From Calcarisporiella thermophila CBS 279.70 (lineage: Eukaryota > Fungi > Calcarisporiellomycota): a stretch of DNA of 64,000 nt. Shown piece after piece: positions 1 to 64,000 of this stretch. The DNA lies in contig NW_027192191.1 in NCBI RefSeq assembly GCF_041956535.1, positions 557,267 to 621,266 on the forward strand, written 5' to 3'. The position numbers and the translations under genes are program-made. The notes beneath the pieces were generated by a model. It was not told the DNA's origin. It searched no databases and saw nothing but the letters and a program-made list of their open reading frames with translations. Position 1 is the stretch's first letter, and every line of letters begins with the position of its first letter.

Positions 1-299
1 GATTAGGCTACAAAAGGCCCCGCCCCAAGAAAGAGAATGAGTGGCCCAGCCATGGAGCTATTCACGAATGCCACACCCTCATCACACATTACCTTGGAGT
101 CCGCCACATTGTCCTTCCTTCGCTTCTTGGTGGTCGGTGTTTTTCGTTTGGACGAGGAAAGTGCATGTTTGTTGGTGGAGGGGGTGGGCGGCGGGGTGGG
201 GGAATTGATCACAATAACTTCGGCGGGGTACCCGTTCCTGTAAAAATCCTTCTCCCAATCAGGATTAAACCGCTTACGACGGGAAGTGATGGCAGCCAT
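1..299 (-). CDS. 5' part of a probable LAMMER-family dual-specificity protein kinase (Lkh1/Kns1-like); runs off the window
   Basis: N-terminal motif RRKRFNPDWEKDFYRNGYPAEVIVI resembles the 'DW.EFYKNG.P.EVIVI' segment I recall from fungal LAMMER kinases. The kinase domain itself is not in the window. Confidence 0.5.
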
Positions 300-571
300 C
301 TTGTAAGGCGGTGATATTCAAAGTGGTGAGTATTGCTCGAGCGGCGTTAATTAGGGGGGAGTGGGTAGTCAATGGTGTAAAAAAAATGAGTGCATTCTCA
401 CTTCGTCGCCTGCTCCTTTCTTTTTTCCCTCAGTATTCAAAAATTATTAAGCACTTAATAATTTTATAAAAAATTACACACGAAAAAAAAAAAATTCAAA
501 AACTAGTGCAAGAAATCAGTAGCCAAGCCGACACAAAAAAAAACTATTCGCAGTTCAATAGGTTTCAATTA

Positions 572-2684
572 TCAGGATTGTTCGTTCTTGAATGGAGCAG
601 CTGCAGCGGGTACAGGCTCGCTTTCGCCTTCCGGTTTCCGACCCGGAGGTATTGTTGTGGTTTGCGGTGCGGGCTCATCAGCATTGCTTCCCTGAATTCT
701 TACCATGGACTCCTCGGTCCGCAATGCTCCATCCTCCTCCCCATTGACATCGACCTCCATACTTTCGGCGTCCCCAGGTGCCTGGCTCGGCATTGCCTCC
801 CCATTCCTTCCCTCTCCGGATTCCTTATAGTTTTGCTCTCGCCGCCGCTCTGGCTCTCCGTCCGAGTCGTAGTATTCATTCTCCGGGACAATGAGCTTAT
901 CGGCGATTCGCTGTGGGAGACGCTCCTCGGGATCGTCCATATCCTCGTCGTCGGACTCGACCTTATCGGCGGGCACCTCCTGCATTTGCACGCTGGGTGC
1001 GAACTGAGTGCGCGACAGGTTCTGCAGCACTTGAACCCTGAAAAAGAGCGTTGATTACCCATTGATTGAGCCTATACTAAGTGGAGTGGGGGGGAGGGAA
1101 GAGTTTTGGCTTACTTGATTTTTTCCAAGTATTCGGGTGTGTTCAAATTGTCCATGTTGCTCGACAGCACATCCAGCTTGTAATCGGGCCCGAAGTATTC
1201 ATAATAGTCGTTGTATGGCATGGTCGGCCCAATGTCCTGCCCGACCACGACGCCCGTCTCGTACGCCCACGCCTTCGCGACATTGCGCATGGTATATCCG
1301 CCGCCGCCGAGAATCAAGGTTGGTAGATTGAAACTCTTCACGAAACGCACGCAGTTGGCGTGCCCTTTCATGGAGAGATTGAAGCAGCCGAGTTTATCCC
1401 CGCTCAACGAATCCGCGCCACACTGTAGTACAACGGCAGACGGCCGATACCAATCCATCGCTGCTTGAATCACCTACATATATACCGCGGGTTATTTGTT
1501 GGATGGTCCCATTTGCAAAAAAAAGCACAAAATCATTGCAAGGGAAAAAAAAGAGCTACCGGCTCGAATACACTCTTGTAGGATTCGTCGCTGATTCCTT
1601 CCCGCAGAGGAAAGTTAACTGCGTAGTGCTTCCCGCGTCCGATGCCAATATCCCGAAGCTCTCCTGTGCCCGGGAAAAACTCTCCATACTTGTGGAAACT
1701 CACGGTCATGACCCGATCAGTAGTGAAAAATGCCTCCTCCACACCATCCCCGTGGTGGATATCAATATCAATATAGAGTACACGTTGATGAAACCTTGGA
1801 ATGTCGGAGCAAGTGTTAGCAAAAATGTTCCCCTCCCTTCCATGGCAGCACCACAGAGCGACATTCCACGCTTCAATGCTTACCTCAATAATTCCAATAT
1901 GCCCAATACAATATCATTGACATAGCAAAACCCGCTTGCCTCTGCCTTTTTTGCGTGATGCAAACCTCCTGCCCAGTTGATCGCAATATCACACAGCCCA
2001 CGGTTGAGCCGCGCCGCTCCCTCTTAATAAATGTGCAAAGCAATTATTTATCCTTTTTTCCCTTTATAAACGGATTAAAAAAAAAGCAAGCTATGTCTCT
2101 ACCCATGGAGCCACCCGCTGACAGACCACAATACTCAAAGAGCCCATCGAATACAGGGCAGTCATCTCCCACATTATCTGGAGGGATAGAAGGGGGTTAG
2201 ACCAGCTCAAAACAGAAGTGAGAGGGGATGGGCGTGAGGAGAGTCGCCATTACGCATACATTTTGCTAGATCCCGAGAATTCTGGTCCAGAGTCTCAGGG
2301 GTCACTCGAGATAAGAAGTCGATGTACTCGTCGGTGTGAAACTGCGTCATTTCCCACTTATTTGCAGGTTTAGCTCTCTACGGTCGCCGAATTACAGAGA
2401 AGGCCACCACTCATTAGCCCAGCTATCGAAAGAGGAAAGCAAGACCACGCAACTCACATAGATTTCCATCTTCTTATACAGCCCATAGTTCATCACCAGT
2501 CCGTGGCACATTCTTATCCTGTGGGGCTTCATGGGATGGCCTGGGCCATAGTGGTAATTGCCAACATTGGCTAGCATAAATAGATGGATGCATATATTCA
2601 GCCATGGTGAGTGGCAAGAGTGGGAAGAAAGGAAGACGCACCATCGTAAAAGTAACACACTCTCTTCTTTTGCTGTGTGGCCAT
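572..2684 (-). CDS. RPD3: Class I histone deacetylase Rpd3/Clr6 (multi-exon)
   Basis: Exons give [104 protein letters not shown], and an acidic C-tail. ATG at 2682-2684. Confidence 0.96.
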
Positions 2685-3540
2685 TGAAAAATCGCTTCTT
2701 GTCGATGCTAAGCTAGGAGGGGACCATAGGAGAAAGAAAAGGAATCGGACAAGAATGGACGCGTGTTAACAACCTGAAACAGAGGCTAAATGCAAAGTTC
2801 ACACAGCTTCCCCCCCACTCCTCTGAGAGCAAGCGATAGGCTATGCTGAGGAGCCTTACCTGACCAAACTGAAACGGACTCTCTCTTCAAAAGGAAGCCG
2901 ACGTGTAAGCGATCTATGAAAATGAAAGAGAAATTTAATGTGTATCCGAGTCTTGAACAAGAGGAACATTAGAGCTGGAGACAAGCCATAAAAAACAGTG
3001 GCTTGGTCCATGGTCGCCTCCTCTTATCTCTCACCGGGTGTACAAAGATACTTTCATGTGTCGGGTCGGGTTGGAGTGAAAAAAAAAAAGAAGCATTGTT
3101 ATTAAACTAGGATGGAATTGAAAAACAAACAAACAACACCTCTGGTGCAGAACATAGAAAGAAAAGGATTATTAGAAAATCGGCATGGAATTATTCATCT
3201 CCGGGTCAAAGACCAGCTCCCTTCTATTACAACGGAATAATAAACGGAAAGGATAAAAAGGACCTATATAAAAACAGGGGAAATACTTCATAGCATCTCT
3301 TTTTTTTTTCATTCTTTCTTTTTTCTACTTTTTGTACAAGTGTTTGAACTTATTTGCCTGCTCCTAAGGGGGGGAAAAAAAAGAGTTGGAATAACTCGAT
3401 AGAAGTGAGGGTAAGGGGAGGAAGCATAACAAAGAAAAAAAGAAAATAACATTTACAAAACGAAAAGGTAGTGCCAACAAAGAGGGTGAGGTTGAAAGAA
3501 TAAGCGTCACAATATATGTATATATATATTTATAGATTCA

Positions 3541-5362
3541 CTATGGGTGTATACCGCCTGCCTCGATATCTCTCGACCTCATGGGCCGTATAAGGCCGGC
3601 TCTTGAGCTGGCTCGTGATATGCCGTCGCCACCGTATTCAAACGAGGATTTGTTCCTAATCTCCAACGGCCGCCCCTTCTCCTCCATCTCGTAGTACCCC
3701 CACGTGGCCTCGTCCAGTTCATTCTCCGGCTCCTCCATGACCAGCTGCTGCGAGACAAAGTTGGAGATCATCCGCGGCTTGTCACGATGGCCATTTCGGG
3801 GCGGGGGGCGAGGAAGGTTGTGCTGGCGGTAAAGCTCGTGCTCGTGCTCGAGGGGGTCCTCCGTAAAAGAGTTCATCGGGAGAGGATCCTGCGGCTGGAT
3901 CCGAGCACTATCGCGGAGGGAGGAGAGGTCGGGGCGGGTGGTTGGGAGGGATTGGCTGGTGGTGACGCGGGTGCTGTTGCTGCCATGCATGAAAGCGGCG
4001 TTCGGATAGAAAATGAAGAGGAGTAGGATCCAAACAAACATGGCCATGAAATTGAAGGTGGCTAGTGCAAGGCAAAGATAGAGAGAAGATGAGAAAAGAG
4101 GAAGCCCATCCGGGGGGACTCGAGCGCAACTCACCGATCAAAATGTCGGAAGCAAACTTGTTATGTGCGATCACCTGTTCTGAGGTCAGGCCGTCCACCG
4201 ACAAGATGAACATGGTGATACTTCCGATCATCGTGACGGCCGACAGAAGTCGGTTCATCGAGCAGAAATAGGCGAGCTTGGTCGCAATCTCCTTGGAGTT
4301 GGATTGGGTGTGGGTGATGCCAAGCAGATGGCGGAAGCGAATTTCCGAAACGATCCTGGAGAAGTGGGAGAGAGACGGAAAAAATGTACATATGAGATTC
4401 AAGCTCGATCCTCCCCCCACAGCAGCAACCAGCACGAGGATACATACCCCAAGAGTGATACGAGCAACAGCTCGAATGCGTAGAACAGCTGCGGGACGGC
4501 TTCGGCCTTGACGTGGTCGTTCTTGTAAAAGTATTCGAGAAGCGGAAAAGTGATGATACTCCCGGCACACCACACAAGATAGGCGCGGAATTCAAAGCTA
4601 GACTCATCAGGAGAGGAAAGAGAGAGGACAAAGGGATCAGCTTGGAGTGCCGAGGTTGCCACATCCAGTCACCGCAAAAGCCTACCTGCCGACAAAAGTC
4701 GTTTTGGTGAAGGTGCTGGCGAGGAAGTTCCAAAAGATCTGCAGCAGCGAGAGCATCCCCATCTGCATGGAGAAGCCGACCATCAGGGCAAATTCCGTGG
4801 AGAGGATCGCGTCGCGGTTGCCCGGGCTCCAGAGATTATCAGGCTTGGAGACGATGATGTCGGTTCTCGGGTCGTGCAGAAAGCCCTCCTGATACTTGAA
4901 GATCGAGGTGCGGACGTCATAGTACCTGCAAAAGGAGAGGCGAGGTTAGTAGGGCATCAGAGGGGCTCAAGCGGCGAGCACTACGTACAGCTGGAGCGGG
5001 AGGGCAATGAAGATAAATAAGGTCATGATAGTCTATCGGACAATGGTAAGACAAATTAGAACGGCCCATGTTTAGTAAGGTTTGCCTAGATCTATCTCGA
5101 AAGAAGCTATCGCACTCACCTTTATTTGGAAGTGTCTGATCTTGGACCACCGGAAGCAGGCAAATTTATCGGTTCGATAGATATGGATAATGATGTAGAC
5201 AAATAAGAAAGAGAACGAAACCGCTCTTTCTACACAGCAGAAGCGGGAACAGGGAGAAACCGGGGAAGAGGGGAGAGAGAGAGAGCGTTAGCCATTGGCA
5301 GGGGAACAGGAATGCCGATCAGAGGCGCACTCACCAAGGTATGAGTAATCCGAGAGATGCAT
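3541..5362 (-). CDS. Uncharacterised multi-pass (about 7 TM) membrane protein with cytoplasmic C-tail (multi-exon)
   Basis: Spliced exons MHLSDYSYL / ERAVSFSFLFVYIIIHIYRTDKF / YYDVRTSIFKYQEGF / SSFEFRAYLVWCAGS / MFILSVDGLT...HNKFASDILI / LATFNFMAMFVWILLLFIFYP show several hydrophobic helices and GT-AG boundaries. Confidence 0.7.
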
Positions 5363-8300
5363 TGTGAGGAGGGGCCGAAGTTCAGGCGGAGCCCATGCAC
5401 AAGACTGGGAGGGGGGGGGGGGGAGCGGCGGCGGCGGGTGGGCGTTCAAGCGCGGATGCCTTAGATGGAGAAGATGGAATCAGACAGAACAGGGGCGCGG
5501 GGGAGGGGCGGAATGCGGGGGAGAAGGCGGAAGGGGGCGAGCGCGGGCTTGGAATGCAGAAGAAGAGAGAGGGAGACGGAGTCAGAAGGAAGGCGAACTT
5601 ATTCTCAAGGCTGGACGAAGCCGGAGTTGCAAAAGCACGCTACTAAATTAAACTTCTGATAAAAGCGGGGGTGGTGATTCTCAGCTCTCACCTTAAATTT
5701 TGTGTTTGGTCGCCACTGTCGGATGCAGAATTGAAGATGAGTGGACACCGCGCGCTAAATTGACTTCTGCATATGCAGTAAGCTAATCGCGGCAGGGGGG
5801 CGGGGGCATGCAGGGCCAGAGACATCGCGGTCGGCTGGCTGATCCGGCTTCAGCTCGCGCGTCCAACGGCCGGGCCTGGGTGGGGTTTGAGTCAATCGAA
5901 GGGGGGCGACTCGCCCTGGGCCCTGCCAGCTTGCATAGAACCCCGCCTGCCTCATCAATAGGCCATGACAAATGAGCAATCTGATTCGAGGGCATCCGGA
6001 TCTGAAACGGACATGTGCAGGCCGTCACGGCCGCCCCTGAGTGGAGGAAGGGCTGGCGGCCGCTGTTTCGTCCGGTTTCTGAGGGGGAAAGCGCAGATGT
6101 CTTGTAAATTTCCACCGCGCCTATCTCGCAGCACCGATCGCCTGCCGAGGCCGCGCTGCGCTACGCAATTGTTTGGGGCCGTCGGACACGGCCGCCCCCC
6201 CGCGGCTCCGACACAATGCCCTGAGGCGGGCAGGCGTGCGAATCTCCCCCCACACGCAACCGCTTCCCAGCCGCAATCTCGGCCGCCTGCTGTCACTGGG
6301 CCGATTCGACTAATTGGGTGATTTAATTTCTGATTCGAAAATCGAAAATAAATTGATCACTCTGCGACAGATTGGTTCGCAGATTGGGCCCCCCTCCTTA
6401 GCTGCCATTGCCTCGGTCTAGCTCCCGTTGGATGCTTAGACCACCGCAGCACCATTCAAGGCTCGGCAGCTCCCCCCCAAAACGGGCCGATCGCGCACAA
6501 GAACAATTAAATGCAATAGCGCATCGGCCCCCATCGCGCTGTTTTGGAGACTCCTCTTGCCTGTTTGAGCAGCCACGGGCATTTCAGGAGGCCCGGCGCG
6601 ATCCCATGACCCCTAATGGCCTCACGAACCTTTATTGACGACGCGGTGGGTGTCTATACACGCCTCAATAGCCTGCTTGGTGAGAAACTTTTGTACTGCG
6701 CAGCATATTAGCCGACCAGGTCAGAGTTTGTGGGGGGCCTTTGTGCTCTTGCCACGTAAACTTCGATCTTGCCCGCTTAGGCGAAAGCTTCTTTCCGCTG
6801 TCGCCCGGCCGCTCATTCGTCGCGAGAGCCACCCCCCTCGCTCGATCCCCTGGGCCGCGATCTTCGTCCGCTTGTGTATCAGAACGTCGGTTGTATCGAG
6901 ATGACGAATCTTCCTGCGGAACCCTCCAGCAAACCTAAGGAAGAATTCTTTGCCGCCCGGTTAAATTAGTGTAACCTGGCTGCTCTCCCTCCCCCCATTC
7001 CGAATCAGCGCCCAACCTGTCTAACAACAACGCTGTCCTACTGTTTCCGGATAGGCGCGTGCCCCATTTTCCCCGATAATACGCGCTTCAACCTAATGCC
7101 GCGGCCAACGGCCTTGACAATCCCTCGTACAGCTTGCGCGTTCGGGCCACCCCTCGCCCCTGTGCAAGAGAAACGGGTTCCTAGCCTCATGAGAAACTGT
7201 ACATAAACCTAACCTTACGTGACCTTCTAAACCAGCACATGAAAGTGGGTGAACAAGTTGGCCCCGTCCCCCTCACTTTTGCAGGAGGGCAAGGGAGGGG
7301 GGAGCGCTTCTCGTGGTCAAAGCCGATGGTGTAGCCTGACGTCAGCGAGGAATCGTCAAAGGCGCGTCCGCCTCCCCCCCCCCCCCCGCACGGGCTATTC
7401 GAAGATGCTTAGAGTTTGACTAGGAGGCTCCGGTCGACCGAGAGGACACGTTCTCAAATTCCTGATTGAGTAGAACCGGAGATTGACAGGATCCCTCCCA
7501 GCAATAGATAAATAGGCCGCGTCATGGAGGCGGTCCACTTTGAAGGCTAGATATATGTTGTTGCGAAGCAAAGTTACGATCGCAAAGGCCCGCGTGGAGA
7601 CACGGCTAATTGGCCTAAAAGCAGCGGGCTGCCGACGAAACCCCGAGTTGAGTGATCGCAGCTCGGCCTTAGCAATTAATCTTAAATATCCAAGGGGCTG
7701 AGAGATTAGATCAAGCTTTTGTTTACCTTCTTCAAAAGACCAAATAGATGAATCTGGATGATTTCGTCTTAGCCCTTTCTAGCTCAAGGAGGGTGGACAC
7801 CGCCAATGCTCCCCATGCTCAAGCGTGGTTACTGTCCCTGACTCCTTGCGTAATCAATCTAGGGCAGGAGCATCGAGTCTATTCGGGTGGAGCGTGGCCC
7901 TCTCATATGAATATAAACTATAACTATAATTATCTGGAATTAACTAAAAGATAGAAATCAGCCCCAATCTCTACGCCCTATGCTTTAGGAATGGGGTTGT
8001 TTTACATGCGGAGAAGGCCTCAGTTTTCCCGAGAAAAATGGCAAGAGTCCTAACGTGAATGCATTGGTCACCCTTCCAATACGCCCTGCGATATAAAAAG
8101 ATTCGCCAAGAGTCGCCCGCATTCCCCCTCCCAGGACCATAGCGAAATCAAGCGGTGATATCCGATGAATCAATCCTTGTACAGGCGAACCTGTCGGAAT
8201 AAATCGAGGTAGAAATTCCTCAAGTCTTACCCCAACCAATCAACGATCTCTTCGTGTTTTCAGCTGTAACATCTAAGAGCTCGAGATGGCCACCCCATCT

Positions 8301-8759
8301 TCTCCTGGAGATAAACAGTAGGTCTTTTGCTACGCGAACATGTTCGGAACTTACCGAGCTTTTATACGGTTGAGCCTCGTCTACTTGCTGAAGAATTAGA
8401 ATTGAAAGATGGAGTTGGTGTTCATTTTCTCACAGGAACTAAAAACATTGCGCGAGGGGGAGAGGGGGGGGGGGAACGCGATCAAAAACACCATGCATAG
8501 TGGGCACGGACGCTTTCATCACGCGCTTCTAGCAAACAAACGTCGTCAAGGTCACGCCAAATAACAGTCGTATAGGCTCGCCTCCATCTCCCCCCCTGTC
8601 AGAAATTCCCACGGGAATATCAACAAAACGAAGGCAAACTTTAATTCCTTATCGAACAGATCCCCCCCCGAATCTTCCTATAAAATCTCCCAACATTTTT
8701 TTTTTTCCTTCTCTTTATTGTTGAATATTAACCTACATTTCCTTTATACACCCTCCACT

Positions 8760-9757
8760 ATGAGCCTTGGAAAGCAAACGGATAAGATCACTTGCCTCTT
8801 GAACTGGCACGCCACCCCCTACCACGCCCCAGTCTATCTTGCGCAGAAGCTCGGCTACTTTGCCGAGGAGGGGATTAAGGTGGCTATCCTTGAGCCCAGT
8901 GACCCTTCCGACGTCACCGAGATTATCGGAAGTGGCAAGGTGGACCTGGGCCTCAAGGCAATGATCCACACGATTGCCGCCAAGGCCAGGGAATGGCCGG
9001 TCACGAGTATTGGCACGCTCCTTGACGAGCCTCTGACGGGAGTGGTGTATTTGAAGTCGAGCGGGATCACCGAGGATTTTCAAACCTTGCGAGGCAAGCG
9101 CATCGGTAACCATCACCTCCCACATCGTCTGGGCCTAACCCGCAGCTAACGTGCTTTTTGTTTTCTTTCTCAGGCTATGTTGGAGAGTTTGGCAAAATCA
9201 TCCTTGACGAGCTCACCCAGCACTATGGCATGAAGCCCGAGGAATACACCGCGATTCGCGTGGGCATGAACGTCACCGATGCCATCAAGCGCGGGGTCAT
9301 CGACGCAGGAGTGGGCCTTGAAAATGTGCAGCAGGTCGAGCTCGAGGCTTGGTGTGAGGAGCAGGGCAAGCCCAGGGACGAGGTGCGTATGCTCCGGATC
9401 GATGAGCTCGCCCACCTTGGCTGCTGCTGCTTCTGCTCCATCCTCTACATCGTCAACGAGAACTACCTGGCCCAGAACCGCGACAACGTCGCCAAGTTCG
9501 TCCGTGCCGTGGCCAAAGCAACGGAATACCTCCTCGCCCAACCGCAAAAGGCCTACAACCAATACTGCGAGGTGAAGCCGGATCTTGCCTCGCCCCTCAA
9601 CCGCAGAATCTTTGAGCGCTCCTTGCCCTACTTCTCCAAGAACCTGGAGAACGTCGAGCGTGATTGGAACAAGGTGACGAATTACTGCAAACGGCTTGGA
9701 CTGATTGACAACTCGTTCCAACAGAATTACACCAACGAGTTTGTCCTGAACAAGTAA
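8760..9757 (+). CDS. THI5: HMP-P synthase THI5/NMT1 (thiamine pyrimidine synthesis), one internal intron (about 9106-9173)
   Basis: [37 protein letters not shown] (PLP Lys and substrate His), GYVGEFGK and the diagnostic [11 protein letters not shown] motif. TATAAAA at about 8679. Confidence 0.97.
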
Positions 9758-9888
9758 GTAGGATGCCGACGCTTTTCGTGGTAGGTTTTAGTTTAGGCGA
9801 AGCCCCTCCTCCCATTTCACCACCATACCCCTCTCCGCTATGGGTAACTTTCTGTCGTATATAGTTCATTTTTATTCTTCTGTGTAGG

Positions 9889-9894
9889 AATAAA
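9889..9894 (+). terminator. Candidate polyadenylation signal AATAAA of THI5, about 25 nt upstream of the riboswitch P1
   Basis: AATAAA followed by a U-rich tract and a CA dinucleotide at 9919-9920. Confidence 0.5.
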
Positions 9895-9915
9895 AGCTTT
9901 TATATTTTTTTCTTT

Positions 9916-10021
9916 GTGCATGCGCTAGGGGTGTCAGAGCTTACTCTCTTACGAGAGATCTCTGTCTGAGAAATACCCTTTGAACCTGATCATTGTAATA
10001 GATGCGAAGGGAAGCGCGCAC
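9916..10021 (+). ncRNA. TPP (THI-box) riboswitch aptamer in the 3' region of THI5/NMT1
   Basis: All conserved elements occur in order: P1 TGCGCT(9921-26)/AGCGCG(10013-18); P2 AGGGG/CCCTT; P3 CAGAG...CTCTG with internal CTCTC-TTAC-GAGAG hairpin; CTGAGA-AATACCC; TGAACCTGATC; P5 loop TAAT; GCGAAGGGA. It lies next to a thiamine biosynthesis gene on the same strand. Confidence 0.95.
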
Positions 10022-11145
10022 ACCTTTTTCTTTTTTAATTACTTTTTCACCCCTTATCCTATCTACCTGCAACTCTACTCTTTATCTCCATTCCTCTCCC
10101 TCTCTCTTTCCCTCTTTCTCCTCCTTCCTCTCCCTGCCAGCCCTCTCATTTGTTTTGATTTCTCTACTCTTCTTCCCATACCTTGGTTACAGGTTAGAGT
10201 GTGTATGGGTCCAAGTATACCCGTACTCGATATCTCCTCCTGTGTTTCCGACTATTTTTTACCCACTCTCTTTTATCACCTTTCTCTGCTTTCCATATTT
10301 TACTTCCACTGCTCTATCCGATACCTCCCCCTCCCCCCCGGAGGCAAGATGGATCTTTGATCTCTCTTTCCTTTTCCACCTCGGTTATTTTCTCTCCCTA
10401 TTCCGAATCTCTTCCGTCCTTCCCCCCCTCCCCTTTGGTCCTCTCTCGGCTTCTTTTTCCTTCTTAGAAAAGGCGTGCGTGCTGGCCTCTTTCCCCAGCT
10501 TTAAATGAGGACAGATAAACACGGCCAGAAAGCGCCCGCAAAAAACCCGGCTCTTTCAAAGCAGCAATAGAAACCCCTCCATACAGATCCTACCCTCAAC
10601 TCCCAAGAGAAACATGGTTATGAAAATTCTAAAAAATGTAATCTTGTTCGTGTAAGGAATAGCTTTGTGTCATGGTGGCGAAGCACATATTGATTCCACC
10701 GTATTATCCAGTCTCAAATACACTGCCCCTCCCCTCCCATCATCTCAAAGAGTGTGCTAGTCGGCTGGTCGGTAGAGAGAATTCTCCACTCTCACCACTC
10801 TCTTTCATCTCTCATTTTGTATTTTTTTTTTGATCGTGGTGTGCTTCATCCTAAACAATTTAAGAAGTGTTAAGGCATTGGGTCATCCATCTCTGTCATC
10901 TATTTTTATCGGCGACAATAGAAATCTTTTGGCTGAGAGGCATTCCTTACCCTCCCCTCCCCCTTTTGATCTCTTCTCATCTGAGCTTCATCCTCGCCAT
11001 AATCACTTCATCTCCCAAATTCATCCCGCTCATTCCACTCTCTTGATCTGCCCTAAGCCGGTGATCGCCTTAAGATATCCCCTTAGTCATCCGCACTTCC
11101 AACCCTCTTTGATTTTTCCGAGCCTAAATTCTGGTGAGATCGTGA

Positions 11146-12473
11146 ATGAATAACTTCGATACACAGTCGGTCAAAAGCGGCACAGCCCCGGTCATGGGGG
11201 AGGCCATCTCTCGATCGCCAACCCCCTCGATGATCATGCCCTCTCCTGGGCAGCCGGGAGCTGGCAGCCAAAGCAATCTTTTCCAGCCGCTCTTGAGCCA
11301 TTCGCATCTGAAGCCGGGCCACAATGCCTCCCTCCTCTCCTACTCTCAGACCCTCGAACTCTATCGTCAGAATGCGCGCAAGACCAACGATCCCAATTTA
11401 CAATTTGATTTTTCGGTATTCCTCGTAGAGGCATCACGACAAACCGAAGATGACACACAACGACAAGAGCTCATGGACGAGGCCACCAAACTGCTACGAC
11501 AGCTCTCCGGAAAGGGGCATGCCGATGCACAATTTTATCTTGCCGAGTGCTACACGGCGGGGCTCTGCTCTCCCAAGGGCAAGAAGGAGTACGACAAAGC
11601 GTTTCCATTATATGTGCAGGCATCGAAGCATTCTCATCCGGATGCTGCGTTCGAGGCCGCAAAGTGCTACGAGGAAGGGCTGGGCACACGGCGCGAGCCG
11701 GCCAAGGCCCTACAGTTTTACCGGAAGGCTGCGACGGCCAATCATCCCGGCGCCATGTATAGACTTGCCATGGCCGAGTTGAATGGTGAGCTTGGCCTGA
11801 CAAAAAATCCGCGCGATGGGGTAAAATGGCTTAAACGGGCGGCCGAGGCAGCCACCCCAGAATATCCGCAGGCACCCCACGAGCTTGCCCTGCTGCATGA
11901 GAAGGGGATCGACAATGTTGTCTTCCCTGATGCAGAATATGCGGTCTCCCTATATGCTCAGGCTGCCGACCTTGGTCACGCGCCTGCCGCCTACCGCTTG
12001 GGCGAGTGCTACGAATACGGCCGCCTCGGCTGTCCGCAGGATGCGACGCTCTCCATCCACTACTACACGGTCGCTGCCCAGCAGGGGCACAAGGAGGCCT
12101 GTTTTGCCCTGACTGCATGGTATCTGGTGGGATGCCCGAACGTCCTCCCCCAATCCGATGCGGACGCATATGCGTGGGCATTGCGTGCGGCTGAAAAGGG
12201 GCTTCCCAAGGCCGAATATGCAATCGGCTATTTCACAGAAGGTAAGCCAATGGGATGGTTCGACTTCACTGGAATTCTTTTGGCTGACATCTCTTGAACG
12301 TTTATTTAGTGGGCATCGGGGTGGAGAAAAATCCAGAGGAGGCCATGGAATGGTATAAGAAGGCGGCTGAACATGGCGACAAGCGCGCTCTACATCGTTT
12401 AAATGGCACCATGCCGGTCGAAAAGAAAAAGACAGGAAAGCGAGGTTCATCGGAAGAGTGTGTGATATCTTAA
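11146..12473 (+). CDS. SKT5: Sel1-repeat chitin synthase activator (Chs4/Skt5-like), 2 exons, C-terminal CaaX
   Basis: Multiple SEL1 repeats (GHADAQFYLA, HPGAMYRLA, GHAPAAYRLGECYEYG, GLPKAEYAIGYFTE). Intron at 12242 joins to an exon ending EECVIS*. Confidence 0.88.
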
Positions 12474-13258
12474 GGGATACTTTCGCTCTCGTGCGAGTTT
12501 TTAAAAAGGGGGTTTCTTTTATATTTTTTTTGTCTCAATTCACATTTATGTCTTCTTTTTTCTTAATCTTTGTTGTTACTCTTTAAATTATTTTTCACAC
12601 CATCTTTTCTTGATCTTGGTCGTTTTTTTTTTTGACTATTTTCTCTCTTATTCTCCTTTTCTTTTCTCTTTCCCAGAATTTTACCAAACATATGATTGTT
12701 TTTCTTTATGCGACAAAAAATTTCTCTTTTATCTCCCACTATTTTGTTCTAGAGTATATATTTATCTTGATATTATAAACAAGAGTGGATGGATCTTCTA
12801 CAAGCGAACAATAGATAAATATCGATTTTTGCCAAGAGAACTTCTTTTGTCAGGAGGCTCAAACGCGAGGGCATTTCCACCGATCGGCACCCCTAAAGTC
12901 ATAAACGTGGATCAAGCCTTCGTGGGTTCCCGGGGAGGGAGACCTCTCTCTGCATGAGAATGAAAAATAAATATATATATTTTACTTTTCTAAAAAAAAT
13001 CGCAGAACAACGGCAGAAGGAAATGATTGGAACAAGTACATTAAATAGTTATTTTTTAAAATAAAAAACGAAGGTAATACCACAAGCCTAGACTCTGACA
13101 ATAAATAGGTTTATAAGAGACAAGCGAAAAAAAAGGAGAAAAAAAAAGAAAAAGGAAAAGCAAAGCAACAAAAAGCACATGAAACCCGAGCATACAAACA
13201 CATACTCACCCGCGCAAGTATAAATATAAATAGATGTATGTATTTTCCAGTACGGAAT

Positions 13259-16200
13259 CTAAAACACTACCACCGCATCCTCCAGGATCCGATCCAACTC
13301 CTCGTCGAGCTTGTCCAACATTCCCAGCGTCTCCCGGAAGATCTCCTTCACATCCTCTCTGACCCTGACTCCCTCTCGCTCCCGCTCTCGGGCGTCCAAC
13401 GGGTCGGATACGGTCGAAACGGGCCTTGGAGAGGTCTGGTTCTGCAGATCAATCCTCGCCGACCCACGAACAATCACCATCAGGTCCTCGAGGCCAAAGG
13501 AGTCCGAGATCAGCCAGGAATCTCGGACCGACATGCGCTTTGAGCGACGGCGCTCGCGGCGCTCCTCCGTGGCCGTCGGTGGAGGGGGCGGCTTTGTGGT
13601 CGCAGTGGCTGGTGCCTGGGATTTAGGCGCATCCTCGGGTGATTGGGGTTGAGGAGGGGGTTGAGGAGAGGGGCCAAGAATCGGGCGTTGTGCAATGTCC
13701 ATGGGCACGTCCTCTTGAGCGGCCATGGGGGTGGGGGGCAGCGGGGTAGTGGGAGGGAGGCCTGCAGGGCGATCGAACCCGCTGCCATACACTGGGGATA
13801 CCATCGATCTTGCCGAGTCATCTGCAGCACTTGCCGGCACTAGTCCGTTTTCACGGGCACCAGGGGGGGACAAGTCTGCGATGGCTTCGTCGAGTTTGGC
13901 AAGGGCATTCTGAGCGCCGGTAAGCTGCACCGTGTCCACAAACACTTTGGTTTCGACCGGAGCAGGTGGGATGAGTCCTTGCGGCGATAGCTCCGGACCT
14001 TCTTCAAGTGCCATCCTCAGTGCGTTTGCATTCGGCATATCCCGCAAACTGAGATCCATCATTTCACCCTCCATTCCAGCCAGCTCCCGCTCCATCCAGC
14101 CAGCATTTTCCTCCATCCTAGCCTCCGGGGCTGCACGCTTCTCCTCGGGAGACATCATTCTCTCCACCGCTAACCGCGGCGACTCGCCTCGGGAAACAGC
14201 AGGGCTCACCTCCATGAAGTCGGTGGGAGAATTGTCCGTCCGAGTGACAACGGGCGAGGGCGCAGTCATTTTGAGGGTGGGCGATGGTTGGCGCGGATGT
14301 TGTTGATCTTTTGACGCCTCATGGCGTGGTTGCTCTACACTGGGCGGGAGTAGCCGCTTCAATACGAACGAGGCATTCGCATGCCGCGTGCAAATGGGTG
14401 AGATGGGCTCACCCGGGCGTAGCGTGTACTCCTGCCCTCCGAGGACCACGGCTAGCTTGTAAATTTCGGTTTCTTCGTCGGCCCGGTTAGCCTGGAAATG
14501 ATCAAGTGCCTGCGCCAACACCTCCGAGGCAACGGCGTCTACTCTAATGGCCAACACTGAGTCAACACGGTCCCTTTCCGAGCCCGAGTTGGGGGCCACG
14601 GATCGTGCGCTGGGCCCATCCTCAGGAAACATAGAGATGTGGATGCGGATGACTTGGGGCGAATTATTTGTGGCGTTCACGGGTGGAGAATCCGACGCCA
14701 TGGGCGCGGTGAGAGATTGGGGAGGTGGCTGAAGAGAAGCCTGCGTAGGAGACATTGCCCTTTGAGGTGGGAGTTTCCTGTTCAGCAAAAACTTAATGCC
14801 AGCGTCGTCCTGGCTCTTCTCCCCCGGTTGCGAGGAGCGCCTTCTAAGGTTAGCATTTTGAGAGGAGCGACGATTAATAAAATATTGCATGACATCCAGG
14901 GGTCGGTCCAGCGGTTTAATGGGATACAGTTCTGGACAACAAATGAAAAAGGATTAACCTGGTCGGCATGCATTCAACGAAAAAAAAACGTAAACGGTTT
15001 GCTTACCCCCTTCTGTCGTCGCGACGCTCAGATAAAATTCCTCTGGATTCGCCGGCGATCCGTCCGCTTGTAGAACGTTGAACCGCGAGAGCGTCTGCTG
15101 CAAGAGCTCTCCTGCGGTTGTGTCGTAACTGACCAACGCTGTCTTGAAGGCAGACCCCAGGTTCATGTCTTTCCCAGCGAAAACCCGCACAACGCTTAAA
15201 CTAGAGCTGATATCCATCGGCGACAGCTCGACAGAATCTTGTCGCGAATCCAGCGCTGAGTTTGAGGACTGCGAGCTTGTGATCGAGGTCCGGTCGATGG
15301 AAATTATGTCGCTTTCTTCAGAAGCTATCGATGGAGCTGCAGACGACCTCCTCTTAAGGCCGCGTGAAAACAGGCGTTTGAAGGCATTTTCTTTGCGCGG
15401 TGGTTCCTTTTTGGCAAGGGTACTTGCACTCTTTCCATCAACGTCGCTAACGCTTATCTGAGGTCTTCGCTCTGCTGGCTGGATTCCACCGGGGCTTCTT
15501 GAGCGTTGTGGTTCCTGTTTTTGATCTAACATATTATCATAGGGGGCTGATTCATCATCTCGTGCAATAAGGGGTGTAATGTTGAGGCGTATTGTTTGCG
15601 AGTCATCAGCCAAGTCCAAGGTGGGTTTACGTTCCGGCGCCCCCGGTTGATTTTGTTGAGGCCGAAGCTCTTGTTTTTGTTGCGCCTCTGTCTGCAGCTT
15701 TGACTGCACAGGCTCTTGCTCTCTATGCTGCGATTGCCCGGCATTGTCATCTTGTTCTGACTCTTCATCAGAATCACCGCTATAATTGTCGTAGTCTTCC
15801 TCGAAATCATCCTCGAAACCTGATTCCTCACTGTCACAAACGGCCACTGGGGCAAACGACACCCCCTTTTTAGCCTTGGTGGACGGGGTATTTGGTTCAG
15901 ATCCTGCTGCTATAAGGGATGGAATTAACTCTTGCAAGAACTAAAAGCATCAACATCAAACAGGTCAGAGTATAGTTGGAGAATGAAGTGCAAGATCTAT
16001 GTTACCTGGACGTTCTTGTGCTTGTTAAGTCTCGCTAGACGTTCATAGGGAGTCTGAATTTGAAAAAGTTAGCCCCCGGCCAAGCAGAGAGATACGCAAT
16101 CCGTATTGTTCTCACCTCGATATTCTCGGCGGGTATATAGCCAATTTCCGCTGTTCGCACCACTTTTACTAGCCACCAATAGCTATTTGAATCATCTAAC

Positions 16201-16541
16201 AAGTGTAGAGTATCATTGCGCACCACTGTCACTTGTCCTTTTACTGTTGCCGGGAAAGGGTGTATTGCATACACAAGGTTGAAATCGATATCCTCGTCGG
16301 GGATGGATGGAGACGAGGGCTCATCCCCATCAAAATCAAAATCTTCCTCATCCTCATCCGAATCGGGCTGATCGGGGTCGTCGGCATCCATCACTCCATC
16401 ATAAAGGCTGTCATAGAGGCTCTCGCTCTGTGCGGAAGACATGGAGGCTTCGCTCGGGGTTGTGGAGAGACGATGCATCTGCTGATGTTTAGAATCACTT
16501 GGTGAAGTGATTTCGATTCTAAGGGGGGATGGGGCCGCCAT
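13259..16541 (-). CDS. SH3 + Ras-association-like polarity protein, Tea4/Bud14 family (multi-exon)
   Basis: SH3 LVYAIHPFPATVKGQVTV...DDSNSYWWLVKV...GYIPAENIE preceded by DEDIDFN; PP1-docking-like KKGVSF; RA-like VVRVFAGKDMNLGSAFKTALV. Confidence 0.82.
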
Positions 16542-16804
16542 TTATTGGTTATGGGAGGAAGGGAGTGATAAATATCTTGCCTCGTTCTCCCCTTTCACAT
16601 ATATGGTCCCTGTTCCTGAAAACCAGAACGGGCTGCGAGGAATAAAAAAATTAAAACTGAAACCAATGATCAGCCCATGCCTATTTAAATTAACTAGAAT
16701 CATCCATATTGGGACGGCCGATTTTGTTCATAAGATCGGAAATTCGCCTCCTCCCATTAAAGCTACTACCCTTTGTATTGTTATTGTCACTTGCATACTT
16801 CATT

Positions 16805-18215
16805 ATGGGGTCTGATTCCGCATCCCGTGACATCATTCCTGTGATTATACCCAGTGAACCCCATACTCACGCCACTTCCAATCCCTCCGATGCCATCCCC
16901 ACATCATCAACTCCCAAGCGAAAGAGCAATTTGGTCGAACTTGTAGTCTCTTGGAATGCTCGCAAGTATTCACTGTCAATCCCAATCGATTCCACGGTTG
17001 GCGAAGTGAAACTCCTTCTTTCCGAGGTCACCAGTGTTCTTCCGAAGCGGCAGAAGATAATGGGCCTGGTGAAGGGCAGATTACCGGAAGATGACGCAGT
17101 GTTGGAAAATTTGCCACTTAAATATAAGGGTTCAAAGGTGGAATTTATGATGATCGGTAAAGTGTTTTATTTAGATTCGCCTTAGTTTAGATTCGTGTTT
17201 ATTAAATCTCTGCCATCAATAAAATTAGGAACCCCGGAGGCCAACATTATCAAAGATCCGAGCGAGTGCTTGGATCTCCCTGATGTCCTCAATGATCTAG
17301 ACTGCACATATATAGATTATTTCCCTGATGATGAAGGAGCTGCGAGAGATCCAAAGAATAGGGAAAGGTTACGCTCTGCTATTGAAAAAGTAAATGTCAC
17401 ATGATTATAACTGAATTCCAAACTCCCGTGTTCATTGCCCTTTTTCGAATAGACAGAGATCCGCATCATCAACCCGCTCCGCGAGGGCAAACGTCTTCTT
17501 GTGCTCGACTTAGACTATACGATTTTCGACTGCAAATCCCCAGCCAACCACATCGGCGAGCTGGTCAGACCCGGAACGCACCTGTTCCTTGCTGCAGCCT
17601 ATGAACACTATGATATCGTCATTTGGAGCCAAACGAAGCTGAGCGCTCTTGAAGCAAAGATTACAGAGATGGGCTTATTAACAAGCCCACATTATAAAAT
17701 TGCTTTTGGTAAGAGAGACGTCGGAAGGGAACGCAAATGGTATTTATCTCAAGCCCATTTTATGCAGTGCTAGATATCACCAGCATGTTTAGTATTTCCA
17801 CGCTTAAATCCGGCAAAACTTACCGTCACCAGGTCAAGGCCCTTGAGGTGATATGGACAAAGCTGCCCCGGTATTCGGCACGCAATACCATCCATGTTGA
17901 TGACTTGTCTAGAAATTTTGCAATGAATCCCAAGTGTGGGCTCAAAATCACAGCCTTTAAAAACGGCCCACTGACTCGACACTTGGACCGCGAGCTTTTC
18001 TTTCTTGCACGCTACTTGTTGAGCATTAGTCGTGTAGAGGATTTTAGAACTCTGAACCATAAGGTACTTAAAGCTGGGCTATTATTATACTCATTTTCAT
18101 TTATTTCTACCATGCTCATGCTCTTCTAACATTCCCCCTGACACTGTAGAGATGGAAGAAATACAAAGGCATGGATGAATTTCAGGGCCTTTTAGATGGC
18201 TTTGATCCTACTTAA
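16805..18215 (+). CDS. UBLCP1: Ubiquitin-like domain-containing CTD phosphatase 1 (HAD family, proteasome phosphatase)
   Basis: N-terminal UBL (TSVLPKRQKIMGL...MMIGTPE), HAD motif VLDLDYTIFD, YDIVIWSQT, NTIHVDDLSRNFAMNP, DRELFFLARYL. Confidence 0.92.
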
Positions 18216-18596
18216 TTCATCGTTGCCAGAACATCAAACGAGTGCATATTGCCAGGGCCCGTTACTTACCCCCTACGCACGCCCCACCTAATATTTTCTA
18301 TTTATCGCATAATTTTACCTGATAATTGATTTCTTGCCCCCTTGAGGCTATATCACTTTAAGGCATTTATATCTCTGAAGTCATGTCTTTTTATATGCAC
18401 AGTTGTCCTTAACACGTCTATTTTATTGAGAATGTTGAAAATAATAAACAGATTTCCACCAATAAATAGTATTTATTACAAAATTTTATATACACAAGAT
18501 ATCAAAGTACGTAAATGAAAATAATGTCCAGGGATCGCGGTCTAATTACAGAGGAACAAGATGCAGTGCGAGGGCAACAAGCGATGTAGCGGCTCC

Positions 18597-19266
18597 TCAT
18601 TTTCTATTAAACAGCCCAAATCTGCCGGACGATCCACCAGAAGCAAGGATCGGGCTTGCATTCATATTGGTGGGTGGGGCTTCTGCCTTCTTGCTTCTCA
18701 ATAATGCAGCCAAAGCCTGTGGTGTATTGCGTGTGCCTATAGTACTATCATTAGCTGCGCAGTTGTGGTCTGAATAGAGACGATGCTTCACACAAAATGA
18801 GAGTTGACATTTCGAACACACTATAGGAACAAGTACACGAGTGCGGCAATTACGGAATGAGCAGTGATTGGATTTTTTAGATGCATTGCTACCATTGCCA
18901 TTGCCGCTGGTACTAGTTGGGCTGGAGTGGGAAGTGGGAGGACAGCCATCGGATATATGCCTATTCATCTTGATATTTGGATCTTCTCCCCTATTGATCG
19001 GAACAGGTTGATCACAAATCGGGCAGACAGGAACGCGAACATCGAAGGGTGTATACTCGGGACAGTTATGATCTAATGCTTTCCAGTGATCCTGGCTTAA
19101 TAATGGAATTATTAGGAGACATTAGAAAACTGCTCAATTGCATTACACCTGGCATTTTGAACACTTACCAGAAGCTCTGTTTGCAGTATTTACACGAATA
19201 AGGAAGAAAATCTAGTTGGTTACAATCGGAATGTGCACAATGCTTGCCAAGTTCTGGGAATTCCAT
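18597..19266 (-). CDS. AN1-type zinc finger protein (ZFAND2/AIRAP/Cuz1-like)
   Basis: MEFPELGKHCAHSDCNQLDFLPYSCKYCKQSF, middle VRVPVCPICDQPVP...MNRHISDGC, and a second AN1 finger CSFRNC...CSKCQLSFCVKHRLYSDHNC. Confidence 0.88.
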
Positions 19267-19550
19267 GAGTAAAGCTACTATGATTAAAAGTAATGCAATC
19301 AAACGATTTTTGAAACTGAAGAGAAACCGAAAAGTTGAATTAAATAAGGGGAATACACGCAAGTCCGCTGACGTTCTATTTTTTCTCCTAGGTTCTCTCG
19401 AATCTCAAATAATTATCCACCTTACAAATCTGGCCAAGATAACCGACGTGTGATTTGTCATTCCATGATTTTCTTATGACCATGTGTTAAGCTCAATTGA
19501 TAAATTCTATTGCAGATACCTTCACTCTTTGCATTTCAATAAAAATCACA

Positions 19551-20039
19551 ATGCACATTTATCCCACTCCACGTAATCCCATGCCTTTCCCCTCCGAACA
19601 AAGCTATCTATCCTCTTCTCTCTCCACACAAAACACTCTAGTAGATGATAGCTCTTGGAATACATATATATCATCTAGTTTAAATATAGAGTCAGAACCG
19701 GCAGGAATGCAATCAACCCAAACTGATTTCATGTTCAAAAAGATAGACCCAAAACGTTCAAATGCTCCAAGACGGTCGCTTCTGTCTATGATGATTCAGC
19801 AACAACAATTAGTGGCCTCTTCCAAGTATTCTTCAGACCCTTCACTTTCTCAGCGAGAACATTCGATAAAACAAAATGCTAGAAACCAGAGCTCACAATC
19901 GTCAATGCTCCCTGAGAGTGTACGTAGGAGTCTTTGGTTTGACCGCTATCACCATCAACCATTCCGGATAAAAGAGCGTCAGCGTGTGTACGAGAGCAAT
20001 ATTGTATCGATCTATCCTGCCAGTAACAGATATGGATGA
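19551..20039 (+). CDS. Small Ser-rich protein with DUF3295-like motifs
   Basis: RRSLLSMM and LPESVRRSLWFDR resemble the C-terminal motifs of fungal DUF3295 proteins; single ORF. Confidence 0.5.
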   Translation: MHIYPTPRNPMPFPSEQSYLSSSLSTQNTLVDDSSWNTYISSSLNIESEPAGMQSTQTDFMFKKIDPKRSNAPRRSLLSMMIQQQQLVASSKYSSDPSLSQREHSIKQNARNQSSQSSMLPESVRRSLWFDRYHHQPFRIKERQRVYESNIVSIYPASNRYG

Positions 20040-20547
20040 TGAAATGCAATACCTATTCTTTTTAACACGCAACTAATTCTTCCTCACCCTATTGTACTAT
20101 TGATACTCTTTTTGCATATTCGCGGTGAATAATAGATTTCATTCATCTAAAGACAATGTATTCCTACGATTATCTACCCGTTTTCTCCCATAACTTGCAT
20201 TGTTTGCATTGGATGTATATTTTGAATGATATGTATTCGATGCTACTGCCTACCAACCTGGAGGCATTTTGCTTTTTGTATGCCAAGTGCCCTTGAAAGT
20301 TGTAATTTATTGCTATCGATTGAGAGGTGTATGAATAGAAACTATACAAGAAATAAAAGAGAAAAGCTAAAATTATTTATAGGGTTTTGGGTCGAGTTAG
20401 AATTAAGAGTATATAATGTGATTTTGTGTCGGTCAGGGCTCTGACCGACACAAATATGCAAAGGCAACCCGGAGCACGGGCCAACCGTAATTAAATAAAC
20501 ATTTAAAGACACATATTTTAAAGAGGGGAAAGGAATGAAAGAGTTGA

Positions 20548-22310
20548 TTAGTGAATGTGGACCTGCTTGGCAACTGCGGGCACTCCCTTATAGAGCACAT
20601 AAATAAAATGCTTTCCTGGAGGAAAGAGGTTGGCATTTTCCGGCGCAGTAATTTTGACCTCGGCGCGCCTGCCAGAGCTAACCACCTTGTTGCGCATGAT
20701 CGTTTGTCTTTGGCTCATGTGTGTGGAATGGGTCACGAATCCCAAGTTGGCCAACACCGTCTTTAATTCCACATTTTCTGCTGGTTCTTCACCCAGGTCA
20801 AGGGTGAGTGAAAACTCCTGACCGTAGGTAATTTCGCTGGGTACAGCTTCGATGGTTGGACGCGGACGTCCAGTTCGAAGATAATCAGGCGTATAGGCAT
20901 CGACCCGGAATTCAGTCTGTGGTGAAATTCGTGAGTGTGGGTTGGAGCCTGCAGCCCAAACTCGGCCATCGGGCAAGAGCGTTGCCACCGAGTGGTATAC
21001 TCTGGGGACATCTGACGGCGCAAGGAGTGTCATGCGATTGCCCTCTGGTTTGTACGGTTCGTACAGGATGGGCGTGAACTAGAGCCATGAAAGCATTAGA
21101 CATTTAAACACCCTCAAAAACAAAACACGATTTGTCCCTACTTGAGGCTCGCGTGCATTTGAATAACCAGCAAATCCAATCTGTGCTCCATTTACAATCA
21201 TGACGTTTCCATCAGCCAGTAGAACCATGTCTGGCATAGTGCGACGGTTAGGCATTTCTTCCATGCTCCACTGCGGGTTCTCAGCCATAGGATCAATTCG
21301 AATACAAGTATTGTCGGCGGCCACTGTTCGCACCATTTCATAGGCCCCCCCGCACACGACTATTTCTACCTTGTAGTTCTTTTCTGGATCTAGTGGGAGC
21401 AACGCGCTGCTTCCAGTAAGAGGATAGGTGCGTGCCACGCCTGGTACCGTCGGAAGTGTTTTTACTGTCTGGTGCTTAATGTAGTCGTAGAGCACAGCCT
21501 GCTTATTTGAAAGTACAAACATCGTACCATCGGGCATGATGTACAACTGTGGGTAGAGATTATTGGGTATGCTCTCCCGCAAGATAGGTAGCTCGTAGTT
21601 AGGTTGTTCCCCTTGTTGGCGAGGGAAAAACTCGTAAGTTGGATTGTTGTACTGTGCGGCAACCGCCCCCTGCCCTTTGAGACTGCCACCCACTATCAAG
21701 ACACGGCCATCCGGAATGGTAATCATGGCTGGATACCACCGATTACTGCTCATCCTGAGTCCCGTCGATTCCACAAACTCGCACTTCTCATCATCACCTA
21801 TGCAACAATTATGTTGTCTCAATGAAAGTTTTCAGACAAATGATGCTGAGCAAGGACCTTACATGGATTAAAAAGACGGATGGTTTGATATCCTCTTTGG
21901 GCAGGAGTCATCGGATCCAGAATACGATTATCACCACCACCGTTTAATAGGGTGCCGTTCCCGAGGAAAGACCCTGCGCTGCAGAAACTATTGGATAATA
22001 CTCGCAGAGGTCTAACTGCGTTTGTGGTGAAGTCATACTCGGATGCCCATGCGTAAGTGCCATCACTTAGGGTTATTTCTGAAGGTTCAGCTAAGGAATC
22101 GGTGAGAGAAACCGTCCAGTTAACTCGCATTTACATCCTTCAAATAGGATACCAACCTTTGTCTATAATAACAATTTTTCGCTCTGTCGTTACTGCTGCA
22201 TGCATAGCAGGAACTCCCGAACGACCGATGAGCTCCCAAGAGCCTTGCGCGTGAGATCTTGGAGAACAAGTCGCGACGAGGGCCAGAAAGAAATATACTG
22301 TTTTTTTCAT
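20548..22310 (-). CDS. Secreted copper radical oxidase, glyoxal oxidase/AA5_1 family (multi-exon)
   Basis: Signal peptide MKKTVYFFLALVAT, SGVPAMHA, SNSFCSAG (cofactor Cys), RWYP (Tyr), PRVYHSVATLLPDGRV (Tyr-His) and FVTHS (His). Confidence 0.93.
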
Positions 22311-24112
22311 GGTTCTGTATCCAAATTTTCTATTGGAATATGCCTTTATTTTGGAAATGCTTTGAACGCCTATTCTAATTTTCTACCTCTTCTTGATGTC
22401 TAAAAAGGGGTATCTCTATTAAGAAATAAAGTGGGTAAAGTGGGGAAGCGAGGGAGAGAAAGAAATTTATAGATAAAACAAAATACTGCAATTGTGAAAG
22501 ACTGAAGAATACTTTTTTTATCATTTATAAGGATTCTTACGGAGGCGAAGCTATGATGACAATGGTTATCGGAGAGCTCGGCGATTTGGTCGGTACATTG
22601 GTAAACGCGATTCTCAGTTCCTGGATAAAACATTTACAGGTTATTTTTTTTTGTCGTATATTTTCTTGGCTCAAGGACGCAGATGTAAGCTTCTCCTTTC
22701 ACACTGAACACAAGGCTTGTTTGATTTTTTTAAATCCAAGTTTGGGAAATACGGCACTCTTGCCTATCTCCATTTGTACTCTATTGTCATGCCCGAATCC
22801 ACACAGTCATGACATATTGTCACACAGGCCACTGAGGTCGGAAATAAAGGAGTTGAAAGCTCAGATAATTTTCGGTGAAATTCCAATAAGACAAGGAAGT
22901 GGTAGCGGTGGATGTGAATACTATTAGTCAACAGGCTACTTGCCACTCTTGATCCTTGCCGTATGGCCGGCGATATTTAACCGAGGAGGTTGCGGACCAA
23001 ATTACACAAAATGCTCTAAGTTCATCATCGCAGTTTACTGGGCCCCTAATTACCAGATATCAGGAGCTGGTTTATTCCGAAAATTTAAGTAATAAGAAAT
23101 ACTTTTGGTTTTTCCATAACAATACCAACTTTAATCACCATAGTTGCATTCTTTCAAATGATCATCAGCCATTCCCCCTATCCAATCCTTGTTACTCTAG
23201 GAAAATGCCAAACTTTTGTCGGGCATATCTCCGCGATATGCACCATTGACTCAAGCCTCGGAAAAACCATGCAGTATTTCATGAATAAATGAATGACTGT
23301 ACACTCACTCTACAGAAAAGAAAAAAATATTATAACAGAAAAATATGTTTTCTTTACTTTATACTCTCGACATGTTCCAAATTTCGCTGAATATGATATA
23401 CCTCTGTTCATCTCGAGTCATAAAATTCCTACCTTAGTTTCTCGGCAACTACCGCGCACCTACAAGTAAACGAGGCTCAGCATTTTGAAAATACCCTCAG
23501 TATTGTGCCAAATAAACAGGATGAATCAGTAATGCAGACAATCAATTAGCAATCGAATTTAGTCTTTAGAAACTTGGCTATATCACCAATGCAAAACGAC
23601 ATGAGATCGCAAGCGTGATGATGAACGTGCATGCTATGGACCTCAAATGGACAAGACTTATTGCCGTTTTAACTTTGCAAAATCAACCTCGCTTCCTAGT
23701 CGAATAGCATATGATCCCTAGATGAAGTAATTAGGCTTTTTTTCAATTCAGAGTCTGGGCAGGCACAATCACTACGAACTCTAACTCTAATATTTCGAGA
23801 AACTTGGAAGGCCGAGATATTTGTATATATTAAGTAGTCTAATGGAAAGTGAAATTTTTTCGACCGAAATACCTTGGGTTATGCAGCATATGCAAAAGGG
23901 CTTGCTGCAACCCAAGCTCGGACTTGGCAGATGCGTAATAGAACAAAAACATAAAAAAAAATGTGGCATAGAGGAGGGAGACAAGACATTTATTCATTAA
24001 ACAAAAGTGCACTGGCAGCATGGATGCTGGAGATAACACATCAACCCAAGATACGTTAATTATAATTGGCAAGTAGCTTACACTCGTACAGATATGTAAG
24101 CGAAATGTTATG

Positions 24113-26700
24113 TTATTTTTTCCCTAATAGATATAAGTATGTAGAGTTAATTGCAAGCTGAATAGCTAAGCCCAGAAGTCGGCTTACCCATTTTAAACCA
24201 TTTTGGCATCTTGGGACCGGAAGAGGATGGCCTCGTCTGAGATTGTTCAGTGCGGGCAAGACGCCGCCGCCGGTCCTCCTCCTCAGCCGCTTCCTCTTTT
24301 CTCTGCCTATTCACAGCCTCTTCATCCCTTTTTTCAACATTGTCCACTGCCATAGCCATGCTCACCTCGTTTACCGCAGGCACCGGGAGATCTTCAAGCC
24401 GGGATAAATAACTCGTATTAAGATAGGACTCTTCTTCAGGGGCATTCTCTTTCCACGAGAAATATACGACGGATGCAGGGGCAAGATTGGCGTGGTATAA
24501 AGAGATAGATTCATCGGAAAGATGACGCATAGGGGGAGCAGTATCTATTTGGTATATTCATAGTGTCCTATTTTATGATTTCAATAAACGATATTTGACA
24601 CTTACAGAGTGTAAAAGCACGATTGGGGTTGCACAACGCAGACTTCACAAATTCATAGATATTTTTAACTAAATGTTATAGGAAGAATGCAGATTTAAGT
24701 CACTCATTAATAGCTGTTTAGATATAATAAATATGATTACCAGGTTCTTTCGAAAGAAATGTGGCTTGAAGCTGTATCCGGTCCGGAAAACGCACACGAA
24801 TTGCAGTCTTTGGATATTTATTCATTTTTGCTTTCTCTTCCATCTCTCGAACTGCACGAGTTTTGAAGCCTTGCCTCTCCTCCTGTATATGCCGCGCTTT
24901 CTGTATTGCCAAAATATTACGAAGTTCCGCGGGCGTAAGTTCGTAGAAGGAATCCGGGAGGTCAACTTTAAAAATAAAAATTGGAATTTGAATCGCCATA
25001 TAAAGGACCCAAAATTTGTGTTCTTACTTCTATTAGATAAAGGCACTCCGGTATCAGCAGGAGGGCGGTATACCTTGATATCGCGATCGATTCCACTTCC
25101 CTCAACATTCTGAGGCTCGTTTAGCTTCGGAGAAGGAATAGAGGTGCTACTCGGGTCAACTTCCATCGTGATAGAAGGAACAGCTGCTGGGGTTGGCGTC
25201 GGATGGGTAGAAGATGTTTTTGTTGGAACCAATGTAACCTGTTGAGGACCAGGCTGTGGCTGTGGAGCCTTAGTAGTTTGTCCTTCCTGAGTTTGCGTGG
25301 GAGAAATAGGCGGTACTTGTGAATGAGCAGGAGAAGTGGCTGGCTGTGAATGAGAAGGAGTAACATCAATTTGAGTTGACGGTGCAGCTACAGGGGCTAG
25401 TGTAATAGGCATAGCGGATGTAGGTCCGGGTGTAATTGGGGCAGCACTAGGTCGTTGCTCAGGTTGGGGTGCAGGAGGGGATGGATCTTGCAGTGAAGCA
25501 GGAGAGAAGGAGGTTTGGGATTGAGGCGGTGAAGTTTGAGGGAGCGGGGCGGTCGCTTTTTCAGAAGTACCACTGGGAGGAGCGGGCTGTTGTACTTGTT
25601 GCGGTGCGTGCGAAGCGGAAGCTTGAGGGAGAACAGGAATAGGGCCAGGCTGTGGAGGCGGGGGAGTTCGTGATTGAGAGGCATGAGAAGGGGCAGGTTC
25701 TGAAATTCTTGGCACTGGACCTGGTTGCGGAGCATCATTCTGAGTTTTTGATGATGCAGTAGAGGTAGAATTTGTTGAAGTAGGTATTGGCGCCTCTATT
25801 TCTGGCAGCATAGCTGAAAGTGTTTCGTCTATTAATCGGAACCAAAGGCGAATCGCAACACTACCCGAAGTAAGCCCAATTGATTGTAGTGTAGTGGTCT
25901 TTAAGGATTGAATAGAGCCGAACTATTGATATAACAGGCATTAATGCGGATAGTTGTATTCATTTTGAGCTGGGCCGTCTACATACCTCTTTATTAAGAA
26001 CTACACATACAGGCTGTAGATATGATGCGGGCGCCTCTTTATTTTTGAATTTATCCGCAATTTTTTTTAAGGAGTTGGGATTCTTGGGATGCTGAGCTTC
26101 TCTTCTAGTAAGGTTTAGAGCTCTAAAAAATAATACATTAAACATTCGAAAACCAAATCCAATAAGGAGTGTTATTGTCTGGATATTTAGTAAAGAAATA
26201 TACTCACCCATTGGATTGTTTCTCAAAATGTAAAAGAATATTCCAAAGTGACGCGTTGGGTGAAAATTTATCAACCAAGCGCCCACCTTCTTCCAACTGT
26301 AGAGCAATGGTGATGTCAGACACAGCTGAGATTAATAAATTGAGATTTATGTTAGAGCTTGATCAATAATTGATGATAAAGTATAACATTTCTCTTACTA
26401 TTTGATTTTGCAATGTTGATCAGCTCTAATTTTGCTCCGGCAGGTAGATTTGCAAACCTAACAGAGAGCGAAAGATCTAGTACATTTCTGTTATACCTAT
26501 ATTAATGTTTATTAATAAGATCATAGCGATTATTAAATAATTATTGATGTTGAATTTTACTTGAGTCCAAAAGCATCTGGATCCGCGTAACCTTGCTGCT
26601 TGCAAACAGTGGTCACGATCTGCTTCAAAATCATATTTGGTGTCGTTTTAACGACTTGCCTCTGGCCACGCGCGAGCAGAATAGTTACAGTTGAGGCCAT
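24113..26700 (-). CDS. UBX-domain Cdc48/p97 cofactor, TUG/ASPSCR1/Ubx4 family (multi-exon)
   Basis: N-terminal UBL (MASTVTILLARGQRQVVKTTPNM, LDLSLSVRFANLPAGAKLEL), Pro-rich linker, DLPDSFYELTPAE, KYPKTAIRVRFPDRIQLQATF and C-terminal PKWFKMGKK*. Confidence 0.88.
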
Positions 26701-28257
26701 TAGATCGATTTAATATTGAATTGATGGAATGGTAGAAGAATAAGGTGGCAAGTAATGACGACTTAGGTTATTGGGGCTCTAATGGGAAATCGTATGCTGT
26801 GAAATACAAAAAACCCGTATTAGGATATTCAGAATCAAATATACGTGTATAATATACACGTATGTTTAATTCTAAATTTTGGATATTTTCGAAAATCGAG
26901 CTGAAAATCAAAAAAAAAAATCGAGTATATAATGACCAGGATTAATTCATTTACTAATTCATTTTCTTGAAAACAATAATATTTGTCATGTATTGCCCTG
27001 ACAGAATACTTTTCCACAGATATCCACTAATTATTTCAAATAAACTTTACTATGGTACCTATATCTGCTTTAGGCATCTACTAACTCTTTCTGTACCGAT
27101 TGATGGACGGATTGTAGTTAGGTATTTTAGATAATATCCTAGCAAAGTTATATGAATCACGGTTTCAATATGAGATATCTAATGTGTTCCGAGTTGCACT
27201 TTCCAAAATTGCTACTGAACTTCACGTTTCAATAGTATCCCTTGCCACATCAAAAAAATTGAAGATTAAACTATGGACTGTTTCATATATATTATAAGAG
27301 TTTATATATGCATATATTTTATTGGGCACGGCATTTAAAGTGTATCTCAAACTCCGGCCTGGCTCTCACCATCTAGTAGTTGGCAAGAAACCATCATTCA
27401 TGTAATCAATCTTGACTCAAAAACGGTATTTTCATTAGCTTGCAGAGAAATCTAGCTCTATATCTTAAAATGTTACAATGTAACGAGGTAAACACTACCA
27501 GCCTCCCTCGAAGACGCAATAAAAGTCCTTGAACAGAATTATATTACCAAAAATGATATGGGATATTTTCTAGTATATTTCTGGAAGTGAAAAAGTAGGA
27601 TCTGCAGCTGATGGAAATAAGTGTTTGAGAGAACTTGTGAAGTTCTCATTATCAAGAAAATGCTGATTAATATCAAAATATGCCTAGAAAATATCTATGA
27701 CTATAAACCACTTCATAATAAGTATGGACTTGGGTATTTTAATTGAATTATATCTGTAAAGGAACATTGATATAAATATTCTTGAGGATCTTTTTGGTAG
27801 ATTAACATCATAAATTACTTAAAACTCAAAGGATAATGCAACTGGATAAGCGTCTAACGGCAATGTTAGTATTAGAGTATTATGAATTCATTTATTGGGA
27901 CTAATAGGTTATATAAACTATTTAGAATCAAATATATTCATTCCAGGAAGCTATTAAAGCCCTTGAGCTTCTCAGCTTCTTCGAACAAGGAAGAGTCGTG
28001 ATCGGTGGAATTATAAGTTGGAAGGATATCAGTGCATACATACTTGAAAGGAACATTTTATCTTCTTATTTTGGTGTATTGCTATCAAATTCCAAGTCCA
28101 CATTCCTAATGATAATGCTTGACCAATAGGGATCAAAAATTTTTTTAGGATAATCCCCTCAAGCATTTTGTTATTTTTTTAACCTTTCAACCCAACACCT
28201 TCTCGTCTTCTTCCTTTCACACCATATGACTTACCTTTCGCTTGCTTAAACTTTGAA

Positions 28258-28530
28258 ATGGTTCTTCTCAGAAGTACTCTAGTCCTTTTCTTTCTTTTCG
28301 TGACATCGTACGCGCAATTGTTCCCTCTGGGGAACCTGTTTCAAGAACAAAGCATGGATGAACTGTTTGGCGGCTCGGGTCCATTCAAACTTGTAGGAGG
28401 TAATCTCATAAGGGTGCCAGAAGAGCCACCATCGTATGATGATCACGAAGAGGAAGAGGAGGAGGAGGATGATTTTGATCTCACCCCCGCGAGAATATTC
28501 AAAGAAATGAGGGAGTCAAAGGATGATTAA
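28258..28530 (+). CDS. Small putatively secreted acidic protein
   Basis: Signal-peptide-like MVLLRSTLVLFFLFVTSYAQ and a poly-Glu/Asp tract; compact ORF that is more GC-rich than its flanks. Confidence 0.55.
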   Translation: MVLLRSTLVLFFLFVTSYAQLFPLGNLFQEQSMDELFGGSGPFKLVGGNLIRVPEEPPSYDDHEEEEEEEDDFDLTPARIFKEMRESKDD

Positions 28531-28867
28531 TAGAGCAATTATATACTATTAGCAACCCACTCTATCGAATATTTACACATATATTATATACCTATTTGTT
28601 TTCTATTCTATTTTTAATTGTGAGATAAAAGTAGCTGTGTCTTTTTTGAAATTTGACGGCAATCAGAGTAGATCATTGATCCCTACAACACGCACTAAGC
28701 TCGATTGGAATGAATAAATTAAAGTTGCCTAATTTGGTATAAACTATGCATGAACAGTGACAATTGGAATGTTAAAAAGTAATTTCAACCGCTTGGTAGT
28801 GCTCTTTTCACCTCCATTACTCCAAAGCATTATACACATCCATAATCTGTTGTATTTTCTAATTTAT

Positions 28868-30661
28868 ATGCATCTACACAAAGCACATCGAATACGAAAT
28901 CAATTACTTTCACTCACAATTAGCATCCTCACTACCAGTGTTTTGATCATTTGTATCCTCATAATCTCCCTTGTCACTAACCATCAAATTTTCCTTGGAT
29001 TGACACGACCTCGTGCTCGTCCTTCGAAAGTAGGAGTTGTTGATGATGCCCCTTATTACTATAAACGTGATGCCTTATACGACCAAGTTGTGGCAAGTCT
29101 ACCAATTAATCATTTCAGCTACAGTATGCAGAAGATGGCTACTATAGCACAAGCGTCTCCGGCAATAGCAACTTCAGTATCTCAAGAAAGAACTACGCTG
29201 CCCACTATCTTTGTTCTGCCTTCTGCAACTGATGCCTCCAAGATGACTAGGGTTTTCAACTCCACTTCCGCTTCTATACCAAGCACCCTTCTTCCTCTGC
29301 AAACTTTGATTCCCGCCTCGACAGCGACGATGTTACGCTCCTCACCAAAAGCCAATATTAATATCAATCTACCACAGGAGGAAATTGGCTCGACTTCGAA
29401 CATCGTCGACAAACTGAAGGGTAGAAATATGACTATACCCGTTTCCGTCAATGCAGGAAAGAAAGGGCCGAAGCAGAAGATAAAGAAAGGAGAGAAGACA
29501 AATGCTGCTTTTCTGAACCAAACCTTGATTCAAGTTCCAACCGTCAAGACGATAGAGCCTTCTCCAATAGCCAAAGTCGATGTAGATATACCTCAAAAGG
29601 TAGAGAATCTGACTTCAAAGTTCGTCGATAAAGTGAAGGGCACGAATTTGACAAAGTCTATCATCATCAATGCGGGGAAGCGCAAGCCGGAACTGAAGCA
29701 AAAGAAAGGTCAGAAGACCAGCATCACTCTTCCATTGCAAGCAGTGCTTCAAGTTCCTACAGCATCAATGCTACAATCATCACCAGAGGTTAAAATCGAT
29801 GCAGGTATACCGCACGAGGCAGATGGTCTTGCGTCAAAAGTTGTTAGCAAAGCGAAGAGCTCGAATCTAACTGAATCTGTCACCGCCAATGCGAGAAAGC
29901 ACGAGCAGGAACAGAAAAAAAAGAAAGGACAGAAAGCAGGCACCGTTCTCCCTTTACAATCTTTGATTCGAGCTCCAACAAGTTCGATTATGCAGGCTAC
30001 GCCAGTAATACCGGTTAACTTAAAGCTTCCTCAGAAGGTGGACGATCTTACTAACAAGATCGTCGATAAGGTGAAAATTTCAAACAATACCAAATCTATT
30101 AGCATTCATACAGAAAAGCATCAGGTTGAGCAGAAGATAAAGAAAGAACAGAAGAAGAAGCCGAAAAAACCGTTGACGAAAGAAGCAGCGCGCTATCAAG
30201 GCGACGGCACGTTCTATACGGTTGAAGGATCGAGTCTGGCCTGCGGTGGGATGTACCGCGATCGAGATCTTGTGGCCGCCTTAAATGTGCCGCAGTTTCA
30301 AGAGAAAAAATGGCGAGAAGGCTCTTCAAAACGCGCCGGTCGCGAAAACGGGAGAAAACTGGGCGCAATCGGAATGCGAAGAAAAGGGCGTTATAATACA
30401 CAAAAGCAGAAGAAAAGGGGGCGGCGCATCCAACATGTACGACGGGGGCGAAAGGTTGAGCGCGAGGATTCCCGAAAGCAAGCGAAATGCGGTAGACAAG
30501 CTTTGGTAGAAGGGCCGAAAGGAAAAGTGCGTGTGCGCATTGTGGATCTCTGTCTCTCCTGCGTCAACCAAGGGGATTTGGATTTATCTCCAGCTGCATT
30601 CAGCCGGATAGCCCATAGCCTGAATGATGGACGGGTTCCAATCCGATGGCAATGGCTGTGA
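28868..30661 (+). CDS. Membrane-anchored RlpA-like double-psi beta-barrel (expansin/loosenin-like) protein with repeat stalk
   Basis: N-terminal TM helix; C-terminal DPBB motifs YQGDGTFY...LACG...VAALN and CGRQALVEGPKGKVRVRIVDLCLSC...DLDLSPAAF...GRVPIRWQW. Confidence 0.85.
   Translation: MHLHKAHRIRNQLLSLTISILTTSVLIICILIISLVTNHQIFLGLTRPRARPSKVGVVDDAPYYYKRDALYDQVVASLPINHFSYSMQKMATIAQASPAIATSVSQERTTLPTIFVLPSATDASKMTRVFNSTSASIPSTLLPLQTLIPASTATMLRSSPKANININLPQEEIGSTSNIVDKLKGRNMTIPVSVNAGKKGPKQKIKKGEKTNAAFLNQTLIQVPTVKTIEPSPIAKVDVDIPQKVENLTSKFVDKVKGTNLTKSIIINAGKRKPELKQKKGQKTSITLPLQAVLQVPTASMLQSSPEVKIDAGIPHEADGLASKVVSKAKSSNLTESVTANARKHEQEQKKKKGQKAGTVLPLQSLIRAPTSSIMQATPVIPVNLKLPQKVDDLTNKIVDKVKISNNTKSISIHTEKHQVEQKIKKEQKKKPKKPLTKEAARYQGDGTFYTVEGSSLACGGMYRDRDLVAALNVPQFQEKKWREGSSKRAGRENGRKLGAIGMRRKGRYNTQKQKKRGRRIQHVRRGRKVEREDSRKQAKCGRQALVEGPKGKVRVRIVDLCLSCVNQGDLDLSPAAFSRIAHSLNDGRVPIRWQWL
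29291..30166 (+). repeat. Four diverged tandem 219-nt (73-aa) coding repeats
   Basis: LPLQ-type unit starts at 29291, 29510, 29729 and 29948 (exact 219-nt spacing); each unit has ...IPQ...VDK.KG.N.T.S...NA.K...KKGQK. Confidence 0.9.
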
Positions 30662-31518
30662 TGTTTTCCAGCTCACCTCCACCTGTTTACACCTGTTTCT
30701 TGATTTTGTTTATACAGCTGTAATTATTTAGGTTCGACATTCCCACTCTTTCATCTATTTCATGCCATCTGTATAACTTGTCATTCATTTGTTTCGTGTA
30801 GCATTATTTATTCTCTTCCCGTTATTTTTTAATTTAAATAATAAAGCTAGGAAAATAAGGGTGATCTTTCCTGTTAATTGATTACAGAAGTGGAATAGAG
30901 TCGGGCTGATCTCGGACCCTGAACTTCTCAACTCAGCCTAGCAAACAAAACCCTTTTTTTCGAAAATGACCCGAGAAAACGTTCCCAACACTAGGAATTA
31001 TATGTGTCAGCTACTAGCCCTCTCTGCCAAGCGTTGAACTCCCTTGCGAGACTGCCGGTGTTTGAGGATCCCTCTTGTGAGAGACGTATTTCGATTGACT
31101 TAGGCGAAGGGTTTGACAGAAACACTAGGACCCTTGTTTTAAAAAACCACCATTTTCATTGCCCGGGTTTGAATCACAGAATAGTGAACTAGCGACTCGG
31201 CTCTCCCCGAATTGGAGATTGAGCCATTTGACGCTTTTTTGTGATTTCTTATTTGAACCTGCCGCGCCGGGGGGTTGCAATATGAAAAGTTAAAATTCAC
31301 CTTTGCTATTAAAGGAGAAACCTCAATAGCTGCTTCTCCCACCAACAGAGAATTCCGCTCACGGCTACAAAGCTTTTGGCTACATTTATTTTTTTTCACG
31401 GAAACAAGCGGCCCGCCGCATCCTTTCTGTTGAATCTTCGCACCACAGCTGGATTAAAAGCTAGTCCATTGACTTTATATATATTGGAATCTTTGATTCT
31501 CACACTCTAATCTCAATC

Positions 31519-32535
31519 ATGTTTGAACAAGAAATGGAATGGAATCAAGGCCGTTCCAGTTTATCTCACCCTGATTTTGCTTACACATATGGCCCGGAAG
31601 GCCCTTACTACATTCCGACTACTTACTCGCTAGCGGCAAGATTACGCGACACTTATACCGTCATTAATCCTTCCCAGGGCAAACTTCTGCTTTCATTCAT
31701 TAGAACGATCAGGGGCCGGTTTCTTAACAGCAGGGCACTAGGTATTTCATCCTATCGTTGCTTCCTTTACTTTCTGAGATCCGGATAAATCCCATTGTTC
31801 CATATAGGAGGCATTGTCAAATATACGTTATCTCAGTGGGAGGGCTATTCTCCTGAACGATATGAATACCTCTTCACCTCTATCCGACGCCTTCTTTTTA
31901 TCACACGAACGAACCACCAGTGCTCCTCTAACCAATCCACACCCTTGCTTGAGCGCTATGCTCTGCCAACTCCTTGCCCAACCGCCACGCTTCTTTTAGC
32001 TACTTCATATCTGGACAGATTACGGACGGTACTATCATGTTACCATATATTGTTCCATTTCGCTAACTCCCTCTCTCTTCCCCATCCCCTATAGAAATAT
32101 CCCTCGGCCACACAGTCTGAAGGGTGCTGTTTGCGATTGGTTATCATCGCGTACATCATAGCTGCCAAATTTATTCATTCAAATCTTGCTGCATATCTTG
32201 GAATCAACCTACACACTTCCTCTGAACATCCGCTATCAAACGAGATAGACTGGCATATCAAGACTGCCGCGTATGCGTCTCAACTTCTCGTTGGAACTTC
32301 AGTGAGAAGTCTTCTTAAGATGGAATATGATTTATTAAGCTTTCTTGACTACAATATCCAAACCAGTGGGACAGAGCAGCTGTTGGATGTGGTGGAGTGC
32401 TGCTTGAATATACAGCGACTTGTACCCGATGAGAATGTTTCTGGCACCATCCTTGACTGGATGACGACAGGTCCTGAGAAAACTTTGGTGACTGATATGG
32501 ATGATGTGGAGGTGCCTGACGTGGAACAGAGATAA
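31519..32535 (+). CDS. Cyclin-fold protein (Pho80/Pcl-like), multi-exon
   Basis: PTATLLLATSYLDRLR / RLVIIAYIIAAKF / LLKMEYDLLSFLDYNI match cyclin-box helices. Confidence 0.7.
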
Positions 32536-33008
32536 CAATTAACGACCATTATCTTTGTCACTTATTTTTACTTTTCATATGTATGTCCAGGTATATTCGC
32601 TGTTCAATGTCGCGTTTATCATGTATTAACTGCATTAATATCTCCATCATACTTCCCCCTCTACTCTGTACATATGTTTGAAATTTTTCTAAATACTATG
32701 ACATATAATATGAGAGTCACTCACCCCCACTCCCCATATGTACAATCAATGTTATTGAGTCCAACCAAAATAGATTAATGGTCATATTGAAAAAAAAAAT
32801 CGATTAGGATTCAAATATTTGAAAAAAGAGTAAATAGAAAATCAAAGTTAAAAAGTATTAGATGAAAAAAAAAAAGAAATTAACTAATATATAATAAATG
32901 CCAAAATGAACGGCTAATATTATGATGATTCAGAAGAAAAACACGTATGGGAAAGTTCATGATCAGTAGAAAATAAAAGATGCATTGCTTTGAAAATTCA
33001 AGCCATTG

Positions 33009-33850
33009 TTAGTTATTTGCGAATATTCGCCTCCATGCAAGTGATTTAGTTCGACGTGGAATTGCTTTATCTTTGATATTGCGTCGCTCTCTCCCTCTCT
33101 CTGCAAGCTTCTTACCAACCTTCACATTTGGAATTGAATGCCGCCTTATCAGTCGGTTAATGCCTAAAAAAGGGGGAGTATTTTCCTGAGAATGGTCACT
33201 CTGAATATTTGAATTGGAGGATTCCATAGTAGGTGAAGGGGTTATCCATTCTATGGGCTCCCTGCCTTCGTTCCTATCCAAATCTTCCGCGCTTACTCCA
33301 CGAGATTCCTTTCGCCAAATGGCAGGCGACCAGAGATTCGATAAGCGTTTTCCAATTGATAATCCATTGCTCGATCGCCTCTCCTCATTTTCCCAATTTA
33401 TCGGCTTAGAAGAAGGCAGCCGCGGAATATCTTTGGCATTATCGGAATTCAATCGAAGTTGCGTAACGAAGTCCCGCTTTGGAGAAATAAATCCAGATTT
33501 TCTTGCGCAGCTGCGTTTAGTCTCGCTCGCGATATTGTTTTCAGTAGGTATTGATGATGGCAGTAGTTCCACTTTTGGTGCCTACGGTATTATTTTAGTA
33601 AAAATGTTCATTTAAAGATAAAGAAAAGACAATAGGAGATAAAGCAGATAGTAACAGAGAAATAGAAGAAACCAACCTCAGGTCCCGTCAATTCCTGCTG
33701 TAGAGCTACCCTCATCTTTTCACGCATATGATCGAACTGTCGCAATAGATCCTCACCAAATGGTGACATGAGAGGATCATCCAATCCATTTTCACAATGC
33801 TTGGCATTGGTTTTGACCGCCGTGTTTACGTTTACATTTACCATAACCAT
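33009..33850 (-). CDS. Hypothetical low-complexity protein (2 exons)
   Basis: Two ORFs joined by a plausible GT-AG intron (about 33590-33676); no recognisable domain. Confidence 0.45.
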
Positions 33851-34194
33851 GCAATTAATATTAGATTATTAGAATGAAAGTGAATATAAAACAAAACTAA
33901 CTATATAAAGGGTATATTAAAGAAGGATGGGTAATTGCAGGTGAGATTACCAGGGAACGCCTATTCCTTTATTTTGTTTGTAATCGAGGCTAAAAAAGTT
34001 TCCATAATTCCATCATATGTATATTTTTGTTCGGAATTTAAATTCAGATACGCTCGAGAATGCATCTCATTTACACTTATATCTACGTTGATTTTCTTGG
34101 ATGGCTAACGATATCTTGAGGAGATTGCAAAAAAAAACAAGATCAAAGATAAAAGTCCATTATGTTTGTAGGAAATAAAGCGAAAACAAATCAT

Positions 34195-34951
34195 TTATTC
34201 ATCAGGAATCTCGATCTCCCCATCCTCAATCTGATCACTGATATCCTTGGGGCTTTGGCCTATTATATATACAAAAAGATAAAAGTATTTTTAGTAAGCA
34301 ATGAAAAGTTCAAGATAAAAGTGTATTGTACATACCGTTGACTGTGCACCCAACACTAAAGCAAGTGCCAAGAATTTCCTTGACAGTACCCTTAAGCTCG
34401 CGAGCCAAAGACTTGAATCGCATCTGTCGTGCAATATCAATAACATCATCAAGGCTAAGGTTTCCGGTATGCTTGACTGCGATGACAAAAGAAATTATTA
34501 GTCAAAATTCCTCATCTGTGCTTTTTGCGCACTTATAGAACCATTGATTAAACTTACTGTTCTTCTCCTTCTTGCGATCACGAGGAGGCTCCTTGAGCGC
34601 CTTGATGACGAGCGAAGAGGCCGAAGGGACAACGGAAACAGCAGCTTGACGGTTCTGGATGGTCAGTTTGACGGTAACGCGAAGACCTTTCCAGTCGCCA
34701 GTAGCCTTAGCGATGTCTTCACCGACCTTCTTGGGTGAGAGACCAAGGGGACCGATCTTAGGAGCGAGCGACGAGGAAGCACCAACTTCACCACCAGTCG
34801 TACGGAGATAGAGGATTTTCACCTATTAATGAAAAGTGGAATTTTATCATGAGCATTAATTATCATCGACATCCTTGCTATGTTTCTCCTTATTATATAA
34901 TCTTATTTTCAACGGAAAACATACCTCATTGGGATCGAGTTTGGGACCCAT
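34195..34951 (-). CDS. RPL12: 60S ribosomal protein L12 (uL11), 4 exons
   Basis: MGPKLDPNE / [60 protein letters not shown] ... GEIEIPDE*. Confidence 0.97.
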
Positions 34952-36405
34952 GGCGATGTACTATATGGGATGGATGTAATAAAAAACGCAGAGGATACCT
35001 ATGGATGGATGTCCAAAGGATGGTGCAAAGAGAAGGAAACTCTTTTCGCATGCAACCGCGACAAACTTGACGATTTCGAGAACAGTCACACAATCGAATT
35101 GGGGGTGCGCAGCAGCATAATAATTTCATTACGACTTTGAATTGAAAGAACAGTTTTTTCAATCAATAAATACTCTGTTAATGTAAATTACTCCCAGATA
35201 CTATAAGTAGCCGATACCAAAATGCTCAATATAACCGATAATCAGCTGTAGTATATTGTTTGGCGAAATATTTCAATAGCTGTCGTCAATATTACGACTG
35301 TCAGATTGTCTTGTTGGTGCTAAAAGGCAAATGACTAGCAATATTATACTTGAATGGTAGGTATATTCAACCGTTTCTGAGTGAAGACGAAATCATTGTC
35401 AATAGAAGCACCATATAGAGCTGATTCCAATGATCTTGGAAGTTATTTAATATTAAGCTTATCTCTGAAATCTGAAAACTAAAACATTCGATATTTATTG
35501 CTACATTTAATATAAAGTTATGGGACATTGTGCTCTTTCACTTTGTAGACTTTGTAATTTTTCATAAATTTGGCTCTTCATTGATTTGTCTATAAACTAA
35601 GTGTAAACTTGATGCTTAAAAAATTATCCATTATTATAAGATTGAAACATAATAGAATGGCAGACAAAGAATTGAAGATATTTATATAGCTACAAACATC
35701 TCGTTGAATTAAACTCTTTCTCGTTCTTGTAGCAGTATACTACTGTATGTAGCAACAATAAGTCAAAATGGATAAGCGCAAGTAATTCAATATTCTACTG
35801 AGCAAGAGACTGTGTACAGCGTAATATGGTTATTCGGGTTCATAAATGTAAATTGGTCCCCGGAATGGTTATCACTTGATAAGGCATTTCATCTCCATAT
35901 TTGTCGATTGAAAACAAGTACAGGTTGCACGCGGATATCAGCGAGATAGCGTTTCTCGGGTAGAGTTGAGTTTTTTCAAGGGGGACCAATATAAAGTCTT
36001 CGTTGCAAACTCAAATATATAAGTTCAGTGTGTAGAAAGAAAAATAAAAAGAGCAATAATAGCAATTGAGGGGCAGCGATAGGCACTACAATCAATACTA
36101 GAACAAGAGGCGTGGTAGAATATAAAATGATTTTGAAAAGATAAAACCCAAACAATTATAAAACAACATTCAGTTTCTATGACAAAAAGGTGAAAAAACT
36201 AAATAGGACACGATAATAAGGAGGAGGGCAGAAATAGAAGATTACCACAACCACAACAAGGTATTAAGACAGATAGATAGACAAATAAGAAAATAAACGA
36301 ATGAGCAAAAAAGAAAGAAGCAAAAGAATGTTGGTTGAGGGAGTGGGAAGATGAGTAGAGGCAGAACCAAGACGCTCCGGCATTGTTTTTAAGACTAACA
36401 ATTAC

Positions 36406-37623
36406 TTATACCACACTAGAATTGAACACCACTGCAGTACACCACTGCACCAAATCTCGCACATTTGTGGCAACATTTTTTGCCTTGGCTAAGGAGGGTG
36501 CTGATAGAGACCGAGTTGCGTTCGCAGCAACCGATTGGATTGCACCCGCGCCAGATGCAACCCAAGAAAACGATGTTGAATCGGGTGAAGATGGTGAGAG
36601 CTCGTCAGACGGATTAGATATAGGCCACTTATCCCACGGATCTTCCTCCTCAGTATATTCCTCATCCAGCCCATCCCAAGCAGCCCAATCATAATCAATA
36701 ATATCGTCATCGATAGTGTGAATCCTAGGTGTGGTTTCAGGTTTAAGTCTAGTCGGAGCGACCTTTATTATAAGCGGTTGGAAATGGCGTTTCGATCGCC
36801 GCCGACCTATTGGGACAGGTTTACTTTTTGCATGCTCCGATGTAATATTATCATTATCGCTTTTGTCGATCTCTCCCTCCTCCCCTTCATCCTTCTCGTA
36901 ATCATCTAGATCATCCTCCAATGACGATTCGATAGCAATGCACTGTTCAACCGCATCATTAAAGCGCAGACGAGGTTGCCGATGTGCGGCAAGAACATGT
37001 TTGGATGAGATGTGCATAGTTCGGCGGTGAATGTCAAGATCCGTTTTACGCGACAGAAGTGGGGGTCGTAATGATTTTTTGAGCACAGGCTTAAGTCTGT
37101 CACTGGAAGGACTAGTTTCATTGGTAGGAGTGGTGCAGGTATGAGTATTATTGCCGCTAGATGTATTAGAGGAGGGTGAAGTAGCAGAAGAGTATGGAGA
37201 ACTAGATCTATTGAAATAAAGGGGCCCATAAAGCCATGTAACGTCGCTATCCTTAAGCCTAATAACAAAAAACGAAATCCAAACAAATTAATTATAATGT
37301 TGGTCGAAATTGGGTCCAAAAGGTATCGAAAACGGGAAGATTTCGTACCAGTTCAACTGTTCCGGTGATGCAGTCGGAAGATTATACTTTTGCTTAAACC
37401 AGCAGCGCCAAGAGGCATTTTCCAAGCGTATGCCATTGATTATAGAGTTCTTCTGCTTGGTCATTACTCTCCAAGACACTGCAATATCCTCCTCGTCCCC
37501 CCACGTGTAGGAAAGATAGTCAATAAGTTCGTTGTTGGGGGTGGTGCTTCCTGACAATACACAGGAATCATCCTGCAGACTTTGAGACAACGAAAGCTTC
37601 TGACCTCCGTCGTAATATTGCAT
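36406..37623 (-). CDS. Reg1-like PP1 regulatory protein with DUF1752 domain (2 exons)
   Basis: IDYLSYTW...SWRVM...GIRLENASWRCW...SPEQLNW|LKDSDVTWLYGP and RVxF-like RLRFNDAVEQCIAI. Confidence 0.8.
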
Positions 37624-37948
37624 GACGGGAAAGAAAGAAGAGAGGAAGCTTTGGAGAAGCAAAAAACAAGGCTGAAAAAAGAAAGATTAAATGGTTTGCA
37701 ATTGATCAAGAGAAAGTATATAGATATGGGATTTTTAGAACTTGAATAAGAAGTTTCTCTGAATTCGCAAGATAAATTTGATTGGTTTTCGCGATAGATT
37801 TCAGTGATAGAAAATAGTAATATATAACCAGGATATTCCCCACAAAGGAAAGCCCATGATAAACGAAAAATCCACCTATATACACTTTTGCAGCGAACAT
37901 GGTTCATATAAATTTAGGAAATCGAAAATATATATTTTATTGTTTGAA

Positions 37949-38788
<840 letters not shown>

Positions 38789-39649
38789 GATGAATATTCT
38801 TGTCTTGGGAAAAGGGCCAAGTATGTAAGAGAAGGAGCTTTCCTTTGACAGCAGGGTTAGGAGTGATAAAGCCAATTTGGTTGAGGGCAGCTAAATTCAA
38901 TATATCGGTTTTCAGGCAGAATTCCAAATTATTGAAACCTGATCCCCTGAAATGGGTTATTTATCAACTATATTACTGCATACTGACCTCGAAGTCTTAA
39001 AACAGTGCACCCTTGATTACTTCTTTTTTGAATTATATGCTGGAATTGAAACATTTGATAATAACTTTGTTGCATATCACTCTCTATTTTTATTCTTTCC
39101 AACCAAACCCTCACATATTCAAATAGATGTGTTGTTTTTGAATATTCGATGAATTGATAAACATTAGTGAAATTTAGTGGAGACTTGTGATCAGTTTGGG
39201 TTCCTTTAAGGAGTTTCTTTTTAAAACCTTTGCGTAAATCAGTTTATTGATATAAGTAGAACAAGGTTAATTACTCATTGAGATTATCTTAAACTAAAAC
39301 TACTAACAAATGGCAACCCTTTACTATACTTGGATACCCATGTGCTGATAGTTTGTCAAATAGACTGTCAGCATTCTAATTAGTTACAACGTTAAACGGC
39401 TGTTCAGTTAGTCTTTATGGATTTTAGCGGTAATAAGCTTTTGTGATTCGAACTCGTGTAAATTCATATCACGCTCCCTTGTGTTGCATAAAAAATTGGC
39501 TAGAATTTAAAATGCGATGGGAAATTTTTTTCAAACTGGTCAGAGCTTTCTTTTTGATTTAGCTCGTAGTCGTAATCGGAATAACGGCTTTTCATCTTTT
39601 TCCCACCTTCCCCGTTTTTCCAGCTTCTCCCGTACTCTTGATACCCCCC

Positions 39650-42198
39650 ATGAGGCTCTTCAAATTTGTCAGCCTGGCTTTATTTCTTTTGAGCTGGGAA
39701 ATAGCCGATGGGTAATGACCTTTATTATTATTTGTTTTGCATATATACTATTACTCTTAATAATACAAATTACATGTTTGCAGTAAAGGCAGTGCTGAAG
39801 TCGTTTCCACTGCTCGGCACCCGTTCCGCGTGAAAGTGCTCCACCGTCCAGCCGACAACCATTGCTTGATAATGAAATCTGGTTTTACACAGATTCATCG
39901 AGGATTAGAGAAACATAGAGGTATATTGGTGCAAAGACGCAAAGTATTTGCAGAGCATGGTCATATTTATCAAGAGGAAAAGCAAGCAGGCAACAAACAT
40001 CAAGAAGAGATGATAGATATATACGGGTTTGATCAGAAGGAAGTACGCAAGGCATTGGGGCGTTTCTGTTCAAGCATTGAAAATGGCGATGAGAGTTTTG
40101 TTTCTTATTCTCATAAGAAAGGATTGGTTTTTGCCAATAAAAAAACAGAGAAATACAGGGCCAGAATAGTTGAAGAGGATGAAGTGGTCGGTATTTGTTG
40201 ATGAACTGCTTCAATAGACCCGCTCTTGCTAACAGACTATTCAAATGAAACTTCGATAGAGAAAAATTCTGGATAGCGGTGACTCGAAGGTGATTAATGT
40301 TAACTATTAGTACTTTATGATTAAAATTATATTAACCGCAATTTTATTAATATAGAACCGCGTTGATGTTGTATTTATGGGCGATGGTTATACAGAAGAG
40401 GAACGTGACAAATTTTTTGCTGATGTAAACCGGCTTGCTGATGAGATGTTCGTCAGTGGCACCTATAACTCTGTCAGTCCACTTTTCAACCTGTGGGCAC
40501 TTTTCCGCCCATCCAAAGAAAGCGGAATTGGGGTCAATAGCAAGCCAAAGGATACCGCATTTGGTCTTTACCGAGATGGTACTGAGTTGCGTGCTGTATA
40601 TTGCTCCAAGCTCGAGGAAGCACACAAAGCGTGTGACTCAATTGGAGAAGCCTCCTGTGACTTTCCTTCTCTCATCGGAAACGACCCTTATTATGGTGGA
40701 CTGGGTGGTGAGTTTGTGATCACGACTTCCTCCAAGACCTCAGGTATCGTCGTAATGAGACATGAGATGGGGTAAGGTCATATTTCATTTTTGACATGAC
40801 TCATCGCTTAATAATATCTATGTGATATAGACATAGTTTTCTTGATGCTGGCGATGAATGTAACCGTGAAGACATTTTAGCCAATGAAAGCTAATCATTC
40901 TAACCAAATTCCTCTGAACAGACGATAATTCCTACGCCTATTACGGTTGCAACAGTGGAAAATCCCTTGACAGTCTCCCTTGGAAACATTGGATCAATGG
41001 CCCTTTGCGTGAAGAGAAAAGCAACTTGGCTGCGGCCCAATATCCATGGTATGACCTTGCGAAAGGACCCTATAAAATCAAATTTAACACCACTGGTGAT
41101 TATCCCCGCTGGATGATCCGAATTTCGGCCTCAGGAATGGAAAGAGATGGAGCTTTCAAGGTATTTTTTTTTTCGTTTACATTTATTTGCAGCTATATGA
41201 ATGTTTGTGATTTTTAGGTACTCCTCGATGGCAAGGAGCTGCCTTGGAAATCGAATGGAGATTACGACAGATACTTCTATAAATACTATAGCAAAGGCAA
41301 ACACGGGGGATTTAAGTCTGGTCAACATTTGCTTGAGCTGCGCCAGGGCCTCCCGAAAAACGGCACTGGTGCCCCCATCCGCCAACTATGTAGTGCTACA
41401 GTGCAAGAATATGCTTCGGAGGATGAGTTCGTTTCCGATCCAGAAAATGTAATAATAAGTTTATATCACAATCCTTGGTCGGGCATTTATCACCTATATC
41501 TCTTTTTTTCTTTCTGCCATAGATATCCGCGTATGCAACTATATCCGATAAAAAAGAAAAGTCCTATAGACCGACGAATGAGTAAGCATTGACGATGGAG
41601 CTATGGACCAGTTTGCTAATATACAATTTTACTTTTCAGGGGTTGTTTGATGCGTGAGATTACTAGGAAAAATTTGTGAGCATTATTATCTCGGATTAAA
41701 CGGTATCCCTCTAACAACTAATGGCTCTCTCGTTCTTTATTTTACTCTAGGTGTCCTGTCTGTAAAGAGTGTCTCTGGCACCAATTTTTAAAGATCGTGA
41801 AACTCGTCGACGATGTTACTGTTGCTTGCGAAACTAGAAGCAAGTTGGAGGCTCTCTCGTCCCAGCCTGAAAACAGCCATCCTAAACGTAATCGAATCTA
41901 CAAAATTGAGCTAAACCCCATTCCATTTGCTCAGTTCCGCCCAAAAAGTAAACGTATCAAGGGGGAAAAATACACAGTGACTTGGTATAAAGATGGTCAA
42001 CGTCAGTCAGAGCTTGACAATAAATTTAAGTTTAAGGTGAAGAATCCTCCGCCACACTACAAGCAGAACTGGGAGGTTGTGCTTGAACTGACCCAACCCG
42101 AAGTGCTCATCGATCCTCTGAGGTTGCTTACCACACGACAAAACTTTACTATCGATCCGACTGCTGAATGCAAAAAATCCATATTCCGAGGATGGTGA
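39650..42198 (+). CDS. Secreted peptidase M64 (IgA-peptidase-like) metalloprotease, many exons
   Basis: Signal peptide MRLFKFVSLALFLLSW; NRVDVVFMGDGYTEEE; FGLYRDGTELRAV; zinc motif VMRHEMG|HSF...GDEY; later CLMR...CPVCKECLW. Confidence 0.85.
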
Positions 42199-42853
42199 GT
42201 TGAAGCATACACGATAACAAACGATGTATAGACGGAGCTCTCTGCGCTCCATTTAGTTGTCTTACTAGCGAGAGGGACTGAAAAGCTATATAATCTAATA
42301 TGTACGATATATCTATAATATTTATTAATACCTATTTAATTCTCGAAATCCTCTAATAAACCTAATATTTGTAATGAAATATTCCCGATAATTCGTAAAT
42401 AATTTTTAAATAGGATTCAAACTAATAAACTGATAAATGGTAGCATTTAAACTTGTGTTTGCGAACTTTACTTGAGGATTTATAAGCTTTCAAAAACTCA
42501 AGTGTATGCTATATCGTCCGAGTTTATGCCTTGCACTAAATTTAAAATTTCATATTAACATTTAACTAACCACTTCTAAACCAATGAACTAATACAGGCA
42601 ATAAGTGCTATTTTTCATAGCCATGGGTTCATATTATAATGGCCTATTGCCCTATACCGCTGCTATTATTGTTAAAATATGAGACTGGCATTTAAAAGCT
42701 TTAAAATTAAAAGAGTTCCCCCAGAGATATGTTGTATAAATATTGAGAGATATTGAATATGTGTCTTGAATCAAAAATATGCATATTTTCCATTATAATG
42801 CCATTATATTCATTGTTTTTCTTTATTTTTAGTACTACTAATATCGTTGCAAT

Positions 42854-43201
42854 TTAATAATTAAGGGTACACTTATAAGTCTGTGGACAGAAACCACAAT
42901 CACATACAATGTCATTGACAAATTTGCATTGCATACTACTTGTACAGCCTGCAACACGACAATCACTACGAGAAATACACTCATAGTATCCAGAACTAGG
43001 GTAAGTAGGATGGCAGACTTTATCGGATGAACATCCTTTTACACGGCAGTCATCGTAACATGCATAAAATGAAGGAGCAATCCCACAAGGTGTATAAAGA
43101 CAGATTTGTCCATAAGGACAGCCATTGCTTCGACAATCGTTTGTACAGCACCGCACCGATAAAATGCTAATTGCAAAAATCCCAAAATTCAACACTTTCA
43201 T
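42854..43201 (-). CDS. Small secreted cysteine-rich protein with three DCRxxGC repeats
   Basis: Signal peptide followed by DCRSNGCPYGQIC / DCRVKGCSSDKVC / DCRVAGCTSSMQC; TATAAAG upstream on the minus strand. Confidence 0.8.
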   Translation of the reverse strand: MKVLNFGIFAISILSVRCCTNDCRSNGCPYGQICLYTPCGIAPSFYACYDDCRVKGCSSDKVCHPTYPSSGYYECISRSDCRVAGCTSSMQCKFVNDIVCDCGFCPQTYKCTLNY

Positions 43202-44302
43202 ATTATTTTTGTTTGTTTGAAGAGAAGCAAATAGCTTAGTGGTAAAAAGTTCAAACTAAAATAAATACCGGGGATGAGGGTAATCAATCTTTATACCCCA
43301 TTTTAAAAGCAAACTGAAAGCGGACATTGAGATTCCCCCCCCTAGTCGATGATCTACCCAGAAAGTACATTGAGAGCTACTTGTTAAGGTTAATTGAAAT
43401 GCTCATTGCCAAGTTGAATATGTGCTCCCGACTTTTACCAACCAGTAAACTTCCAAAATTTAATGCTTAAAGACAAGTGACTAACCTTTCCATGGATTTC
43501 CACTAAGCTGATCATCCGCTCAGTAATTGGCAATAAATAACTCAATACATATATCAAAATTGCAACCTCTTAGTATCTCATTTTCGTCAAACTATTTAAC
43601 CACTGGACAAGTACTTGGAGGATTGAGGGCTCGACTTACAAAATTATTGTGAATATGACATGAGAAACCGAAAGATATAATAATACATGTATTTCATGCT
43701 TCCCATACAACCATCCATTTGATTGTCACTACGAAATACATATCCATAATATTTAGGGTGTTTATTGTAACAAACTTGAATGTGAGGACATAGTTTTATA
43801 TGGCAACCAGCGAAGCATATTAAAGCACAAGGTAAATATCCGAAAGGAGTATCAATATAAATCGGTCCACGAGGATATTCAGCGATCTTGAAACTAACAT
43901 TATCATACCATATCTATAAGATATTGAATGCAGAGATACCTATGTTTAGTGTTTTAATTTTAATTTTCAGCTATTTGTTGGAGAAAGGCAAAGGGTTTAG
44001 TTCTTAAACTTTCATAATAGTTACCGGGATGAGAGTAGGCAACTTTTTTACCCTAGTTGAAAAAAAAAACGAGTATGGATATTGATATTCCCATCCCTGG
44101 TCGTTAATCTAAAATTTTATTTTGAAAGTATTATTGATAATTTGAATTATTAGGCAATGTAAATAAAATTGTTACGCTTGATCACTCGAACCTGTAGACC
44201 AATTAAATATAATCAACTTTAGAATGCTTTGATAATATTCATAATCTATGTAAGAGATATATTTCAAGTTTGATCATCCGGGTGTCCTTGTTAATGATAG
44301 TT

Positions 44303-44447
44303 TTCACAACACAGGTATGTCGGGGAGCAAATCCCCCGGGGTTGTATTTACAAGTCGGTCGTTAAGAGCTTCCACTGGTTCGACAATCACTTTGGAGCAC
44401 CGCACCGATATGTTGATCGCTGAAAAAATCATAAAGCATAATAACAT
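44303..44447 (-). pseudogene. Degenerate paralog of the 42854-43201 Cys-rich protein
   Basis: Reads MLLCFMIFSAINISVRC, then after a 1-nt frameshift DCRTSGSS*RPTCKYNPGGFAP, compared with SVRCCTNDCRSNGCPYGQICLYTPCGIAP in the intact gene. Shared DNA GCACCGCACCGATA and TTCGACAATC. Confidence 0.75.
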
Positions 44448-45168
44448 TATTTCGTATTCTATTTGTAAAAAATAACCTATGTAAACTATCTTAAATCACG
44501 GACGAAAATTGGTATTAAGTCATAGGTTAAAGTATCACTTTCTCACAATTAAAAAACATACGTGTCTTTGTCTTTTCAATTCTGTGATCATTTTGCATTC
44601 TGGTCCCTCTAAGTTGCTTGTTTATCGGCACCAAGGCCGATAATAGGTCATGAGACCATGAGTGTTGATGGGAGAACATTTATCCTCTAAAATTATCAGA
44701 TGTAAAGGGAGATTTCTCGTTGGTTGTGAATCAGATTAGGTCCACACAACCTATCTGAGGCTGAATAGGGATTGGATCGCTCAAGTGAATAGATTGAGTT
44801 TGAACAGGGCAGAAAATCTACAGTGGAAAACAGCCGTCGTTGAACAATATTTTCGAGATCGCTCTTTGGGATATATGGGCAATCACAAAGACAAGCTGCA
44901 CAATTGGTAGAGAGTTGATAATGTTATTGAAACGATTTAAAGGCAACATGACCTTCATGATTTATTGGTATCCTCAGATAATAACTTAGAGAATAAAAGG
45001 AAATCGAAAAGGCTTTTTCCAGGCTCTGACGTAATTGTTCAGTTCCGACTTTCTATTTGTCCTGACTATTTATATGCACCTCGAACGGCAAAATAATTAT
45101 AATTGCCGACGAATATATATAGAGTGCTAAGCTGAGTCATACTGGGATTTTTGAAAACGCATCTCGCC

Positions 45169-46497
45169 ATGCCAGAAAACCTCGAAAAGCGCAAGAGTGC
45201 TTTTGAATTACATTTGCCTGTTAAAACAGCGCGTACTGTATTTTATTAACCCTTAGTGAATTAGTATTGTTTTTACTGATTTTGAAATCTTTCCTTTATC
45301 CATTAGACATTCATGAAGGAGAATCTGTAAAGCATGAGACCCATGGTAAAATAACTGTTTCCCCAAGATGTGTATATTATAATCTTATTTTTTTTTTCCA
45401 AACCGTAGATTTCGATCAAGTTGAGCGTTTTAAAGCAAAATTAGAAAGTCGCTTATCGGCTAAGAAAGGAAACGAAACAAATGAGAGAGCAACGGTAGGT
45501 TTTTCTTACCACCTAGAGTTGCTTCATATTTAATATTAACATCTATACAATGTGTAAATAGAGAAGGAGAGAGCAAAACAGAGCAGCGCAAAGAGCATAC
45601 AGGTGAGACGGGATGCAGCAATTCATTTAGCATTGCTCTTATTGATTATACTTTGCTATCTGCCTCATCTTGACCTTGGCAAATCGTAGAGAACGAAAGG
45701 AAAAATATATCAAAGAGCTAGAGGATAAAATTTCGGATCTCGAGAAACAAATACTCGAAAACAACAATTTGAAAATCGATAACCGCAAGCTACGAAGCCG
45801 ATTAAATCAGCTCGAGGCAGAGAACAATGCTCTCAAAGCGAAGGAATTCACTTTTTCAGTTTCACCAGACATAATAAACGAGATTCAAAAGCTTCTTCCA
45901 GGTGTTTTCCCAGGTAAAGAAGCTAGCGGAACACTAGTTACTCCACCTATGAGTTCATCAGGTTCCTCCTCGCCCGAATCGATTGGTAGTACTTCTCCTA
46001 GTGACGGCCCAGCCGAAGGCGAATTTGTTGATTGCAAAAATTGCAGAATGTGGTCCGGTGAATCCTTTTGTGAGAAACTCAAAGAGCAAGTATGTGGGAC
46101 CAACAAGACTCCCCAAAATGACGAAACCATCTTTAATCTACTCTCTGGCCCCATGTGGGATCCCCTGTCGGTCGATTTATCTTCCGAGAGTTTCAGTGCA
46201 TATCGAGATGCGAATCTGTTCCCTCCACAAGCGGATCTGTACGGTGAAGAAACGCTATCTCTGTTTGATCTTGACGACCTACTTCCTTTGCAAGAGGACA
46301 ACTCACGCGACAAAGACAATTCAAAGGTGCTTACCTGCGATCTTGTGTGGAGCCGAATTAAACAGCACCCGAAATTTGCGGAAATCGATCTTGACCATCT
46401 GTGCGACGAGTTAGCAAAGAAAGCGACATGTACCCCAAATGGCCCAACGGTTCCAGAAGAGACGGTTACTCAAGCCCTAAATAGCCTCTCTTTTTGA
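45169..46497 (+). CDS. Yap1/Pap1-like AP-1 bZIP transcription factor (multi-exon)
   Basis: Spliced basic region RRREQNRAAQRAYR|ERKEKYIKELE plus leucine zipper; C-terminal cysteine-rich domain LTCDLVWSRI..HPKF..IDLDHLCDELAKKATC...GP. Confidence 0.88.
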
Positions 46498-47298
46498 TTT
46501 AACTTTTAGTGCGGAATTTGTTAATTTTCTTATTATTGTAAATGTTTCTCTAACCAAAAATGTAGTTAATTCGTAATTGTGCAATAAATCATACCATATC
46601 TTTTTGAATTAACACTTAATCATATTGTAGTCTCTTCACTCAGTTTTTATCGATATCCACTTGACTATTGCCTATTGAGTAAAGGGAAAAACTCGTGCTC
46701 TTACCCTCTTATGCTCTCAACTGATCCGGGCTTAATTATTCATTTCCACCACATATAAAGATAGTTTAATAAAATTGCAGAGAATCTACAACAGTTATGA
46801 AAAGTCAATGATAACATGACCCGAGATAATAACTCTAAACTGAAATAACTTCGCAGGAGATAATCATTATCATTGCTTATTAACACTTTATAATTGAAAG
46901 TTCTTGAGTGAGTTATTTATATCCTGATATATTTGTGCTTAGTTGTGCTTTTATTTTGTGCGGTTAATAGCTGTAAAGTTTTGATGAGTGTGGTATATTT
47001 GAGAAAATTATGAGGGGAATTGAATATTTACGTAGCAACAGCATACATATTACATCTTTTGACAAAAATATTAAGTATAATGTGTATGGTTGTTTTGATA
47101 ACGTTGCTCCTGAATTAAGTAATCAGTAGAATTCTATGTAGGATATTTCAAGCACTCCTCTGAGTATACTGTATATTGTAAGATTAAACATCAATTGTTC
47201 TTCCAATTCATATTATGTCTACAATCGATCGACTGCGCCCCTTATTTTATTTTATTCCATTGGTTTCTAAGAACTCTTTGAATTCTAGTCTACAATCG

Positions 47299-48184
47299 AT
47301 GCCACACTACGCTGGCCCATCTCCCACCCGTCGCTCTTCTCGAAGAAGTCGTTCTCCTTCGTCCCGCATCCGTAGTCGAAGTCCAACTCGTCGTTATCAC
47401 GATCGTGATCGTCCTCGCAGTGATCGCGAGGAATATAGAGAGAGAGAGCGTGGTAGAGATCGTGAAAGAAATTCGCGTCGAAGGTCACGTTCCCGGAGCA
47501 GGGACAGAAGAAGATCCCGATCTCGTGATAGAAAGCGTATATATTCAACATTTAATTCCAATTTTTATCAAGCTAATTGTGTCGCTTTTTAATAGAATAT
47601 CGATACGAGAAATCTAGAAGACGTGACAGCTCCCGCTCACGATCTCCAGTTTCGTTACCCAAATCAAGACAACGCTCTAGATCTCGATCTCGTTCACGAT
47701 CATACTCACAAGCCCGTGATATATCCTCGGAGTAAATATTCTATTCTCAACCATTTTCTATCTACAATGGCTGAATGCTATATATACACACGATTTAATC
47801 TAGAGAAAATATAACTGATCCTGTCGATAAAAATGGCACAAATGGTTTGATATGATTTGTTAATATGTCCATCGAGTAGAGTTTTTCTAAATCTTTATTC
47901 TGTTTTTTGCCGTATCATAACACAGAATTGGATCAACAGGAATTGACACAAGATTCTGATGAAGCCCAAATGATGGCAATGTTTGGCTTTGCTGGATTTA
48001 GCACAACTAAAGTAAACTATTTTCTAGTATTTTATTTTAAGACTTATTTGCTTAAAGGCCATTTTCTTTTCAGGGGAAACATGTCCCAGGAGCAGATTTA
48101 TCTGGAGTAAGCATTAAGCAAGATCGGAAATACCGCCAGTATATGAATCGTAAAGGTGGATTTAACAGGCCGCTCAGCCCTTGA
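47299..48184 (+). CDS. SNRNP27: U4/U6.U5 tri-snRNP 27 kDa protein (RS-rich)
   Basis: RS-rich N-terminus; [14 protein letters not shown]|GKHV...[19 protein letters not shown]. Confidence 0.92.
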
Positions 48185-49035
48185 GGCGTAGGTGGTGACT
48201 AGATTTCCGTTGTTTTAATATAGCTAATGCAACGTTTTGATGAAGTAAATGGATTAATAAAATCTTGTATATTATTTCTGATGTTGGTGGTAAAAAAATA
48301 CTTAGGCATGAACTGGATACTTGTTTGTTTTTACTTAAAACATTTTCCCATGCATATGCAATTGATTCCAAAGGCTCTTAAGGATCAATAGCTAGAACAA
48401 AAAAATGCTTAATCCTTGATTTCTAAAAGCACATATCGATAATGTAACGGGATAGGAATTAAAAAAAATATAGAACACAGCTCAAGCAGTCCTCTAATTA
48501 CTTTTCTTAAATGGAGGATATATTTAAAGAGAAATTTAAAGGGTGATGAAGCTTCAAAAACTGGGCTTTTTAGAAAAGATGATTTGAAGACACTTTCGGC
48601 ATGAAAAGTAGAAAAAATATATTATGAGCAATATCTCCCATACCATATGTCTATAAAAGCTTACCAAACAATCCTCTTCCTAAACAATCTCACCAGAATT
48701 CAGGCTGAATCATCTTGCCCTCTATAGAATATCCAAATAGGAGAACTTTTAAACTGCGTCTTCAATATAATTTGAAGGTTTTTCTTAAGGGTAGATATTA
48801 AATTTAGTAAATATCTGTTCCATACCTGCTTCAACTATCCGAACATATATATTATAGCCAATTATCGAGCAAGTTTAATTGCGAAACTTAAGGATATTTG
48901 CCTGAGAAGTCTATATTCCATCGAGAATTGTGGCTTAGATGTTTAGGGGTCCAATCAACAACGCCCTTCGCCCATCATTTTTTCTACTTCATTGATATCT
49001 TCGAAGAGTCTACATAATTGCCTCTAAACGCCAGT

Positions 49036-50058
49036 ATGGAAGATCCAAATACCCATCAACAGCAGTTAGCTCAAGCCCATTTCGGTCAGGATTATACTAC
49101 GTCGCATGTTCCCGTTCAAACTCACGTTGGAGTGAATAGTGGTGCGATTTCAGCCGCAGATCAGCTCTCTGTTCGTATTCGTTTTCTATATAAGTTTTGT
49201 GATCTTCCTAAATAAACTGGTCTATCTTATAGAATACACACAAAGCAGGCCAAGCATATGATCCGAGTCGCCATTTGGGATATCAGTATCCGAACATGGT
49301 AGTGTTATTATTTTCTACACAATGTTTTTTTTTTAAATAATTTGCTCATCTGTACAAAATTCGTTCGTACATGATTTACCTTAGCCAATGATTCCTGGGA
49401 ATCCTCAAGTTATAAACCCACTTTATCGTGTTCCACCAATGTCAAATGAAGTGGTTGCAGAAGAGGAGCCATTATATGTTAACGCCAAACAGGTATTTAT
49501 GCTCTTCCTTTTTTTTTGAATTTCCGCCATTTTTTTATACATTATTCTTATCGCTAGTATCACCGTATCTTGAAACGAAGAGCCGCTAGAGCACGTCTAG
49601 AAGAACAAAATAAAATGGCTAAAACACGAAAGGTAATTTAGAGATGAATTACTCGTAAAATTAACTTGCTTACTTTTTTTTATATCTATCATTTCCTAAT
49701 TCATAATCCAATTATAAAGCCTTACCTAGTAAGTAGACCACAATATTTTACATGTAAATTTAACTTCATTGAATAATATATTCTCTATTTTCAAGCACGA
49801 ATCAAGACATAAGCACGCAATGAGACGGCCCCGTGGTCCAGGTGGCAGGTTTTTGAGCAAGAGTGAGCTGGCAGGTAAGCTTTAGGCTTCTCACACTTAT
49901 AATTAGATCTCTCATGTCTCCTATTTGTACTCAAAGAGCTGCAGAAATCGCAAGATGCGCATAAAAATGGCGACCAGGAAGGATCCCATCAACATCAAAC
50001 ATCACAGGAAAACATTACGCCACAAGAGAATGGAAAGTTATCAGAAAGCAATGCATGA
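49036..50058 (+). CDS. HAP2: CCAAT-binding factor subunit Hap2/NF-YA (many short exons)
   Basis: EEPLYVNAKQ|YHRILKRRAARARLE...RK|PYL|HESRHKHAMRRPRGPGGRFL. Confidence 0.94.
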
Positions 50059-50413
50059 TATTAAGATTTTTTTATCCTTGTATTCTCTCTGGTAGCGTTT
50101 CAAGAACTTGGCATTAGAATTTCTTTCTTCTTCCCTTTGTGATATTGTTTTATATACTTAAAATATTATTTTTAAGTAAAAGGTTCTACTCTGTTTATTT
50201 TTTTCACCTTTTTTTCTTTTTTTTTCCTCCTATTTCGCTGTCATTTTTGCTTTGTTCCTCGTTTTATCTGTGTTGTCAATAATGGAACTCAATTCATATT
50301 TTTTTTTATACTCTTGGTGTTTGGCAACTATTTTTATATGATTCATAAAGATATTTATTATACAAGTGATATCAGAAAGGAGGGAAAAAACACGCAGCCT
50401 TTTCTCGAAAGAA

Positions 50414-51144
50414 TTATGATTCTTTTTTCTGCTGAGGTTGCGGAGATGGTGGTTGATCTAAGGTCATCATAACAGTGCCAGTAATGATTAAACTTGCACC
50501 AAACCACCATTTTAAAGCGAGGGGTTCATTGAATAGCAAATGACCTAAAAGAGCCTGACGTCATTATAAGAACGTGTTAATCAATCTTTTCTGTTGAAAA
50601 GGAAATTATGTATCATTCTTACCGTAGAGCAGAAATTTGCCGTGCTGTTGAGCACTGTGACATTGATAGAAGATGCTGATAGATTAAGAGCCTTAGTGAA
50701 TAGTGTCCACATAAAGGCATTGCAAGCGCACATCATGGCAAAACATGCAGCACGTGCTGTTAATAATACCTTTGATATTATATATGCAGTCAGTTGGAAA
50801 TTCTCAATTCTCGAGATCGATTGATCACTAACCACATCAAATTGTTGGCTGTGCTCATAATATGACAACGAGATAGTAAAACACTGGGTTCTATTGCACA
50901 CTATTTCACTCAGGTATTGTACAGCAGCTTCAGTCCTGGGGTCTGTGAACAGTTTTGCAAAGACTGACGCAAGAGCTGCTAATAATCCAGCAGTAAGAGC
51001 ATATGAGATGTACGATGAGCGGTTAACATCGCGACTCTCTATTCCTTGCCTTCCTGCATTATCTTCTGCATTCTTCACCATCTCATATGTGTAAATCTTA
51101 TTCGATCGAGGGGTTGGCTTAGTTCTGTAATCTATCGGAGGCAT
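50414..51144 (-). CDS. TMEM42-like (EamA/DMT-related) small membrane protein
   Basis: AGLLAALASVFAKL; CNAFMWTLFTKAL..S.SS..VTVLNSTANFCST|ALLGHLLFNEPLALKWWFGASLIITG. Confidence 0.82.
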
Positions 51145-51784
51145 GTTTATTTCCCAATCTCATCTTCGGAGTTGACCGATGGGCGAGAGTGATAAAGAAA
51201 ATGAGGCGCAGCCCGACCTCGAGTGTATCTTTGCACAAGTAGTATAAGCGATCCTATAGCATGTGCTTAGGAAAGTAGCGTGGGCCCCACAAAAGGAATT
51301 CTTTAATTATATCGGATAGGGTAGGACGACTGGCGGTAAAGCCTTTGGAATAAATCCAATAATTATCCAGCCAACCTCTATGGTGACCTTCATTTTCTCT
51401 AACCCTCGGAGCCCGAACTAGATTTTAGAGTTCCTTAGTCAATCAAACTCTAATCGATTGAAAATCCCCGGGCTCCAACCCCCTCGAATTTGAGTTTATT
51501 AGACAGTTCCCTCATGGTCTAGCGCGCCGGTACCTCGATTCTTTGCGATATATTTGTGGCACGTTCCATCCAATTCACGCGATTTCTTAGCCCTGCTGAA
51601 AACTTTCGCAAGTCCTATAAATTCCCTCTCTCTCTCTGTTGCGATGCTTTCTCTAATCCCCTAACACTCCCTTCTTCGATTTTTGCTTAAAACGTCTGGT
51701 TACGTTCCTTTCTACTCCTCCCCAACATTTCCACACAAATCTCCTTTGCAACTTAGTTTATTTATTAAACCATAATCTTGAACA

Positions 51785-52755
51785 ATGGCCAAGTTTCTCT
51801 CTATTGCATTGATTGCTCTTGCTTCTACTCAGGCAGTACTGGGTCTTTCGCAGGCCGAGAAGCAGGTATAATCCAAGCTGGCTCTAATAAATCTCGAGCT
51901 CAAAGGCTTACAGCGCGGCCTTTTTTTATTTATTTATTACCGATTTGATTAGGAAATTTTGGACATTCATAATAATTTCAGAGCTCGCCATTCGGCGCCT
52001 CCTCTCAAATGGAGTGACAGGGCTGAGCAACAGGCTCAATCTTGGGCAAATAAATGCCAGATGAGCCATTCCCAGGCGCGTGGTTTTGGAGAGAACCTTG
52101 CGTAAATAATCCTTGACATGAACAATATTCGTGAAGTAGAGTTAATATAAAGTTCTTCTGTAGCTGGGGATATCGCTCGTGGAAGGCCGCCATCGATGGG
52201 TGGTATAACGAAGAGTCCAAGTATGATTACAGCAGGGGTGGCTTTAGCATGCAGACTGGTAAGTAACATTAATACGTAGGATTTTTGCTACATATTCACC
52301 TCAAAAATGGATTTTGTCTAGGCCACTTTACCCAAGTAGTCTGGAAGAGCACCACCCAGATCGGCTGCGCAATTTCTTCCTGCCCATCGCTCTCTATTAA
52401 ACCGATGTATGTTTGCAACTACGTTGAACCTGGTGAGTAGCTAGCCATAATCTATGATTTTGGGCTCTAATCTATTGGCTTCTAAAAACATTGGGGCTGG
52501 TAAACATGCTATTAATCAGCCATCTAAATATATTAATAATTAGGAAATTTCCTCGGTCGGTTCAAGGAGAATGTTCTTCCCCCTGCCGGCGGTAATCCCG
52601 ACAAGCCAACTGAGGAAAAGCAGCCCTTGCCTGGTCAAGGAGGCAAGAAACCAGGCAACAACAAGAATAAGCGTCCCAACAAGAAGGGGAAGAGGAGGCC
52701 CTCGAACAAGAAGAGGCACTCAAACAAGAAGAGGCACTCGCACAAGAAGCACTAA
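51785..52755 (+). CDS. Secreted CAP/SCP/PR-1 (Pry-like) protein with a basic C-terminal tail
   Basis: Signal peptide; HNNFRARHSAPPLKWS; GENL; WYNEE; GHFTQVVWKSTTQIGCA; CNYVEPGN. Confidence 0.93.
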
Positions 52756-53054
52756 TTACGCCTCGCCCTTCTCCAGATTTTTATATCCTATCAATTAACG
52801 AATGAATCTGACGATAATAATAAATTCATCCCTATTTGCCCAGATGCGTTTTTTGCCTACTCTTTGCCACACTCGGAGAATTATCGAAGTAATATAATTA
52901 ACGGAAATAATGTAAAAACGAAAAAATAACTAACACCCTTGTTCACACGCACCTTTATCGCGCTATTTTATTCATATTTCATTTTTATCCCTCTCTCCTT
53001 TATTCTTTTTCTTGTTTTACCTCTTGATACTCGACATTAATCCTTCATTCTCTA

Positions 53055-56000
53055 ATGAATCCCTCGGCGATTGCAGATATTCGGTATCGAAAAACGAGCC
53101 ACGCTCCGCTTCAAGATTCCCACTTAGGTGTGGAAGAAAAGGGGAAGCCCGGTATGTTTAAGGAGGTACAAAATGGGAGTTCCAAGCGTAAAGTTCGACT
53201 TTCAGGCACGTCGCACCTACAACATTGGATCAATATTACGGGACTGGTCCTCATTGCTATGGTCGTAAGACTCTATATGCTTAATCGGCCTGATTCGGTG
53301 GTGTAAGTCCCCCCCCTGCCCCTCGTTTTTATCAAATTTACCAAAGACATGAAAGGCGGTAATGACTTTCTTTTCTTTTTTCTCCAGTTTCGACGAGGTT
53401 CATTTTGGAGGCTTCGCCAGCAAGTACATCAATCGCAAATTCTTTTTCGACGTACACCCGCCTGTAAATATCCGTTGCTTTAATGGATCTTCATATTCAT
53501 TATGAATTGCTAACAATGATTTTAGCTTGCCAAACTTTTAATTGCAGGCGCGGCTAAACTCGCGGGCTTTGATGGAAGTTTTGATTTTAAAGAAATTGGA
53601 ATGTAGGCTACATATCTAGTTTCGACTTCAAATAGAAGCTTATTTATTTTTTTCGTAAATAGGGACTATATAGCACCCAAAGTGCCATATGTATATATTC
53701 GCTTGCTGCCAGCTGCAATGGGCATTGCTCTAGTCCCTATGGCTTATCTTACAATCAAATTTTCTGGGCACTCAACTGCCTCTGCCATGTTGGCAGCACT
53801 ATTGATCACTTTCGGTTAGCCAAGTTCGAATTCTATTGTCTAAAGTCCGTCTAGACCTGACCTGCTTTTGGTTGACTATTCCGAATATAGAGAATGCACT
53901 TACTACTCAGAGCCGTCACATTTTATTGGATTCTCCTTTGATCTTCTTCACCGGGGCAACCAACTTAATGTGGGTGAATTGGTTCAACCAACGTGACAGG
54001 TAAAGATAGCATCACCACAATCTGTCTTCTTTTAATTGATTTCTATATTAACTATAGGCCCTTCTCCCCATTATGGTGGTTCTGGCTGAGCATGACGGGT
54101 GTATGCCTTGGGTTAACCGCAAGGTAAACCTTTATTAATTTTATAATTTTTGGTTTTATATTTCATACTGACTCCAACACTATGCGCAAATAGCTGTAAA
54201 TGGGTGGGTCTTTTCATGATTGCCACCATTGGACTCTCTACCGTCAAAAATCTTTGGGACATGTGGGGCGATTTGAGAGTTAGCCTGGTGAGTGCTCGTA
54301 TGAATTTAGAGTATACTCTTTGCGTTATATTAATCACGAGAATAATACTTTATTAGACTACGTTTGCAAAACATTTTATTGCTCGTGCTATTTGCTTAAT
54401 CGTCATCCCTGCACTCGTGTACATGTCAACCTTCAAGGTTCATTTTTGGGTATTAAAGAACAGCGGGGATGGAGACGGGTTCATGACTGCTGAGTTTCAG
54501 AAAACCCTTGCGGGCAACGAGGCCGAACCGGTACCTCTTGGTGTGTATTGGTGAATAATATTTTTTTTTCGCCTTTATAACATGCTTGCCTTCTTTTCTA
54601 GATATTGCTTATGGTTCGGAAATAGTTCTTCGTCATCGTAATACCCAAGGTGGATACTTGCATTCCCACTCTCACCTTTATCCCAGTGGCAGCAAGCGTA
54701 AGTCAGCGCAGGATGGATGTTTAGAAGCCAACAGCTAACCGGTATTGTTGCCTTTTATCCTACTTTTTACTGCAGAGCAACAAATTACTCTCTATCCACA
54801 CAGAGACGAAAATAATGTCTGGATCATCGAGCGAAGAAATGCATCGGAGTCTAGTGGATCAGAGCTGGATTGGGTCAAGAATGGTGATATCGTCCGTCTT
54901 GTGCATAAAATAACGAAAATGCGACTTCACAGCCACGAAATTCGTCCTCCGGTAACGGATCGTGATTATCATAATGAAGTCAGGTAAACTGCATTCGATA
55001 GAATACGCAATATAGGATACCAATTTCGCTTTGGTTGCTTCCGATAGTGGCTACGGATTCCCCGGCTTTGACGGAGACGCTAACGACGACTGGAAATTAG
55101 AAATCACTGAACACGAGCCCAGTGACCCAGAATCAAAGGATCGCTTGCACGCCATTAACAGCAAGTTCCGGCTTATTCACATGTTTACTGGCTGCCATCT
55201 CTTCTCGCATACTGTCCAGCTGCCCGAGTGGGGCTTCGGCCAACAGGAGGTGACTTGCATTAAAAGCGGAAAATACCCGAATACGGTCTGGTATGTCGAG
55301 AACAATTCGCATCCAAAACGTAAGTTTGATCATATCTTTTTGTTTGCATGTTCTTCTCTACAACGGCTTTTCTTTACATCTAATAGTATCACCGGATGCA
55401 CCCAAGGTCAATTATCGGAAACCGACTTTTTTCCAAAAGTTTTTGGAACTAAACAAGGTTATGTGGGACGTTAACAATAAGTTGACCGGCTCGCATCCCT
55501 TTGATTCCCGTCCACCTGCATGGCCCATATTACGTCGGGGGATTAGCTACTGGGGAAAACAGAACACGGATATTTACCTGCTTGGGAATCCACTGACATG
55601 GTGGAGTTCAACTCTCGCTGTTATGGCCTACGGAATTTACAAAATAATCATGGCTGTTTCAGAGCAACGTGGGTATAGAAAACGGGTCACTGGTAATCTT
55701 GGAAAGCATTGTAACTGAATACTCCTGCATCGATGCTAAATCATCCCTCTTCCTGAAAATAGCCCTCTACGAATTCTACAATAACAGTGCTGGATATTGG
55801 TTTATGGGATGGGCGCTCCATTTTTTCCCTTTCTTCTTGATGTCCCGGCAACTATTCCTACATCATTATTTGCCCGCACTCTACTTTGCTATAATGCTTT
55901 TGTCGGTGTGCTTTGATTTTGCCGTTTACCGGCTCTCGGCTCGGCAGCGACTTGGTGCGATGCTTATTTGCGTCATCGTTGTCGCTTTAGTGTTCCGCCA

Positions 56001-56277
56001 GTATGCTCCTATAACCTACGGTCTCCCATGGACGAAAGGCCAGTGCCAGCGCTCTAAATTGCTTAGAACTTGGGATTATGATTGCAACAAATTGCCCGAG
56101 GTACTACCCACAGAGACCATGATATCAACCGAATCTCCTGCCGCTGGCGCTGAATCAGCAACGCTATCCGAAACTATGCAGAATCAGGTTCAGAGTCAGA
56201 GCGAGAATTTTAATGAAAACCTGAGCATTCCAGAGACCCGGGAGCAGTCCACAGAGAATGCTCAAAGTAATGCGTAG
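53055..56277 (+). CDS. PMT1: Dolichyl-phosphate-mannose:protein O-mannosyltransferase, PMT1-like (many exons)
   Basis: VV|FDEVHFGGFASKY...FFDVHPP; MIR domains (GGYLHSH, RLHSH, GFGQQEVTC); HPFDSRP..WP; RQLFLHHYLPALYF. Confidence 0.93.
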
Positions 56278-56609
56278 AGAAGGAGTGCAGGTTTCATTCA
56301 TAGATATTGTAAAATCTGCAATTGCAGTATCGCCAATGGCAAAGTACAATTCAATGTATGTTTTTTTGAAATGTTTGTAATATATGAGCGTGTATTTTAG
56401 TAATGAAATGGTGACCTGTGGCGCGAATATAAAATTTATTAGAGCAAAATAAATTCAAGGTAGATATAAGGATATTGAATACAGTTTTAGTGCGAACAAA
56501 CAAAAAAGAGATAAATAAGTCTCATTAGAGCATATAACGGACCAGGAACCCACCTAGTGTCTGGCCTTAAAAAAAATGATTCATCAGTATAACATACCAG
56601 ACTACAAAA

Positions 56610-57482
56610 TCATAATACAAAATCAGGGAATCCTTGATCCTCCTCAAAGAGATGGGCTATATCAACCATTTCTCTAGTATGATCTAAATTTTCTAATGGC
56701 CAAATTGAATCTAGACACTCGATTTGTGGCAAATATGGTCCAACCTTGTCATCGATCTCAGCAATTGGGCTATATTGATCATCATGAATATACCCTGTAG
56801 GGTATACACTAACGTCAAATTCAGATTGAACTAAGTCTAGCCAAGCCCAGTTAATCGGGTCGAGTATATTGGGTAGTGGTGCATTTGGCAGCAATGGCAG
56901 CTGAAGCTGATCAGAAAAATAAGTTTCCTCCGCTGTGTGTTGAGTATCAGGTTGATGGCACTCTATTGTGGAGGGCTTCTCATTCGAACCGGAGCTTTTG
57001 ATCGACTCTAAAGAGTTAATAGGCGGTCTTTCGATAATGAAATGGGAATCGATTGGATTGAAGCGATGGTTGCTGAAATTTTTGCATAGGTGTTGTACCT
57101 TCGCATGATCGGCTCGAACTTCATATTCTTTCTTTATTTCTTCTGGTTCTTGGCGCCACATATTAGCAATGACTTTTGATATCGCAGAGCTATGCATTTT
57201 TGGGTTGAGTGCTGCGACTTTCTGACAATGTTCTTGCCGATAGAGGATGAAAGCATTCGGCGGTCGCCGGATTCTTGAAGCTGTCATGGGAATTTTCTCT
57301 TTTTTACCCGTTTCCACTGTAGACTTCTTATTTTTGTTTTTTTTGGAATCCACATTGATATTGGAATCCCGAATTCCGAGAATTGGACACGAATTATAAT
57401 CCTTATGACCACACACAAACTGAATGGGTCTCTCACTTTGAGGATTACTGAGTGAAGTAGCTGTATCATGTGAATATGACAT
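56610..57482 (-). CDS. Intronless MATA-type/Sox-like HMG-box transcription factor
   Basis: RIRRPPNAFILYRQEH...NPKMHSSAISKVIANMWRQEPEEIKKEYEVRADHAKVQH; acidic/hydrophobic C-terminal activation-like region. Confidence 0.9.
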   Translation of the reverse strand: MSYSHDTATSLSNPQSERPIQFVCGHKDYNSCPILGIRDSNINVDSKKNKNKKSTVETGKKEKIPMTASRIRRPPNAFILYRQEHCQKVAALNPKMHSSAISKVIANMWRQEPEEIKKEYEVRADHAKVQHLCKNFSNHRFNPIDSHFIIERPPINSLESIKSSGSNEKPSTIECHQPDTQHTAEETYFSDQLQLPLLPNAPLPNILDPINWAWLDLVQSEFDVSVYPTGYIHDDQYSPIAEIDDKVGPYLPQIECLDSIWPLENLDHTREMVDIAHLFEEDQGFPDFVL

Positions 57483-58021
57483 AATGGTGGGAAAGGAAAA
57501 TGCAAATTCCTTCAGATGGAATTAGCCAAGTGTAAGAAGAGATTACTGGTGCAATGAGATACAACTTATCTCTTAGTTTATATAAAGTTTTTCATTTCTC
57601 CACTTTAAAATTTCTCAGTTCTTTGTCTTTTAAAATTTTTTTTCACGTTAGTATCTAGTCACACATATGGTCGAAGAATAAAGTAGATTTGCTTCTCAAA
57701 TGAGAAAAACTAGATAAAAGATAGACTCTAATAGAATATATCATTCAATAATTCAATATAATACTACTTATATTTTATTGTCTCTGAATTAGTACGAATT
57801 TATACGATAGCTTGATATCTGTATAAGGAAAAATTATTTTATAACCGAATATGACTACTAGCTTCGAGTACTTTCCCCTCTAAATCTAAGGAATTTGTTT
57901 TCTTTATTTAATTAGAGTTCATTAAGAACCAAGTGATTTAACAAAGAAAGTTTATTTTTTGGCAACACGAATAACATTTTACTTTTATTCTTTTTCTTCT
58001 CAATTGTATTTTTCATTTACT

Positions 58022-58588
58022 ATGGATTCCAAAGGTTTAGAATTATATACTATATATGAAGTGTTTCCAATTTTGACTTCACAATGCTGGAATATTTGCG
58101 ATGAAACCTCTATTAAAATGCATCTTATCACTCGTGAAGAATTGCTTCAATCGTCAGGATTAGCTACAATGTTTAATACTAGTGCAAAAATGAAAACATT
58201 TTACCTGGGCAGTGAGACCATCACTACAATTACAGCATTTATAATTGATCAATCAGTCATTTCTCTTTGGATTCGTCCAGAAATTCTCATTAAACAAACT
58301 CGTTTTTTTGAAAGGATACTTAGTGATCTTTCGCCAGGCGAGGAGTTTCTTCTTATTGTCCCAGAAAAGCGTGCGTTTGCAGATATTTGTCGTTGGCTTT
58401 ATTTAAAGGATGATGAATCATGGTTTGCATCATTGGACCATAATAATATTGGAGTCGTAGAAGAGATGTTAGCTGAATTGGAATTAATCGAGATAGTTGA
58501 AATACATGCTGTGCAAGTTATGAATGGCAGACTTGGGTTTAAAAAGAGAATACAAGCACGCCTTAAGAGTAATGTGTTGAGTAATTGA
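58022..58588 (+). CDS. Hypothetical protein, possibly a degenerate BTB/POZ fold
   Basis: Intronless ORF. The pattern IL...TRFFERIL...P..RAFADICRWLY.....N...V...L.EL resembles BTB helices. Confidence 0.55.
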   Translation: MDSKGLELYTIYEVFPILTSQCWNICDETSIKMHLITREELLQSSGLATMFNTSAKMKTFYLGSETITTITAFIIDQSVISLWIRPEILIKQTRFFERILSDLSPGEEFLLIVPEKRAFADICRWLYLKDDESWFASLDHNNIGVVEEMLAELELIEIVEIHAVQVMNGRLGFKKRIQARLKSNVLSN

Positions 58589-58654
58589 ATTTTTGTATTT
58601 ATATTATTATATTATTATGCTATCTTTCTGTTGAAATGAAAATATATAATCATG

Positions 58655-60102
58655 TCATAAATTATCTCCACTGACAAATGTCCACACCTCTATTACACCA
58701 TTTAAAAGCGAAAATATCAATTCATTTTTACCATCGCAATTTAAGTCCGATACCGCGATGCAATGTACCCAATCACTGGTAGGAATACTTAAAAATATCT
58801 AATGTATAACGTATTATTAAATTCATTAGGCTTCAAGATAATATAAGTATAAATACCTCCCCTTCGCGAAGGATATGACATTTATCAAAATGTCCAGTAC
58901 AAACTAAAGAATCAGCTCCTTGATTTTCTAGTCGAATTGTAACAAGATTTGTAATTGGATGCTCTAACTGAAAGTAAGGAAAGACTTTTGTTCGCTAAGA
59001 ATATGTGATGAAATGTGTTAAAATATGCAACATCGGATTTTGCCAGCAACCACATACCTCGTGACTATCTAGAATGTACACAGTTCCATCATCACCGCCT
59101 AAGGCTACTTGATAATATTTTTCATTTACAGGAGTTCGGGTAAAGTTACCACGACACATCTAGAATTTGCATCGGTTATATTAAATTCGTCAGAGATGAA
59201 ATGTTAACAAAGATATACCGTATTAATGACACTCGGTAGTTTTATGCTAAGCACTCTGGAGCCGTTTTGAATAAAATGGACAAAAGGAGTTCCATCGCAT
59301 ACCAGAAGATAACTAGTCTCAACACCAAATTTATCCGGCAATATTGTATATAACATACAGCGTATGGCTGGGTCCATACGATTTGAATCCTAAATTGCTT
59401 CAAAATAAATATATGACTACTCCATTCATATCTCAACATCAAATAATCTAACCAGTCCAGATGATATAATCGACGTTGATTGCTCCACGAGGTTCAATTT
59501 CCAGTTTTGCTCATGTAGACGAAAGCTAGTGAGTTTTCCTGACGCATCTCCAACTATGATTTCAAATTCCCCAGCTATAAAAAATAATCAGTTCCAATTT
59601 TATAAACCAGTTTTACAATTAATAATAATATACCAGTATCGCAGTATTTCTCTAAACACGTAACTGGAGAACCCACAAAATCTCTACTCAAGATCTGTGA
59701 ACGGGAAAACAATGTAACATTGCCATAAGAATCCCCCGAAACTAAATCCAATTGCTTAAATCCAGTTAGATCTTGAAGCATAAGAGACTGAATCGGTCCT
59801 CCTTTAGTTTCTAGAGTGACGTCTTAAAAAATATTCAAGTTAATTTGTTTTGTAATATTTCATCATTTCATAAAAAACATACCTGATATTGGAGTATTTC
59901 TAATATTAGGTGACACCAATGATACGCGTCCACCTTCATTTCCAACAATGATATATTCATCTTCAAGACCAAATGGTGAGCCAATTGTCAAGGAATTTAT
60001 AAAGTCATATTTCTTCCACCAGATTTTCTTCGGTATAATTTCAATCTTAGGTAAATTTTCCGTTGAAGAATTTTCGAAATTTAGATCATTAGTTTCAGCC
60101 AT
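58655..60102 (-). CDS. Beta-propeller (WD40/FG-GAP-like) protein, multi-exon
   Basis: Repeated blades IIVGNEGGRV, LVSGDSYGNVTLF, IIVGDASGKL, VALGGDDGTVYI, LVCTGHF and GVIEVW with GT-AG introns. Confidence 0.7.
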
Positions 60103-60381
60103 TAGCAGTTTCTAATAAGAGTAACGCGATTGTGAATTAAACATTAATTATGTGGCGTAGCCGCAAACTAAATGAAAATAATAAAACATCAAGAAAGATT
60201 TAAAGAATCCTTATCAATATGCGAGAGTTTCCAGCTTTTTAAATGTGTGTCCCAGTGATAATGAAAAATAATAAAACAAAGAAAAACAGTGGAAAATGAT
60301 AAAGTTTTTGAAATAAATAGACACGAAAAATGGATATAATAAATATCATACGAGTGCAATATGAACAAAACAATTGGGCTA

Positions 60382-61062
60382 TTATATCATGTGATCTCTA
60401 TGTGAATTCGTGGAAATTTCCAATAAAGTAATGATGAGGAGGGCAATCTTAGCATAAAGCTCTTTATCAATCTCCTCTACACTAAAAATTTTCGTAGAAG
60501 AACCGCTGCTATCAAATTTTGGGAACCTACGTCGCGCATTGGAGAACCAGTTTGAAACTTGTTTTAGCGAGAGACACGCGTGCTCAGCTAAGAAAATTTT
60601 CTCTTCGAGCGAAGGATAGGTGTTAACACCATGATAATACAAACGAAGAATCTCGAGCTGCTTTTCAGAAAACGAAATTCTAGATCTTGTGTGGCCCCCG
60701 GCGTCGGCTATAATCGTATTCGAGTAAGACAGCTCCGAAAATTCTCTCGACATTATATGTCTCACTTTCTCAGGAGAACCACTAGAAAGTATATTGCACA
60801 TTTCACAAATATCCAAATCCGCCCCCAAACGATGTTTTTGTAGGGGAATTAACAAAGTCTCCAGAGTTCGCAGAAATTCGTTGCGAAATTTTGATTGATT
60901 CTCCTCTAATTCTGAAATTCCAAGGACCCTAATTGAGTCTAACATCCCATAAACATCGTTGAACCACTGGGTAAGTGAAATCTCAGACAGATCGTTCCGA
61001 GTTGCCCATTCTTCGATTTGATGAATAATCGTAGATAATTTATGCTTTAGAGATGAATTCAT
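60382..61062 (-). CDS. Homeodomain transcription factor, HD1/TALE-like recognition helix, with an N-terminal helical domain
   Basis: [18 protein letters not shown]...[31 protein letters not shown]; continuous ORF from MNSSLKHKL. Confidence 0.88.
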
Positions 61063-62757
61063 TTGAATAAATAAGAGGAAAAAAAAAGAATATATTAATA
61101 TTTCCACCTATATATCTTCCAAATCAAATAAGAAGCTAATAATTTACTTAGTTTTGCTCATCGATTGAATATGCACTCTGTTCAATGTGAAAAACTTAAA
61201 TGAGTTTAAACTCAGAGTTGAGAATCAGTAATATGAGAAATGAATTCAGCACAATGAGTATCACTGCTCTAGCTCAAAACAATTTGTATATATCCACTAT
61301 TGAGGCGATCTTCTTCTTGCATCAGGTGTAGTTATGCTAACTCAGCCATATGCCAATTTGCAATGCTTTTTTACCGAAGAATTGGATATTTGTAGCAAAA
61401 TCGAGTTGATCATATATTGAAATTGGTTCCTCCATCAATTTCAATTAAAATATCAAAAGCCTTTTCACACTGGATTAACTGGATCATTCATTTGGACTCT
61501 TAAATTAAAAAAAAATTGGCTAAAAACAAATCTTTTCACAAACGAGCATTATGATGAGGTTAAAATATCAATAAGTCTACAAGAATATTTAAAAAATTCT
61601 TACGTTTCTCTTCTGTATACTATTTTCCTTATTGGCGGTGTTGTAGAGTAGCACTAAAATAATTTAGCGATAGTTATCCCTATTATAATTCAATTTGAAT
61701 TATGTAATACTTGTAGCTCTTATTTTGTTATAGCTCTGACTAGGACATGCAGGCAGTTTAACGCTCTAGCCTGACCATGTTTGTTGATACATAACGCGGA
61801 CTTGGATTTTAACAACAAAGGGGTGTTTAGATATGTGTTTTGTAGGCAATATGCCCAACAAATCGATGCTATATCTCAAGATAAGTATGGAACGTCTATG
61901 CCAAAAGCCATCCTATGTCTGAGAGGGGTGCCACAGTTCTTGGAGAGGGATTTGCCAAAGAGAGGAAGATTGCATAGGAAGATGTGAGGGGAAATTAGAT
62001 ACACGTTTCATGTTGGTATTGGGGATAGCGCAGCCTCAATGGGAAATTGACCTTTCCCACCACGCAGTATAAAGTTCCGGGATATTTATTAAGTCGCTCG
62101 ACTCCATCCAATAGCGAATACGACTTTGCGTCTGTACCCTAGCACCTAGGCTTAGGCTCGGAAACAGACCCAGGTGTGTCGCTCCAGTTGCACATACGCA
62201 CAGAGATGCTCATTGATGTGATCAGTTGCCATATTGGTGTTATAGGAGATATGTGCTCTTCTCGAACGTGCGTTAATGGCCTGACGAAATTCCAGAGAAG
62301 TGTTCGGTGAATATGGCGCCGAATTTCAGTCTCACCATGATAGATTTTTAATGCATTTTAACGGCTCACTTTTTCACTGAAACGACAAATCACTGTCCAT
62401 CCTGGAGCTACATGGCCATGTTTGTTAAAGTCCCATTTACTTTTGAGGCTCAATTTTGCTATAATCATTATCGAATTGTTCTAAATCCTGTATTCATCCA
62501 ATCATCATGCTTACCATTCCTCCACGGCCCAATTTTACGTCACGGCATGGACTAATTTCGATTTTTTATATTCAACCTTTTTTTTTTTTCAACTCCAGAG
62601 TGCACGGTGCTTCCGTTTTAATGGAATTGGGTCCATGTACGTTGAGACTTTTGAGCATGTAAGAACTTGAACGCAATTAACTCTTGGATTGGTCGGGAAG
62701 TAAAGAGAATTCGACATTGACAAGCAAGAAAAAATTATACTATTTCGCTTTACCATA

Positions 62758-64000
62758 ATGGGGCTCGCCATTCCTCTCACAACCACAACGCTCTCAGACA
62801 ACTCAGTCCATCCCTATGTATCCGCATTACGGAGGACTCACAATTTCCATGATGAATCACTCAGATGTATGACTATTTTATTATTATATACTCAGTGAAA
62901 TTAGACCACTGACGCTCTCTCTAGCATTCGAAGGAAGAGGCGAAATTTCGCTAGAAAATCTCACGGAGTCCGTATACACAGTAGAACAAACACCGACAAC
63001 ATTTCTCGCTGCATGTTCCGCGAAGCTGGCAGATGAGCTCAACCCTTTTGAAAATAGTTTTTCTAGCGGTTCAGAATCTGTAAAAGACACAACCGCTATC
63101 ACTTCGCCTTCGCTGAACTCCGAAGTGGTACGTGTTCAGCAGGATGCACGTCCGTCGCTCCCGGCACTCGCATCAGTTATAGATGGCCGACAGACTTGTT
63201 CTTTCTCTAGTGGAGAACGCTCGCGAAAGGATATGGTGGCCTCCCCGATGTTACCGGCTCTTCAGAGTACAATTGGGTTAGAAGAGCCTATCCCCCTATT
63301 TAGTACTCTGCCTCAACGATCATTGCAGTCTTCCGCGACTACTGCCTCCCTTTCTGCACCTTTCGGTTCATTAGTGTCGTCTGCCAATTTTCAAAGTTGT
63401 GCACCAACTATTTTTGCATCCTCCAAAGAGAAAATTTCTTCAACCGAGACAATCGTAAGCAATCCCAAATTACTGAAGGACGTGGGTAAAGAGGGAATGC
63501 AACTTCCCCAATTGATGGGGCCAGGAGATGATGCAAGGCCCGTAGCTGCCATAAATATGGAATCCACCGGGAATAGTAGTGTCAAATTGGAACCATCGAC
63601 TCTTGGAGCAGACTCTGTCGAGCCTATCGGTAGGGGTACTAAAGCTGAAAATGAGTGCGAGGAAACGGTACAAAGTTGCACAAGAAGTGGGAAAGAGTTT
63701 GAAAATTCCAAAATAAAGCGACGGAAAACCTTGGCAAATGTAAAAATCTCGCCTGTCGGTAGTGAAGAGAAGCGACGAATAGTCTTGGAGAAGAACCGTC
63801 AATGTATATTCCTCTAAAGCTAGTTTTTGGATTAAGGCAGTCTCTAATTTCAGTCCATTGTTTTGCTATATAGCTGCTCAGAAGTGTCGCCAGCGAAAGA
63901 AGAAGTATGTAGCCGATCTACAGAAAAGTGTGCATCAGCTGACTTCGGAGAACACTCAACTAAAAAATAAAACCACCTCACTTCGAGAGGAGATAGTACG
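62758..64000 (+). CDS. ATF/CREB bZIP transcription factor (Atf1/ATF2-like); runs off the window, start uncertain
   Basis: EQTPTTFLAAC...ELNPFENSF (ATF2/Aft1-type N-terminal motif); bZIP EEKRRIVLEKNRQS|AQKCRQRKKKYVADLQ. Confidence 0.85.

Follow-up and report, generated by a model that had tools for sequence, protein, structure and literature searches.

A TPP riboswitch aptamer 3′ of the THI5/NMT1 gene in Calcarisporiella thermophila and in other early-diverging fungi

The window analysed here, a 64 kb stretch of DNA, contains a THI5/NMT1 gene whose protein is identical to VTP21DRAFT_252 (309 aa) of Calcarisporiella thermophila, an early-branching fungus of the Mucoromycota. The gene consists of two coding exons, is preceded by a TATA box and is followed by a gene for a Sel1-repeat protein of the SKT5/CHS4 type (Table 1). 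Chytrid THI5 homologues of 304 and 309 aa terminate at the same place as the Calcarisporiella protein. Its short C-terminus is therefore natural, and a missing downstream coding exon was ruled out, the homologues stopping at the same residue.

Comparison of the whole window with Rfam by cmscan revealed a single match, to the TPP model RF00059, at 9917-10029 of the + strand. The match spanned the full model (positions 1-105) with a score of 62.2 bits, where the gathering threshold is 54.3, and an E value of 8.2e-10. An earlier note on this DNA had proposed such a search as a check on its claim that a complete TPP aptamer lies about 160 nt past the THI5 stop codon; the match exceeded the gathering score, and the spacing between stop codon and aptamer start is 160 nt. 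Stems P1 to P5 were all found, as were all the ligand-contact motifs, namely CUGAGA in J2/3, UUGAA in J2/4, J4/5, L5 and GCG in J5/4. The aptamer is tied to a thiamine-pathway gene, THI5/NMT1 (PF09084), and a chance match was rejected as its origin. From its sequence, we conclude that the element genuinely belongs to the TPP riboswitches, with TPP binding predicted.

Neither the Rfam scan nor a further search of the upstream region found an aptamer 5′ of THI5, in agreement with the earlier note, which had seen none between the TATA box and the ATG; nor does any other ATG occur between the TATA box and the start codon at 8760. The aptamer was assigned to the 3′ region of THI5, the placement which that note had likened to plant THIC. 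Features of fungal type I switches (an aptamer in a 5′-UTR intron together with a uORF) were not found at Calcarisporiella THI5, and nor were those of types II and III (an internal coding intron with a conserved downstream exon), the protein being complete at 309 aa.

Table 1. Features of the THI5 locus in the window and location of the second aptamer of the genome
Feature	Position	Strand	Basis or remark
TATA box (TATAAAA) of THI5	8679-8685	+	sequence
THI5/NMT1 coding exon 1	8760-9105	+	PF09084; identical protein
Ordinary coding intron of THI5, 68 nt	9106-9173	+	GTAACC, CTAAC branch point, CAG
THI5 coding exon 2	9174-9757	+	ends EFVLNK and TAA (9755-9757); 309 aa in all
Donor 1, GTAAGT, overlapping the stop codon	9754-9759	+	sequence
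Candidate anti-aptamer	9770-9780	+	9772-9780 pairs with 10003-10011; 9770-9774 with P1 3′ strand
Donor 2, GTAGGT, 24 nt past the stop codon	9781-9786	+	sequence, adjacent pairing, like spacing in DUR31-like gene
Two proximal acceptor candidates	9862-9887	+	AG ending 9864, AG ending 9887
AATAAA	9889-9894	+	only one from the stop codon to 11100
U-rich tract	9897-9919	+	poly(A) downstream element or polypyrimidine tract for AG 9928
TPP aptamer RF00059, stem P1	9922-9926/10013-10017	+	covariance model and folding
CTAG at P1/P2 junction	9925-9928	+	site of the plant and green-algal acceptor
TPP aptamer motifs	CUGAGA 9966, UUGAA 9979, P4 from 9985, L5 ~9995, GCG 10004	+	
Pyrimidine-rich tract, 77% C+T, without AATAAA	10018-10500	+	sequence
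Distal acceptor candidates	CAG 10138-10140, TACAG 10188-10192	+	CAG 10140 is the first AG past the aptamer
SKT5/CHS4-like gene, Sel1 repeats, C-terminal CVIS motif	11146-12473	+	PF08238
Second aptamer region, DUR31-like gene	L003:4565-5160 (G000:C1 ~1459560-1460160)		

The four motifs that the earlier note had listed around the aptamer (GTAAGT, GTAGGT, AATAAA and TACAG) were all located as in Table 1. Within the first 20 kb, the + strand has a single GTAAGT, the one at the THI5 stop codon. Donor 2 is likely to be the regulated 5′ splice site. Cleavage directed by the AATAAA is predicted just upstream of P1. The acceptor is less clear-cut than that note had it: its TACAG is present, as one of five candidate AGs (ending at 9864, 9887, 9928, 10140 and 10192), and is neither the first nor the only one. 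The AG ending at 9864 has GTAAC 18 nt upstream, and splicing to it or to 9887 would leave the AATAAA in the transcript. The AG at 9927-9928, inside P1/P2, has no branch point and its counterpart is missing from the second aptamer gene of the genome; the pyrimidine-rich tract is free of AG for 123 nt past P1. Ordinary introns of this genome, six of which were examined, have lengths of 60-89 nt, as against 148-412 nt for the prospective 3′-UTR intron, and a CTRAC-type branch point was found 14-25 nt from the AG in five of the six and at none of the five acceptor candidates.

Directly upstream of the donor at 9781, nucleotides 9772-9780 form nine contiguous pairs with 10003-10011, that is, J5/4 and the 3′ strand of P4. 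A 9-bp helix at this donor is equalled by 2.8% of background GT sites, in a comparison chosen post hoc; in an energy-based version with P1 included, the figure is 4.8%. Helices of eight pairs with the corresponding GCG(A/G)AGG strand were found at the second aptamer gene (4.4% of background GT sites) and in Mucor (4.1%); contiguous pairing at the donor failed in Rhizopus, Apophysomyces and Polychytrium, and donor masking measured by plain duplex energy against shuffles was not significant at any locus (17% at THI5). In the ligand-free fold, 9770-9774 pairs with the 3′ strand of P1, and this fold lies 4.5 kcal/mol below the aptamer-constrained one. No pairing was found adjacent to the donor at 9754, the use of which would add 18-105 residues to the protein, in tails that resemble low-complexity UTR sequence.

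A genome-wide RF00059 search found two TPP aptamers in all. The second (48.8 bits, E 1.7e-7) is located about 390 nt past the stop codon of a gene for an SSF-family DUR31-like transporter, which has a GTAAGT donor at +32 from the stop and an AATAAA at +251. The order donor, AATAAA, aptamer and pyrimidine tract is that of THI5, and the first AG follows 93 nt later. Both genes carry TTTTCG plus 2 nt immediately before the donor, and both have AATAAA before the aptamer and none after it within 300 nt. The gene downstream of the DUR31-like locus encodes a bZIP protein and is convergent; therefore, the second aptamer is not a leader. Like the type II switch of NCU01977/DUR31 (PMC3597705, PMC5997356), it belongs to an SSF-family transporter gene, but it is situated in the 3′ region and not in a coding intron. 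A long hairpin (4836-4930 of L003) was observed between its AATAAA and the aptamer, and its P2 shows a compensatory ACGG/CCGU pairing. No third aptamer was found in the genome with RF00059, with a custom model (third match E 0.15) or with a pattern search (control level). No aptamer was found up to about 1.4 kb to either side of THI4 (G000:C11:537056-540658), whereas THI4 aptamers are listed for many Mucorales. A weak second PF09084 match of 27 bits at G000:C8:172205-172501 is probably a distant substrate-binding-protein fold and not a THI5 paralogue.

In plant THIC, the aptamer masks a 3′-UTR donor at low TPP and the poly(A) site of the retained intron is used; TPP frees the donor, and splicing then removes the poly(A) site and gives long, unstable RNAs (Wachter 2007 and Bocobza 2007, as reviewed in PMC10226581). 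The acceptor of plants and green algae is an AG in P2 (bioRxiv 10.1101/2022.01.04.474978). Calcarisporiella THI5 shares with THIC an aptamer 3′ of the stop codon of a pyrimidine-synthesis gene in the same transcription unit, the succession of donor, poly(A) signal and aptamer (at both Calcarisporiella genes), candidate masking of the donor by the aptamer, and an AG at the P1/P2 junction. It differs in that the gene is THI5 and not THIC, the host is a fungus and a regulatory function is putative; splicing may use an acceptor past the aptamer, as no AG is present at P2 of the second gene, and relatives carry the poly(A) signal past the aptamer. With the ascomycete type I switches of NMT1 and THI4 in Neurospora and Aspergillus (PMC5882874) it shares the gene family, the aptamer class, two donors upstream of the aptamer and a P4-P5 strand that can pair beside the proximal donor; in fungal NMT1, P4-P5 nucleotides mask a donor (PMC3597705). 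Unlike them, the aptamer of the window lies past the stop codon, and there is no uORF, 5′-UTR intron or 5′ aptamer.

By analogy with plant THIC, we give about an even chance to the proposal that TPP feeds back on THI5, and so on pyrimidine (HMP-P) synthesis, through coupled 3′-UTR splicing and 3′-end formation. At low TPP, the J5/4-P4-P1 3′ strand would pair with 9770-9780 and hide the donor at 9781; the intron would be kept, the AATAAA at 9889 used and a short, stable mRNA formed with its end immediately ahead of the aptamer. At high TPP, folding of the aptamer would free this donor, and use of an acceptor inside or past the aptamer (9928, 10140 or 10192) would take out the AATAAA, leaving an unstable product with a long pyrimidine-rich 3′ UTR. 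The protein would be unchanged, because the donor at 9781 lies past the stop codon. The shared order of elements at both riboswitch genes of the genome supports this plant-like proposal.

The survey of related genomes that the earlier note had suggested was made at the THI5 loci of 11 further early-diverging genera, and the 3′ placement recurred in seven of them, belonging to three phyla (Chytridiomycota, Zoopagomycota and Mucoromycota). Past the stop codon, the RF00059 match scored 62.6 bits in Polychytrium, 59.6 in Basidiobolus, 59.1 in Apophysomyces, 54.5 in Podochytrium, 52.3 in Mucor hiemalis and 44.2 in Rhizopus. In Actinomortierella, a divergent aptamer with a P3 of about 260 nt lies about 420 nt past the THI5 stop; it was a partial match of the custom model, confirmed by reading and folding only. 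No aptamer was found at THI5 in Neoconidiobolus, Catenaria, Rhizophlyctis and Thoreauomyces, and no 5′ aptamer at THI5 in any of the 11 genera. P1, P2 and P5 are re-paired by different bases among the 3′ aptamers of the three phyla. A greedy P1 search took U-tract pairings instead of P1 at several loci, and is taken as a hint only. Six of the seven aptamer-positive genera have a convergent gene as the next one called.

In Rhizopus, Mucor and Apophysomyces, about 90-180 nt separate the THI5 stop from the aptamer, and a donor-like GT is found no more than 10 nt from the stop; in Mucor, GTAAGT comes right after it, and a polypyrimidine tract and CAG finish just before P1. Polychytrium has its AATAAA inside P3, and the six other genera (Mucor, Rhizopus, Apophysomyces, Actinomortierella, Basidiobolus and Podochytrium) have one 3-49 nt past P1. 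The succession of donor, AATAAA and aptamer was thus seen at both Calcarisporiella genes and in none of the seven other genera, and the window is a plant-like variant within a wider family of 3′ aptamers. Splicing out of the AATAAA, as the earlier note had envisaged, may apply at Calcarisporiella THI5, where the candidate 9-bp complement lies beside donor 9781; it is not a general mechanism, because AATAAA stands just past the aptamer in six of the seven other genera.

Several details of individual loci were also observed. In Actinomortierella wolfii (L015:4060-4470), the aptamer has a 12-bp P1, an extra hairpin between P4 and P5 and GGUGAGA with a compensatory swap, and was missed by RF00059, which suggests that Mortierellaceae aptamers are under-detected. 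In Polychytrium aggregatum, the AATAAA is in the P3 loop (L009:4670-4675), where cleavage would cut the aptamer, and the annotated C-terminus of the protein may read through an intron (GTTTGT 4418 to an AG near 4560). Mucor hiemalis has a perfect donor at the stop and a CAG directly before P1 (L013:3599-3772); the local Rfam match mis-set the 5′ end of its aptamer, which truly starts near 3773 and has a long P3. Fungal THI5/NMT1 proteins are often misnamed glycylpeptide N-tetradecanoyltransferase in databases, the symbol NMT1 being shared.

A Logan contig of Rhizopus delemar, 1,300 nt long, lacks the coding intron, on which ground it was taken as RNA-derived, and contains the whole aptamer 92 nt past the stop codon. 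The donor-like GT at +2 is unspliced, and the contig ends 6 nt past the aptamer, where the genome has AATAAA. This contig, from a relative and with an RNA origin deduced from the absent intron, is the only transcript evidence; a second search for Rhizopus contigs returned genomic contigs only. Its unspliced 3′ region, together with the AATAAA past P1 in six genera, counts against the plant-like model, and so do the length of the prospective intron and the lack of a canonical branch point at the candidate acceptors.

The same observations fit a reading, in our view rather doubtful, in which the riboswitch acts directly on 3′-end processing or mRNA stability and regulated splicing plays no part: the purine-rich 3′ strand of P4 and P1 would pair with or free U-rich elements near the poly(A) site, and any intron would be constitutive or incidental. 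The AATAAA just past P1 in six genera, that within P3 of Polychytrium and the end of the spliced Rhizopus contig, with its donor unused, would be explained, and the gap of 24 nt between stop codon and aptamer in Basidiobolus is too small for an intron. In the window, the U-rich tract can pair with 10003-10014, 9908-9919 forming 12 bp with it; however, these pairings are mostly G-U and such pairings are readily obtained by chance. Also against direct action, chance is an unlikely source of the GTAAGT-type donors that both Calcarisporiella genes and Mucor have no more than about 35 nt from the stop, and the characterised TPP switches of plants and fungi work via splicing.

Aptamers in 3′ UTRs have been described for thiamine genes and SSS transporters of diatoms and prasinophytes (PMC4260697; bioRxiv 10.1101/2022.01.04.474978), and those of diatoms gave no response to thiamine (bioRxiv 10.1101/2022.01.04.474978). 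The poly(A) signal at P1 is common to these and to the loci of Mucorales, Basidiobolus and Podochytrium; the diatom aptamers are without splice sites, whereas the Calcarisporiella and Mucoromycota loci have donors near the stop. With the diatom experiments as precedent, where the P1 stem overlaps the predicted poly(A) signal, the fungal aptamer could be conserved without thiamine-responsive control of THI5 in ordinary conditions, and its absence from four of the 11 genera and from THI4 of this genome would agree with that. We regard this as unlikely, since compensatory changes maintain the aptamer across three phyla and both aptamers of the genome lie beside thiamine-related genes.

A Neurospora-like choice between two donors, with 9754 deleting the stop codon and adding the tail described above and 9781 keeping it, would place the C-terminus of the protein under control, or give regulation of the opposite sign. 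The donor at 9754 is a perfect GTAAGT and the two donors flank the stop; moreover, in Mukherjee 2018 (PMC5882874) the NMT1 aptamer of Mucor circinelloides appears as ‘intron, type III’, with coordinates 47 nt from the 3′ end of the gene. Such a switch is quite unlikely, as the donor is past the stop in Mucor, Rhizopus, Apophysomyces and the DUR31-like gene, where the protein would stay the same, the tails look like UTR and nothing pairs beside 9754. That the aptamer forms part of the SKT5 5′ leader, or of an intron in that leader, is highly improbable, and this reading was rejected: SKT5 follows 1.1 kb downstream in the same orientation, but it has no thiamine role, a search from the THI5 promoter to SKT5 revealed no TATA-like motif, convergent genes lie downstream at the second locus and in six other genera, and the Rhizopus aptamer sits on a THI5 transcript contig.

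In a tree of 30 proteins, which has no outgroup and in which aptamer status was tested for a minority of rows, genes with a 3′ aptamer occur in each of the two groups divided by the best-supported deep split (99/96); the Dikarya genes, whose 5′ placement was taken from the literature, form a nested clade (99/97). The accepted root of the fungi does not lie on the Dikarya branch. Given this root and the tree topology, the 3′ placement is the simplest ancestral state, with several losses, and from the sequences it may be the original fungal layout. The earlier note had left open convergent or ancestral origin; the 3′ aptamers of seven genera make the arrangement look ancestral and not like a one-off. 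Calcarisporiella THI5 groups with those of Neoconidiobolus and chytrids (99/96), apart from Mucorales, which may reflect paralogy, transfer or a long-branch effect, and thus a complicated history. With a little less than even confidence, we propose an ancestral 3′ THI5 aptamer, its relocation to 5′ introns in Dikarya, and two modes of action at the 3′ end: a plant-like mode, in Calcarisporiella, and a mode in which the poly(A) signal directly follows P1. To our knowledge, control with the poly(A) signal directly after P1 has not yet been shown for any eukaryotic riboswitch.

Mukherjee 2018 (PMC5882874) distinguished four fungal types, all in 5′ UTRs or internal introns, and gave a sole 3′-UTR case, beside eIF5B in Postia. 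Vargas-Junior 2024 (PMC11683625) assigned the NMT1 aptamers of Mucorales to ‘5′ UTR type I’ or ‘intron type III’; the Rhizopus NMT1 aptamer published there is the sequence at L019 2684-2815, 92 nt past the stop. Mucorales aptamers are therefore already catalogued, with their 3′ position unrecognised in these two surveys, neither of which has a 3′-UTR class for thiamine genes; Moldovan 2018 is outside this comparison. A literature search found no papers on TPP riboswitches of chytrids or early-diverging fungi. Within the same comparison, what is new is the 3′ location and its likely mode, both undescribed for fungal thiamine genes. We regard the 3′ placement as well supported and offer the mechanism as a hypothesis.

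TPP riboswitches are the best-established riboswitch class of eukaryotes, and a split between kingdoms is taught for them, with 5′ introns and uORFs in fungi and 3′-UTR processing in plants; a 3′ layout in three fungal phyla breaks this split. It also corrects the location and mechanism that one survey, which puts these RNAs forward as antifungal targets, had given at least for the NMT1 switch of Rhizopus. The conserved 3′ layout of early fungi suggests that the aptamer shifted between the ends of the gene in Dikarya, and raises the question of riboswitch control over polyadenylation without splicing.
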